In this document: positions 1 through 64,000 of the stretch, piece after piece | How the letters are laid out: each line of letters begins with the position of its first letter | Position numbering within the stretch: position 1 is the first letter of the stretch | Source of the DNA: Vulcanimicrobiota bacterium | GTDB taxonomy: Bacteria; Vulcanimicrobiota; Vulcanimicrobiia; Vulcanimicrobiales; Vulcanimicrobiaceae | Direction of reading: 5' to 3' | DNA: 64,000 nt | NCBI GenBank assembly: GCA_963795855.1 | Contig: CAWCIZ010000005.1 | Coordinates: forward strand, 1 to 64,000 | The notes under the pieces: model-generated | Told to the model about the DNA's origin: nothing | Seen by the model: only the letters and a program-made list of their open reading frames with translations | The model's database searches: none | Made by a program: the position numbers and the translations under genes

Positions 1-378
1 ATGTTGTGTGTCTCTCTCCCCTTCGTTCAGTTGCGTATTGTTTTCTACGTCATCGCGCGTCCCTAGGATCCCTTGGCGTACAAAAAGCCGGCAGCCAGCT
101 CTCGAAATCGCTACCGGGCGTGCGCATCGTGATCCTAGGGTGCGGCTTGAGTTCCGGCAACGCGACTCGCGAGCAGCTCTCCGTCAGATACGGTCGAAGC
201 GCGGCCGCGAACGTCCCTCTCGGACTTCGACGAGTCAGCTCTAGCCGAGACGGACCGGGCCGAGGCACAACGTACGCGCTCCGCGCATTGCCCTCGAAGG
301 CGGCGAGCGCAGCGCGACGCCCCCGCCCAGCGCCGTGGCGAGCGCCACGGACCGGCGGCGCCCACGGCTTTCAGTGCG

Positions 379-732
379 CTACGAGTGCCCACGTGACGCA
401 GGTCGTCGGGTGCGCTCGTTGGCGAGTGCGACCCACGCCTCACGATGGCAACGACGCCCAACACGACCCTCGTCCAGACGGCTCCGGCATCCCCTGGAGC
501 CAGGACGAATTGATGAACAGCCAAATGCCGGCCAGAATATCGATTCGGCCGAAGCTGCTCCTTTGAGATGACCCTGCACCGACTTTCGATGATGGCGACG
601 ATGTCATCAGCGATCCGGTGATGATCGCGACCAATGCCGAACGTCGATGACTGTGCCAATACAAATGGCGTAATGATCGACAGCACACCGATGGCGATGT
701 TCACCCATGGTGCACCGATTCGTGACCTCCAT
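379..732 (-). pseudogene. SPW-repeat-like small membrane protein, frameshifted
   Basis: GGAGG then ATG at 732; fragments NIAIGVLSIITPFVL, ILAGIWLFINSSWL and AVWTRVVLGVVAIV in different frames resemble SPW repeats. End approximate. Confidence 0.4.
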
Positions 733-917
733 TTTTGTCGAGACCTCCACCGGGTTCGTACCCATTCGCGTGCAGTCGCGTAGCGACCATCGGAGGTTTC
801 TGCTACAAACGCTCGAAACGCTGGAACCAGCCTGGCAATCTATCGACTGGCCGCAACGGGCGGCCCTCGGGACGCCGGACCGCTCCCCTGAATCAGCCGA
901 AGAACGCCGCGCCGAAA

Positions 918-1850
918 TTACGCAGGTTCGCTCGAATGCAGCGTGAGGATACTGCCGCTGAGATCTGCCCGCCTCGATGAACGTCTTGCGAGCATGTCCG
1001 CCCCAAAGCGTGAGGGACCCGCGAGAAGCGAGAGCGCCTTCGCGCGCCTGGGAAGTCGATAGATCGCTGCGGGTAGCAGGATGCCTGCGGCGAGCGTATG
1101 CCGGCGCAACCCGATGCCGGCGACCGCCGAACATTGGCTTTCCGAGTCGGCCAGCGTCCCGCTGGAACGACACCAGAAAGCGGCCTCCGCGGCCTCAGCA
1201 GTGAGCTCTAAGCGCTCGAGCTTGCGACGCGTCGCTTCAGAGGCGGGAGTGAACGTGAGCAACGCCGCGTTCAGGGCGCAGGCGGCGGCGAGGCCGGAAA
1301 ACACACTCAGTGGGACGTGCCGCTTGCCCTTTGCCCATAGCGAATTGCTGTCGCGCTAATCGAGTACCACCGTGTAGCCGCTCATGAACAGCGGAGCAGG
1401 GCGTGCATCGGTTTCGTCATCGCTACAGGCGCCAGAGTACGCACGAAGAGGGCGCCAATCGGCGCGCGCGAGCTCCTCCGCTGCGGCGACCGCCGACACG
1501 GTCGAGAAACCGATGAGTTCCCCGACACGCCCATCGACATCGGCGAGCGAATTTTACGACGCGCAGCATGTGATGGAAGCGCTCCGGCCGGCCAAGGTGC
1601 GAGATGCGGATCAGGGGTGGAGGCGGTCGCCAGGCAAGGGCAAGGTAACGCCCATTGCGCGCAAGGTCACGGTCGCGATGTCGTCGGCGAGCGCAACAAG
1701 GAGGCCCGTCGCTCCCATGATTCCACCGGCAAAGAGATAGACAATCACCTCGCCGCCCCAGGCGGGTGCTTGAGGAGCGGCTCGATGTAATAGGAAACGC
1801 CGGGCTGCGCGAGCGGACTCGTCGCCGAGCCAGGCGCCGGCCGCAGACGC
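918..1850 (-). pseudogene. NrfD/polysulfide-reductase-type membrane anchor of formate dehydrogenase, multiple frameshifts
   Basis: Fragments PAWGGEVIVYLFAGGIMG, HLGRPERFHHMLRVVKF, GYTVVL and FSGLAAACAL; lies directly after the Fe-S subunit. Start approximate. Confidence 0.7.
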
Positions 1851-2712
1851 ATCGGGGGTTGCGGGACCAAATCTCGTCGGCTCACGCGGCCGCCTCAAGA
1901 TCGCCAGTGCCGACGATGGCTAGAGCGAAGGCGGTCGCGCAGCGCTGCGCTAGGCGGCGGGCTGAGGCTGCTCGGCAGACCCGGCGACGGAAGGTTGTAG
2001 AACGTCGGGACGATTTTCTTGTAAGAAGAAGAAGAGGCATTGAGGTCGCCGACGGACGTCTGCTCGATCCACGCCGTAGAGCGACGCATCGACTCCTCTC
2101 GAACGCAGCGCCGTAACGCGCCGTCGCGCATGGGTCGGAGGGTGCGCACGTCACCGAATTGGATCGATTCTGTCGGGCATGCTTCGGCGCACGCCGGTAT
2201 GAAGCCGACGCGTTGCCGGTCGTAACACAACGTGCACTTTCCGGCGACGCCGCCCGTCAGCTGCACGGCATCGTCGGTACTCTCGGCCGTCAAGTTCAAG
2301 CGGGTTCGCCGGGGGCTCCATCGTGGCCATCAGATCCACGACGCCAAATGGACACGACGGAACGCAGTAGCCGCATCCGTTGCAGACGTCGGGCTGGATG
2401 TAGACGTTCCCGAACTCGTTTCAATGACGCGCCGGTCGGGCACGGCTTCGAGGCAGCCCGCATGGGTGCAGTGCTTGCATACGTTCCTCATCACGAGCCA
2501 GCGCGCGACGGCCGGGACTCCGACTGGACATCGGATTGTTCGATGAAGGCGACGTGCCGCCACGTCGTCCCACCGAGGGCAAGGGTGTTGTCGTAGGAGG
2601 CCCCGCTGAACTCGCCGTCCTCCGCCGGAAGCTGGTTCCACTGCTTGCACGCGACCTCGCACGCTTTGCATCCGATGCAAAGGGACGTATCGGTGAAGAA
2701 CCCCATTGCCAT
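1850..2712 (-). pseudogene. fdnH: Formate dehydrogenase iron-sulfur (beta) subunit, frameshifted
   Basis: MGFFTDTSLCIGCKACEVACKQWNQLP, CKHCTHAGCLEA, KCTLCYDR...PACAEACPTESIQFG and PTFYNLP fragments. End approximate. Confidence 0.85.
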
Positions 2713-2724
2713 GGAGGAACCCGC

Positions 2725-4073
2725 TTAAGCCGGTGGTCGCCGCAGCGTGACGGCTTCGGGTTTTCTCGTGACGAACGGAAGGATCGCGGCAACGACGAGC
2801 ATGATGGCGACGGGAACGAGCGCTCCTTCAAACGACCCGGTGCGATCCTTGACGATGAACCGACGAGCGGCCCGACGAGTCCCCCAACGCCCCAGGCCGT
2901 CAAGATCATTCCATAGTTGACGCCCATGAAGCGTGTGCCGAAGTAGTCCGCATTGAACGACGGCATCGTGCCGAAGCCCCCGCCATAGCACAACAGCACG
3001 ATCGCAAAGCAAAGACCTACCGCGAAAAACAATGCAACTGGGCGAGCACAACAAAGACGACCGCCTGAATTCCAAAGATGAGGGCGAAGGCCAGGTTGCG
3101 ACCAATCCGGTCCGAGACAGCACCCCAAAAGAAGCGTCCAGTCCGTGAAGACGGCGAGAAATCCATACACCGCGCCAGCGACCGCTGCTGAGGCGCTCGT
3201 AAGATCGCTGTAGATCGGCACCGCATTGCTGATGATCAGAAGGCTGCGGTCACGTTGAGGAATAGCATCAGCCACAGCAGATAGAACTGCGGCGTGCGTA
3301 AGACGAGCGACGGCTCGTAGTGACGTTCGTTCGCCACGGCCGCCGTAACCGTTACGGTAGCAGCGTGGCCCGGGGGAGGATTGGACAAAAGCAGTGCACT
3401 GAGACCCCCGACTACCAAGAAGATGAGGCCTGACACGACGAAGATCGTGAAGATGGCGCTCGTGTCGGCCGCGGTGATCTCGCCGCTGCCGGCAGTGTGG
3501 TCGGGTCGAAGGCGACGTGTGCCTTCACCGCGGCATCCTTTGCTGCCACGTAGGCGGTGGCGTGCTTTGCGGCCAGCGCAAACGACGGTACCCGCGTCAC
3601 GATCTGGTTGTAAAAGAACGCTCCGAGGCCAAAGCCCATTACGACCATTCCGCTGGCGAGGCCGCGCCGGTCCGGAAACCACTTCGTGACGGTCGCCACC
3701 GGCGTAATGTAACCCATTCCGAGCCCCAGGCCACCGATCACGCCGTACGTCAGGTAGATCCACCACACTCCCAAGGACGTCGTTGCGACGCCGGCGAGCA
3801 GGTTCCCGAGACCCCCAGAACGACGCCTGCAATCGTCACGGCCCGCGGTCCGACGCGATCCTGCCATCGTCCCCCGATGACCGCTCCGACGCCGAGGAAA
3901 AAGATCGCAAGGGCGAAGGTCCACGTCGTCACCGTGTTGCTCCAATGTTGGCTCGCCAGCAGCGGACGCGTGAACAGACTCCAAGAGTAAACCGTGCCCA
4001 GACAGATCATCACGATGGTGCCGGCCGCGGCGATGAGCCAGCGGTTCCGAACTGCAGCCTCAGGTTGCCTCAC
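2725..4073 (-). pseudogene. OFA-family MFS oxalate/formate antiporter, frameshifted
   Basis: RWLIAAAGTIVMICLGTVYSWSLF, KWFPDRRGLASG..VMGFGLG, TPQFYLLWLM, YGGGFGTMPSFNADYFG..GVNYGMILTAWG. Confidence 0.85.
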
Positions 4074-4770
4074 TCAACGCCCTCCTGCATGTCGATGCCT
4101 CGCGCTGACGACTGGCCCGCAGTCGTTCGTTGTTCCTCCGGAACGGGTAGGCTCACTGCGCCTCGGACTCGCAGCGTCCGCCTCCCCGGCCGGATGCGGC
4201 ACGTCATCGTTTTCGCTTCGTGGATGGAGACATTGGGATCCATGACGAGCGGCACCAAATCTCCGACGCTGTCGCCCGTCGCCTTTCCGAGCGTCCCGTA
4301 ATTGTACGGGATGCCAATCTGGTGGACACGCTTGCCTTTACCCAGCCGGACCGGACGCATTCGGCCGCTTACCAGAGCACGGCCCTCGACCTCGGCGAGC
4401 GCGGTCGTAACGGTGACCCACGATCCATTGGCGATGCCCTTCTCAACGGCAAGCTCGGGATCGATCTCCACGAAAAGCGCCGGCTGAAGCTCCGCAAGCC
4501 ATGGGTTGAACGGGTCATGATGCCAGAATGCTCGGTAAGCCGGTACGTCGTCAAAACGTGCGGGAACTCCGGCGATGCGGTGGGGTTCGTCGGGTTATCG
4601 CGCCGCCGCCATTCGCGCAAGGTCGGATTGTGTTGCTGCCGGTAGACGATGTTCGGAACGACGGATTCGACCGGTTCGTAGTGTGCCGGAAGCGGACCAT
4701 CCTTGAGCGTCCCCGTCGCGAAGATCTGTCCCGTCCCTTCCGGCAACATGATGAACGGGTTGGTGGCTGC
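4070..4770 (-). pseudogene. fdnG: C-terminal fragment of formate dehydrogenase alpha (molybdopterin) subunit; N-terminal part missing
   Basis: PFIMLPEG..DGPLPAHYEPVES, FPHVLTTYRLTEH, EIDPELA..GIANG.WV, DPNVSIHEAK; homology stops near 4770. Confidence 0.85.
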
Positions 4771-4827
4771 GTGACGTCATTTGCACCCGGCAGAACAGTT
4801 CGCCAAATGACCTGGAGGAAGGCCCAA

Positions 4828-5138
4828 ATGAACGAAATTTGTGCTCACCGGAAATGTTCTTCCGCAAACCGGAATGCGCTGCCGATCCGGAAAGGCCCTT
4901 TGCAAATTCGCGGTAAGACGACCGTGAAGTGCATCACCATGCTACACGACTTCAACATACGGCTGGGAGGATTTGGCCGAGCAAGCTAACGCCTTGAAGA
5001 AGGGCGGCTTCGTCCGTGTCGAGGGAGCACTGCAGGCGTCGGTTTATTTGACCTCTGGTGGCTGAAGCGCGTTCGTGGTTAATGCTCAGAGCGTCAGAGC
5101 CGATGGGTCGAGCGTCGCAACAAAGAGACCATCCGCTC
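4828..5138 (+). pseudogene. ssb: Single-stranded DNA-binding protein, frameshifted
   Basis: GGAGG RBS and ATG at 4828. Joined frames give MNEI-VLTGNV...GKALCKFAV...EDLAEQANALKKGGFVRVEGALQ, an SSB OB-fold pattern. Followed by a terminator. Confidence 0.65.
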
Positions 5139-5171
5139 AAGCCTCGCTGTCAACCAGCGGGGCTTTTTTTT
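5139..5171 (+). terminator. Rho-independent terminator
   Basis: AAGCCTCGCTG-tcaac-CAGCGGGGCTT stem followed by a T-run. Confidence 0.8.
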
Positions 5172-5557
5172 CAAGCCTGAGCATCGGAATTTGATCGTTA
5201 AGGCAGCTCCGGGCGAGCACGGTGAGGGCCTTCCTTACGCCGCTGCATGGCGACACGTATTATGTGTCAGTACTTCCGGTGCGGGCCACCTCCCTGCGAT
5301 ACGATGACCTCGTTCGAATCACCGCTGACGGCATAGTCATATATTCTCTCGCACCGGGTTACCGTTTCGCATATGCCCGTCTTTCGGATGAACGTCATTT
5401 TGGGAATATTCGACCATCGGACGTGTGGCCCAAGTTGAGCGATCGTTTGTGTTTATAAGAACTATGCCACAGTCGTTTCACTTATCCGACGTTGACCTCG
5501 TCGCTAACGTCGCCGACCGTGCGGCCTTCTGAAACTGCTAAACCCGAGTGTTCATTT

Positions 5558-6135
5558 ATGCAACTTGTAAATGGAGCACAAAATGACGATTTCTACGCCA
5601 ATGGACGCGACGACATTGCAGATGCTTCACGCCTTTTGTTGACGCCGTCGGCTTCTGGAGCCAGTGGGATCAGGCCGTATTTTGCGTTTGGGCCTTCGGT
5701 TGTCACATTGCGCTGGAGAATGGAATTGAATACATCTCAAAGAGCTGGAGCGCTATGCGGACACATCGGACGCTTTACGGCGTCTCGGTGCGGATCTGAT
5801 CAATCGCCAGCCCCGCGGCGGGCCTTTCGTTGTCGAGGAACGCACAGCGTATTTGCGCTCACGATCCGAAATGGCGGGTCGCCCATGAGTTTGGGCACGC
5901 ACTCGACCTGGCCCTGGACGGCAATGTGTATTTGTCGTCCACGGATAGAGCGATTCGCGACGCGTATCAGAACGCGCGAAGGACTTATGTTACGCCTTAC
6001 GCAGCGACAGCGGCAGACAAACTTCTTCGCAGAGTCTCTACGCGTCTTCTATTTGCAATGATTCGACCTCGTTTTAGCCAGAAGACAGCCGCCGAACATC
6101 TTCACCACACAGAATTGGAAATGTGTGAGCCGTGA
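5558..6135 (+). pseudogene. HExxH zinc metallopeptidase (anthrax lethal factor/MtfA-like motif layout), frameshifted
   Basis: VAHEFGHALD followed by YVTPYAA and, in another frame, FFAESL. Confidence 0.55.
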
Positions 6136-6278
6136 CATTTTCGCCAGGAAATTGCATCACAAAATGACGAGCGGACCTAAGAAGAAGGTCCGCTCAAGGC
6201 GGGCAGGGCGCTTCAATGTCTGTCTGCTGATTTGCTTTGCTGCTCTATCTTGATGGCGCCGTCGTTGCGGCGAGCGAT

Positions 6279-6515
6279 TCAACGGCTGTCCGAACGTAGG
6301 CCGCGATGTAAGTTCAACCAAGCCGGGAACTCGCGGTATTCGAGGAAGCGCGGGCGATAACACCGGCACTCCAGCCACGCTCCACCGTCTGAGCGATGGT
6401 CGACGAGAATGTGCCAGAACCGCGCAGTTGCTGGCGACATTCGCTTACGTGCTTTGGCGGGCTTTCTTTGCCAACAGTTGGCGACGTGTTCTGCGATTAC
6501 GGAATCCAAATCCAT
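6279..6515 (-). CDS. Hypothetical protein
   Basis: AGGAG RBS upstream of ATG; divergent from the oriT/mob genes. Confidence 0.35.
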   Translation of the reverse strand: MDLDSVIAEHVANCWQRKPAKARKRMSPATARFWHILVDHRSDGGAWLECRCYRPRFLEYREFPAWLNLHRGLRSDSR

Positions 6516-6699
6516 CCTGCTTTGCTCCTGAGAAAGGGCGATTCGATGAACTACGTTTTCGTAACCGCCTCACGGCGACTGGTAATCAACTGGCCGAATG
6601 AAATCGGCGCTTCCTTATCCGACGGCCTATGTCGGCCATCGGATATCCCAGGCATGGACAATCACAACCGCGCCGATGACGCTGATATCTCATCAGTTT

Positions 6700-6822
6700 A
6701 AACGGACAGGATAGGTCGGACAGTACCAATCCGACGGTTCCGCCTCCGGCGGCCGGGGAACCACTTTCAAGCGAGCCACGTGCAATCTTCGCAGGTGGTG
6801 CGAGACTGGTCGGACAGTACCA
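6700..6822 (-). other. oriT: Origin of transfer (oriT), RP4/MOBP-type nic site
   Basis: Minus strand reads CCGACCTATCCTG^TCCG (6707-6716 = ACCTATCCTG, the RP4 nic core). Adjacent inverted repeat GTCGGA/TCCGAC and 15-bp direct repeat GGTCGGACAGTACCA (6714, 6808). Directly upstream of the RHH and relaxase genes. Confidence 0.75.
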
Positions 6823-7179
6823 TCGAACAGCGTCCTAAAATCGCACCGTACGCTTCCCCAAAACGCCAAAAGAAAATCTACCCTCTCGCAGGATGCTTGC
6901 GATGCGCTATTGCGCGCCTCCGTTGCGCGCGTAACGTCACCGAATCGGCATACGTTGAGACGCTGGTTCTATCCAGGCATCACTGCCCGAACAATCGCAG
7001 ATGTCGCGCGTCTTTGCGTTGGCCTCGCTCCGCAGTATGAATCGCAACGGCTACGCGATTTACAACGCGAGATAACGGATGCCTTGGCCGCCCTTATATC
7101 CGTGAGCCTAGCGAGGAACAACGCGAAGCATAAGCCGCCTTATGGCCGTTATCGCGAAAGTCGAAGCATACGTGCTTAG
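6780..7179 (+). pseudogene. Ribbon-helix-helix relaxosome accessory protein (MobC-like), frameshifted
   Basis: Joined frames read KRQKKIY-LSQDACDALLRASVA-RNVTESAYVETLVL, an RHH pattern; lies between oriT and relaxase. Confidence 0.5.
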
Positions 7180-7271
7180 TCGTAATTCCAAGGACGACGA
7201 GATCGTCGCTGCCCTGATGACGTTAGCGCAACGCCGGTTCCGTTGTGACGACCTCGCTGCTGGATGGCCGC

Positions 7272-10204
7272 ATGATCGTTAAGAAGAACCGAGGCCGTCA
7301 AATCCGGCAAAGGCTACTTTCCGGATCTTCAGCGTTACCTGACTGTGACGAACGATGGCTCGCAACGCCCAGAGCCTGATCGCGTTCCTTGCGGGTAACG
7401 TTGCCAACCCGATTACCGCTCACCTTGAGATCCGGACTGTTGGCGGCGCAGCATCCCCGCGTGCTAGACGCCGTGTTGCACCTGACTAACAGTTGGCGAC
7501 CTGGCGAATTCGTTTCTATCGATGACGCAAAAGAGGCAGTTCAGGTCACGCTTCGTTCCCTTGGGTTGATGCGCACCAATGGTTTGCGGCCATACATTTT
7601 GACCCTGATGACGGTCGAACTCACTTACACATCGGAGTGAATCGCATCCCATCCGGTTACCAGACGCGTGTGGAACAAACGGCGGGATTACCCGCTTCTT
7701 GCGCGGGCGGCTGAATGGGTTGAAACACGATTAGGGTACGCGCACGACCGGCATATGGACTGGCGCGCATCGTTGAACGAAATCGAACTCGGCGTATGCG
7801 AGGTCGCATTGCGCGAACTATCGCCGCCCCAGTTGCCGGCAGGCTTAGGCATCCCATATGGCAACGCTGGGGTGCAAGAACGCGACGCTGTCCGGCTTTC
7901 CGGCTATCGCTGGGTACGATTTTCGAGAACGAGGTCATTCCAGCCGTGAGTGAGGCTGCAAAGCGTGCGGAAACTATGAGCGAGTACTGGCGTCGCTTCG
8001 GGCGTACGATCTCTACCTGGTTCCACGGCGCGGTGGTGCGCGAAATCATTGGCCCGGAGCGCGGACAAAAACGTCAAAGCATCGCGCCTTGGCTTAGACA
8101 TTCAGTAAGCTGACGAGCAGGCTCGGGCCGATCCCGGAGTTGCGGCCGATCGTTAGTAAGCGCGATCGCGACACCATAGCCTTGATTCGTAAGGAATCGC
8201 AGACGCTCGACGTTCTTCACGAGCAAGTGGAGGCGCTTGGCTTTGCGCTGGCGCGCGCCGGTGGAGGGCTACAACTGGTCAGTTTGCGTGACGGTCGTAG
8301 CATTCGTGCGAGCGCGGTCGGCCTCAGCCTTCATAGCGTAGTACACCAGTATGGGACCTATCACGAATCTCCAGCCATGATAGAGCGCGAAAAGCGGTCG
8401 GAACAGAGACGCGCCCGCGACCTGGGCCTAAAACTAAATCTTTTGAGGGAACAGCCGCAGCTTATCATTGAGCGCTTATCGTATCGGAGCTCGACATGGG
8501 ATTCGCTAGACATTGATGCTGAAGTCCGCGCTATCGTCGGCTTACCGAACGATCGATGATGCAGCGCTAGAGAACGCCCTGGAGGCTACGATTGAAGCGG
8601 CGATCGCGCAGTGCGTCACTGTTCGGGCAGCACGCGTAGATTCGGAAAGCGGGCGCACGATGACGAGCGCCGTCTATTCGACGACTGAAATCATGGCCGA
8701 AGAGACCGAGTTAATCTCGATCGGGCGCGAGATGGTTAGTCAGGGCAATATCAACGCAGCATCCATGGCGATGAAGAACGGCTTCAACATCCGCTAGACC
8801 TTGATCACCAACAGAGGCGAGTATATGACGGCACTGTCGAGTCGATATGGTGGCAGTATCGTCCTGGTTAATGGCGTTGCGGGAGCCGGTAAGACGCGAG
8901 CGCAGCGAGCCGTTGCGCGTTCTTTGGAGCAGGCTGGGATGCGCGTTATCGGATGTAGCGTTGTAGGTAGGGCCGCTGTGGAACTGGCAAGCGGAGCGCA
9001 AATTCCTCACTGGACGCTAGCAAAACTCCTCGCGCAGACCTCAGTGCTGGAAAGCAACGCTTTGCGCCAGACACAGTCATTGTTATCGATGAAGCGAGCG
9101 CGTTGGGCGCAAGCCAAGCGCTGCACTTACTCCGCGCGGCGAGGGAGGCAAAAGCCACCGTAATTCTCATGGGTGACACCGCTCAACACGGCAGTGTTGC
9201 CCGAGGAGATGTCTTTAGGCAGTTTTGTGAGGCTTTCGAAAAAGATGTCGTATCCATGGAACGATTACGGCGGGCGGACGAGGAGTGGCTCCAATGGTGT
9301 GCGCCTGCGCTCCGGGGCGCGTCATGGCGTGTAACGCTTCAAAGACCGGATGGCGAATACATATCGGACTCTGTTCCGTGGGCAATGGAACAGCCGAAAG
9401 CGCGGCATGATAAGCGCGCACATGGACACATCGCATGCAATGGAGCATCTTGTTCGACTATGGGCCGCTGATTCGCGCTCCAATAAGGCATTATTGCAAC
9501 GAGACGAACGGACGTCGAGACCTTGAATACAATCGCGAGACGTGCCATGGAGGAAAACCTTGGCAACGAGCGGAGGTACGCGACTGTCTTCGGTGAGCGC
9601 GAGATAGCGATCGGCGAGCACATTGTGGCGCGCGAACGCGGCGACAAAGGCACCGTCAACGGGGATCAACTGATTGTTCGCGCGCACCTTCCCGGACAGA
9701 GTCTGGAATGTGTGCGCGTTCTTGACGGTATAGCCGTGGTGTGGAACGCGGTTCGGCAACCGGCATCGACTATGCGTACTGCCTGACGTGTATGCAGCAC
9801 AGGGAGCAACTCTCGATACAGCATATATATTAGCGACAGGCGCCGATGATCGAGCGGGGATCTACGTCGACGTAACTCGCGCCCGTGAGAATCTCCACCT
9901 CGCATATGGTGAGGATGAGATTTCGGATTTTTCGCGGCTCATCGGAGTTGCTTACCGCCGATACATGAAACGTACCGTGTCAGATGTGCTCGCGAACGAA
10001 GAGCGACAGCGCCAATTCGATTCGATTGCTGCGCGTGCCGTTTCGGCTACTCGTGCCCACCGTGACGACATTAGGTTGAGGCAGTTGCTCCAGCATTCCC
10101 GGCTAGACATTGTTGCGGATGCCGAGGATGAAGCCGTCGACACCATGGAGCGCACCGCGCAGTACGGCGTGGACGCACTCGTGCGCATTTCGAGAGACGA
10201 GTGA
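7272..10204 (+). pseudogene. MOBP relaxase with C-terminal TraA/RecD-like SF1 helicase, many frameshifts
   Basis: MIVKK..GYFPDLQRYLT (motif I Tyr), VLHLTNSWRPGE (motif II), HQWFAAIHFDPDDGRTHLHIGVNRI (HUH motif III). Then GVAGAGKT, VIVIDEAS, VILMGDTAQHGSV, YAAQGATLD and YVDVTRARE. Confidence 0.8.
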
Positions 10205-10802
10205 GGCGCAACATCACGAGATGATCGTCCGTTCCAGGTCCTTGCATTTCAGCGTGCTGCTCGATATAATGCACTGAGCCGCCTTCGGCGGCGCACACCG
10301 GGTATAACGGCGCTGACCTTGCGCGATCAGCAAATGCCGTTACCTCGATAGCGCTTATGTATCAGCTATCTATCGAGGTGTCAACATGCGTTCTTCACTC
10401 AGTCGAAGTCCATGCAATTCGGAAAATTGTCTCGCGCGAGGTCGCGCCCGTTTGTGCCCGACCAGAATTCCAGTATGCTGTTTCAGACCCGCTGGCTATT
10501 ATCTGCGCGGATATGCTGACGACTGTAACCCGCCGCGTACAGCGACATGGTTCGTTCGCGCATTTGTCGCTTGTTGCGAGGACTTGAGCGTTCCACTAAA
10601 GGGCAATGACCTGCAAAGCCTTGATGAGGCCCGTAAATTCTAAGTCTGCTCAAGGCGCGCGGAATGCCATACGAACAATTGCAAATCGTCAGCCGGATCG
10701 GTTCCCGGAAGATTTCCCACAAGTACGGGGTTTTTCGCCAAGTACCCTACGCCAATATGCGAAAGCGTCCCGCAGCAACATGAAGCCGCTTGCGCTGACG
10801 AC

Positions 10803-11291
10803 TTGCCTCCAGATCGGCAAGTGGCTGTTCTGGTACGCCATATGTCAAGCCTTGAACTCAAAGCGTTTAAAGCGCCCTCCGTCGTCGCCTTATATTCTGC
10901 GTGGCGCATTTTGGTCGGGTATTACGCTCCATCTCCTCGCCAAGGACTCGGGGACGTCGCTTCCCTCGCTGCCCTGGTGCACAACGAGCGTGAGCGTACG
11001 GAGGTAGTCCGGCTCTCCGCCGACCTGTTATACCGCGATGTGGACGCTACAGACGACGCCACTGCAGCGCTAAATGAGGTGATGCGTAGTCTTCGCGAAT
11101 TCGCTGTTGGGCGCGCACTTCGAGTTTTGCCGTACAGTGAAATCGCCAGTGACATTAAGGTCGGAACCTGTAACGAAGTATTGCCGAAATCGTGGGGCTT
11201 TTGGGATGCGATTTGCAGAGGAGCTGGGCGCAATGTACGACGACCGGCAGTTTCCGGAGGAGTGGTAACAGTGGTAATCGGGTTTCACTAA
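10803..11291 (+). CDS. Hypothetical protein (island)
   Basis: 162-codon ORF with protein-like composition; no recognised motif. Confidence 0.35.
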   Translation: MPPDRQVAVLVRHMSSLELKAFKAPSVVALYSAWRILVGYYAPSPRQGLGDVASLAALVHNERERTEVVRLSADLLYRDVDATDDATAALNEVMRSLREFAVGRALRVLPYSEIASDIKVGTCNEVLPKSWGFWDAICRGAGRNVRRPAVSGGVVTVVIGFH

Positions 11292-11814
11292 AAAGCAGCA
11301 CCCGATTACCCTAATATTCTTCGATCGCGCTGTATGAAACCGCATGCAAACCAATCATCGGACGCCAGCGTCGACGAACCAGCCGACGATCCTCGCCTAC
11401 GCGATTGACAGCCGCCCCAACATCCGTCGTCATGTTCGCCGTGCGGCGAGGTCGAGTCACTGCGAAATCGTCCTTGCCGGCGATGAAGCAAAGCCGAACC
11501 TACTTGCGCTTTGTCGGCGCGGTCATAGACGGCGACCTCGGCCGCGCTAGCGCCTACGCCACGCCGGTGCTTTACGTTGCAGCACTTTGGCCGTCGGCGA
11601 CCGACCTAGCAGCAGACGGCGCGTCCGATTGATTCGCATGAGCTGGGAAGGCCTTTCAGCGCGGAATATGCGCCTTCACTGCAACGCTTCACTGTACTGG
11701 AGTGAGACTACGCCCGTCAGTCTGCGTTTGCTCTGCTGAGTTGCGTTGACGATTGCGATCATGTTGCGCGTCAGCGCTTACCCATGTCGTGGAAGAGCGG
11801 CCCACAGGATTAGC

Positions 11815-12060
11815 ATGCAGCCGCCTACGAGCACCTTATCGACTACCTCTCGAGCGTTGCTAACTCCACGAGAGGCCGCTACCGAACTGCGCTGCGGCGT
11901 GACATCAATATATGAGCTGATGTCTAATCGCGGATTGCCCTATGTGCAATATTTGCGGAGGCGCTTGATCGAGCGGTCTGCAATCGATGATTTCATTGCG
12001 CGAAAGCGCCAGAACCAGCGCATTGCAGCCGGCAAGCGATGGGGAAGGGAGAACAAATGG
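11815..12060 (+). CDS. xis: Excisionase-family HTH protein (HTH_17)
   Basis: LLTPREAATELRCGVTSIYELMSNRGLPYVQYLRRRLIERSAIDDFI, immediately upstream of the integrase. 3' end uncertain (frame runs to 12138). Confidence 0.8.
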
Positions 12061-13330
12061 CAAGGAAGCGACGACGACGCCGCCGCGGGGACGCCGCCGT
12101 CAGAAAGACTTCATCGGGCTCGTTCGAGGCGCGAATAACTATCGGTTACGACGCTAGCGGACGGCGCGTACGAAAAAACCTCTACGCGCCCACTGAGGAA
12201 GCACTGCGCGCGCTCCTCTTGAGAGAGCAGCAGAAACTTGCGCGACGTCCAAAGCATTTTGCTGATGCCGAACGCGTAACCGTCGAATCCTTCTTGAAAG
12301 AATCGGCTGGAGACCGAGGTTCGTTCTGAAAATCGGCGCGCAACGTACGTTCTCCGCGAAGCAACATGCCGCAATCACGTATTCCCATACATCGGCAAAA
12401 TGCGACTGGCGTTCATCGAGGACGATCACGTGCGGGGACTCTTGCAAGCCTTATCCGCAAGAGGCGTCGGTGCTCGCACGCGTCAGACGGTGCACGCAAC
12501 GTTTGCGGCGCGCCTTCCAAGTTGCAGTGAGAGATAGACATTGTCAGCCAACCCCGTTGCGCTCGTAGATCGGCCGAGGGCACCTCGTGTCGAAAAACGG
12601 ATTCTCGACGAAGAGGAAGCACGCCTGTTGCTGCGGGCGGCGGAAGAAGACAATTATTATGCTCTTTATGTGCTAGACTCTAACCACAGGTATGCGTCAG
12701 GGCGAAATATTCGCGCTGGATTGGACCGATGTAGACCTTGAACGAGCAGTCTATTCGGGTTCGCGCTACGCTGTCGGAAGATGCGAGTGGAAAGTTAATC
12801 CGGCCTCAGCCAAAAACGGTCTCGTCCAGGCGGATCGTCGACCTTCCGCAGTTTGCCGTGAACGCCTTAAGATCGCATCGTGATCGTTCAGGATATAAGG
12901 CAGGCTATGTATTCGCGATTCTGACGGCGGCCCGTTACGCAAAAGTAACTTCCTACGCCGTAACTATCACCCTTTGCTTGAGCGCCCACGACTCTGCGAG
13001 CACTGCGGTGAAGTGTGGCTGCGGATTCCCTTAGTGGCATGTCCGAACTGTGCATCGGCAAACTCCAAGCGTCGACTCCCAAGGATAACTTTCCATACAT
13101 TGCGCCACGTCGCCAACTCGTTGCTTCTCGCAAGAGGAGCTAACATTAAACTGCTCGCTGACCGCCTCGGCCATTCTACCACTAGAACCACGTTGGAGCA
13201 CTACAGCCACGTGCTGACCGGCGCTCAACGAGAGGCAGCCCGAACGTTAGACGAACTGTTCACATCTTCGTCAGGCTCAGGCCAGCTGGCAGAGCCGAAG
13301 GGAGTCTCGTTAGAGCGAAAAGTTCAATAA
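12057..13330 (+). pseudogene. int: Tyrosine recombinase/integrase, frameshifted in this assembly
   Basis: GMRQGEIFALDWTDVDL, PKT..SRRIVDLP, FHTLRH, RLGHSTTRTTLEHYSHV; arm-binding-type N-terminus. Confidence 0.9.
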
Positions 13331-13367
13331 GCGGCGGCAAATGCTAGCGCACCGACCATCACCCGCG

Positions 13368-13736
13368 TCATTTTAGGACAAGTTGATCAAGATGCTTTCT
13401 TAGCCTCGCGTCAGCAAGCTCGTCCACGTAGCGAATACCGACTCGACCGACGTATTCGGGTCCGTTGACGATTTTTTCAATTCGCGCCACACAGAGGTAA
13501 TAATACACATCTGGGTGGCTCGGCGGACCTTGTTCCAGATATGACATGTCATCTGCTGGGTCGACCGGGCGCGCGTCCAGCAGTCTGCTGCGCCCAACGA
13601 TCTTGCCTTGGTGAGCGAAGAAAATAGTATCGCCGGTGCGCGCTCTCCGCGGGCATCCCCGTACCGGGAAGTATCGGAACCCTTTTTGCCCGACGCGAAA
13701 TTTTAACGAACGAGGTAATGACCTAATGATGTGCAT
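13368..13736 (-). CDS. Hypothetical protein, possible PUA-like (ASCH/EVE) fold
   Basis: Intact 122-aa ORF, GGAG RBS; motif TGDTIFFAHQGKIVG. Confidence 0.55.
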   Translation of the reverse strand: MHIIRSLPRSLKFRVGQKGFRYFPVRGCPRRARTGDTIFFAHQGKIVGRSRLLDARPVDPADDMSYLEQGPPSHPDVYYYLCVARIEKIVNGPEYVGRVGIRYVDELADARLRKHLDQLVLK

Positions 13737-14048
13737 TTATCGTCTCCGAGCGGGATATGATTTGCGCACGTTCTCGACCAAAGTTTGACCGGGTGCGGCA
13801 GAGCCATCTTCGTATAGGACGATCGGGACGAGACCGTACTCGCCGTATCTCGATTCGATCCGGATCGAGATCCACTCACTGACCTTTCGGTCACCTTGAA
13901 ACCTGTTTTCATAGTCGTAGGGTGGGATGCGTTTAATGTCACTGCGAGCGTCTCGTAGGCGCCCCGTTGTAGCCGACTTACGCTTAAACGCTACGTGGAA
14001 GCCCTCCAGCGCAAATATTGATCGCTCCACCTGTTCCAGTGTTGGCAT
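13737..14048 (-). CDS. Hypothetical protein, possible beta-grasp/ubiquitin-like
   Basis: Intact 103-aa ORF abutting the next gene; VERSIFALEGFHV...VLYEDGSAAPGQTLVENVRKSY. Confidence 0.6.
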   Translation of the reverse strand: MPTLEQVERSIFALEGFHVAFKRKSATTGRLRDARSDIKRIPPYDYENRFQGDRKVSEWISIRIESRYGEYGLVPIVLYEDGSAAPGQTLVENVRKSYPARRR

Positions 14049-14263
14049 ATGAATAGCCTAAAAATAACCTAAAGATAAGTCAATGGCTATTTATGCCCTA
14101 TTTCGGGTTTATTCGCACGCACAGGCCCGTCCGCCGGGCCAGAAAGACCGCCCCGTCCGCGGCGATTTTGGAGCGGCCGCCGCTCCGAGCCTCACTAATA
14201 CCGGAATCTGCGACCCTCGACCAACTTAGACCAAATCCGGACGTAACGAAGGCCAGTAAGCCT

Positions 14264-14293
14264 AAAACAAAAAGCCCGACATAATCGGGCTTT
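14264..14293 (-). terminator. Terminator downstream of tRNA-Ala
   Basis: AAAGCCCGA-5nt-TCGGGCTTT hairpin with a T-rich tail on the minus strand. Confidence 0.75.
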
Positions 14294-14297
14294 CAAA

Positions 14298-14374
14298 TGG
14301 TGGAGATGAGGAGACTCGAACTCCTGACCCCTTACATGCGAAGCAAGTGCTCTACCAGTCGAGCTTACATCCCC
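14298..14374 (-). tRNA. tRNA-Ala (anticodon CGC), CCA encoded
   Basis: GGGGATG...CTTGC-TTCGCAT-GTAAG...GGAGTTCGAGTCTCC-TCATCTCCACCA; G3:U70 alanine identity pair. D-arm slightly irregular. Confidence 0.95.
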
Positions 14375-14447
14375 ACGAACCTTCTCGAGATCCCACGCGC
14401 CCGAGTGAACTCAGGCTGACGACGTCGCTTCGAGGGCAACGCGGGTG

Positions 14448-14477
14448 ATTATACGACTGCGCCGTTGCCCCTGTCAA
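14448..14477 (-). promoter_or_regulatory. Consensus sigma70 promoter for tRNA-Ala
   Basis: TTGACA (14477-14472), 18-nt spacer, TATAAT (14453-14448). Confidence 0.8.
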
Positions 14478-14550
14478 AGCAACAAACTCCCGCTCAGCCG
14501 GTCCGACAAACGTCGGCCGCCAGGCAGGGTAGCGGTTGAGCGTCGCAATC

Positions 14551-14577
14551 TGAGAATGATTCTGCGAACGATTCGCA
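14551..14577 (+). promoter_or_regulatory. Candidate Zur/Fur operator (two overlapping palindromes)
   Basis: TGAGAATGATTCTGC overlapping TGCGAA-CGA-TTCGCA just upstream of zur-znuACB. Confidence 0.55.
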
Positions 14578-14589
14578 AAACCAGTCGAT

Positions 14590-14976
14590 ATGCGCACTCA
14601 GTACAGCACGCGGCCACGCGAACGAATCGCTGAGATTCTTCGAACGGAGCAGCGCTATCTCTCCGCTGCCGAGATTCATACGATACTGAAGAAAACGCCG
14701 GCGAAGGTCTCGCTTTCGACGGTGTACCGGACGCTTGACTTGCTGCAAGCCAAGGGGGAGGCGAGTTCTCGCGTCGACGCGCGCGGTGAAGCCACGTACG
14801 TCGTGTGCGCGCCTACGCATCATCACCACGCCATCTGCCGCTCGTGCGGAAAAGTCGAGGAACTGGCGTGCGAGGCACTCGAGCGCATCGCAAACGAACT
14901 GCGCAGTCATCACGGCTTCGAACTCGCCGATCACGAGATGGAGTTTTTCGGAAAATGCGCCGCATGCCGCGCATAA
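14590..14976 (+). CDS. zur: Fur-family regulator (Zur-like)
   Basis: SLSTVYRTL, HHHHAICRSCG, GKCAAC; first gene of a metal ABC operon. Confidence 0.85.
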   Translation: MRTQYSTRPRERIAEILRTEQRYLSAAEIHTILKKTPAKVSLSTVYRTLDLLQAKGEASSRVDARGEATYVVCAPTHHHHAICRSCGKVEELACEALERIANELRSHHGFELADHEMEFFGKCAACRA

Positions 14977-15840
14977 CCGCTGCAGCGATCGTTTTGGCGC
15001 TGATTTTGCCGGCGTGCGGCGGGCATGCCGTTACGCAGCCTTCCGGTTCGCAAAATCAACGTCGTTACCACGTTTTCAACGCTGAACTCGTTCGTCGAAG
15101 GCGTCGGCGGCAATCGCGTGAACGTGCAAAATCTGGTTCCGGTCGGCGCATCTCCGGAGACATATCAGCCGTCACCGCAAGACGTCGCCGCGCTGAGCGG
15201 CGCGCAGCTTGTCGTGGAGAACGGCGCCGGCATCGAGGCTTGGCTGCAGCACACGATTCAGAGTGCCGGCAATACGCACATGCGCGTCCTCGTACTTTCG
15301 GACGGGCTGTCGAAAATCGATCGCAATCCGCATCTGTGGATGGACCCGGTACTAGCACGCGCATACGTCGATAAAATTCGCGCGGCGTTGGACCAGCTTG
15401 ATCCCGCGCACAAGACCGAATACGATCGCAATGCAGCCGCGTACGGCGCGCGGCTCGTCGCGCTGCAAGGATGGATCGCCACGCAGATTGCGACCATTCC
15501 GCGTGAGCAGCGCGCGATGATCGTCTTCCACAACGCCTGGGATTACTACAATCGGCGCTTCGGCATTCAAACGGTGGGCGTGATCGAACTCTCTCCCGGC
15601 CAAGACCCGAATCCCGCATACATCGCCGCACTCGTCGACAGCGCGCGCAAGCATCACGTTCGCGCGGTCTTCGCGGAACCGGAGTACAGTCCGAAACTGG
15701 CGCAGACGCTGGCAAAAAGCGCAGGAATTCGAATCGTCTCCAATCTCTACGACGATTCGGTCGGCAACGATCCGCGCGTGCACGATTACACGAGTATGCT
15801 GCGCTACGACACGAGCGTGATCGTGCAGGCGCTGAAGTGA
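14964..15840 (+). CDS. znuA: Zn/Mn ABC transporter substrate-binding lipoprotein (one frameshift near 15050)
   Basis: Lipobox LPAC, NPHLWMDP, FHNAWDY. Confidence 0.85.
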
Positions 15841-16604
15841 ACGGTTCCGCGCGCGACGCAGTCGTCGTCCGTGATTTGGTCGTGCAGTACGATCGGCACG
15901 TCGCGCTCGACGGCGCGACGCTCACCGTGGCGCGCGGCGAAGCGCTCGGTATCGTCGGACCGAACGGCTCCGGCAAATCAACGTTATTGAAAACGATTGC
16001 GGGACTGCTTCAGCCGTCTTTCGGCACGGTTACGGTTTTCGGAAAACAGCCGAGCGCCCTACCACCCGGATCGATCGCATACGTCCCGCAGATTGAAGAC
16101 GTCGACTGGTCGTTTCCCGCAACGGTCTGGGACGTCGTCGCGATGGGACGCTTTCCGCGCCTTGGAATGTTCCGGCGTTTCGGCGCGAGCGATCGCGCAG
16201 CCGTTCAGCGAGGCTTGGACTTGGTGAACATGCGCGCACTCGCGCGGCGTCATATTTCAGCGCTTTCCGGCGGCCAGCAGCAGCGCGTGTTCGTAGCGCG
16301 AGCGATCGCGCAAGAGCCGAGCCTGTTGCTGCTCGACGAACCCACCACCGGCGTAGATGCGGCAACGGAAGAAGCGCTGCGCAAAGTGATTCGGGAACTC
16401 GTCAAAGCCGGCATGCCGGTCATGATGTCGACGCACCATTTGGAGCGCGCGTCGGAATGGTTCGATCGGCTTATCGTCCTCAATCGGCGCGTTCTCTCGA
16501 TAGGCACGCCGGACGAGGTGCTCGCGTCCGGTGCGTACGCCGAATTGCACGGTGAAATGCACGTGCACGGCCACGGCGTGGGCGACAGGCACGGGCACGA
16601 CTGA
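15837..16604 (+). CDS. znuC: Metal ABC transporter ATPase
   Basis: GPNGSGKS, LSGGQQQR, LDEP; His-rich tail. Confidence 0.9.
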   Translation: MNGSARDAVVVRDLVVQYDRHVALDGATLTVARGEALGIVGPNGSGKSTLLKTIAGLLQPSFGTVTVFGKQPSALPPGSIAYVPQIEDVDWSFPATVWDVVAMGRFPRLGMFRRFGASDRAAVQRGLDLVNMRALARRHISALSGGQQQRVFVARAIAQEPSLLLLDEPTTGVDAATEEALRKVIRELVKAGMPVMMSTHHLERASEWFDRLIVLNRRVLSIGTPDEVLASGAYAELHGEMHVHGHGVGDRHGHD

Positions 16605-16605
16605 C

Positions 16606-17430
16606 ATGCAGCACTGGCTCGATCCGTTTCACTATGAATTCATGCAGCGCGCGTTCGTAACGGCGCTGCTCGTGGGCCTCTTGTGCTCGGCGATGGGCAC
16701 GTACGTCGTCTTGCGCAAACTTGCGTTCATCGGCGACGGCATCGCGCACGCGTCGTTCGCGGGCATCGTCATCGCGTACTTGCGCGGCGTAGACTACTAC
16801 ATCGGCGCCGGCGTCGTCGCGGTCGTCACTGCGCTGGGCATCGGGTTCGTCCATCGGCGCGGCCGCATCGCGCTCGACACGGCGATCGGCGTGCTCTTCA
16901 CCGGCGCATTCGCACTCGGTATATTTTTGATGAGCAGGCAGCGCTCGTATTCGATCGATCTGCAGAGTTTTCTCTTCGGCGACATTCTTTCGGTGAATCA
17001 CCAGGATGTGCTGATGATCGTCGCGCTGGCTTTATTCGTCGCACTCGTGACGGCGCTGCTCTGGCGAGCGCTGTTGTACACGTCGTTCGATCCGGTCGTC
17101 GCGCAAGCCAGCGGCATGGACGCGCAATTCATCGAATACGTCTTGCTGGTGCTGCTCGCATTGACGATCGTGATATCGCTGCAGGCCGTCGGCATCGTGC
17201 TGGTCGCGGCCCTGCTCGTCACGCCCGCCGCCGCCGCGTATCAACTCACGACGCGTTTTACGCGCATGATGGCGCTCGCGGCGTTTCTCGGAGCGCTCAG
17301 TGCAGTCGGCGGGTTATACCTCTCTTACTTTTTGCGCAGTTCCAGCGGCGCGACGATCGTGCTTCTCGCGACGGTGCTGTTCTTCGTTGCAATCGGCGGG
17401 AAACAGGTCCGAGCGCGGCTAGTTCGCTGA
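16606..17430 (+). CDS. znuB: Metal ABC transporter permease
   Basis: FIGDGIAHASFAG, LFGDIL, ABC-3 family pattern. Confidence 0.9.
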   Translation: MQHWLDPFHYEFMQRAFVTALLVGLLCSAMGTYVVLRKLAFIGDGIAHASFAGIVIAYLRGVDYYIGAGVVAVVTALGIGFVHRRGRIALDTAIGVLFTGAFALGIFLMSRQRSYSIDLQSFLFGDILSVNHQDVLMIVALALFVALVTALLWRALLYTSFDPVVAQASGMDAQFIEYVLLVLLALTIVISLQAVGIVLVAALLVTPAAAAYQLTTRFTRMMALAAFLGALSAVGGLYLSYFLRSSSGATIVLLATVLFFVAIGGKQVRARLVR

Positions 17431-18508
17431 ACGAAGCACGCGCCAGCGCTCCTCGCCGGTTTTCTCGAGAAATCCGCCGGCGGCGAGCGCCTCGAGCGCT
17501 TCCGACATCGCCGCGCGTTCGTTTTTGTTCGGCATTCCGGCCCAGCGCATGGCGGCGTCGGTCAATTGCACGTCCTCGCCCGGGCGCAGTAATCCGCTAA
17601 AAATCCCTGCGGCAATTTCACGCGTTCCATCCGGCGCGAGACCGGTTCGAGCGCGCGCTCGAAATCCGAAGCGGAAACGTGCAGCGCCGGCTGCGGCTCG
17701 GGGTTCGGAGTAGGGCGCCGGGGCAGGCGCGTGAACTGCTGGTGGCGGCGGGCGTTGCGCCATCGCGCGGTCGGTCATGCCGGGAAACCACTCGCCGAGC
17801 ATCGCGGCGAGCGTGTGCAGCGGCACGGCGTTGAGTATCGTGGGGCGCGTGCGTATCGCGCGCACGACACGCTCGGCAACGTGCGACGCCTCCACCGTAA
17901 CCCAATCCGGCCCGAACGATTCGATGCCCGCGTTTTTGCTGAAATTCGTGCGCACGCTTCCGGGATCGATGTACGTCACGGCGATGCCGGTGTCGCGCAG
18001 TTCACGCCGAAGCTGCGTGGTCATCGCGCGCACTGCGGCCTTCGCCGCGCAATACGCGCCGTAATATGGCGACGGAACTCGCGCAAGACCGGAACCGACG
18101 AACATGACTTGGCCGTTCGCTTCACGCAGCAGCGGCAGCGCTGCGCGCGTAATTCTGAGCGGCGCCGCGACGTGCAGATGCCACTGCGCATCGATGTCCT
18201 CGTCGCTCTGCTCCAGCAGGCGTCCTCCGGTCGCGGCACCGGCATTATTTATCAGCACATCCAGACGCCCGAAACATTCTCGCGCCGTTTGCACGATGCG
18301 CTGCGGAGTGTCCCCATCCGTCACGTCCGCCGCGAGCGTGACGCAGATACCGCCGTCTTCCAGAATTCGCGAGGCAAGGCCGTCGAGTTGTTCTTTGTGG
18401 CGCGACACGGCAACGATCGCGTAGCCCTCGAGCGCGGCTTTCAGCGCGATCTCGTGGCCGATCCCGGAACCGGCGCCGGTGACGACGATCGCTTTGCGAT
18501 TCAGGCAT
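17419..18508 (-). CDS. SDR oxidoreductase with C-terminal extension (probable indels)
   Basis: TGAGSGIG, NNAG, YCAAK. Confidence 0.85.
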
Positions 18509-18509
18509 G

Positions 18510-19753
18510 CACGCTCGGCATTCATGGCTACGTACTCTTCGTAGCGAGCCTTCTGATAGCCCTCGTTCATATTCGCATACCAATCTTCTTCGCGCACGAT
18601 GGGCGCGCGGCGGCGGCACGACGGGGCGCGTTTCGCCCGCGAATCGCGCGAGAGCATTGGCGACGGCTTTGTCGGTGCCGTCGGAACGAATCATGCCGAA
18701 GGTCAATTCGTGCTTGCGCGCGATCGAACGGCGGCGTATCGGCGAGGTCTTTGGCATAATCGGCCCAGTTCCACCAAAATGCGCCGAGCGCGCCGCGCCG
18801 CTGCAGCCGGTCGAGCACGCCGTAACAATACGCCGACATTTCATCTTCCGTCAAACAGGCGTACGGGGCCGCATTCGGCGGAAGATTTTTACCGTCCGGC
18901 GCGGGTTCGCCGGGAAGCGGAACGCGATCGTACGGCGAGACGGTTCCAGGCGGACACGTCGGATTGCCGAACTCATTGAACAGCACCGCTTTTCCCGACA
19001 TCGACTGCATAAGTTGGCAGAGGAACGGCACGACCTCGGGGTCGGTTCGGCTGCGCGCGAAATGACTGTACACCGAATATCCGTGCATTACCGAGCATGG
19101 AAACGGCGCACAAAATGACGACGGGCGAATCCCGCGGTCTTCCGTCAGATCCTCGCTGTGGTTTCCGGCGGTGGTTTGCGCGCCGGAGACTTCGTACAGA
19201 TCGTCGGTCAGGCGCTTTGACCACTGTGCCGATTCTTGCGGCGAATTTGCGCTGCGCAGGTTGCTGAATTCATTGCCGAGATCCCACAGATACAGCGCTT
19301 CGTGATTTTTGCATCGCTCACCGATGGCGCGCACGTGCAAACGCGCCGCGTCGAGCAAAGCGCCGCTGTAGAAATCGCCGGCGCCCCACGGCAATTCCCG
19401 CATTCCGCGCCCGAACGTGCGAAAGCGCCCGTGCGGGCGCGAACGGTCGAGCGACCATTCGGGCAGATAATTGATGCCGCTCATATGACCGGTAAAAAAC
19501 GTCGGCATCGCCGCGCAGCCGCTCCGCGCGCCGCGCTTCCATGACCGCATCGAAACGCTGCAGCATTTGCGGGTCCATGCGATCCGCCGCCGGCTGAAAG
19601 TCGTCCCACATGATGAAAAACCGCACGACGGAAAGACCCAGCGAGCGAATGCGCGCAAAGTCTTCGCGAATCTCGCCGAGCGTCGAAGCGTTCCCACATG
19701 TACATCGCGCTGCGGCGAGGCCAATAGTTGATGCCGAGCAGAAAAGCACTCAT
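18510..19753 (-). CDS. GH5-like glycoside hydrolase (beta-mannanase-type), frameshifted
   Basis: [27 protein letters not shown] (acid/base), HGY, FNEFG (nucleophile). Confidence 0.75.
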
Positions 19754-19775
19754 AGCCGTAGACATATTTACCCGA

Positions 19776-20271
19776 ATGGCAGAAATCGCATGGCACTCAC
19801 GCCCTCGTCGGCATCATCATGGGCAGCGTTTCCGACATGGAAACGATGGCCGGCGCCCGGGACATGCTCGAAGAACTCGACATCCCATTCGAAATGCGCG
19901 TCATCTCGGCGCACCGGACGCCCGAGGAAATGTTCGACTATGCCGAAGAAGCGGCGCGGGCGCGGGCATCCGCGTCATCATCGCGGGCGCCGGCGGCGCG
20001 GCGCATCTTCCGGGGATGACGGCGGCGCGCACGCTGCTGCCGGTAATCGGCGTGCCGGTGCAATCGCAAGCGCTCAGTGGAATCGATTCGCTTGCTTTCG
20101 ATCGCGCAAATGCCCAAAGGTGTGCCGGTCGCCACCGTCGCGATCGGAAATGCCGCGAATGCAGCGCTGCTGGCCGCGCGCATCATAGCGTTGACCGAGC
20201 CTGCCGTGCTGCAGCGCTTGACGCAGTACGTGGAACGCATGCACGACGACGTCGTGTCGATTCGTCTGTAG
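19776..20271 (+). CDS. purE: N5-CAIR mutase (frameshifted, likely sequencing error)
   Basis: [41 protein letters not shown]. Confidence 0.9.
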
Positions 20272-20273
20272 CC

Positions 20274-21434
20274 GTGATTGAAACGATCGGCGTCATCGGC
20301 GGCGGACAGTTGGGCCGCATGTTCGCGCTCGATGCAAAGCGCATGGGGTATGACGTCGTGACGCTCGATCCGCAGCCGCGTTCGCCGTGCGGACAAGTTG
20401 CCGACGAACAAATCGTCGCGCACTACGACGACATGGATGCAATCGATGCGCTCGGACGCCGCACCGACATCGTGACCTATGAGTTCGAAAACATCGCTAT
20501 CGAATCGGTCGAGCGTTTGGAAAAGAGCGGCTTTGCCGTCACGCCGAGCAGTCACGTGCTGCGCGTTACGCAAAACCGTTTGCTGGAGAAGAAGTTCGTA
20601 CGCTCCTGCGGCATTCCGGTGGCTGAATTCGCCGCAGTGGAACGCGCGGAAGATTTGCCGCGCGCGTGCGAGCGCATCGGCTTTCCGGCGGTAATGAAAA
20701 CCGTGCGCGGCGGGTACGACGGCAAGGGGCAGTGGCGTGTCGAGGATGCGCAGCAAGCCGCGGACGCGCTTGCAGAATCGAACGGCGTGCAGCTCATTTA
20801 CGAGGCGTTCGTGCCGTTCGCATGCGAGATCAGCGTGGTCTGCGCGCGCAATGCCGCGGGAGAAATCGTCACGTACCCGCCGTCGGAGAACATCCACGAT
20901 CGCGGGATACTCTTCGAGTCCATCGTGCCGGCGCGCGTCGGCGCGCTCGTCGCGGACCAAGCGCGCGCGTATGCCCAGACCATCGCGTCGTCTTTGCATA
21001 TCGCCGGCACGTTCTGCGTGGAGTTTTTCGTCGGCCGCGGCGGCGAGGTGCTCGTCAATGAAATCGCCCCGCGCCCGCACAACAGCGGGCACTACACGAT
21101 CGACGCCACGCGCTGCTCGCAGTACGAGCAGCACGTGCGCTCGATCTGCGGTTTGCCGCTCTCCGAGCCGGAATTGCTCCGAAACGCCGTTATGGTGAAC
21201 ATTCTGGGCGCGGGCTGCGGTAATCATCTCACCGGTGTGCGGCAGCTGCTGCGCGATCCCAATATCGTGCTGCACATGTACGGCAAGAAGCATGCGGTAA
21301 ACCGTCGCAAAATGGGCCACTTCACGATGCTCGTCGACGGGCCGATTACGGATGCGGTACTCGAGCGCGCTCGCGCTGCGCATGGTTTGCTGCAGTGGTC
21401 CGAACATTTCGAAGATGCGCCTGCTCGTCGTTGA
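20274..21434 (+). CDS. purK: N5-CAIR synthase
   Basis: [29 protein letters not shown]. Confidence 0.95.
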
Positions 21435-22089
21435 AGACGACGTCCGGCTGTGCGACGTGCTTCGCCGCGGGTTGAGCGAACAGGGTCACGTGGTGGATGT
21501 CGCTCACGACGGTGAAAACGGCGAGGAGTGGGCGCAGGGCGCGCCCTACGACGCGGTGATTTTGGACGTAAATCTTCCCAGACGCGACGGACTCACGGTC
21601 GTGCGTTCCTTGCGCGCGCGAAACGTGCGCACGCCGGTCCTCATGCTGACTTCGCGCGACACGACGGAAGACGCGATTGCGGGTCTGGATGCCGGCGCCG
21701 ATGATTACCTTCGCAAGCCCTTCGTTTTCGGGGAATTGGAGGCGCGCTTGCGAACGATCGTGCGGCGCGGACCGAGCGAACAGGCCGGGGCGCAGTTGCA
21801 GGTCGCGGATCTCGTTTTCGACCTGCAGTCGCGTCGCGTGCGGCGCGGCCAACGCACCATCGAACTGACGGCGCGCGAAGCGGCATTTTTGGAATACTTC
21901 ATGCGAAATGCCGGCAGGCTCATCACGCGTTCGATGATTGAGGACGCGTTGTTCGAGCGTGAGAGCGAGACGACGTCGAACGTAGTCGAAGTGTACGTCA
22001 GCCGCCTTCGCGCGAAACTGACGAGCGGCCGCGAAGCCGAGCTGCTGCATACGGTTCGCGGCTCCGGGTACCGTTTCGGCGAACGATGA
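21415..22089 (+). CDS. OmpR-family response regulator
   Basis: [26 protein letters not shown]. Confidence 0.95.
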
Positions 22090-23300
22090 ATCGCATGCGC
22101 CTGTCCGCCGCGTATGTGGCGATCATGCTCGTCGGACTGCTGCTTTTCGCCGCGGCGGCGGTTTTCGCGATCGATCGCACGCAGCGGTCGACGCTCGATG
22201 CGCGCCTGGCAACCGCGGCGCGCGCGGCCGAAACGTTCGTCGACGTTTCCGGCGGCGGAATCGGTATCGACGCCGACGATCGCCGTCAATTTCTTACAGT
22301 GCTCGGCGCGGATACCGACGGCGCCGTTTTCGATCCGCGCGGCAACTTACTGCTCTCTAGCGCGGCGCGGGTGCCGGCCGGAATCACGCCGCAGAGGCGC
22401 AATGCCCCGGTCTTTTACGACGCGGGAAGCGGCGACGCGATCGTACGAGCATTTTCCCTGCCGATGCTCGATCGCAGCGAGCGCATCGGCACCGTGGTCA
22501 TTTGGCGCGACAGCGACTGGATCGGAGAAACCGATCGCAACTTCACTATCGCGCTCGCGGCCGCGGCCTTGCTTATCGCCGCCTTGGCGCTATTGGCTGG
22601 AAACGTCGTGACGCACCGCGCGCTCGAAGATGCCTTTACGCGTCAGCGCCGATTCACCGCGGACGCATCGCACGAGCTTCGCGCACCGCTGGCGGTGATT
22701 CGTGCGGAGGCGGATCTCGCGCTGCGAAAAGCGCGCGATTCCGCGCAATATCAGAACGCGCTCGAAACGATTGCGTCGGAAGCGGACCGTATGGAAGTGT
22801 TGATCGGCGATCTGCTTACCGCCGCGCGCGCCGAAAGCGGCGCCGTCACGCGCGAGCGCGTCGACGTCGGAGCGATGCTTGCGCGCGTCGCGGACCGCCT
22901 GGCACCGGCCGCCGCGGCAAAAGATGCCGGCATACGCGTGCACGCGCAGCCGGATTGTGTCATCGTCGCCGATCCGCACTCGCTCGAGCGCGCGCTGATC
23001 GCGATCGGCCACAATGCAGTCCGCTACGCTCCGGCGCATGGAACCGTCGTACTGCAAGCGCGCGGCACCGATCATAGCGTCGAAATCGCCGTGCAGGATG
23101 ACGGGCCCGGGTTCTCCGGGGAGGCGCTGCAGCATGGTCTCGAACGCTTCTGGCGCGAGCCCGGCTCGGCGGCGGGAAGTGGGAGCGGCCTCGGCTTGGC
23201 CATCGCCCGTTCGGTCGTCGCGGCAAACGAAGGGGACATCGCCCTCCGCAACGCCCCAAGCGGTGGAGCGGTAGTGCGTTTGCGCTTTCCGGCAGCGTAG
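22086..23300 (+). CDS. Sensor histidine kinase
   Basis: ADASHELRAPL, DDGPG, GSGLGLAI; two TM segments. Confidence 0.95.
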   Translation: MNRMRLSAAYVAIMLVGLLLFAAAAVFAIDRTQRSTLDARLATAARAAETFVDVSGGGIGIDADDRRQFLTVLGADTDGAVFDPRGNLLLSSAARVPAGITPQRRNAPVFYDAGSGDAIVRAFSLPMLDRSERIGTVVIWRDSDWIGETDRNFTIALAAAALLIAALALLAGNVVTHRALEDAFTRQRRFTADASHELRAPLAVIRAEADLALRKARDSAQYQNALETIASEADRMEVLIGDLLTAARAESGAVTRERVDVGAMLARVADRLAPAAAAKDAGIRVHAQPDCVIVADPHSLERALIAIGHNAVRYAPAHGTVVLQARGTDHSVEIAVQDDGPGFSGEALQHGLERFWREPGSAAGSGSGLGLAIARSVVAANEGDIALRNAPSGGAVVRLRFPAA

Positions 23301-23340
23301 CGTTCAGGTTACCGTCATACTCGCGGCGTACTCTACCGCT

Positions 23341-23652
23341 ATGCCGAACCGTCCGCTTACGATAGCCGCCGTGATTGTCATGGCCTCCTCAGTGACCGCC
23401 GGCGCGGTCGCGTATCAAGGACAGCAGTTTGCGCACCAGGCCAAAATAACCATCACCAAAGCTCGAGTCATAGCGCTCAAGGCGGTGCCCGGCGGCAAAA
23501 TCACGGACGAAGAACTCGAACGCGAGGCCGGCGGAAGCGGACTGCGCTACTCTTTCGACGTCAAAATCAAGAACCGGACGCATGAAGTCGGCGTCGACGC
23601 GAAGACCGGCAAAGTGCTCGAGAACAGCGTCGAGGGCGCGAATTCGGATTAG
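23341..23652 (+). CDS. Secreted PepSY-domain protein
   Basis: Signal peptide; ARVIALKAVPGG...EVGVDAKTGKVL. Confidence 0.85.
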   Translation: MPNRPLTIAAVIVMASSVTAGAVAYQGQQFAHQAKITITKARVIALKAVPGGKITDEELEREAGGSGLRYSFDVKIKNRTHEVGVDAKTGKVLENSVEGANSD

Positions 23653-23655
23653 CGA

Positions 23656-26600
23656 TTGAACGTCGCCGGCTTGGGACTGCGCCACCGAAAAACGATCGCG
23701 TTTTTAGTGGTCCTGCTTGCAGCGTTGGGTGTGTGGGCGTACGCCACCACGCCTGCAAGCATTTTTCCGAATATGTCGTTCGCGCGAATCGACGTCGTCG
23801 CCGACGCAGGCAATCTGCCGCCCGATCAAGTTCGCGTTGCCGTCGCGCGTCCCGCTGCAGCGGGCGTTTTTAGGTCTGCCGTCCGTCACGCGCGTCGTTA
23901 CCACGTCTTCGCAAGGCAACGCGGAATTGATCGTGACGTTCGATCCCAAGACCGACGTGCGCTTCGATTTGCAGTACGTCAACCAGGCCATCTCGCAGCA
24001 GCGCGCCGCGCTTCCCGCCGGTACGAACGTCGATGCCGTCATCATCAATCCCAACAGCGAACCGGTCCTTTCGTACGCGCTGCAATCATCCAGTCTCTCG
24101 CAGACCGTGCTGCGCGAACTCGCCCAGCAATCGCTGGTGCCGCAATTTTACGGCGTGCCGGGACTCGCGCGAATTTTGCTGGTAGGCGGCCCCGAGCGTG
24201 AGTATCACGTTACCCTCGATCCCGCAGCCCTGAGCGCGCACGGCCTGACCGCGGATGACGTCGCGAAAGCGATCGCCGACGTCAACACGGTCAACGCTCT
24301 CGGCATTCAGCAGCAATACTATCAGCGAAACGTGATCGTGCTCGATGCCAACGTCAAATCGATCTCGGCGATCTCGCACGTCGTCGTGCCGAACCCGAAT
24401 CATGCACCGGTGCAAGTCGGCGATCTGGGCACTGTCAGCTTAGGCGTGGCTCCGCTGACTACGGCGGTCGAGCTATGACGCGCGCCGGGCGGTGGTCGTC
24501 AATTTTTACGGTTTGCCCGGTGCGGACGCCGTGAAGATGGCCGACGAAGTGAAGCGCCGGATGGCCTCCATTCAAACGCGTTTGCCCGCCGGCGTTTCGC
24601 TGTACCGCTACTGGGATCAGACGGATCTGGTCGTCGAGTCGCAGCGCAGTTTGCGCGACGCGATTCTGATCGGTGCGGTGCTCGCGGTGCTGGTCATTCT
24701 CGTCTTTCTGCGAAATCTGCGGATCACGCTCGTCACCGCAATCGTCATTCCAATCGCGATGTCGATCGCGATATTCGTCATGAGCCGGCTCGGCCAAACC
24801 CTGAACCTGATGAGCGTCGGCGGATTGGCGGTTGCGGTCGGGCTCATCATCGACGACGCCATCGTCGTCGTCGAAAACATCGCGCGCAATCTCCATCTCT
24901 ATCCAAATATGCGCAAGTCCGACGTCGTCGTCTTGTCGATGGGCGAACTCGCCGCACCGATGGCGGCCTCGACGTTCACGACCGTCGTCGTCTTCGTGCC
25001 GCTGCTGCTGCTCACCGGCGTGAGCGGATTTTTCTTTCGCGCGCTCGCGCTCACGCTGGCGTCTGCGCTCATCGTTTCGCTGCTGCTCGCGTTGTTCGTG
25101 ACGCCGCTGCTGGCGACGTGGCTGATGCGCGAGGACGAAGAGCACAAAGAAGACACGGGCCTGATCGCACGGCTGCTCTCGCGATACGAGCCGCTGCTGC
25201 GCTGGACGCTGCGTCATCGCATTGCCGTGTACGGCGCGTCGGCGATCGTGCTGATCGCGACCGTCGTGCTGCTCTCGCATCTGCCCAGCGACTTCTTACC
25301 GCATTTGGACGAGGGGCAGTTCGAAGTCGGTTATGCCATGCCGGTCGGCACGACGATTCAGGCCAGCGACGCGGCTGCGACGACGCTCGAGCGCATCGCC
25401 ATGCAAGACCCTGCCGTCGCATCCGTGGGCCGTTTCACGGGCATCGACACGAACGGCTATTCGCCGACGCAGGTGCGCCAAGGCACGATCCGCATTCGGC
25501 TCAAGCCGCAAGGACAACGACCGCCGTACGAAGTCGTGAGCGACCGCTTGCGCGATCGATTTTCCGCGGCGGTTCCGGCGGCGCAGCTCGATTTTCACCA
25601 AATTCTCGAGGACATGATCAACGACATGTCCGGTGCGCCATCCCCTATCGAAGTCACGCTCAGCGGCCCCGATCAACTAACGCTGGTGAATCTGGCGACG
25701 ACGCTCGCCGGCAAGTTCTCGAACGTTCCCGGTTTGACGGACGCGTTTTCCGGCGTCATCTACGACGATCCGACGGTGCGTATCGATCCCAACGGAGCGC
25801 GCCTTGCCGCGTTGAACATCAGCGCTAACGATCTCGGCACCGCGCTGCAAGCGGCATCGCAAGGCACACTCGCGACGAACGTTGCGGGAAGTTTGAATTT
25901 GATTCCGGTGCGCGTCAGTTTGGCGGATTCCGGAACGACCGATTTGGCTCAGACGCTGCTGCCCACGCCGTCCGGCGTCGTTTCGCTCGGGAGCGTCGCA
26001 CAACTGCGCTCAAACCGCCTCTCGACCGACATCACCGAAATCAACGGCCAGCGCGTCATGCGGATCAGCGCGAATTACGGCGGCGCGAGTTTGTCTTCGG
26101 TGGTTGCCGGGGTACAGAAAGTCCTGCGCGCTTCGCCGTTGCCTCCCGGGTACTCGGCTGCGATAGGCGGCGCATATGAAGCGCAGCAGCAGTCTTTCCG
26201 CGAATTCGTGGAAGTGATCTTGATTGCGGTACTCATGGTGTACGCGCTGATGCTGATGACGTTCAAATCGTTCCGCCTTCCGGTCGTGATTCTCACTGCG
26301 ATACCGCTCGCATTGATCGGCGTTGCGCTCGGCCTGTTCGTCACCGGCACCGCGTTCAACGTCTCTTCGTTCATGGGCTTGCTGCTGCTCGTCGGACTTA
26401 TCGTCAAGAACGGCATCCTGCTCATCGACGTCGCAAACCGGCGCCGTCAGGAAGGGGCGAGCGTGCAAGACGCGCTCGTCGCCGCCGGCCGCACGCGTCT
26501 GCGCCCGATCGTGATGACGACGTTTGCGGCAATCGGCGGATTGCTGCCCCTTGCGTTCGGGATCGGCGCGGGGTCGGCTATGGAACAGCCGCTCGCGATT

Positions 26601-26696
26601 GCCGTCATCGGCGGCCTTTCCACTGCGACCGCATTCACGCTCGTCGTCATCCCGGTGTTGTATGCGGGCATCGCGTCCAGGCGCGTGAGAGGATGA
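23656..26696 (+). CDS. RND efflux permease (CusA/CzcA/AcrB family), two frameshifts (~23850, ~24470)
   Basis: GLIIDDAIVVVENI, GLIVKNGILLID, RLRPIVMTT. Confidence 0.9.
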
Positions 26697-27913
26697 TTGC
26701 CGCATTGGTTCTTGCCGCGTTAACGTCGGCTCCGCGGGAATTCAGCGCGCTGCCGCTGACCGACGCGCTGCAAAAATCGGTTGCCGTCTCGCCCGACGTT
26801 GCGCAAGCGCGGGAACGGGTGAACGAGAACGCGGCTTTGCTGGCCGCCGCGCGCGGCACGGCAGCTCCGGCGCTGACGCTGAATTACACGGCAGCTCCGC
26901 AAGGCGGCAACGCCGACAACACGATCGAGCAAAGTTTGACGACGGCCGGCGCAAGCGTTACCTTGGGCGACTATCTTGCATACCGCCCGGCCGTTCGCGA
27001 AGCCCAATTTACGCTCGCAACCGCGCAGTACGATTTGCTGGACGCGCAGCGCACGGAGCGGGTCAAAGCAATCGGGTTGTACTATGGTGCGCTCAAAGCC
27101 GGAGCGACGCTCGATCTGCGCGCGCAAGATCTTTCGGGGGCGCGTTCGGATTTGCGTGCGGCGCAACTGCGTTTTCGCGCGGGCGATGCGCCGCGGCTCG
27201 ACGTGGTGCGCGCGCAGGTTGCGCTCTCGAGCGCGCAGGCGGCTCTCGACGCCGCTCAAGTCGATTTGGAAAATGCCGACGACGCGCTCGCCGTCGAGAC
27301 GGGCATACCGCAAAACCAATTCGGTGCAGTTCGCCCCGCGCCGGCGATCCCGCGGATTCCGGACGATCCGCAGCGGGCGATCGCCCGCGCGCTCGCGCAA
27401 CGCAGCGACCTTGCGTCCGCGCAGCAGGCGGTCAGCGCGGAAGAAGCCGCGGTGCGCGTGGCGCAGCGCGCCGTGCTTCCCGCGATTTCGGTAACCGCCG
27501 GCTACACGCAAGGCATGGATTCGGGCGTCTTCGTGCGCGGTCCGTCCGCAAGCATCAACGCCGCACTGCCGATTTCGCATGCGGCCTCGGCTCGCGCACA
27601 GGCGGAACGGGCGCGACTCGCGCAAGCGCACTACAAAGTCGCATCGCTGCGCCGGCAGATTACGGTCGAAGTCGGAGCCGCCGCGCGCGCTTACGCCGAA
27701 AGCCGGCGCGCCCTGGCATCCGCCCGCACGGCGCGCATTGCGGCCGAGCAGGAACTTCGCGCAACGCAGACCGGATATCGAAGCGGTGCGAGTTCGAGTT
27801 TGGACGTTGCGGACGCACGCCGAACGTACGTCCAGGCGGCGCTCGCGGAATTGAACGCGATCTACGCTCAAGCGCAAGCCGCGGCGACGGTTGAGGAGGA
27901 AACGGGACCGTGA
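26693..27913 (+). CDS. TolC-family outer membrane factor
   Basis: Duplicated OEP pattern (RFRAGDAPRLDV / GYRSGASSSLDV); RND operon context. Confidence 0.85.
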   Translation: MIAALVLAALTSAPREFSALPLTDALQKSVAVSPDVAQARERVNENAALLAAARGTAAPALTLNYTAAPQGGNADNTIEQSLTTAGASVTLGDYLAYRPAVREAQFTLATAQYDLLDAQRTERVKAIGLYYGALKAGATLDLRAQDLSGARSDLRAAQLRFRAGDAPRLDVVRAQVALSSAQAALDAAQVDLENADDALAVETGIPQNQFGAVRPAPAIPRIPDDPQRAIARALAQRSDLASAQQAVSAEEAAVRVAQRAVLPAISVTAGYTQGMDSGVFVRGPSASINAALPISHAASARAQAERARLAQAHYKVASLRRQITVEVGAAARAYAESRRALASARTARIAAEQELRATQTGYRSGASSSLDVADARRTYVQAALAELNAIYAQAQAAATVEEETGP

Positions 27914-29058
27914 TCCGGCGGACGCTGGGAATGCTTACGGCGCTGTGCGCGCTCTGCGCGTGCGGTTCGCACGGCACGTCGACGCAAGAGGCGAAACCAT
28001 CCGTTGCGCTGGCGACGGCGTCGTTTGGAAGTTACGTCGAACAGGTGACTGCCGTCGGGCGCATCGGCGCTCCCGCCGGCGCGGAGACCAACCTCTCGTT
28101 TGCGGAACCGGGAATCTTGAGCGACGTGGACGTCCGCATCGGCGAGCGCGTGACGCAAGGGGATGCGCTCGCGCAGTTGAAAAGCGGCGGCTTCTCGCTC
28201 GCCGCGGCGCAAGCACAAGCCGATGCGCAGGCCGCGCAAGCCAATGCCCGGCAATCCGCGGTAGATCGCACGAGCACGAAAATCGCCGTCGACGAAGCCG
28301 CCGTGCGACGCGCGCAGTCGCTCTATGCAGCAGGCGTTTCGGCGCTGAAAGACGTGCAGGCGGCGCAGGCGCAGCTCGCTCAAGATCGCGCGGATGCAGC
28401 GAGTGCGCGCGCGCAGATCAGCGGCGCCTCGGCGCAAGCGCAGAGCGCGCAAGACCGCGCGGCGCTCGCCGAGCGCGACTTGGCGAACGCGACGCTGCGC
28501 GCGTCGGCGGACGGCGTCATCACCGGCATCTACAAGCATCCCGGCGAAGCGGTCGATCCCACGACGCCGGTGATCGGTATCGGCCCCACGCAAACCAATG
28601 ATATAACGCTCGACGTTTCGGCTTCCGACGCCGCGCGCGTGCACGCGGGCGATTCGGTGTCGTTTTCCATTCCCGGAACGCAGCTGCACAGCGAAGGACG
28701 CGTCGCCGGGGTTTCATCGGCGCTCGATCCGAGCACGCAGACCGCGACGGTCGTCGTGACCGGCGTGCCGAGCGGCGCGCCGGCCGGAAGCGCCGTCCAG
28801 GCGACGATCGACGTCGCGCACGATCGCGGCATCGTCATCCCGCAAAGCGCCATCGTCCAGGATCCGCAGAGCGGGCAGACGCTCGTGTTCGTGCAGACCA
28901 CCGATAAGAACGGCGACGCGAAGTTCGCGCAGCGCAGCGTGGTCGTAGCGCGCGAAAACGGATCGCAAGCGCTCATCTCTTCTGGTCTGCGCAACGGTGA
29001 ACGCATCGCCGCGCAGGGCGGTTTCGCATTGCTCGCACCGGCCGGCGGCGGTGACTAA
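27910..29058 (+). CDS. RND membrane fusion protein (lipoprotein)
   Basis: Lipobox LCAC, lipoyl-like GERVTQGDALAQL, coiled coil. Confidence 0.9.
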   Translation: MIRRTLGMLTALCALCACGSHGTSTQEAKPSVALATASFGSYVEQVTAVGRIGAPAGAETNLSFAEPGILSDVDVRIGERVTQGDALAQLKSGGFSLAAAQAQADAQAAQANARQSAVDRTSTKIAVDEAAVRRAQSLYAAGVSALKDVQAAQAQLAQDRADAASARAQISGASAQAQSAQDRAALAERDLANATLRASADGVITGIYKHPGEAVDPTTPVIGIGPTQTNDITLDVSASDAARVHAGDSVSFSIPGTQLHSEGRVAGVSSALDPSTQTATVVVTGVPSGAPAGSAVQATIDVAHDRGIVIPQSAIVQDPQSGQTLVFVQTTDKNGDAKFAQRSVVVARENGSQALISSGLRNGERIAAQGGFALLAPAGGGD

Positions 29059-29956
29059 ACTCTCCGTGGGCGCGTTTGTCGCAATCGCGATCGCCGTAGC
29101 GGTCGCACTGACCGGCGGCCGTTATTTCAGCTCTCAGCACACGCGTTTGACCGACTTGCCGGGCCAAGTAGCCGCTGCGGTCGCTCCTGATTTACCGCGG
29201 CCGCCCGCGCACGTCGTGATCGTCGTCGAAGAGAACAAAGAATTCCGCGATATCGCGGGCAATACGCGGTCGGCGCCTTACATCAACCAGCTCATCGCGC
29301 GCGGCGCGCTGTTCACGCGTTCGTACGGCGTCGCTCACCCGAGTCAGCCCAACTACTTGGCGCTTTTCGCCGGAATTACCGACACCAACGGCGACGGGTG
29401 CCCGCCGCGCGGCATCGACGCGAACGCTCCGAATCTCGCGACGGAGCTTCTAGCGGCGCGCGAGACCTTCGCCGGCTACGCGGAAGATCTGCCGCAGCCC
29501 GGTTCGAGCGTCTGCTGGGCCGGACAATACGCTCGCAAACACGTGCCGTGGGCCGACTTCGACAACGTCACGGCGCAGGAGAATCTTCCGCTCGCCGCGC
29601 TGCCGTCGCGCTACGATCGCCTGCCGACCGTGTCGTTCATCATACCGAACGTGCTCGACGACATGCACAGCGCGAGCATCGCACGCGGCGACGCTTGGCT
29701 GAAGGCTCGCGTCGGTCCGCTCGCGGCATGGGCCATGAGTCACAATACCCTGCTGGTCGTGACGTGGGACGAGAGCGACGATGCGATCGACAATCACATT
29801 CCGACCCTCTTCGTCGGTCCGATGGTGCGCGCGGGGCGTTACGACGAACCGGTTACGCATTACCGAGTACTGCGTACCATTGAAGATTTTTATCGGCTTC
29901 CCCATGCAGGCCGTTCGGCGGACGTGCCGCCGATTTCCGGCATCTGGCTGCGGTGA
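29051..29956 (+). CDS. Phosphoesterase / acid phosphatase
   Basis: HVVIVVEEN, HPSQPNYLALF, YARKH, DDMH, TWDE. Confidence 0.9.
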   Translation: MTKLSVGAFVAIAIAVAVALTGGRYFSSQHTRLTDLPGQVAAAVAPDLPRPPAHVVIVVEENKEFRDIAGNTRSAPYINQLIARGALFTRSYGVAHPSQPNYLALFAGITDTNGDGCPPRGIDANAPNLATELLAARETFAGYAEDLPQPGSSVCWAGQYARKHVPWADFDNVTAQENLPLAALPSRYDRLPTVSFIIPNVLDDMHSASIARGDAWLKARVGPLAAWAMSHNTLLVVTWDESDDAIDNHIPTLFVGPMVRAGRYDEPVTHYRVLRTIEDFYRLPHAGRSADVPPISGIWLR

Positions 29957-30034
29957 CACGAAAGTGCCATGGAGCGTGCTGGTTTTTGCTTGCAAGTTAT
30001 GTCAAAATAAGCGAAAGCTAAAAACCCGGAGGGC

Positions 30035-32881
30035 ATGAACTTGTTCCGAAGGTTCCCAATAGCCCGCATTCTCGCGGTGGCGCTCGCTGTGCTATTCATA
30101 GTGCAGTTCGCCGCCCCGGCGGGCGCACAAACGGCTTCCAGCACGGCAGGCAGCATAACCGGTACGGTACGCGATGAGACAAACGCGCCCGTTACCGATG
30201 CCGCGGTCCTCCTGCAAGGGCCGAACCGCTATGAAACCACTTCAGACGCAAACGGCGCATTCGCATTCAAAACCGTATCGCCGGGCGTCTACTCCATATC
30301 CGTCTCGAAAGCCGGATACACGAAGGCATCGCAAAACGACGTCGCGGTGCTCGCGGGCCAAACTCAGGCGCTGACCGTACAGATGGAGCACCTGACGTTT
30401 TCCTCGCTGCGCACGATCGCCAGCGTTCGAGTGCAGGGAAGCACCGCCATCAACACCTCACCGGCTTCGATAAACACCGTTTCGCCGCAAGAGTTCGTCA
30501 ACGAAGGGCAAGTCCAAGTCACTCGCGTTCTCAGCGAAGTGCCTGGGCTGCAAATCTCGTTCCCGTCGAACTCGTCGAACGGCGCCTCGCCCGGTTCGAT
30601 CACCATACCGAACATCCGCGACGCAACCTCGTATGAAACCGCGTCGCTGATCGACGGCCATCCCATCTCCGTCGGTCAATACGGCGACAACGTCACGACG
30701 TTTTTGAACAGTTTCATGTTCGGAGACATTCAAGTCATAAAAGGGCCGGGCGCCGAGTCTCCCGTCGTGAACAACGCAATCGGCGGAACGGTAAACTTCC
30801 GCACGAAAGAGCCGACGCTCAAGCCGGCGGCGCAGCTGCTGTTCGGCTTCGACAACCACGGCGGATCGCTGAGCAACTTCAGCTATTCCAACACGGTCGG
30901 TAAACTCGGCTTCGTCGTCGATCTGGCCAGCGACAACACGCCATCAGCACTGAACGGGAGAACGGTGTACTTCGATCCGTCCGGCGGCCTCTACGGCAAC
31001 GGCAGCCTCGACGGCGGCACCGGTTACGGCAGCATCGGCAACACTGCCAGCTCCGCGCCGTCGACGTTCGGCTTGGTCGCGTGCTGCTACACGCTGCTCG
31101 GCAACTTCGATCAGACGGCGCAGCTCTGCAAGCTTCGCTATAAATTCTCCTCAGCAACGTCTCTGACGGTCAGCTACCTGGATTCGCAAACGACTGCAGA
31201 CCAGAACGGCAATACGTCGGACTTCTACCTCGGGCAATTCGCACCGGGAGCCGGCTACACGGGCTCCCTGCAGCCGGGTCCCATTCAGGTAGCGAACGTT
31301 TATCCGGGCGCGTACAACGGCGAACACAACATCGAGCCGATCTTCCAAGCCGAAGGGCTGACGAGCATCGGCAACGACACGTTGCTCGCCCGCTACTATA
31401 ACGCCTCGATTCTGCGATACCAGTTCCAAGGGCTCGCTAATGCGCCGGATTACAACGTCACGACGCTTTACGGAACCTCGACCGATGCAAACGGCGGCCT
31501 CGCCGCCACGTTCAACGGTGCTACCGCGAATGTCGGTTTCAACGACTTGTACACGGAGCCCGAACTCGACAAGCTGCAGGGCGGTTCGATCGAGTATCAG
31601 CATCCGTTCGGCAATTCCGTTCTGACGTTTTCCGCCGACCGGACACTGTCCAAGAGCACCGACTACTCGGTGTTCCCGGGCCCCTACTACTCATTCGGAC
31701 TGCCGCCCGGAACGCAGCAGACGCTTTCAACTTATCTGCTGCGCGACCAATGGAACGTCAACAGCCGCCTCAACGTCACGCTCAGCAACTATCTCAACAC
31801 GTACCGCTTGACGTATCCGATTGGCTGCATGGACGCCGCAACTACCGGCTGCAACACCCAAGCCGAGGCGCAATACGGTCAGGGCGTCTTCTTCCAAACC
31901 TCGAACATTACGCATGACGATCCGCGTCTCGCGTTCGTCTACCGGCCGAGCCCGTCGTCTTCGGTCCGCTTCGCGGCCGGCAGCGCGATTGCGCCGCCGT
32001 TCCTCGGACTGTTGGTGCAAGTCGCATCGGTGCCCAAGTACGACAAGACGAGCGGCGCCGCGCTTGAATCGCAAAGCAACGGGAACCTCAAGCCCGAGAC
32101 GGCATTCGGCTACGATCTCGGAGGCGATTACCGCCTTCGCGACAACGTTACCACGGTTTCCGGCGACGTATATTTGACGAATCTGTTCAACCGGTTCTTC
32201 GGTCAAACGATCAACACCGGGCGAACCTGCGACACCGTCACGTGCGATCCGAACGGCGCGCCGTTCATTCCGCCGGGAACGCCGGTTCTGAACCAGACGA
32301 ACACCAACATCAGCAACGCGCGCTTCGAAGGCGTTGAACTGACGATCAAACGCGCTCCGCCAGTGGGGTTCGGGTACGTTCTCCAAGGCGCGCTCGAGAA
32401 AGGCTATTACTACAATCTCCCGCCGTACTTCTATTGTTCCGTACCGGGGCCGGGATGTACGCCGGACCAGAACTTGAACGTGATTTCCGGACAGAATACG
32501 AACGGTATCCCGGTCGGGTTCTACAACATCTCCTACAACGGCAACATGCGCATTCCGTACTCGCAAGGAAACGCCCAGCTCTCGTACACGTTCAACAACG
32601 GCGCGTACGCGATGATCGGCGAGACGTACTTCGGGCACAATAACTCGCTCAACGAGCCGGCGTTCGGAATCGGATATGCGAGCCTGCGTTATCCCGTGAC
32701 GGATAAAATGGCACTGCAAGTTTCCGGAAACAACATCTTCAACGCCTACCCCGGAATCTTGCCGATTTACGGCGGCGGCGTTCCGATCGACCTCGCCGGA
32801 GGCGCCGGCGTCGGTGCGACCACCGGCAACGTGCTCGGGCCTGCAACCTACAGTCTGACGCTCATAACGAACCTGCCGTAG
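30035..32881 (+). CDS. TonB-dependent receptor with N-terminal carboxypeptidase-regulatory-like domain
   Basis: Signal peptide, GTVRD..PV, plug motif VIKGPG..AIGGTVN, NLKPETA, NNIFN. Confidence 0.9.
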   Translation: MNLFRRFPIARILAVALAVLFIVQFAAPAGAQTASSTAGSITGTVRDETNAPVTDAAVLLQGPNRYETTSDANGAFAFKTVSPGVYSISVSKAGYTKASQNDVAVLAGQTQALTVQMEHLTFSSLRTIASVRVQGSTAINTSPASINTVSPQEFVNEGQVQVTRVLSEVPGLQISFPSNSSNGASPGSITIPNIRDATSYETASLIDGHPISVGQYGDNVTTFLNSFMFGDIQVIKGPGAESPVVNNAIGGTVNFRTKEPTLKPAAQLLFGFDNHGGSLSNFSYSNTVGKLGFVVDLASDNTPSALNGRTVYFDPSGGLYGNGSLDGGTGYGSIGNTASSAPSTFGLVACCYTLLGNFDQTAQLCKLRYKFSSATSLTVSYLDSQTTADQNGNTSDFYLGQFAPGAGYTGSLQPGPIQVANVYPGAYNGEHNIEPIFQAEGLTSIGNDTLLARYYNASILRYQFQGLANAPDYNVTTLYGTSTDANGGLAATFNGATANVGFNDLYTEPELDKLQGGSIEYQHPFGNSVLTFSADRTLSKSTDYSVFPGPYYSFGLPPGTQQTLSTYLLRDQWNVNSRLNVTLSNYLNTYRLTYPIGCMDAATTGCNTQAEAQYGQGVFFQTSNITHDDPRLAFVYRPSPSSSVRFAAGSAIAPPFLGLLVQVASVPKYDKTSGAALESQSNGNLKPETAFGYDLGGDYRLRDNVTTVSGDVYLTNLFNRFFGQTINTGRTCDTVTCDPNGAPFIPPGTPVLNQTNTNISNARFEGVELTIKRAPPVGFGYVLQGALEKGYYYNLPPYFYCSVPGPGCTPDQNLNVISGQNTNGIPVGFYNISYNGNMRIPYSQGNAQLSYTFNNGAYAMIGETYFGHNNSLNEPAFGIGYASLRYPVTDKMALQVSGNNIFNAYPGILPIYGGGVPIDLAGGAGVGATTGNVLGPATYSLTLITNLP

Positions 32882-32897
32882 AAAGGCAGCGGTAAAC

Positions 32898-32937
32898 GAG
32901 AAGGGACGCGAGAAAACTCGCGTCCCTTCTCACTTTT
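32898..32937. terminator. Terminator between convergent genes
   Basis: Perfect 15-bp stem GAGAAGGGACGCGAG-AAAA-CTCGCGTCCCTTCTC. Confidence 0.8.
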
Positions 32938-32949
32938 GCCGGGAAGCGT

Positions 32950-33858
32950 TTACGGCTTGTACGTGAAGCCTTGCACGAAATCACCCGACGGCGATCCCCA
33001 TACCGCCCAGAAACGTCCGGTGCGCGCGTCGATGCCGACCGTGTGAACGCCGCGGCTGATCTTCTGCATGCCGATTTGCTTCGGGGCGCCGCTCTTCGGA
33101 ATCGAGTACAGCCACACGCCGCCGCCGCCCGCGCATGCGAGTCGCCGGCGCTGTTGATCGAGCGTGCACTGGTCGATGCGCGGGAATGAAGCCGTCCCCA
33201 TGCGCTTGCCGCCGAGAGTGTACGTGCTGACCTTGTATCCACCGCCGACGATCAGCGTGTCGTTCGCGTAGTCGAGCTGAAGCGGGTGGTTGTTCTTGAT
33301 CTCCGGCGTGGCGATCGTGCGAACGACCTTCATGCTCTTCGGATCGATGACTGCGATTTCGCTATTCGTTGCGATGTTTTGGTAGACGACGTGGGTTTTC
33401 GGATCGATCACGATGTACTCGGGTTTGTGCCCGGGAAGCGCGATCGTAGCAATTTGTTTGAATGTGCGCGAATCGATGACGAAGATGCGAGTGCCGTCGT
33501 CCTCGTCGCCGTAAATGCGATGCAGCTGCGGGTCGTAGGCGATCGCGTCGACCGGCCCAGCCACGCTTACGCGGTGTACTTCTTTGAGTGAAACGGGGTC
33601 GACCTCCGAGAGCGCCTTATCGTCTCCATCGCCCGTATAGACGTGGCCGGTCGCGGCGTTCACCGCGACGCCCGCCATGGGACCGACGTGCACTTGCCCG
33701 AGCACCTTCCCGGTGTCGGCATTCACGATCAGCAGCGATTGATTGCCGCCGTGCGCCGCGTAGACTCGGCGTCGCTGCGCATCAACGGTGACGTAATCGA
33801 AACCGTGCCGTCCGGTTGTTGAGACAGGCTGCGGCGGGACAAAGGGGAGAATCGGCAT
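32950..33858 (-). CDS. YncE-family beta-propeller protein
   Basis: GFDYVTVD, repeated blade motifs; AGGAG RBS. Confidence 0.8.
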   Translation of the reverse strand: MPILPFVPPQPVSTTGRHGFDYVTVDAQRRRVYAAHGGNQSLLIVNADTGKVLGQVHVGPMAGVAVNAATGHVYTGDGDDKALSEVDPVSLKEVHRVSVAGPVDAIAYDPQLHRIYGDEDDGTRIFVIDSRTFKQIATIALPGHKPEYIVIDPKTHVVYQNIATNSEIAVIDPKSMKVVRTIATPEIKNNHPLQLDYANDTLIVGGGYKVSTYTLGGKRMGTASFPRIDQCTLDQQRRRLACAGGGGVWLYSIPKSGAPKQIGMQKISRGVHTVGIDARTGRFWAVWGSPSGDFVQGFTYKP

Positions 33859-33928
33859 GAAGAAGCTCCTTGTCGTGTAGCAATTCCTGTTGCGAGGCCA
33901 ATTCAATCACGGAAACCTGAACGCCGCG

Positions 33929-35111
33929 TTAACGCCGGCTTGCGAGATCCGAACTGAAGCGCAACGTTTGCGGCTTAGGCGGAATTTCGGTATACGCCAT
34001 CGGCCGGTCCCACCAGTCGTGGCTGCGCCAGCGCAGTTGTTCCGGCGTGGGAGATGACGGAAGCTTCGTTTCCACGGCTTCAGCGTACGCGCCCAGATAG
34101 CGGTCGATCATGCGTTCCGCGGTGAATTCCGCCTCCACGCGCTCCCGGCATTTTCGGCGGTCGATACCGGCCAGCGCCGGCACTTTCGAGACTGCGTCGT
34201 CCACACTGTCGCAAAGAAAGCCGGTCTCTCCGTCGACGACGATCTCCGGAATCGACCCCATGTTCGCGCCGAGGACCGGCGTGCCGCAGGCCATCGCTTC
34301 AACCATCGTCAGTCCAAAGCGTTCCGGCCGCGTCGTCATGTGCACGAGCGCCAGCGCGTTGGCCAGAAGTTCGTTGCGCTGCCGGCGGCGTGCTTCGCCC
34401 AGAAAAAGGATCTGCTCGCCGTCGATGTGCGGCTGCACCTGCGTGCGAAAATACTCGTCGTCCTGCGGAATTGCCGCAATTTTCAGGCTGTTTGCCGCTG
34501 CGCTTGGCGATCTCGATTGCCAGATGCGTTCCCTTTTCGGGATGAAAGCGGCCGAGAAAGACCAGATACTCTCCGGGCTTGTCGTTGAACGTGAATTCGT
34601 TCGGATCGATGCCGTTGTAGGTGGTAGCCAGATATGACAATCCGGGATCGCGGTCCGAGTTGCTGATCGAGACGTAAAAGCTGCGCCACGCACAGGCGTA
34701 ATACGCCGCCAGAATCTGCGGCGTCGAAAACCCGTGCACGGTCGTCAGCATCGGCGGCGTCTTCGTACCGAGCGCATAGGTCATCGGTTTCCAATCGAAA
34801 TTGTTGTGAATCAGATCGAAACGGCCCGCGTTTTCCATGAGGCGGCCGATGTGCAGCGCCGAGTAGACGTCGGCGTTGAGCGCGGGATCCTCGGCGCATC
34901 CCACGGGAACGACCGATTCCACGCGACCGTCGAATTGCGAATTTCCCGTCGCGAAGAGTGTGACGTCGAGCCCGCGCCGGCGCATGCCTTCGGAAATGTT
35001 GAACGCGATTTGCTCCCACGGGCCGTATCCCGGCGGCGGCGTGGGCCACGTGATAGGCGCGAGTACGGCCACGCGCAAGCCGTTCAAAGCAGAGGATCGC
35101 GAAGCGTTCAC
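33929..35111 (-). CDS. Glycosyltransferase family 4 (frameshift ~34500)
   Basis: PPPGYGPWE, FLGRFHPEKG, ERFGLTMVEAMACGTPV. Confidence 0.9.
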
Positions 35112-35120
35112 GAGGCGGAC

Positions 35121-36080
35121 TTACCCAACATTCGTGCTTTCGCCGGCGTATCGCGCGAGCAACTCACGCGCGTGCCGACCCAGTGCCTGCAGCAATTCCG
35201 GCGGTTCGAGCGCGCGCACCGCCGCGCCCCATCCGGCGATTTGATAAACTGCGACGCCGAACGAGGGAAAGCGCATGCGAATCGTTTTGCCGTGCTCGTC
35301 TTCCGAGAGCACGGCGCTGTCGTGAGACGACATTACCCATTCCAGTGAATCGTTCGGTACGTACAGCGTCGCTTCGTGCCACTCCGTCGGCCGCTGCAGC
35401 GCGGCGTTCGAATCGCGCCAGTGCGCTTCCAAGTCGAAGTGCTCGTCGCGCGTGAAGCGCGCCGCCGACTCATCGGCGTGCGCGATCCGTTCCGCGCGGA
35501 ACGTGCGATACTCGCCGTCCGTTTGCCGCGCAATCAAATACCAAACGCCGGCTTTTGAAACCAATCCGTACGGATCGATCGTGCGCTGCGTGATCGATCC
35601 CGTGCGATCCCGGTAGTGAATCGAGAGCTGACGGTCTTCCCAAACCGCCCGTCGCAGCACGGATAGCAGTGCGGCGGGTTGCTCCAGCCGGTACCAGCGG
35701 TTGTGATCCAAGAGGATACGTTGCCGAGCCTGCTGCGCGGCGCGCCGCTGCAGATCGGGCAGTGCGCCCGCGAGTTTGTCCAGCGCGCGCCGGTGCCCGG
35801 TAACGCCCAGTTCCGCCAGCGGATCGGCGGCGGCGAGAAAGAGCGCGTGCAGTTCCTCGGTGCTGAACTGCGTTATGGCCTTGCGGTAGCCTTCGGCGAG
35901 CGCGATGCCGCCCGCGCTGCCGCGCTCCGCGTAAACGGGCACGCCGGAGAGCGAGAGCGCTTCCACATCGCGGTAGATCGTTCGAGCCGAGACTTCGAGC
36001 GCCAAGGAAAGGTCGCGCGCGCTGCGCGGACTGCGGGACTGCAGCAAGAGGAGAAGCGAAACCAGGCGGTCCGACTTCAT
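35121..36080 (-). CDS. YafY-type wHTH-WYL transcriptional regulator
   Basis: EVSARTIYRDVEAL, PYGLV..GVWYL, RTFRAERI. Confidence 0.9.
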   Translation of the reverse strand: MKSDRLVSLLLLLQSRSPRSARDLSLALEVSARTIYRDVEALSLSGVPVYAERGSAGGIALAEGYRKAITQFSTEELHALFLAAADPLAELGVTGHRRALDKLAGALPDLQRRAAQQARQRILLDHNRWYRLEQPAALLSVLRRAVWEDRQLSIHYRDRTGSITQRTIDPYGLVSKAGVWYLIARQTDGEYRTFRAERIAHADESAARFTRDEHFDLEAHWRDSNAALQRPTEWHEATLYVPNDSLEWVMSSHDSAVLSEDEHGKTIRMRFPSFGVAVYQIAGWGAAVRALEPPELLQALGRHARELLARYAGESTNVG

Positions 36081-36104
36081 ATCTGACAGTGTGTGTCATA
36101 TATG
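36078..36104. promoter_or_regulatory. Inverted repeat, candidate WYL-regulator operator
   Basis: CATATCTGACA-gtgtg-TGTCATATATG (10/11 match) between divergent genes. Confidence 0.65.
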
Positions 36105-36123
36105 ATCGCTTATCCTGTGAGGC

Positions 36124-36519
36124 ATGACGAGAACAACAAAGGTTCAGGCTCCTCGCGGCATCGACGCCGTGTACTACATGGTCGAGGACGTGGCGCGGGC
36201 TCGCACGTTTTACGAAGGCGCATTGGGGTTCCAGCCGTCCTTCGTCAGCGACGCCGGCGAGTGGACGGGAGTGGAATACGAACTGCCGACGGGCCAGACG
36301 TTCGGGCTCGGCAAGAACGCGCAGGCGCCGTGGCGGCCGTCCGGCGGCGTGATGATCGCCGTGGAGGACGTTGCGGACGCTACGCGCCGCGTCGCCGACG
36401 GCGGCGGAAAAGTGCTTGCCGGACCGATGGACGGTCCGGTGTGCTCGATGACCTGGTGCGAGGACACCGAGGGCAATACGTTCAGTTTGCATCACCGTAA
36501 AGATGGGAGCGTTGGATAA
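36124..36519 (+). CDS. VOC/glyoxalase family protein
   Basis: DVARARTFYEGALG, DTEGNTFSL. Confidence 0.9.
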   Translation: MTRTTKVQAPRGIDAVYYMVEDVARARTFYEGALGFQPSFVSDAGEWTGVEYELPTGQTFGLGKNAQAPWRPSGGVMIAVEDVADATRRVADGGGKVLAGPMDGPVCSMTWCEDTEGNTFSLHHRKDGSVG

Positions 36520-36902
36520 TGACCACTACAACCGGCGCGGCGTTGGTCACCGGAATGGACGCCGTCTATTACATGACTCAGGACTATGGGCGCGCGCGAA
36601 AATTCTACGAAAGCGCGCTGGATCTCAAAGCGACGTGGGAGATATCGGGCGAAGGCGGGGGATCGTTCGTCGAGTACGAGTTGCCCGATGGAACGACGTT
36701 CGGGCTCGGCCATATGCCCGATTCGCCATGGCACGAATCCGGCGGGATCATGTTCGCCGTTCCGGACGTAAAAGCGGCGTTGGAGCGTGTGAAAGGCGCC
36801 GGCGCGCAGGTGCAATTCGACTACATGGAATTGCCGGTCTGCGACATGGCGTGGGCGCGCGACACCGAGGGCAATTCGTTCTGCTTGCACCGGCGCAGAT
36901 AA
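36519..36902 (+). CDS. VOC/glyoxalase family protein (paralog)
   Basis: DYGRARKFYESAL, DTEGNSFCL. Confidence 0.9.
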   Translation: MTTTTGAALVTGMDAVYYMTQDYGRARKFYESALDLKATWEISGEGGGSFVEYELPDGTTFGLGHMPDSPWHESGGIMFAVPDVKAALERVKGAGAQVQFDYMELPVCDMAWARDTEGNSFCLHRRR

Positions 36903-36915
36903 GCGGCGGCGACCG

Positions 36916-38064
36916 CTAAACCCAGGCGCCGTCCTTTAGAACCGCAGCCGGACGTGCGAGCGCATTGAGATCGCGATCCACGTCCTGCTCGAGCAGCAAC
37001 AGGTCCGCCGGCTCGCCCGCTTGCAGCACGCCGCGCTGCAGGCCGACGAACTCCGCGGCTGTTTGCGTCGCAGCGTGAAGCGCCTGCAGCGGCGACATGC
37101 CGAGCAGCCGGTGCATCAGCGCCACTTCGTATGCGTAGTTTTCGTGGTAATTGAACGGCGTGCCGGCGTCCGATCCGCCTGCGATCTTTACGCCGCCTTC
37201 GAAAGCGCGCCGAATGTTCTGCAGCATGTGCTCGTTGATTTCGCGCGCTTTGCGCACGACGAAGTCCGGCTGCCCGCCGGTTTCCGCGTGTTCCAATATG
37301 CACGTCGGCGCGGCGAGCGTGGGAACGAGATACGCGTCGCGTTCTTTGAAGAGCGCGATGGCTTCATCGTCGAGCATGTGTCCGTGTTCGATAGAATCCA
37401 CTCCGCTTCGCAGCGCGTTTTTGATGCCGTCGGTACCGATCGCGTGCGCCGCCACGCGCATTCCGTGACGATGCGCCTCCTCGCAAGCGGCGGTGATTTC
37501 TTCCACCGTCAACTGCGCGAGGCCCGGCACCGCGCCTTTGGTCAGCACGCCGCCGGTCGCGATGAGTTTGATGCAGTCCGCGCCGGCCATGCGCTGTTCG
37601 CGCACGCCTTTGCGCGCATCCCAAGGGCTGTCGATCGCGCGCCCGAGCGGCCATCCGTGACCGCCGGTCATGCACAGCACTCTGCCGGCCGCGCGCACGC
37701 GCGGCCCCGGAACCCGTCCTCGATCGACGGCGTCGCGCACTTCAATGGCGATGCCGTCGGAGGCGCCCACGTCCCGCACCGTCGTCACGCCCGCGCGTAG
37801 CGTTTTACGCGCGTTCTCGACTGCATGCAGCGTGCGTTGAATCGAAGTGTATTCGCGTATCAGACCCATCGGATCGGGCTGGCCGCTCATCTCCAAGTGC
37901 ACGTGCGAATTGACGAGTCCCGGCGCGATGCAGGCGGCCTCGCGGTCGAAGCGGCCTTCGGCGTCGCGCACTTCGCGAACCGTCCCGCCTTCGACGACGA
38001 TGTCCACGTTGCGCCGCGGCGCGTTCAAAGTGCCGTCGTAAAAAACGCCCGCGCGCAGAATCAT
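36916..38064 (-). CDS. Metal-dependent amidohydrolase (prolidase-like)
   Basis: PGLVNSHVH, GVTTVRDVG, SIEHG, GSDAG. Confidence 0.9.
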   Translation of the reverse strand: MILRAGVFYDGTLNAPRRNVDIVVEGGTVREVRDAEGRFDREAACIAPGLVNSHVHLEMSGQPDPMGLIREYTSIQRTLHAVENARKTLRAGVTTVRDVGASDGIAIEVRDAVDRGRVPGPRVRAAGRVLCMTGGHGWPLGRAIDSPWDARKGVREQRMAGADCIKLIATGGVLTKGAVPGLAQLTVEEITAACEEAHRHGMRVAAHAIGTDGIKNALRSGVDSIEHGHMLDDEAIALFKERDAYLVPTLAAPTCILEHAETGGQPDFVVRKAREINEHMLQNIRRAFEGGVKIAGGSDAGTPFNYHENYAYEVALMHRLLGMSPLQALHAATQTAAEFVGLQRGVLQAGEPADLLLLEQDVDRDLNALARPAAVLKDGAWV

Positions 38065-38972
38065 GCGCGGACCTCCGCTCGTTCCATCGCTTGAAACGCT
38101 TTGCTCGTCAGGTCGTGGCCCAGCACGCCGGCGATGAAGCGCGATGCAGCGCGGACTTTGACGAGGTCCACGCCCGTTTCGACGTTCATGCCGTGCAGCA
38201 TGTACAGCAAATCTTCCGTTCCCAAATTTCCCGTCGCGCCCGGCGCGTAGGGGCAGCCGCCGAGTCCGCCGCTGCTCGAATCGAAAATCGCAATGCCGTG
38301 CTGCAGCGCCGCGTAGACGTTTGCGAGCGCCGTGCCGCGCGTATCGTGAAAGTGAAACGCAATCTTCTCGCGCGGAATCTCGCGCGTGAGTGCCGGAACC
38401 AGTGCGTCGACCTGGGATGGAACGCCGACGCCTATCGTGTCGCCTATGGACAGCTCGTCGCAGCCCATGTCCAACAGTTTCCGGCTTACCTCTACCACCG
38501 CTGCGACGGACACTTCGTCGCCGAAGGGCGAGCCGAACGCGGTCGAGACGTATCCGCGAACCCACATCGCGTTTTCTTTCGCGTTACGCGCCACGTCACG
38601 AAACGTTTCGATCGACTCGTCGATGGTCATGTTGATGTTGCGTTTGGTGAAGGCTTCCGATGCGGCGGTGAAGACCGCGATGGCATCCGCGCCTGCGGCT
38701 TTTGCGCGCTCGAGCCCTTTGAGGTTCGGGGTAAGCACGGGGTATCGCACGCCGCGGCGTTTGCGTATCCGCGTGAAGACTTCGGATGCGTCGGCCAATT
38801 GCGGAATTGCTTTGGGGCTGACGAAGGACGTCGCCTCGATCAGCGGCAATCCGGATTCGGAAAGCAGATCGATGAACCGGATTTTGTCTTCGGTCGAAAT
38901 AACGGCATGCTCGTTCTGCAGGCCGTCGCGGGCGCCCATCTCGCAAATGGTGACGAACTTCGGCAGACTCAT
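38061..38972 (-). CDS. liuE: Hydroxymethylglutaryl-CoA lyase
   Basis: RDGLQNE, HFHDTRG, GLGGCPYAPGATGN. Confidence 0.95.
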   Translation of the reverse strand: MSLPKFVTICEMGARDGLQNEHAVISTEDKIRFIDLLSESGLPLIEATSFVSPKAIPQLADASEVFTRIRKRRGVRYPVLTPNLKGLERAKAAGADAIAVFTAASEAFTKRNINMTIDESIETFRDVARNAKENAMWVRGYVSTAFGSPFGDEVSVAAVVEVSRKLLDMGCDELSIGDTIGVGVPSQVDALVPALTREIPREKIAFHFHDTRGTALANVYAALQHGIAIFDSSSGGLGGCPYAPGATGNLGTEDLLYMLHGMNVETGVDLVKVRAASRFIAGVLGHDLTSKAFQAMERAEVRA

Positions 38973-39763
38973 GCCGAGGCTCGTTCGCTGCGCGGGTGTG
39001 AGTCCGCTCCCAAGAACCGGGTCACCGCGCGCAGCGTGAGCGGCCAAACGCGGTCGTTCGCCAAAAAAGCCTTGCTGAGCATGATGAGCGGATCGAAGTG
39101 CCCGATGATGTTCATGTGGTTGCAATGCGGCCCGACGATGAAATGCGCGGGAATGCGGCTTCCGAGCGTCGCGGAATCGCCCCAAACCAAACCGTCGTTG
39201 TCGCCGCCGCGCGCGGGTATCAGGCCGGCGATCGAGAGCAGCTTTGCGCCCGCCGGGCCAATCCAAGGCTCGCGGTCGAGCACCCAATCGTGCCATCCGC
39301 GCCGCGTGAGTTCCCAATGGCCGGGCGTGTCGTTCAGCCACGCGATGAATTTCGAGTAGATGTCCATGTCGCCGAATGCCTTGTCCGGCGTGCGCAGCAT
39401 GGCGTGGAATTGCGGAAGCGCGAACGTTTGCACGCCCCAATTCGGCGTGGCGATCATGATCGTGTGGCTGATCTCGCTCGCGCGGTATTCGTAGCGGCGC
39501 AAAAACCCGCGCACCACGAGGCCGCCCAGCGAATATCCGACGAGCGCGATCGGGAACTCGCGTTCCGACTTGCGCAAGTCGGTGATGAATTCGGCGAAGC
39601 GGTCGATGCGCTCCATCAGCGTGTCGTTGCATTCGCCGTAACTGATCGATTCGATGCCGTACGCGTCCAAACCGGGGACGTCGGGAGTTCCGCGGCGCAG
39701 CAGATCGAAGTGCTCGGGTGGTTCGTTGTATCCCGGCACCATGACGACGGTGCGCGGAATCAT
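38969..39763 (-). CDS. Alpha/beta hydrolase (lipase/esterase-like)
   Basis: GYSLGG nucleophile elbow, ATPNWG, NDGLV. Confidence 0.8.
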   Translation of the reverse strand: MIPRTVVMVPGYNEPPEHFDLLRRGTPDVPGLDAYGIESISYGECNDTLMERIDRFAEFITDLRKSEREFPIALVGYSLGGLVVRGFLRRYEYRASEISHTIMIATPNWGVQTFALPQFHAMLRTPDKAFGDMDIYSKFIAWLNDTPGHWELTRRGWHDWVLDREPWIGPAGAKLLSIAGLIPARGGDNDGLVWGDSATLGSRIPAHFIVGPHCNHMNIIGHFDPLIMLSKAFLANDRVWPLTLRAVTRFLGADSHPRSERASA

Positions 39764-41617
39764 TGCAAGTCGATGAGTAGCGTGTCGCTGGGAACGATGT
39801 CGCCTTCGCGAACGTGAACGGCGCCGACGGTACCGTCGCCCGGCGCCTCGATGCGATGCTCCATTTTCATCGCTTCCAAGATTACGAGCAAATCGCGCGT
39901 CGCGACGGAATCGCCGCCTTGCACGGCAATTTTGACGATCTTGCCGGGCATCGGCGCGACGATGCGTCCGTTGCCGGAGCCCGCACCATGATGCGCGGCC
40001 GCATCGGCGGTAGGGGCATCGCTGAAGCGAACCTGCGCAGCCGATGCGAACCGATCGTTCAGCCGAATTTCGCCGGTGTAATCTCCGGTGAGCTGCCAAA
40101 CGTTCGGATCCGCCGTAGCGGCCGCTTCGATTGCGACGTCGCGTTCTCCGACCCGCAGGCGCAGCGGAATTCCCACGCTCGCCAAACGCCACGGCGCGTG
40201 TGCATTGCGAAGTGCGGCAGATGCAGCGCGCGCGAGTGCGTCGGGCGAGACGTCGCGCCGGCGCAGCAAAGATCGACTCATCGAGCCGCTCTTCCAGAAA
40301 GCGCGTGGTCGTGTCGCCGGCGCGATACGCGTCGTCACGCGCGATCCACAGCAGCAGCGGCACGTTCGCACGAACGCCGCCGATCTCGAACTGTTCGAGC
40401 GCCTGCGTAAGCCGCGCGATCGCAACGTCGCGGTTCTCGCCCCACACCACGAGGTTGGCGAGCATCGGATCGTAATACACCGAGACTTCGCTTCCCGCGT
40501 GCACGCCGGCGTCGAGCCGAATGCCGGGCCCCTCCGGCGGATTCCACACGTCGATCGTGCCGGTCGAGGGAAGCATGTGGTTCGCGGGATCTTCGGCGTA
40601 GATGCGCGTCTCGATCGCCCAGCCGCGCGGCTGCACGCCGCTCTGCTCGATTGCGAGCGCTTCGCCGTTTGCGATGCGAAGCTGCCAGTGTACGAGATCG
40701 ATGCCGTACGCGAGTTCCGTCACCGGATGCTCGACCTGCAGGCGCGTGTTCATTTCGAGAAAGTAATACCGCCCGTCTTCGTCGAGCATGAACTCGCACG
40801 TCCCCGCGTTGACGTAGTCGACGGATTTGGCCGCACGCACTGCGGCCGCGCCCATCTCCGCGCGCAGCTGCGGCGAAAGTGCGACGGAGGGCGCTTCTTC
40901 GACGATTTTCTGGTGACGGCGCTGGATCGAGCACTCACGCTCGCCCAGGTGAATGACGTTTCCGTGCGTATCGCCGAGAATTTGAAACTCGATGTGGCGC
41001 GGGCGGCGCAAATACCGTTCGAGCAGTATGGCGTCGTTCCCGAACGCCGCAAGCGCTTCGCGCTTTGCCGCTTCCAACGCTTCATCGAACTGCTCGATGC
41101 GATCGACGACGCGCATACCGCGGCCTCCGCCGCCGGCGCTCGCTTTGATCAGCAGCGGAAATCCAATGCTCGCGGCTTCTTCGCGCAGCCGCGCCGGCGA
41201 CTGGTCGTCGCCGTCGTACCCGGGAACGACCGGAACGTCGTATTCGCGCACGCGGCGTTTCGCTTCGATTTTGCTGCCCATCGCCGCCATCGATTCCGGA
41301 GTCGGACCGACGAACGTGAGGCCGGCCTCGCGTGCCGCGAGCGCGAACTCCGCGCGCTCCGAAAGAAAGCCGTATCCGGGGTGCACGGCGTCCGCGCGCA
41401 GGCTTTTCGCCGCTGCGATGACGGCCGCAATATTCAAGTACGACTCTGAAGGCGGTGGGGCGCCGATGCATGCCGTTTCGTCCATGAAGCGCAGGTGATA
41501 TGCGCCGGCGTCGGCTTCGGAATAGATCCCGACGGGCGTTATGCCGAGTTCGCGCGCGCCGCGCGCAACCCGCACCGCAATTTCACCGCGGTTGGCGACG
41601 AGCAGGCGCCGTATCAC
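39760..41617 (-). CDS. liuD: Methylcrotonyl-CoA carboxylase alpha subunit (BC + BCCP), frameshift ~40260
   Basis: ANRGEIA, GGGGRGMR, EMNTRLQVEHPVTE, EAMKME. Confidence 0.9.
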
Positions 41618-42397
41618 GCGATCCAGCTCGCTTTGCGCCGCTCGAGAAATGCGCGTAAGCCTTCCTGTCCTTCCGGTGACGCGCGCCGCTGCGCGATCGC
41701 CTCGGCCGTGACGTCGCGCGACTCCTCGTACGACGCCGCCTGCACGCGCGGTACGAGCGCTTTCGCGGCCGCAACCGCTTCGGGCCCTGCGCGCCGCGAT
41801 CTCGTTCGTGATGCGCTCGATGCAGACGTCCAGCGTATCGGCCACCACGACTTCGTGCGCTAGTCCGATGTGGAGCGCGCGTTTCGCGTCAAACCGTTCC
41901 CCCGTAAGAAACAGAGCGCGCGCATTCGACACGCCGATCTTCGCAAGGACGAACGGAGAGATGACCGCCGGAATGATGCCGAGTTTGACCTCCGTGAATC
42001 CGAAAATGGCATCGGCGCTCGCCACGACGACGTCGCAGACTGCCGCCAAACCCGCCCCGCCGCCCAACGCCGCGCCGTGAACTTTTCCGATGACCGGTTT
42101 TGGGCAGCGGTCGATCGTTCGAAACATATCGGACATCGCTTTTGCGTCCGCCACATTTTCGGCGTAGGTGAGATCGAGCGACGATTGCATCCATGCGATG
42201 TCGGCGCCGCCGCAAAATACCTTCCCTTCGCCCGAAAGCACGATCGCGCGCGCGTTTTTGTCGCGCCCGGCCTCTTCGAATGCCTCGGTGAGGGCGCGGA
42301 TGAGTTCCGCGTTGAAGGCATTGCGGACGTCGGGGCGGTTCAAGCGAATCTCGGCGACGGGGCCGGCGCGGTGACGTTGGACTACAGGGTTGGCCAT
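41614..42397 (-). CDS. liuC: Enoyl-CoA hydratase (methylglutaconyl-CoA hydratase), frameshift ~41790
   Basis: NRPDVRNAF, FCGGADI, GGGAGL, EVKLGIIPAVISPFV. Confidence 0.85.
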
Positions 42398-42453
42398 GGC
42401 GTGCCGGGGTTCTCGCTTTAATCTATTCGGGCCTCGCAGGCGTTACGAGAAGG

Positions 42454-43272
42454 ATGAGAGAGCAGCAGCAAACGGTCTACCGGCACTCGGTCGCCACGCG
42501 GCTGACCCATTGGCTGTTTTTTCTTGCGTTTCTCGCGCTCGTCAGCAGCGGCTTGCAGATCTTCAATGCCGCGCCGTTCCTGGACGCTTCCGATAAGACC
42601 GAGCCCGCCCACCGCGTGCTTTCCATCGACGCGCCGCGAAACGGGGTGGGTGCCACGACGATTTTCGGGCGCACCTTCAATACGACGGGCTGGCTGGGGT
42701 GGACGGACGACGGGATGGGCCGCAACACCACGCGCGCGTTCCCCGGATGGCTGACGATACCCGCGTATCAAGATCTCGCGGACGGCCGCCGGTGGCATTT
42801 GTTCTTCGCGTGGATCATGATCGTGAGCGGAATCGCATACATGGCGTGGGGTTTTACGCGCGGCGATCTTGCGAAGATCGTTTTGACGCCGAGCGATATA
42901 TCGAAGTTGGTCCCGATGCAGCTCGATTATTTGCGCCTTCGCAAAGAGCCGCCGCCGCACGGGAAATACAATCCGCTGCAAAAGCTCGCATACACGCTGG
43001 TGCTGTTCGTTTTTGCTCCGCTCATCGTGCTGAGCGGGCTCGCGCTCTCTCCGGGGTTCGACGCCTGGTTTCCGTTTGTTACGCAGGCATTCGGCGGCAG
43101 GCAATTCGCTCGACTGTGGCATTTCGTGCTCATGATCGCGCTCGTCGGCTTTTTCGTCACGCATCTGCTGCTGGTGCTCACGACCGGCGTGTTGAACCAT
43201 CTGCGTTCGATGATTACCGGCTGGTACCGGTTGCAAGAGACAAATCGCTCCGCCGTGACGGAGTTGAAATGA
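42454..43272 (+). CDS. Cytochrome b subunit (YdhU/thiosulfate reductase-type)
   Basis: RLTHW, SGLQIFNA, RRWHLFFAW, KYNPLQKLAY. Confidence 0.85.
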   Translation: MREQQQTVYRHSVATRLTHWLFFLAFLALVSSGLQIFNAAPFLDASDKTEPAHRVLSIDAPRNGVGATTIFGRTFNTTGWLGWTDDGMGRNTTRAFPGWLTIPAYQDLADGRRWHLFFAWIMIVSGIAYMAWGFTRGDLAKIVLTPSDISKLVPMQLDYLRLRKEPPPHGKYNPLQKLAYTLVLFVFAPLIVLSGLALSPGFDAWFPFVTQAFGGRQFARLWHFVLMIALVGFFVTHLLLVLTTGVLNHLRSMITGWYRLQETNRSAVTELK

Positions 43273-44010
43273 AGCGGAAACTCTTTCTCGCGACCGGATT
43301 ATCGGCCGCGCTGTCCGCGTGCTCGCAGATCGGCACGAAACTCAACGACAACCCCGGCTTCCACGGCGTTTTGGAGAAAGCCGAAAACGTCAACGAGCGG
43401 CTGATCGGCACGCGCGGACGCGCGCGGCTGTATAGCGCTCGAGACATCTCGGCCGACTTTCCGGTCAACTCGCTGGACACGCCCGGGGACGCGCGCTACA
43501 TGCGTTTGATGGGCGATCGGTTTGCATCTTACCGCCTAACGATTGACGGTTCCGTCGATCGTCCGCAGCAGTTCACGTTGCCGCAATTGCAGCACCTCAT
43601 GAACGGTTTCGCAGATCACCCGTCACGACTGCGTCGAAGGCTGGAGCGCGGTCGCGCAGTGGCAAGGCGTGCGACTGGCGGATGTTCTTTCGCTCGCGCG
43701 GCCGCGCGCAGATGCGCGATTCGTCGTCTTTCGCACGTTTGACGTCGATGCGGACGGAACGCCGTACTACGAGAGCCTCGATCTGGATCAGGCCGCTCAT
43801 CCGCAAACGCTGCTTGCCCTGCGCCAAAACGGCAAACCGATCGCGCCTGATCGCGGCGCGCCCGTCCGCCTGACGGTTCCCACGCAACTCGGCTATAAGA
43901 GTGCGAAATGGGTGCATCGAATAGAGGTCGTGGCGTCGCTTCGGCCTTTGTACGGCGGCAAAGGCGGCTACTGGGAAGATCAGGGGTACGAATGGTATGC
44001 GGGAATCTGA
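43269..44010 (+). CDS. Sulfite-oxidase-family molybdopterin oxidoreductase (MsrP-like), frameshift ~43610
   Basis: ITRHDCVEGWS, HPQTLLA, GAPVRL..PTQLGYKSAKW, GGYWEDQGYEWYAGI. Confidence 0.85.
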
Positions 44011-44712
44011 CAATCGCGTTCTTATTGCGCTCGTTCTCGCAGGTGCGCTCGTGACGGTTTCGGCAAGCGCCGCACCGGCGCCGCGCTATGACGTCGCGCC
44101 GCCCGGACACGTCGTTCAAGATACCGTTGCTTATCTCACCGGCGAGGGGATGCAGTCCGCGTGGCACGTGGTCGCGAGCCGCCAACTCGTCGGCAGGCAG
44201 ATGGGCCAGACGCCGGTCTATCAATGGTATCTGTCGTTTTACGCGCCGAATGCAACCGGCCTGAAACTCGCATACCGGTTGCCGAACGCGCAGGGCGAGC
44301 TCCTTTCCCGGGTGATGAAAGCGCCGGGCGAGCAGATGTATTTTCCGCAGCAGGATCTGCGCATCGTCGGAACCGGCGAATTCGAAAAAACCGGCGTTCA
44401 AGACGTCGTCGTTTGGGATCATCAAACCGGCGCGGATTGCGGTACGGCGGACGTCACGGTTTTCGGCGCCGGCGCAACCGGCCGAGTCGAGCAGCGCGTC
44501 CACGTCGAGAACGGCTGCAGCTGGACGCGACGATCGTCAAACACGGGCCGCTATCCGGGGTGCGTTTGACGGGACCGTATTATGGTCGGAACGCGCCGCT
44601 CTGCTGTCCGACCAAACCCCGCGCGAGCGCGATGCTCACTTATCGCGGCGGCACGTGGAAGGTTTCACCGGCGTATTACGTGATCAGTTCGTCGCTCGCC
44701 GCTCATCGCTGA
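43997..44712 (+). CDS. Secreted hypothetical protein (frameshift ~44520)
   Basis: Signal peptide; C-terminal APLCCPT motif in the second frame. Confidence 0.6.
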
Positions 44713-45574
44713 CGCGCGAGAGCGCGATCCACACGCCGGCAATCACCAAAGCGGCGCCGAGAAACTCGCGCGGGCCGAAGTGCTCGCCGCCGAATGCCAC
44801 GCCCACGGCGACTGCTATCACGGGAATGATGAGCGACGACATGCCGACGATCCACGCCGCGATGCGCTGAAGCAGCCAAAGATTCAGAAAGAACGCAGCG
44901 CCGCTCCCGGCTATCGCCAAATACAGGAGCGCGCCCCAAGAGGGCAGCGAAAACGCGCGGTGCAGATCGGCACGCTCCGTGCTGAAGCCCGCGACGGCGA
45001 CTGCGATTCCCGCGATCAGCATCGCAGGCGGAAGCGTCACGAGTGGATCGTTGTCAGCATGCCGCTTCGCGTAGACGTTCGCGAAGGCGGACGAGAACGC
45101 CGCACCGATCGCAGCCAGCGCGTACCACACGGAACCGTGCACGTTCGCTTCAAGTGAAATCAGCGCTACTCCGCCGAACGCCAGCAGCGCGCCAAGCCAC
45201 GTGAGCGGCGTGGTGCGTTCGCCGATCAGATAGTGCCCCATGCCGAACATGAAAAACGGCAGGACGCCGAACAGCACGGCGGTCAGTCCCGAACTGACGT
45301 GCGTTTCAGCGGTGTACGTCAAAATATAATTCAAACCGAACAAGAAGGCTCCGAGCACCGCAACGAGCTTCCACGGCACGTCGCGCAGCGGCACGATCTT
45401 GCCGGCGACGATCGCGACGGCGTACATCGCACAGCCGGCGATGATGAAGCGGAGGCCGGCGCCGCTGACCGGCGGGAGGTATTGAAGGCTGATTTTTATG
45501 CCGAGCCAGGTCGTGCCCCAAATCGAACACATGAGCGCGTACGCGGCAAGGATGCTCAGCCGGTTCGTTCCCAT
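44684..45574 (-). CDS. EamA/DMT family transporter
   Basis: IWGTTWLGIK, about ten TM segments. Confidence 0.9.
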   Translation of the reverse strand: MGTNRLSILAAYALMCSIWGTTWLGIKISLQYLPPVSGAGLRFIIAGCAMYAVAIVAGKIVPLRDVPWKLVAVLGAFLFGLNYILTYTAETHVSSGLTAVLFGVLPFFMFGMGHYLIGERTTPLTWLGALLAFGGVALISLEANVHGSVWYALAAIGAAFSSAFANVYAKRHADNDPLVTLPPAMLIAGIAVAVAGFSTERADLHRAFSLPSWGALLYLAIAGSGAAFFLNLWLLQRIAAWIVGMSSLIIPVIAVAVGVAFGGEHFGPREFLGAALVIAGVWIALSRVSDERRATN

Positions 45575-46128
45575 TCCTTCACCCGGTCGATCAGCTGCGT
45601 GCTGGTGGGCATATGGCTCATACCGCGCGGATACGCAGTCGGGTGCTCGCGTTGGTAACGTTCCGAAAGCGCAGCCATGTACTCGAAATTCTCCCACAGC
45701 GCCGGCTGACCGATTTTTTCGCGCGCGTACGATGTGATCGGCAGCAGCGCTTCCCAGTTCCGCAACACGACGAACGACCAGAAGTCGCAGGCAATGCGTT
45801 TATCGATGATCCCCGTTTTGACGAACAGCCCCATGCTTTCGAAAAAATTGGCAACCGTTGCGATGGCTTCGTATTCGCCGCTGAACGGAATCTGCGCCGC
45901 TTTCCGGCACTCGGCCGGATCGGTCAAACGATTCGGCAGTTCGTAGGAGACGAAACGCTGCGCCGCGCGAAACTCCGCAGACTCGAGCGTTTCGCGGCAT
46001 TCAGTGAGCGCGACGATTTGGTTGCTGCCCCGCATGTGGCGAAGTTGAACGAGCGCCGCCATGGCGGACGCCGCGATAACGACGAACGTCCCGGCCGTTG
46101 CAATTGCCGTAACCCACTCGGCGTTCAT
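45556..46128 (-). CDS. Membrane-anchored protein, DUF4760-like
   Basis: N-terminal TM; ANFFESMG, WENFEY. Confidence 0.7.
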   Translation of the reverse strand: MNAEWVTAIATAGTFVVIAASAMAALVQLRHMRGSNQIVALTECRETLESAEFRAAQRFVSYELPNRLTDPAECRKAAQIPFSGEYEAIATVANFFESMGLFVKTGIIDKRIACDFWSFVVLRNWEALLPITSYAREKIGQPALWENFEYMAALSERYQREHPTAYPRGMSHMPTSTQLIDRVKEWERTG

Positions 46129-46661
46129 CGGGCCGGCTCGTCGAGCGGCATGCGCGCCATGCCCGCAGGATACGACGTCGGGTAACGGTTCATGAACTGC
46201 TGCGAAACGACCGCAAGGTATTCGAAGTTCTCCCAAACGCCGGGATCGAGCTTTCTGCGAATTCGCATGATCGGGAGCATAGCGTCCCAGGAGGAAACGA
46301 CGACGCCGCACCAGAGATCGCAGGCGATGCGGCGATCGATGATGTTGAATCGGACGAACGCGCCCATCGACTCGAAGAAGTTCGCCACGTTGCCCGCCGG
46401 CCGCAATTCCTGTGGAAAAAACGTCAGTTCCAGTTTGCGAACCATTTCGGGATCCTTCAGGAGTTCGGGGACTTTGAGCGTCAAAAATTCGCGCGCGTCT
46501 TGGAACTCGTCGGATTCAAGCATTTCACGGCACTCGGTGAGTGCCACGATTTGATTGCTGCCGCGCGTATGCCGCAGTTGCAGCAGCGCGGCGATTGCGG
46601 ATGCCGCGATGACGACGAACGTTCCTGCCGTTGCGACTGCCGTGACCCACTCCGCGCCCAT
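46125..46661 (-). CDS. Membrane-anchored protein, DUF4760-like (paralog)
   Basis: Near-identical N-terminus and same motifs as its neighbour; GGAGG RBS. Confidence 0.7.
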   Translation of the reverse strand: MGAEWVTAVATAGTFVVIAASAIAALLQLRHTRGSNQIVALTECREMLESDEFQDAREFLTLKVPELLKDPEMVRKLELTFFPQELRPAGNVANFFESMGAFVRFNIIDRRIACDLWCGVVVSSWDAMLPIMRIRRKLDPGVWENFEYLAVVSQQFMNRYPTSYPAGMARMPLDEPAR

Positions 46662-46670
46662 GCGTCCTCC

Positions 46671-48254
46671 TTACATGCGGAAAACTCCGTACTCCGTGGG
46701 CGCGATCGGCGCGTGCGCCGCGGCGTCGAGTCCCATCGCGATGACCTTGCGCGTATCCAAAGGATCGATGATGCCGTCGTCCCACAGACGCGCCGTTGAG
46801 TAGTACGGGCTGCCCTCGCGTTCGTATTTTTCGAGGATGGGGCGCTCGAACTCTGCCTTTTGTTCGGGCGTCATCTCGCCTTTCACCGTCGAGAGTACGC
46901 TGGCCGCCTGCGCTCCGCCCATGACCGAAATGCGTGCGTTCGGCCACATCCACAGCTGCCTGGGCGAATAAGCGCGCCCGCACATTCCGTAGTTTCCGGC
47001 TCCGAAACTGCCGCCGATCACGACCGTGAACTTGGGGACTTCCGCGCAAGCGACCGCCGTGACGAGCTTGGCGCCGTCCTTGGCGATGCCGCCGTTTTCG
47101 TATTGTTTGCCGACCATGAAACCGGTGATGTTTTGCAGGAAGAGCAGCGGCGTGCCGCGCTGCACGCACAGCTCGATGAAATGCGCGCCCTTTAGTGCGC
47201 TTTCGCTGAAGAGAATGCCGTTGTTCGCCAAAATGCCGATGGGATGCCCTTCGATGCGCGCGAATCCGGTCACGAGCGTCGTTCCGTAGCGTGCTTTGAA
47301 TTCGTGAAATTCGGAGGCGTCCACCAAACGGGCGATGACCTCGCGCACGTCGTAGCCGATGCGGCTGTCGGCCGGGATGACGCCGTAGAGTTCGCGCGGA
47401 TCGTATTTCGGCGCGAGCGGCTCACATGTGTCCCACTGCAGGGGAGGCTCGCGGTGCAGATTGCGCACGATCTCGCGCACGATGCCGAGCGCGTGTTCGT
47501 CGTCGTTTGCGAAGTGATCGGCGACGCCGGAAATTCGGGTGTGCACGTCGGCTCCGCCGAGCTCCTCGGCCGTAACTTCTTCGCCGGTCGCCGCTTTCAC
47601 GAGCGGCGGACCACCCAAAAAAATCGTGCCGTTTCCCTTGACGATCACCGTTTCGTCCGACATGGCGGGGACGTACGCGCCGCCCGCGGTGCACGAACCC
47701 ATGACCGAAGCGATCTGCGGAATCTTTTTGCCCGACATGCGCGCCTGATTGAAGAAGATGCGTCCGAAATGTTCGCGATCGGGAAACACGTCGGCCTGAA
47801 GCGGCAAAAAGGCGCCGCCGGAATCGACCAGATAGATGCAAGGCAGATGATTTTGCTCGGCGATTTCTTGCGCGCGCAAATGTTTCTTCACGGTCATCGG
47901 GTAGTACGTGCCGCCTTTGACCGTGGCATCGTTGGCGACGATGACGCAGTGCTGCCCTTCGACGATGCCGATGCCGGTTACCATGCCTGCCGCCGGCGCG
48001 TCGCCTTTGTACATGTCGTGCGCGGCGAGCGCCGAAATCTCCAGAAAATCCGAACCCGGATCGACGAGCCGATCTACGCGCTCCCGCGCGGTGAGCTTGC
48101 CGCGCTTGCGGTGCCGGGCAACCGCGTCCGGGCCGCCGCCGGCCCGAGTCTTGGTGAGGTGCTCGCGCAACTCGCCTACCAGTGCCGACATGCGTTCGAA
48201 ATTTTGCGCATAGGCGTCGCTGCGCCGTTCGAGGCGCGTCTGCAGTACACTCAC
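46671..48254 (-). CDS. liuB: Methylcrotonyl-CoA carboxylase beta (carboxyltransferase)
   Basis: [30 protein letters not shown]. Confidence 0.95.
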
Positions 48255-48320
48255 ACAGCGCGCGTTTCTTCCAATGCGTGTTTAACCCCGTCTGGAGAGC
48301 GGCTTTGGTAGACTGGTTGC

Positions 48321-49796
48321 ATGGCAACCGATGTTGCGGGTATCGCTCGGCCCGCGGGTGCTCTCGACGTCCCGGCCGCGCTCGAGCCGTATTCGGGTCC
48401 CTGGAACGCGCGTCTGGCGGCGCATCTGCTGCGGCGAGCGGGATTCGGCGGAACTTCCCAAGAGGTGGCGCGCCTCGCATCCATGCCGATGCACGCCGCG
48501 GTCGACTCGTTGGTGAATTTCGCTCCGACGAGTGCGCTGCCCGCGCCGCCGGATCTCTACGATCCGCGCGAGGCCCTGCGCGGAAACGCGATGCGGACGC
48601 TCGGCGCGCTGATGGGCGACTCTACGCAACGCCGCGAACTCGCGAAAGAGATCCGCAAGAACGAACGGCAATCGGTTATTGCACTGCAGCGCTGGTGGCT
48701 GAACCGTATGCTCGCCACGCCCGCGCCGCTGCAGGAAAAGATGGCGCTGTACTTTCACGGGCATTTCACAACCGCCACGATTCAGAAGGGCGTCACGCCG
48801 CAGATGACGTTCGACCAGAATCAGTTGTTCCGCGACAACGCGCTCGGAAATCTGCGCGAGCTCACCTGGAGCGTCTCGACCAATCCGGCGATGATGATCT
48901 ACCTGGACAACGCGCGCAGCGACGCGCAGCACCCGAACGAGAACTACGCGCGCGAATTGATGGAACTCTTCACGCTGGGCGTCGATCATTACACGGAAAA
49001 CGACGTGCGTGAATCCGCGCGCGCGTGGACCGGGTGGATCGTTCCGCGCCGGACCGGGAAAGCGCTGTTCGTTCCGGGCCGCCACGATGCCGGCGTAAAA
49101 ACGTTCCTCGGCAAAACCGGAAATTTCACGGGCCGCGACATCGTCGATATCATTTATCAGCAGCCGGCGTGCACGTTGTTCTGGGCAAACAACCTGCTGA
49201 ACTTCTTCGTCTACAACAACCCCGAACCCCAACTCGCGAATGCGGTTGCCGCGCTGATTCGCAAGAACGATTACAATCTTCGCCCCGTGATGTCGACGCT
49301 GCTCCGAAGCAACGTCTTTTATTCCGGACGCGCGTATCGCGCTCTCGTCAAGAGCCCGGTCGAGTTCGTCATCGGAACGTACAAGGCGTTCGATGTAGCG
49401 GAACTCGACGAAAGCGCGCAGCGTGCCCTGGTTCAAATGGGACAGATTCTCTTTTATCCGCCGAACGTTGCCGGCTGGCCGGGCGGTGCGAACTGGCTGA
49501 CCAGTCAAACGGTAATCGCGCGCGAAAATTTCGTCGCCGGGCTGATGAACTCACCCATGATGAACGGCGAGCAGTGGCTGCAGCAGATTCCACTCAAGGC
49601 GAGCGCCGCCGCGTCGCAGCTCGTAAGCACCGTTCTCTACGGGGACGCATCGCCAAGCGCGGTCGCGCAGCTCGCCGAGTATCTGAACGGCAGCGGCACG
49701 TCGGCGCTCGGGATGCTTTCCGGCGAAAACTATCAAGAACGGGTGCGGGGCGCGGCCTATCTCACCATGGCGATGCCCGCGTACCAGTTGAACTAA
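48321..49796 (+). CDS. DUF1800 family protein
   Basis: AAHLLRRAGFG, PNENYARELMELFTLG, PPNVAGW. Confidence 0.9.
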   Translation: MATDVAGIARPAGALDVPAALEPYSGPWNARLAAHLLRRAGFGGTSQEVARLASMPMHAAVDSLVNFAPTSALPAPPDLYDPREALRGNAMRTLGALMGDSTQRRELAKEIRKNERQSVIALQRWWLNRMLATPAPLQEKMALYFHGHFTTATIQKGVTPQMTFDQNQLFRDNALGNLRELTWSVSTNPAMMIYLDNARSDAQHPNENYARELMELFTLGVDHYTENDVRESARAWTGWIVPRRTGKALFVPGRHDAGVKTFLGKTGNFTGRDIVDIIYQQPACTLFWANNLLNFFVYNNPEPQLANAVAALIRKNDYNLRPVMSTLLRSNVFYSGRAYRALVKSPVEFVIGTYKAFDVAELDESAQRALVQMGQILFYPPNVAGWPGGANWLTSQTVIARENFVAGLMNSPMMNGEQWLQQIPLKASAAASQLVSTVLYGDASPSAVAQLAEYLNGSGTSALGMLSGENYQERVRGAAYLTMAMPAYQLN

Positions 49797-49808
49797 GTGG
49801 GAGGCTTT

Positions 49809-49938
49809 ATGTTGCGACCGGAGCGGCTTTCAAACAAACTTCTGTCGGCAGTATGTGTATGCGCGCCGTCATTTGGGGGCCCCATGCTTTGCATGGGGGG
49901 CGCGCAGGTTAGACCGGAGCGCCTTTCAATATGAAACG
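49809..49938 (+). repeat. Structured start-codon-associated repeat, copy A (contains 41-aa uORF 49809-49934)
   Basis: Homologous to 56368-56470 (minus); TGCGCGCC/GGCGCGCA stem with inner hairpin. Confidence 0.85.
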
Positions 49939-51151
49939 AAGCCAATTTCTCACCGGCGCCCTCAGCGGACTCGCCGTGATCGCGAATACCAACCACGTTT
50001 TCGCGCAAGCACTTAGCCAAACGCCGTTGCCGGGATTGCCCGGCGCGCAGAACCGTTGCTTGCTCATAGTGAATCTGCAAGGCGGAAACGACGGACTGAA
50101 TTGTGTCGTGCCGCACGGCGACGCGCGCTACTACCAGATGCGGCCGTCGATTGCGGTCCCGAGCAGCGACGTACTCGCGATCGACGCGCAGACGGGTTTC
50201 AATCCCCAGATGCGTTCGCTCAAGAGCCTTTACGATCGCGGTCTGGTCGCGGTCGTTCAAAGCGTCGGGTACCCGAATCCCGATCACTCGCATTTTCGTT
50301 CGACGGAGATCTGGCAGACCGCCGTTCCGGACAAATACGAACACACGGGTTGGCTGGGACGGTATTTGGACGAAGCGAATTTGCCGAAAGAGAACCTTTT
50401 CAACGGCGTCGCGCTCGCCCAAGTGCTGCCGGAAGTGCTCGTGGCGGGTCACGTCGACGTGCCCGCAATCGCGCAGATACGCGGGTACGGATTGCTGGGC
50501 GATCGCAATCGCGACGAGCGCGCCGCGTACGGCCGTGTCGTCAACGACACGCGTCTGCCGTTCACCTCACCGTATTTGGCGCACGTGATGGAGATCGAAG
50601 ATCACGCGCAAAAAGGTTCGGAGGAGCTGCCCAAACTGATCGCGGGATACAAGCCGGCGGGAAGCTATCCGGCGACGCCGCTGGGGCGCAGTCTCTCGCT
50701 CGCGGCACAGATCGTCGGGAGCAAAACGGCCACGCGCGTCATCTACGTTCAGCACGGATCCTTCGACACGCACGTAAGCCAAAAGGGCACGCAGGACCTT
50801 TTGCTCGGCGAGTTCTCGGACGCGATTAAGGCGTTTTACGACGATCTCGCCGCGCACGGCAACGATAAACGCGTGCTGACGATGACGTTTTCGGAATTCG
50901 GGCGGCGCATCCAAGAAAATGCCAGCCGTGGAACCGACCATGGCGAAGGTTCGCCGCTGTTCCTCATCGGCGGCGGCGTGAAGGGCGGCTTGTACGGAAC
51001 CTCCGCCGACCTATCGGACACGAACATGGGCAACGTGCGCTTTCAGACCGACTTCCGCAGCGTGTACGCGACAGTACTCGAACGATGGCTCGGCCAGCCT
51101 TCACGTACGGTCCTCCGCGGCGCGTTCCCTCAAATCGCCGTGTTGGCCTGA
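49931..51151 (+). CDS. DUF1501 family protein (Tat-like signal)
   Basis: LQGGNDGLN, DHSHF, FDTH, FSEFGRR..EN..GTDHG. Confidence 0.9.
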   Translation: MKRSQFLTGALSGLAVIANTNHVFAQALSQTPLPGLPGAQNRCLLIVNLQGGNDGLNCVVPHGDARYYQMRPSIAVPSSDVLAIDAQTGFNPQMRSLKSLYDRGLVAVVQSVGYPNPDHSHFRSTEIWQTAVPDKYEHTGWLGRYLDEANLPKENLFNGVALAQVLPEVLVAGHVDVPAIAQIRGYGLLGDRNRDERAAYGRVVNDTRLPFTSPYLAHVMEIEDHAQKGSEELPKLIAGYKPAGSYPATPLGRSLSLAAQIVGSKTATRVIYVQHGSFDTHVSQKGTQDLLLGEFSDAIKAFYDDLAAHGNDKRVLTMTFSEFGRRIQENASRGTDHGEGSPLFLIGGGVKGGLYGTSADLSDTNMGNVRFQTDFRSVYATVLERWLGQPSRTVLRGAFPQIAVLA

Positions 51152-51274
51152 TCGCGCGCAGGGCGGCCCTACCGATGTGACAAATGTCCGAGGCCAGCGC
51201 ATGGGCATGTTCCTGACATAGGCCTCATGGACTACGCGCGACGGGATGTGGTGACGTATGGGAGTGGCGCGAGC

Positions 51275-51676
51275 ATGAAGCTCCTGGAGCCCGAGGGGTC
51301 GTTCGACGCTCCAAGCACAGAGGCGGGTCTTCCGCCGCGGGGCACGCCGAAGAATTATCTGATGGCTTGGCTGCTGGTTATGCTGAAGGAGCACAACCTG
51401 CACGGCTACGAGATCATGAAGGAACTCAGGCTGCAGTTCGGCGTGATGTCGGAGCCCGGCAGCGTATACCGAGCGTTGCGCCAGCTGGAGCGCGACGGCT
51501 ACATTTCATCTTGGTGGGATCCGAAAGAACAGGGTCCGGCGCGCCGCGTTTACACCTTGACCGGCGAAGGAGGCCGCGCGCTCGTGTTGTGGAGCGTCGC
51601 GCTCGAGCAATACCGCTCGCATCTGGACGCGTTTTTCACGCTGTACAGCGGCCAGTGGCACGCCGTCGGGGAGTAA
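51275..51676 (+). CDS. PadR-family regulator (PhaQ-like)
   Basis: HGYEIMKEL, GSVYRALRQLERDG, GPARRVYTLT. Confidence 0.85.
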   Translation: MKLLEPEGSFDAPSTEAGLPPRGTPKNYLMAWLLVMLKEHNLHGYEIMKELRLQFGVMSEPGSVYRALRQLERDGYISSWWDPKEQGPARRVYTLTGEGGRALVLWSVALEQYRSHLDAFFTLYSGQWHAVGE

Positions 51677-51679
51677 CGC

Positions 51680-52475
51680 CGTTCGCGAAATTCTCTTTCT
51701 AGGCACCGGCGGCGCGCGGTTCGTCGTCGCGCGCCAGATTCGCGCGTCCGGCGGCATGTGGATGCGCTTCGGGTCCACGCAACTGCACGTCGACCCGGGG
51801 CCGGGTGCCCTCGTGCGCGCCCTCGCGCAAGTTCCGCCGTGCAATCCGCGCGAGCTTGACGGGATCGTCCTCTCGCACAAGCATCTGGATCATGCGAATG
51901 ACGTCAACGTCATGATTGAAGCGATGACGTCCGGCGGATTCCGGCGCCGCGGCGTGCTGCTGGCACCGCACGATGCACTCGAAGGGGAGCATGTCGTTCT
52001 GCCCTACGCGCAGCGTTTCGTCGAACGGATCGAGGTCTCGAAGGAACGCAGCGGGCCATACCGCATCGGCGAAGTCGAAATCCGCACCTCGATCAAGCAC
52101 GTGCATGCGGTGGAAACGTATGGCATGCATTTCCGGCACGGCGAGCGCACCGTTTCGTATCTGCCTTGCGGACGGTACTTCGAAGACCTCGCTGAAGACT
52201 ACGCCGCGCATGCGCCCGACGTGCTCGTCATCAACGTTCTGCGCTACCGCGACACCATGGACGTCGATCACATGACGTTCGACGAAGCAAAAACCGTGAT
52301 AAGCGCGGTTCGTCCGCGCGTTGCCGTCATGCAGCATTTCGGAACGAAGATGCTCGAACAGAATCCGCCTCGACTCGCGCGCGAACTCGAAGACGAGCTG
52401 GGGCTGAGAGTGATTGCGGCGTACGACAATATGCGTCTGGACGTCGATACGGAAATAGGCGCTCTTGCCGGTTGA
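51680..52475 (+). CDS. Metallo-beta-lactamase-fold hydrolase (start uncertain)
   Basis: FLGTGGARF, DPGPGAL, SHKHLDH. Confidence 0.85.
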
Positions 52476-52890
52476 GATCGTGCGCGTTCAGTCCGACGCC
52501 GTGCTCGAATTCGTGCGGCGGACCGAGCGTGAAGCGCTGAAAACGTTTTACGATTTCAGCGTCATCTGGCACGAGCAGACGCATCACCTCGCCGCCATGG
52601 ACGATGGTACGATTGTGGGCGTTTCGGAAATTCGAATTGCCGCTTCGCTCGCGAACGTGCAGCGCATCGTCGTGTTGCCGGATCGGCGCCGCGCCGGCAT
52701 TGGGCGCGCGCTGCTCGAAGGCGCGGCCGAAGTCGCAAACTACTACAACTGCCACAAGATGACCGCGCTCGTCCCGCATCGCAGCGGTGCCCAAACGTTT
52801 TTCGAACGCTGCGATTATCGCGAAGAAGCGGTGCTGCCGCAGCACACCTTCAAACTAGATATGGCGGCGATGCGGAAGTTTCTTCTGTAA
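52465..52890 (+). CDS. GNAT acetyltransferase
   Basis: VLPDRRRAGIGRALL. Confidence 0.85.
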   Translation: MPVEIVRVQSDAVLEFVRRTEREALKTFYDFSVIWHEQTHHLAAMDDGTIVGVSEIRIAASLANVQRIVVLPDRRRAGIGRALLEGAAEVANYYNCHKMTALVPHRSGAQTFFERCDYREEAVLPQHTFKLDMAAMRKFLL

Positions 52891-53862
52891 GGGCCGGCGG
52901 AGAATCCGGCCGACAGGCTCCCACGCGCGTTGCAGCTTTCCGCGCGCTCGCAGTGCGCCGTCGTAGAGATAGACGCTGCCGCGTGCGGAATTCGCCGTAA
53001 CCAGCGGTCCGCCGCCTCCCACCACCGCCTGCGCGTCGGTCTGAGAACCGGCCAGCGACGCACCGCTGGAAAAGCCTGCGAAGACGTGCCCCATCGCGCT
53101 GTGCGCGTCGATGCTCGCGCCTCCGCCCGCGACGCCGATCGCGACGTTACCGTTCTCGGATTCGAACCGCGCGATTCCCGGCACGAACGTTCCGTTGTCG
53201 TAAGCGATGCTGCCGTTGATGCTGCTTGCCTCGATCTCGCGCACGTTGCAGTTTTCGAACACGATATTTCCGGCGCCGGTACGCGCGCGGATACTGTTGA
53301 ACGCGGAGTTCGCAACGAAAATTTTACCGCGCGCGACCTCCGCATACGCATCGCCGCTGACATTCCGTAAGACGAGAGCGCCGGCGTGCACCAGCGCCAC
53401 CAGCGTTCCGCTGCGGTAGCCGTTCATGGCGATGCTGCCTCGGCCCACAACGACCCAAACGAGCGCCGTCGAACTCGGAATCGTCAACGTAACGTCCGCG
53501 CCTTGATCGCCGCCGAATATTACGACGCCGTCATGCGGCGTCGCGGCAATGGCTCCGAGCGGAAAACTTTCCGGCGGCAGAACCGCGGGCCCGTTCGGCG
53601 TTTGTATCGGCGTGGAAAAAATCGTGACTTCGGGCGGAAGCGCGTTTGCGACCACATCGGGATCGACGCGGCGTGCGTGAATCTGCCTGGTCGATGCAAT
53701 CTGGACCTGCGGCCGGTTCCACGTGTGAATAGTTACGGAACCCGAACGCATCTGCATGCGGATCACCGGCGACCCCGAAACGGAAATAACCTGCTGGGCG
53801 CGCGCGTACGCGGGCCAGCTCGCCAGCGCCGCCAGAAGCAGAACGGAAAGGAAACGGGTCAC
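52855..53862 (-). CDS. Secreted DUF4097/adhesin-like beta-repeat protein
   Basis: Signal peptide; repeated S.NG.I/V beta-strand units. Confidence 0.7.
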   Translation of the reverse strand: MTRFLSVLLLAALASWPAYARAQQVISVSGSPVIRMQMRSGSVTIHTWNRPQVQIASTRQIHARRVDPDVVANALPPEVTIFSTPIQTPNGPAVLPPESFPLGAIAATPHDGVVIFGGDQGADVTLTIPSSTALVWVVVGRGSIAMNGYRSGTLVALVHAGALVLRNVSGDAYAEVARGKIFVANSAFNSIRARTGAGNIVFENCNVREIEASSINGSIAYDNGTFVPGIARFESENGNVAIGVAGGGASIDAHSAMGHVFAGFSSGASLAGSQTDAQAVVGGGGPLVTANSARGSVYLYDGALRARGKLQRAWEPVGRILRRPLQKKLPHRRHI

Positions 53863-53903
53863 ACGACCATTGTACGAAGCGCCCTTGCTGCGAGGATGAA
53901 AAT

Positions 53904-55307
53904 TCAATGAATACGCGGCAAACGCACGCGCATCAGCGTGCCGCCGCCCTCCGGGCGTTCGGCATCCACGCGTCCGCCGTGCACGCGCGCGATCGAACGC
54001 ACGATGGCAAGGCCCAGTCCCGTCCCGGGGACTTCACGCGTTCGCGATTTATCCGTGCGGTAGAATCGATCGAAGATCAGCGGCAGCTCGCCGGGATCGA
54101 TGCCCGGACCGGTGTCCTGTACTTCTGCGAGGGCTTCCCCGTTCGACGCGCGCACGCGAACCGTGACGCCGCCGCGTTCGGTAAATTTGATCGCATTGTC
54201 GATGAGGTTGGTGATCATCTGCCGGACCAGCGCCGCATCGCCGTCGACGATCGGCGACTCGCCGTCCGCTTCCAGGCGCAAATCCAACCCTTTGTCGCCC
54301 GCACGCTGAGACGTCGCGTTCACCGCATCGCGCGCAACCGCCGCCAATGAAAACGGCTCTTTGGGAATCGCTTCACCGGAATCGGCTTTCGCGAGCGTGA
54401 GCATGCCGTTGACCATGTCGGCGAGCGACGCGCTTTCCGCGATGATGGTCTGCAAACTTTCCTTGCGCACGGTTTCGTCGCGATCGCCCCAACGCGCCAG
54501 CATCTGCGCGTTTGCGTTGATCGACGTCAACGGCGTTTTGAGTTCGTGGGACGCATCGGAAATGAACTGACGTTCGCGCGCGAACGCTTCTTCCAAACGG
54601 GCGAGCAGATCGTCGAACGTTTCTGCGAGCCGGCCCACTTCGTCTCGCCGCCCCTTCCAACGCAGACGGCGGTGCAGTCCTTCCGACCCCATCCCGCGCA
54701 TCGCTGCGGCGAGTTCGTTGATTGGCGTCGTAATCTGTGAGGCTAGCACGAATGAAACGAAAGTTACGGCGACGATCGCGATCAGCAAAATGACGGCGAT
54801 GGACCACTCCGTCTGCCGGAACGCACGATAGAGCTGATCGAGCGGCTCGCCGACCTGTACGACCAGCGCGTGGTTCGCGCTGATCAGTACTTGCGCGGCG
54901 ACGAGAAACGGGCGTCCGTCTACCGCGACCTCACGCATCGTCGCAGGCGTCGCCGGCGTTACGCCAGGATTGCCGAACGTCGGTATCGCGCCCATGTTGA
55001 AACTTTTCGCAACGGGATAGCCGCGCACGTCGTCGACTTCGACGAACGTGCTCGTCGACGACCACCGCTCCAGATTGTCCGGATTCTCGAGCAGCAGCAG
55101 CGAATCGCCGCCCTCGGTGAACAGAAACGAATTGGGCGAGGGAGCCGCCGCGGTGCGAATGTCGGCGAGCGTCGATGCGACGTGATCGCGCGCCTGCGTT
55201 CGCAGAATGGACTCGAACCGCATCGTGATCGCGACCCCGAGCGCAACCGCCACGACGACGAGCAGCAGCGCATACCAGACGGTAATGCGCCACCGTAACG
55301 AACTCAT
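53904..55307 (-). CDS. HAMP sensor histidine kinase
   Basis: DASHELKTPL, NLIDNAIKF, GTGLGLAI. Confidence 0.95.
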   Translation of the reverse strand: MSSLRWRITVWYALLLVVVAVALGVAITMRFESILRTQARDHVASTLADIRTAAAPSPNSFLFTEGGDSLLLLENPDNLERWSSTSTFVEVDDVRGYPVAKSFNMGAIPTFGNPGVTPATPATMREVAVDGRPFLVAAQVLISANHALVVQVGEPLDQLYRAFRQTEWSIAVILLIAIVAVTFVSFVLASQITTPINELAAAMRGMGSEGLHRRLRWKGRRDEVGRLAETFDDLLARLEEAFARERQFISDASHELKTPLTSINANAQMLARWGDRDETVRKESLQTIIAESASLADMVNGMLTLAKADSGEAIPKEPFSLAAVARDAVNATSQRAGDKGLDLRLEADGESPIVDGDAALVRQMITNLIDNAIKFTERGGVTVRVRASNGEALAEVQDTGPGIDPGELPLIFDRFYRTDKSRTREVPGTGLGLAIVRSIARVHGGRVDAERPEGGGTLMRVRLPRIH

Positions 55308-55310
55308 CGG

Positions 55311-55991
55311 CTAATCTTTGATCGTATAACCGACGCCGCGCACGGTGGTGATCAGTTTCTCGTCAAAGCCTTCATCGATCTTGCCGCGCAGATACCGGAT
55401 GTAGACGTCGATCAAATTCGAGTCGCCGAGGAAATCGCTGCCCCAAACGCCGTTGAAAAGCTCGTCGCGGGTATGCACCTTGTTCCGGTGCAGCAGCAGA
55501 TACTCCAGCAGCGCGTATTCTTTTGCCGTCAGCGCGATTTCTTTGCCGTCGCGGCGCACTTCATGGCGGTCGCGATCCATGATCAGGTCCCGATAGACGA
55601 TCACGTTTTCCGCCGGCTGTTTGTCGCGCAGCCGCGCGCGCACGCGAGCCAGCAGTTCTTCGGTCGAAAAGGGCTTTGTGAGATAGTCGTCCGCACCGAT
55701 GTCCAAACCGGCGACGCGTTCGGGCACGCGATCTTTCGCGGTCAGCATGATGATCGGCACGCGGCTCTTCGCGCGCACGCGTTTGCAGACTTCCATGCCG
55801 TCCATACGCGGAAGCATGAGGTCGAGGAGAATGAGGTCGGGCTCCTTGAGCGCCAGTTCCAAACCGGCAAGGCCGTCGCGCGCTACGGCGACGCGGTACC
55901 CTTCATGTTCGAGTTCCAACTGCAGCACGCGGCTGATCGCCGCATCGTCTTCAATGACGAGAATGTTGTGCGCGCGCGCCGTCTTCTCCAT
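55311..55991 (-). CDS. OmpR-family response regulator
   Basis: LDLMLP, GADDYLTKPF, TVRGVGY. Confidence 0.95.
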   Translation of the reverse strand: MEKTARAHNILVIEDDAAISRVLQLELEHEGYRVAVARDGLAGLELALKEPDLILLDLMLPRMDGMEVCKRVRAKSRVPIIMLTAKDRVPERVAGLDIGADDYLTKPFSTEELLARVRARLRDKQPAENVIVYRDLIMDRDRHEVRRDGKEIALTAKEYALLEYLLLHRNKVHTRDELFNGVWGSDFLGDSNLIDVYIRYLRGKIDEGFDEKLITTVRGVGYTIKD

Positions 55992-56000
55992 ACGGTAGAG

Positions 56001-56375
56001 TTATCGGCGCGTCGCTCGCTGATACCCCGCCGCTCCGGTTAAATTCAACTGAGAAATCCAAAACGTCGCGCCGCCGCCGAGCGCGATCCAGAACAGGGTG
56101 CCAGGCTGCGAGAAGAACGCCAGAGCCTGATTACCGATGGACTCCGCCGAAGCGACTTCATGCGCTCCGCTGCCGCGCAGGACGAAGATCAGCAGCCATA
56201 CCATCGCGGCGCAAAGGGCGCCGTACAGCCACACTTCCCACGGCGGCACCGACGCGGCCACGGGCACGCGGTAAATGGTCGAGGCCAGAATCGACTGGCG
56301 CAGATCCGCCGGCGGCTCCTCGAGGTCGAGCGCGAAGAGCGCGCGTTCCAGATCTTGATCGTCGTAGCGTTTCAT
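56001..56375 (-). CDS. Putative membrane anti-sigma factor
   Basis: Downstream of ECF sigma; EEPPADLRQSIL followed by two TM helices. Confidence 0.65.
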   Translation of the reverse strand: MKRYDDQDLERALFALDLEEPPADLRQSILASTIYRVPVAASVPPWEVWLYGALCAAMVWLLIFVLRGSGAHEVASAESIGNQALAFFSQPGTLFWIALGGGATFWISQLNLTGAAGYQRATRR

Positions 56376-56470
56376 ATTTTAAGGCGCTCCGTCCTAGACT
56401 GCGCGCCCCCCGCCTTGCGGGGCCCCCGCGATATGGCGCGCATAAACATTCCGGTCGTATGAACTTTCAT
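56368..56470 (-). repeat. Structured start-codon-associated repeat, copy B (contains 32-aa uORF 56470-56372)
   Basis: Homologous to copy A; ATGAAA duplicated at both ends. Confidence 0.85.
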
Positions 56471-57057
56471 CCCTGTACCCCCGCGGTGTCTTGGTTCAAG
56501 ATGCGCCGGAGCTGTTCTTTGGCGCGGAACAAATGCGTCTTTACCGTACCCATCGGCACGCCCAGTACGTTTGCGATTTCGTCGTACTGCTGCCCTTGCA
56601 GATGATACAGCGTGATGACGGTGCGGTACTTTTCGGGAAGTGCGGCGATGGCTTGCCGCAGGCGCTCGGCTTCGTCGTGCGCGATCGCCGTGTTCTCGGG
56701 CCCGGCGGAGGGGTCGGCGCGTTCGGGCAGCTCCTCGTTCGAGAAGCGCTTGCGGCGGGACAGCCGGTCGCAGCAGGCGTGGTAGGTGATTGCGAAGAGC
56801 CACGTCGAGAATTTCGCGCCAGGCTTGAAGGTGCGAAGGCTGCGATAGGCTTTGAAAAACGCTTCTTGCGCCACGTCGCGCGCTTCTTCCACGTCTCGGA
56901 GCGTGCGGTACGCCAAATGGTAAACCGCGCGATCGTACCGCTCTACCAGGGTTGCGAATGCGTCGGAACGCCCCGCGAGCGTCTGGGCCACGAGTGCTTG
57001 GTCCTCAATCAATGACGGCGGGTCGATGAAAGGCGCCTCCGGCAGTACCGCAACCAC
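56467..57057 (-). CDS. ECF sigma factor (SigW-like)
   Basis: DVAQEAFFKAY, FSTWLFAI, GTVKTHLFRA. Start at GTG 57057 or ATG 57066. Confidence 0.9.
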   Translation of the reverse strand: MVAVLPEAPFIDPPSLIEDQALVAQTLAGRSDAFATLVERYDRAVYHLAYRTLRDVEEARDVAQEAFFKAYRSLRTFKPGAKFSTWLFAITYHACCDRLSRRKRFSNEELPERADPSAGPENTAIAHDEAERLRQAIAALPEKYRTVITLYHLQGQQYDEIANVLGVPMGTVKTHLFRAKEQLRRILNQDTAGVQG

Positions 57058-57065
57058 GTCCAACA

Positions 57066-57146
57066 TACGGACAAAGGCTGCGTAGTGTTTCGAACCGTCC
57101 GCCGCCTGGCCCCGCGGCCATGAAACACTGAAGGCGCCGTGCCGTA
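57066..57146. promoter_or_regulatory. Back-to-back SigW-type promoters
   Basis: Plus strand TGAAAC-N16-CGTA (57121-57146); minus strand CGAAAC-N17-CGTA (57092-57066). Confidence 0.75.
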
Positions 57147-57154
57147 TATGGGGC

Positions 57155-58012
57155 ATGCGTTACTCTCGCACCGGCGTAGTGGCCGTGCTGCTCGCAGCCG
57201 AGGTCTTCATTGGGGCAGCGATCGTCTGGGCGCTGGTCGGCCGTAACGGGTGGTCGGTCGGGGCCGCGGGCTTCCGCCCGGTTTCGCAGAGCGCCAAGAC
57301 GTACACGCCCATCGACGCGGGAAGCGCGCCGCACGTCGTCATAGACGATCCGGACTCGCGCGTCGTGATTACGACTTCGACCGACGGCCGGGTACACGTG
57401 ACCGACGACACTCACACCTTCGGTTGGGTTTGGAGTGCTCCGCCCGCACCGCTTACGGTCGACCGGACCAACGAGGGCGTCAGCATTCGCCGAGCCGATC
57501 AGCGCGAGCGAATTGCGTTCCTCGGGATTGATTTCCAGCGTACCGAAGTTGCTCTGCCGTCCGGCGCACTTCTGGAGATCCAGCGTTGCGGCGGAGCCGA
57601 CGTCAGCGGCGTTTCGGGCACGGTGAACGTCCACTCGGTCGACGGTTCGATCGCGCTCACGGGCGTGCATGCAAGTCAAATCAAGATCGCTTCCGACGAC
57701 GGCAGCCTGCACTTGAACGACGTTCGCGTGCCGTCGATTGACGCGGTGACGAGCGACGGATCGATCCGTGCGAATCAGCTTCACGTCGACGGCGGGCGGC
57801 TGCAGACCAGCGATGGTTCGATTCGCGTCGCATTGGCCGACGTGAACCTGCGCGTTTCCGCGCATACCGGCGACGGCAGCATTCGCATCGACGGACGCCG
57901 CCTCGACGAAGATTCAAACTCCACGGAGTATCAGGTCGGCACGGGCGGCAGCTCGCTCGTCGTTTCGACGCAAGACGGAAGCATCCACATCAGCACGAAC
58001 GGAGCCCTTTAG
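57155..58012 (+). CDS. DUF4097 family protein
   Basis: N-terminal TM; repeated (T/S)xDGSI units. Confidence 0.85.
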   Translation: MRYSRTGVVAVLLAAEVFIGAAIVWALVGRNGWSVGAAGFRPVSQSAKTYTPIDAGSAPHVVIDDPDSRVVITTSTDGRVHVTDDTHTFGWVWSAPPAPLTVDRTNEGVSIRRADQRERIAFLGIDFQRTEVALPSGALLEIQRCGGADVSGVSGTVNVHSVDGSIALTGVHASQIKIASDDGSLHLNDVRVPSIDAVTSDGSIRANQLHVDGGRLQTSDGSIRVALADVNLRVSAHTGDGSIRIDGRRLDEDSNSTEYQVGTGGSSLVVSTQDGSIHISTNGAL

Positions 58013-58013
58013 C

Positions 58014-58625
58014 ATGTCCAACAACTCAGACGATTTCGTCGCAACCATCGCGATTCTCGTCATCTTCGGCCTGCCGCTCGCCTACGCGATGGCGAACCGC
58101 TGGTACGCACATCAGGAGCGCTTGGAAATGCTCCGCCGCGGCATGGCGCCGCCGCCCGATCCGAAGTGGTCGAAGGCGATGGGCAAGGCCGCCTGGTGCG
58201 ACCCCATGTACGGCATGCCGCCGGGCGGCGCGCAAAATTTCGACCCGTACGGCGTAATGTACGCGGCGAACCGATCGCTTCGCAAAGGCATCACGCTCGC
58301 GATGATCGGCTTCGCGCTGCTCGTCGGGCTCTCGTTCATCGACCTTGGCCGCCCGGGCCCGTGGCTGCTCGGCGGGCTGATTCCGCTCTTCGTGGGCATC
58401 GCGCAAATCATCATCGCAGTGCTCTCCGGCGCTCGCATCGGCGCGATCAATCTGGGCGGCCAGTGGCCCGGACCGCCCGGCATGCCGCCACCCTCGCAGC
58501 AGCCGCAAACGCCGGGTCAGCAGACCTTCAGCGGCCCCGGCGTGACGCCGGGCGGCTACGCCGGTTGGCGCCCGGGTCCGACGACGGGCCTTGAGAAGCC
58601 GCCGACTCCCCCGGACGTGCGCTAG
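58014..58625 (+). CDS. Membrane protein, DUF6249-like, Pro-rich tail
   Basis: HQERLEMLRRG, SLRKGI, GGLIPLFVGIA. Confidence 0.7.
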   Translation: MSNNSDDFVATIAILVIFGLPLAYAMANRWYAHQERLEMLRRGMAPPPDPKWSKAMGKAAWCDPMYGMPPGGAQNFDPYGVMYAANRSLRKGITLAMIGFALLVGLSFIDLGRPGPWLLGGLIPLFVGIAQIIIAVLSGARIGAINLGGQWPGPPGMPPPSQQPQTPGQQTFSGPGVTPGGYAGWRPGPTTGLEKPPTPPDVR

Positions 58626-58642
58626 AGAGGTTCGTGGAATTT

Positions 58643-58668
58643 AAAAGGCCCGCCGGAGCGGGCCTTTT
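58643..58668. terminator. Bidirectional terminator
   Basis: AAAAGGCCCGC-cgga-GCGGGCCTTTT. Confidence 0.85.
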
Positions 58669-58699
58669 ACTTGCTGCACTTATCCCTTTATCGGAGGGT

Positions 58700-58840
58700 T
58701 CACTTGCAACTGACCAGGGCAATCGCCCATCCAGCCGCAGTTCTTGTGCGGACGAGATAACCGTCCGAAGTCCGGTCGTATACCTGATAGCCCGCTCTGA
58801 GCGCGTCGGCTAACGATTTGAAGACCATCAGACCTGCCAT
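58700..58840 (-). CDS. 46-aa small protein (missed by the ORF track)
   Basis: AAAGGAGG RBS; MAGLMVFKSLADALRAGYQVYDRTSDGYLVRTRTAAGWAIALVSCK; terminator downstream. Confidence 0.75.
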   Translation of the reverse strand: MAGLMVFKSLADALRAGYQVYDRTSDGYLVRTRTAAGWAIALVSCK

Positions 58841-58987
58841 TTTTTCGTGGACCCTCCTTTCCGATATTTGTCGTTGTATACCCTATAACGGCTAATGGTG
58901 TTGAGAAGTTCAGTCAAAGGTCGCAGCTTTTATTAAAAATTTCGTTACGGAAGTATGTCCCGGTAGTTGCGAGAATGCCAAATCGCG

Positions 58988-59794
58988 ATGCCGGCAGTGC
59001 ACGATGTCGTCGTATCGGATACAACGCAGCTCGCGCCCGGCGTGTTCCTCCTTGGTTTTCACGCGCCGGCGCTCGTGGATGTGACGCGGCCCGGTCAGTT
59101 CTTGATGGCGATTCCGCCGGGCGGAGAAAGATGCGCGACCGCCCTTGGCATCTATGAAGCGCAAGGCGAGCGCGCCAGCATACTCTTTTTCGTTTGCGGA
59201 CCGAGAACGCGGGAGCTCGCGGAGTTGCGCGCGGGCGATCATTTTGGTGTTTCCGCTCCTCTCGGTAATGGTTTCACGTTTGACGGTGCCACGGACGTGG
59301 CAATCGTCGCAGGCGGCGTGGGCATTGCGTCCGTGTTGCTTCCGGCCCAAGCCTTGGTCCGATTGGGGAAAAACGTCCGCCTTTTCTACGGCGCCCGGAG
59401 GCGGGATCTGCTCGTGGAAAAAGACCGCTTCGCGCGTGAAGGATGTGACGTGGTTTGCGCCACCGATGACGGCAGCTTCGGCCACCACGGTTTCGTTACC
59501 GAAGCACTCCTTGCGGCGCAGCGCAAACCCGATTTGATTCTCGCTTGCGGACCTTCGCCGATGCTTCGGGCGACCGCATTCGTCGCTGAAGAGCTCGGCG
59601 TCCCGGCGCAGCTCTCGCTCGAAGAAACCTTTGCGTGCGGCGTGGGAGGATGCTGGGGCTGCGTCGTTCCGATCGATCGCGCCAGCGCGCAAGCACCGAG
59701 CTTTCCCGGCGCGGATGCCGGCGGCAGCGATACGGTGTACGCGCGAATTTGTCGCGAGGGACCGGTTTTCTGGGCGCACGAGCTGCGATGGTAG
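58988..59794 (+). CDS. pyrK: Dihydroorotate dehydrogenase electron transfer subunit
   Basis: AGGVGIA, ACGPSPML, CGVGGCWGC..C.EGPVF. Confidence 0.9.
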   Translation: MPAVHDVVVSDTTQLAPGVFLLGFHAPALVDVTRPGQFLMAIPPGGERCATALGIYEAQGERASILFFVCGPRTRELAELRAGDHFGVSAPLGNGFTFDGATDVAIVAGGVGIASVLLPAQALVRLGKNVRLFYGARRRDLLVEKDRFAREGCDVVCATDDGSFGHHGFVTEALLAAQRKPDLILACGPSPMLRATAFVAEELGVPAQLSLEETFACGVGGCWGCVVPIDRASAQAPSFPGADAGGSDTVYARICREGPVFWAHELRW

Positions 59795-60738
59795 ATCTCG
59801 GCGTTCGTATTGGTTCGCTCGAATTACCCGTTCCGACGCTCATGGCCAGCGGTTGTTACGGATCGGGCGAGGAATTTGCGCCGTTTCTGGATCTTTCGCA
59901 GATCGGCGGCGTGGTGCTCAAAAGCGTCACGCGTTTGCCTCGGTTGGGCAATCCGACTCCGCGACTCGTTCAAACGCCCGCGGGACTGCTCAACGCGATC
60001 GGGCTGCAGAATCCCGGAATCGATTGGTATCTCGAACACGACGTCGCGAAGTTTTCGAATCGCCCTTGCAAGATCGTCGGAAGCGTGGCAGGTTTTTCGG
60101 TCGACGACTATGCGTTCGTCGCCGAGCGGCTCGCCGCGCGCAGCGAGATTCACGCGCTCGAAGTGAATATTTCGTGTCCGAACGTCGCGCATGAAGGCGA
60201 AACGTTTGCATGCGATCCGCTGCTGACGTCTCGCGTCGTTAGAGCTGTGCGAAATACAACGGATAAAACCCTCATCGTAAAACTTTCGCCAAACGTCACC
60301 GACATCGCGTCGATCGCGCGCGAAGCGCAGGGTGCAGGCGCGGACGCGCTAGCCGTCGTCAACACCGTGCGCGGCATGGCGATCGACGTGGCCACATGGA
60401 AACCGCGGCTCGGCAATGTGACGGGCGGTCTCTCCGGGCCGGCCATCCGGCCGATTGCCGTGCTCGCGGTGTACGAAGTAGCGCGCGCGGTGACGATTCC
60501 CATCGTCGGGCAGGGCGGCATCGAAACCACTGCCGACGCGCTCGAATTTTTCCTTGCCGGGGCAAGCGCGATCTGCATCGGTACTGCGAACTTCACCGAT
60601 CCGCGGATTCCCGTGCGCATCGTCGAAGAGTTGCGCGCATACCTAGCGCAGCGCGGGGCCGGGTCGATTCGCGAAATCGTCGGTAAAGCCAACGTCGGCG
60701 TCGCGAATCCGTTTCAGTACGAAGGAGATGAGGGCTGA
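59788..60738 (+). CDS. pyrD: Dihydroorotate dehydrogenase B catalytic subunit
   Basis: NAIGLQNPG, NISCPN, KLSPNV, GGLSGPAI. Confidence 0.95.
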   Translation: MVDLGVRIGSLELPVPTLMASGCYGSGEEFAPFLDLSQIGGVVLKSVTRLPRLGNPTPRLVQTPAGLLNAIGLQNPGIDWYLEHDVAKFSNRPCKIVGSVAGFSVDDYAFVAERLAARSEIHALEVNISCPNVAHEGETFACDPLLTSRVVRAVRNTTDKTLIVKLSPNVTDIASIAREAQGAGADALAVVNTVRGMAIDVATWKPRLGNVTGGLSGPAIRPIAVLAVYEVARAVTIPIVGQGGIETTADALEFFLAGASAICIGTANFTDPRIPVRIVEELRAYLAQRGAGSIREIVGKANVGVANPFQYEGDEG

Positions 60739-61472
60739 TGTCTTCGCTGGTCGTTGCGCTCGACGTGCCCGATGCGGATGAGGCGGAGCGGCTCATCGAC
60801 GCGCTGTACGAACTGGACCCGATCTTCAAAGTCGGCATGGAACCGCTCTACGGATACGGCGAGCGCATCTTTTCATACATGCAAGCGCGCGACGTGCGTC
60901 ACTTCATCGACGCGAAACTTCACGACATACCCCGAACGGTCGCCGCGGCGGTCAAACAGCTGGTTCGCCACGGCACGCATATCGTCAACGTGCACGCGCT
61001 CGGCGGCGCGGAAATGATGCGTGCCGCCGTCCAGGCATCGAACGAGCGCGCCGACGAACTCGGCGCCGCCCGTCCGCACGTATTCGCCGTAACGGTGCTC
61101 ACAAGCATGAGTGAAAGCGATCTTCTCGATGTCGGACTCGGCGGAGATCCGCTCGAAAACGCGATGCGGCTTGCACGTTTGGCCAAAGATTCCGGTTGCT
61201 CCGGCGTCGTGTGCAGCGCGCACGAGACGCGCGAATTGAAAGGCGCGCTGGGGCACGATTTTCTCACCCTCACTCCAGGCATTCGGCCCGCGGGCAGCGC
61301 GCACGGCGATCAAAAGCGCGTGACGACGCCCGCGGATGCGGTTCGCGCGGGCGCCGATTATCTCGTCGTCGGACGCCCGATTACCGGAGCACGCGATCCG
61401 TTTGCCGCGGCGAAAGCGATTCTGGACGAGATGCGATCCGTTGCCGTCACGGCATCGAAGGGGCAAGCATGA
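60738..61472 (+). CDS. pyrF: Orotidine-5'-phosphate decarboxylase
   Basis: DAKLHDIPRTV, TPGIRP, VVGRPIT. Confidence 0.95.
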   Translation: MSSLVVALDVPDADEAERLIDALYELDPIFKVGMEPLYGYGERIFSYMQARDVRHFIDAKLHDIPRTVAAAVKQLVRHGTHIVNVHALGGAEMMRAAVQASNERADELGAARPHVFAVTVLTSMSESDLLDVGLGGDPLENAMRLARLAKDSGCSGVVCSAHETRELKGALGHDFLTLTPGIRPAGSAHGDQKRVTTPADAVRAGADYLVVGRPITGARDPFAAAKAILDEMRSVAVTASKGQA

Positions 61473-62048
61473 ACCTGGAGCAAGAACTCAAGGATCGAGG
61501 CGCGCTGCTCGACGGACACTTCCGCCTCAGTTCCGGACGTCACAGCGATCGCTTCATTCAGAAATTTCGCATTCTCGAAGATCCCGCGATGGTCGAACCG
61601 ATTGCGCGCGAAATTGCGGACGCATTCCGCGACCAGCACCCCACGATTGTCGTCAGCGCCGCCGTAGGCGGCATCATCCTCGGCTATGAAGTCGCGCGAG
61701 CGCTCGGCACCAAAGCGGTGTTCGTCGAGAAAGTGGACGGCGTTGCATCGCTGCGCCGCAATTTCCGTATCGAAGCGGCGGATCGCGTGGTGGTCGTTGA
61801 AGACGTCGTAACGACGGGCGGTTCGGTGAAAGAAGTGCTCGACGTCGTCGGCAAAACCGGGGCGCGCGTGCTTGGGGTCGGCGTCATCGTCCGGCGCGGC
61901 CACGCCGACTTCGGCGTGCGTACCCATGCGCTGCTCGACATGCCGATCGTATCCTACGATCCCGCGGAATGTCCGCAGTGCGCGGCTTCCGAACCGATCA
62001 CCGACCCCGGTTCGCGGCGCGCCTCCGCCGCTCACGCGCGCGAGCTGA
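61469..62048 (+). CDS. pyrE: Orotate phosphoribosyltransferase (3' indel removes its stop)
   Basis: GHFRLSSGRHS, VVEDVVTTGGS. Confidence 0.9.
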
Positions 62049-63140
62049 TGAGCCGGCCGGCGGTTCGCAAGCTCGCGCCGTACGTGCCGGGCAAAACGAT
62101 CGAGGAAGTGCGGCGCGATTTGGGCCTGCACCGGATCATCAAACTCGCGTCAAATGAAAATCCGCTCGGCAGTTCGCCGAAAGCCATGGCCGCGCTGCGT
62201 TTTATCGACCGGCTGCATCTGTATCTCGAGGACACGTATCCGGAACTGAAGGAGAAGATCGCGGCGCCGTATGCTCTGCACGCCGAGAACGTCGTGTTGG
62301 GCCACGGGAGCAACGAACTGGTGAACATCGTGTGCGAAACGCTGCTCGAAAGCGGCGACGAAGCGATTATCGCGGCGCCCACGTTTTCGCTTTACAAATT
62401 GGCGACGGCATTGACGGGCGCGGCGGCGATCGAAGTGCCGTTGCGCGAGGGCGAGCACGATTTGAACGCCATGCTCGAGGCGATCACGCCTCGCACGAAG
62501 TCTGATGTTCGTGTGCGATCCCAACAATCCGACCGGCACGGCGATTGCCCGCGAAGCGTGGCGCGGGTTCGTGGCCGCGATTCCGCCGCACGTGACGCTG
62601 CTCGTCGACCAAGCCTATCGCGAATACATGGGCGCGGAGACGCTCGACGCCATCGATCTCGTGCGCGAGCGCCCGAACACGATCGTGTTGCGCACGATGT
62701 CGAAGATCTACGGCCTAGCGTCGCTGCGATTCGGGTACGGTTTCGCCGACGCCGAAACGATCGGCTGGCTCGACCGCGTGCGGCTGCCGTTCAACATCTC
62801 GCGGCCCGCCGCGCTGGGAGCCGCTGGGGCTCTCGACGACGAAGAATTCGTCGCGATGAGCATAGCGGCAAATACTGCGGGCAAGGCTTTCGTCTACAAG
62901 CACTTCGAACGCTTGGGGTTACACGCGTATCCGACCAACGCGAACTTTTATGCCGTCGCAGTGCCCGCTGCCGCACATACGGCCTACATGGACTTGCTGC
63001 ACCGGGGAATCATCGTGCGGTCGGGCGATGCGCTCGGCATGCCGGGCCGCTTACGCATCACGATCGGTGCGCCGGAAGAAAACGCCGCGCTAATCGAAGC
63101 GTTCCAGGAATTGCTGCCGCAATGGCGAGCGGCGGCATAG
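62048..63140 (+). CDS. hisC: Histidinol-phosphate aminotransferase (frameshift ~62500)
   Basis: IKLASNENPLG, PNNPTG, RTMSKIYGLASLRFGY. Confidence 0.9.
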
Positions 63141-63598
63141 AACTCCTCATACGCGAAGGCCGCGCGGACGACCGGCCTTTCGTGACCGAGCTCGGCAAGA
63201 GTACGATGACCGATTCGGTCGCGCCGTTCCGTCACGTCAATCACTCCTTGCTAGAAGCGAGCTACGAGGGCTTGCTGGACTTCGTGTTCGGGCAATCGCA
63301 CGTGCTCATTCTCGCGGAAAGCGGTGGCCGGCGCGCGGGTTTCGTCCTCATGCTGGATGCGATGCCCGATGAAGTGACGCGGATGCCGCAGGGCTTCGTG
63401 GCGTACATGGCCGTGGAACCTTCGATGCGCGGACGAGGTATAGGGAGTCGATTGCTGGCTGCCGCCGAAGAAGAATCTCGCCGGCGAGGATTGCCGTATA
63501 TGGGATTGATGGTCACCGAGCACAACGCCGCCGCCCGGGCGCTCTACGAACGCGCCGGGTATCTCACGGAGCGGCGCCTGCTATGCAAACCGCTTTAG
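63122..63598 (+). CDS. GNAT acetyltransferase
   Basis: VEPSMRGRGIGSRLL, NAAARALYERAGY. Confidence 0.9.
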   Translation: MASGGIELLIREGRADDRPFVTELGKSTMTDSVAPFRHVNHSLLEASYEGLLDFVFGQSHVLILAESGGRRAGFVLMLDAMPDEVTRMPQGFVAYMAVEPSMRGRGIGSRLLAAAEEESRRRGLPYMGLMVTEHNAAARALYERAGYLTERRLLCKPL

Positions 63599-64000
63599 AT
63601 TTCGGCAGCCGCCGCCGCGTCTGGATGACGGTCGCGGTGGTCGTCCTCGCGCTGCTCGCCTTGTGGTTCGCAACGCGCATCCCAAAGACGATGGCCGTCT
63701 TCGTCATCGCGGCGTTCATCGCGTCCGCGGTTCATCCGATCGTGGACTGGTTCGAAAGACGGCGCGTGCCGCGCATCTGGTCCATCGCGATCGTCTATAC
63801 CGTCTTGATCGTCCTGACGATCGTGCTGCTGGTGATCATCGTTCCGATGACGATCGACCAGGTGCAAATCTTGGTGCAGAACGCCCCGGGATATCTCAAC
63901 ACGGCGCAAACCTCGCTGCAAGGCATGCAGTCCGCGCTGCGCTCGCATTTCCCTGCAGCGAACATTCCGCCGAAACTGCTCAACGTGCAGCAACTCGGCG
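63583..64000 (+). CDS. AI-2E family transporter (partial, runs off window)
   Basis: IAAFIASAVHPIVDWFERRRVPRIWSIAIVY. Confidence 0.8.
   Translation, partial: MQTALDFGSRRRVWMTVAVVVLALLALWFATRIPKTMAVFVIAAFIASAVHPIVDWFERRRVPRIWSIAIVYTVLIVLTIVLLVIIVPMTIDQVQILVQNAPGYLNTAQTSLQGMQSALRSHFPAANIPPKLLNVQQLG

Follow-up and report, generated by a model that had tools for sequence, protein, structure and literature searches.

Here we describe a structured repeat that sits at gene starts inside operons of Vulcanimicrobiota, that is likely a non-autonomous mobile element, and whose inserts are crossed by a short reading frame (the relay) that likely hands ribosomes on to the downstream gene. Two copies lie in the window, by which we mean the whole 64,000-nt stretch of DNA analysed. 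The sequences and coordinates given for them in the original prediction, with frames of 41 and 32 aa, TGA/ATG overlaps and ATG-to-ATG distances of 122 and 95 bp, are all as claimed, and the hairpin motif has matches in the window at these two sites only (shuffle mean 0.01). The parts of sites A and B are as follows.

48321..49796, + strand: DUF1800 gene, lying upstream at site A (ORF call; Pfam PF08811)
49799..49804, + strand: GGGAGG, Shine-Dalgarno-like, before the relay ATG and likely the native ribosome-binding site (from the sequence)
49809..49934, + strand: copy A's relay ORF (41 aa), whose TGA overlaps the DUF1501 ATG (from the sequence)
49816..49833, + strand: imperfect repeat of the element's 3' terminus (17/18 match to 49912-49929), putatively the remnant of a second unit
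49860..49867, + strand: 3' arm of stem P1, copy A (5' partner missing here, present in the G001 copy)
49875..49898, + strand: GGGGG linker and variable hairpin P2, copy A
49899..49923, + strand: invariant 3' hairpin P3, copy A, with GGCGC/GCGCC, a 3x3 GNA/GNA loop and a covarying 3-bp stem
49916-49919, + strand: GGAG within P3 of copy A
49924..49930, + strand: AT-rich tail reaching the start codon, copy A
49931..51151, + strand: DUF1501 gene, target of copy A (ORF call; Pfam PF07394)
56467..57066, - strand: ECF-type sigma factor gene, lying upstream at site B (Pfam Sigma70_r2 and r4_2)
56372..56470, - strand: copy B's relay ORF (32 aa), opening at the ancestral ATGA overlap and closing at a rebuilt one
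56435..56442, - strand: 3' arm of stem P1, copy B (5' partner missing here, present in the G003 copy)
56408..56427, - strand: GGGGG linker and hairpin P2, copy B
56383..56407, - strand: 3' hairpin P3, copy B, with GGAG at 56390-56387
56376..56382, - strand: AT-rich tail reaching the start codon, copy B
56001..56375, - strand: 124-aa gene behind the sigma factor, target of copy B (no Pfam match; anti-sigma by position only)

These copies belong to a dispersed family, as had been proposed: they are two of 61 matches at 39 loci, many of them in tandem arrays, that an iterated HMM finds across the window's genome (G000; 3.06 Mb, 62% GC, 86% complete). Searches combined such HMMs with patterns, the search pattern favouring intact 3' ends; a 27-nt pattern with one mismatch matched 41/113 genomes of the host family vs 1/87 other genomes of the phylum, with 0-39 copies per genome. 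Counts of copies and sites, here and below, are not independent, since kin share sites. Named records carrying the element are almost all Vulcanimicrobiota/Eremiobacterota, one being labelled Limnocylindria; no Rfam covariance model matched over the element, and viral contigs, plasmids and phages gave no match to it. Copies at different loci of the window's genome are at most 82% identical (median 69%), so that the family appears to be either old or fast-diverging there; no near-identical pairs were found among them, and copy identity thus lends no support to present activity.

A full type I copy of the roughly 110-bp element reads, from 5' to 3', as stem P1 enclosing a variable loop of 24-25 nt, the GGGGG linker, the variable P2, the invariant P3 and the AT-rich tail, and three exchangeable 5' modules are found on one 3' part (189, 31 and 28 of 250 copies). 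In a 20-copy alignment that we put together, 99.7% of 349 stem cells are paired with 19 double changes, a result reached in 0/500 shuffles, although relatedness among the aligned copies inflates this statistic. The 3-bp stem of P3 pairs in 247/250 copies, variants of P1 keep 6.3 bp vs 4.85±0.12 for swapped partners, and copies at the same site diverge in their loops while keeping their stems. The invariant outer stem of the original prediction joins the orphaned 3' arm of P1 to the invariant 5' arm of P3, and is not the covarying helix: the covariation of that P1 arm is with a 5' arm that neither window copy has kept, but that is retained where the same junctions carry full-length copies, in G001 for site A and in G003 for site B. 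The predicted fold of copies A and B closes the 3' hairpin GGCGC..GCGCC rather than the outer stem, and their folding z-scores (-0.76 and -0.05) are not significant. The only inverted repeats at the element's ends are GGCGC/GCGCC, and the one on the 5' side covaries with an arm inside the element. An HDV-like ribozyme reading was dropped on inspection by eye.

In the window's genome an ATG, GTG or TTG lies 6-8 nt past P3 at 24/39 loci, and across three sets of terminal copies a start codon falls at +5..+8 after the conserved 3' hairpin in 141/236 (63/109, 36/58 and 42/69), which bears out the claimed placement at start codons. Most other sense copies are separated from the gene by a spacer with an SD-like motif of its own; 30/236 terminal copies look antisense, and the copies located within RNase P RNA and next to a tRNA lie away from gene starts. 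With genes called by our own hexamer model, 34/39 loci lie between co-directional genes (32 sense, 2 antisense), two stand ahead of the first gene in a divergent pair and three are at non-coding RNA regions; convergent junctions hold 0/39 loci vs 445/3039 of all called junctions. The targets are largely what we take, from recognised N-termini, to be core genes (ribosomal proteins, ATP synthase, prfA, ffh, glmS, smc).

In most relatives, the orthologous junctions of sites A and B are empty, as the original prediction had anticipated. Site B is empty in 25/25 family genomes shown (four unpublished genomes left out), 22 of them with a 4-nt overlap, and within the genus in 6/7, with G003 filled. 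Site A is without the element in 27/28 family genomes, with G026 filled; within the genus G001 is filled, four genomes have an empty site and G007 has another repeat there. Empty site-A junctions have spacers of 5-39 nt, several with GGAG or GGGG. In 21 ribosomal-operon regions the filled junctions differ from genome to genome, and at argR-like and flgB-like sites the 5' modules differ between copies at one site. The target duplication averages about ATG(A): identity is 0.56 vs 0.45 at base 4 and near background beyond, so that the 6-bp end duplication seen at one copy does not hold as a rule, though single duplications of 7-11 nt occur.

When the ATG or GTG nearest the upstream stop is taken as the relay start, regardless of read-through, the frame runs across the insert to a stop lying at -2..+8 from the downstream start in 69/77 evaluable copies, vs 11/77 and 5/77 when 1 or 2 nt are added; this upholds the claim of a read-through frame ending at the downstream start. 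The evaluable copies exclude 64/141 start-adjacent ones (30 with no upstream gene call, 13 in arrays or long gaps, 21 with no ATG/GTG near the upstream stop), and counting those 21 as lacking a relay gives 69/98. Held-out sets gave 12/13 and 28/30, and with one copy per target gene the relay holds in 48/55 vs 7 and 5 when shifted. Stops fall at +4 in 31 copies, -1 in 22, 0 in 8, +8 in 5 and -2 in 3. The length rule drawn from the two window copies, 2 mod 3, does not generalise: it holds in 35/77, with 31 at 1 and 11 at 0, and for the other lengths the stop is a TAA/TAG belonging to the element. Nor is there a conserved, element-encoded uORF, since internal ATGs are random in frame and the peptide is not conserved; an element-internal SD and ATG, tried as such a uORF, falls in frames 10/6/4. 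Indels between copies at the same site leave the frame intact (site B, 124 vs 95 bp; site A, 128 vs 122). Arrays form one long frame or a chain at 20/28 evaluable loci of the window's genome, a count that has no null model, and show no relay chain at the other 8/28. Among the 30 antisense copies, 6 of the 7 evaluable ones read through the element.

At its 3' end the element may bring a ribosome-binding site. GGAG is present in P3 of 118/141 start-adjacent copies vs 15/38 sense copies with the start further off, and nine start-adjacent remnants in the window's genome keep little beyond the GGAG end; the P3 GGAG, which lies 10-12 nt from the start and partly within a stem, would act as a Shine-Dalgarno sequence.

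Taken as a mechanism, insertion would duplicate about ATG(A), leaving a start codon where the gene used to begin, and this retained start codon would open a short frame across the insert that stops at the new start. Relay ribosomes would then likely be passed on, so that the downstream gene stays expressed; a ribosome on the relay may also melt hairpin P3, freeing the GGAG to serve as Shine-Dalgarno sequence. Stop codons for the other frames would come from the AT-rich tail (TAA/TAG at -2..0, a TGA overlap at +4), so that several insert lengths would be tolerated. Insertions in core operons that break the relay would be purged, and later deletions could erode all but the last ~15 nt; the relay peptide itself is probably functionless. 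We infer that insertion may be mechanistically targeted and neutral for expression. It is possible, and we suggest it tentatively, that an integration system reading translation-initiation sites (ATG/GTG/TTG or the 5' edge of the SD) repeatedly delivers the element, gradually replacing host ribosome-binding sites in core operons.

An unlikely alternative dispenses with targeting: insertion would be broad, neutral copies would be deleted, and only copies that take over the initiation region would persist, becoming entrenched there. The remnants cut down to the GGAG end are the erosion this entails, the copies look old, and a few are located within RNase P RNA and close to a tRNA; however, full-length copies outnumber start-adjacent remnants (61 matches vs 9), no locus falls between convergent genes despite the many convergent junctions available, and the spacing to the start is fixed to about 1 nt. 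Such entrenchment is compatible with the relay part of our preferred explanation.

Rather less probable still is a domesticated cis-regulatory RNA, such as a translation switch or a signal for processing or stability, which gene conversion would have spread and whose structure would be kept at each site for host benefit. Stems maintained while loops diverge at the same site, ribosomal, ATP-synthase and other core genes among the targets, and the strong sense bias (30/236 antisense-looking) would all suit such an RNA, but its presence is patchy within the genus, the 5' modules differ at one site (argR-like, flgB-like), antisense copies also carry read-through frames, and copies occur in tandem arrays. 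Nor does covariation support a P1/P3 switch: there is none for the alternative pairing that a switch would need.

No transposase with the element's ends was found among Y1, Y2, IS110, RT and GIY-YIG. In the window's genome Y1, RT and IS110 were not found; a Y2 search gave no match there, but gave none in any control genome either and is thus uninformative. A multi-copy repeat of IS size is absent from the window's genome. The GIY-YIG matches, uvrC and a repeat-free YhbQ-like gene, were set aside, as were RAYT-like loci of another family, which carry unrelated GTAG repeats. Among 422 neighbouring ORFs, 401 have a homologue in the window's genome (not annotated further) and the other 21 gave no transposase family. 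An IS110 bridge-RNA-like guide loop was also rejected (longest target match 5.86 vs 5.88 nt, 95 copies). The element's hairpins and tandem arrays are reminiscent of BIMEs, and small GIY-YIG genes in the genus are flanked by another repeat family with which chimeras of the element exist; nevertheless, a REP-like repeat moved in trans by an HUH (RAYT) or GIY-YIG nuclease is very improbable, given Y1_Tnp in 0/8 genus genomes and 1/36 family relatives (genomes 72-99% complete), no full copy adjoining any of 36 GIY-YIG loci (one weak partial match, E 0.039), and only a uvrC-sized GIY-YIG match in the copy-rich G185 and G214. With REP/BIME and RAYT, as described in the accessible part of PMC3733652, the element shares intergenic hairpins and tandem arrays, whereas it lacks a co-occurring Y1 transposase and its position is fixed at start codons. 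The GTAG/CGTC tetranucleotide that tags the hairpin foot there is absent from the element alignment, GTAG occurring only as a rare variant inside P3, and no RAYT flanked by the element was found in the genomes examined (72-99% complete).

The closest precedent lies elsewhere. According to the accessible part of PMC12548453, mycobacterial MIRUs seem to be mobile, integrate at start codons and bear an ORF whose coupling to the target gene is at -4 nt, which was proposed to render insertion harmless (summarising Supply et al. 1997). The original prediction knew of no description of this architecture, and these passages of PMC12548453 supply one. Like a MIRU, the element is short and dispersed, has both filled and empty sites, lies at start codons and comes with a coupled ORF; by this likeness in described behaviour, not in sequence, it would work like a MIRU, and start-codon insertion with a coupled ORF is already known. 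Compared with the MIRU coupling at -4, the relay stops at +4 exactly in 31/77 copies and at -2..0 or +8 in a further 38, making up the 69/77. Unlike MIRUs, the element is found in a non-mycobacterial phylum, has three covarying stems and three 5' modules, uses both orientations and keeps an SD-like end in remnants; what is new is the family itself, its covarying stems, the use of both orientations and the decay to that end. No description of the family was found in the accessible literature, which is mostly outside subscription journals.

Neisseria REP2 and Borrelia IR-A, in the accessible part of PMC3184786, contain two stem-loops and lie immediately upstream of genes, with a ribosome-binding site and ATG, and are there described as carrying a promoter and heading genes, whereas our element lies mostly inside operons with a relay frame (34/39 loci co-directional). 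They are weaker analogues of it than MIRUs. Rickettsia palindromic elements insert in frame inside proteins; both they and the element are structured repeats of ~100-150 bp whose survival is tied to reading frame, theirs in coding regions, the element's between genes. They are also listed among the repeats in the accessible part of PMC3184786.

The hundreds of filled and empty sites make up a natural data set on the stop-start spacings that preserve translational coupling. The family shows selection on peptide-neutral relay ORFs and suggests a route by which ribosome-binding-site sequences are rewritten, and how such elements find start codons becomes approachable by comparative genomics. For annotators, small ORFs in such inserts call for caution as potentially spurious. 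Two copies in the window's genome overlap the upstream gene at its end.

A second repeat family, of the GTCATCCTGAG..TCGAAGG type, is found in four genomes at the same DUF1501 start that the element occupies as copy A in the window. Its repeats also border small GIY-YIG genes, a likeness to the REPtron, in which a RAYT gene is flanked by REP repeats. Element and second family are moreover joined as chimeras, and the second family also occurs inserted in the loop of the variable hairpin P2 (L139, the rplN junction of genome G021, and L280). RAYT-like genes with classical GTAG repeats are present in another bacterial family of the host's class (L295-L309).

Loci of the second repeat family
L174, L183, L191, L540: at the DUF1501 start
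L495, L496, L501, L504, L510-L512, L515, L517, L529: flanks holding the repeat

In G000, the genome of the window, near-identical units of the element form tandem arrays, some of which also contain upstream host sequence that has been duplicated; the smc array retains a single open frame of 121 codons. A subfamily carries a conserved insertion of ~55 nt in P2, and two genomes carry, within loop P12 of their RNase P RNA, a module resembling P2 plus the invariant 3' hairpin P3.

Arrays, subfamily and RNase P copies of the element
G000 C2:79305-79746; C3:350343-350769; C3:360446-360796; C1:397287-397528: tandem arrays
G000 C3:401502, C4:173645; L210, L347, L357, L437: subfamily with the P2 insertion
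L542:64-544 (G000 C1); L112:146-608: P2+P3-like module in the P12 loop, sense

At C4:108183 and at C3:775316 in G000, the element overlaps the upstream gene at its end, seemingly providing that gene's stop codon.

Elsewhere in G000, ~5 additional genes break up the alpha operon between rpsM and rpsK (C2:79300-87800), and a 24/27-bp tandem repeat array at C2:104660-105005 is unrelated to the element family. A weak Hammerhead_1 match (26.5 bits, below the gathering threshold of 34), antisense within DUF1800 at window positions 49321-49378, is probably due to chance.
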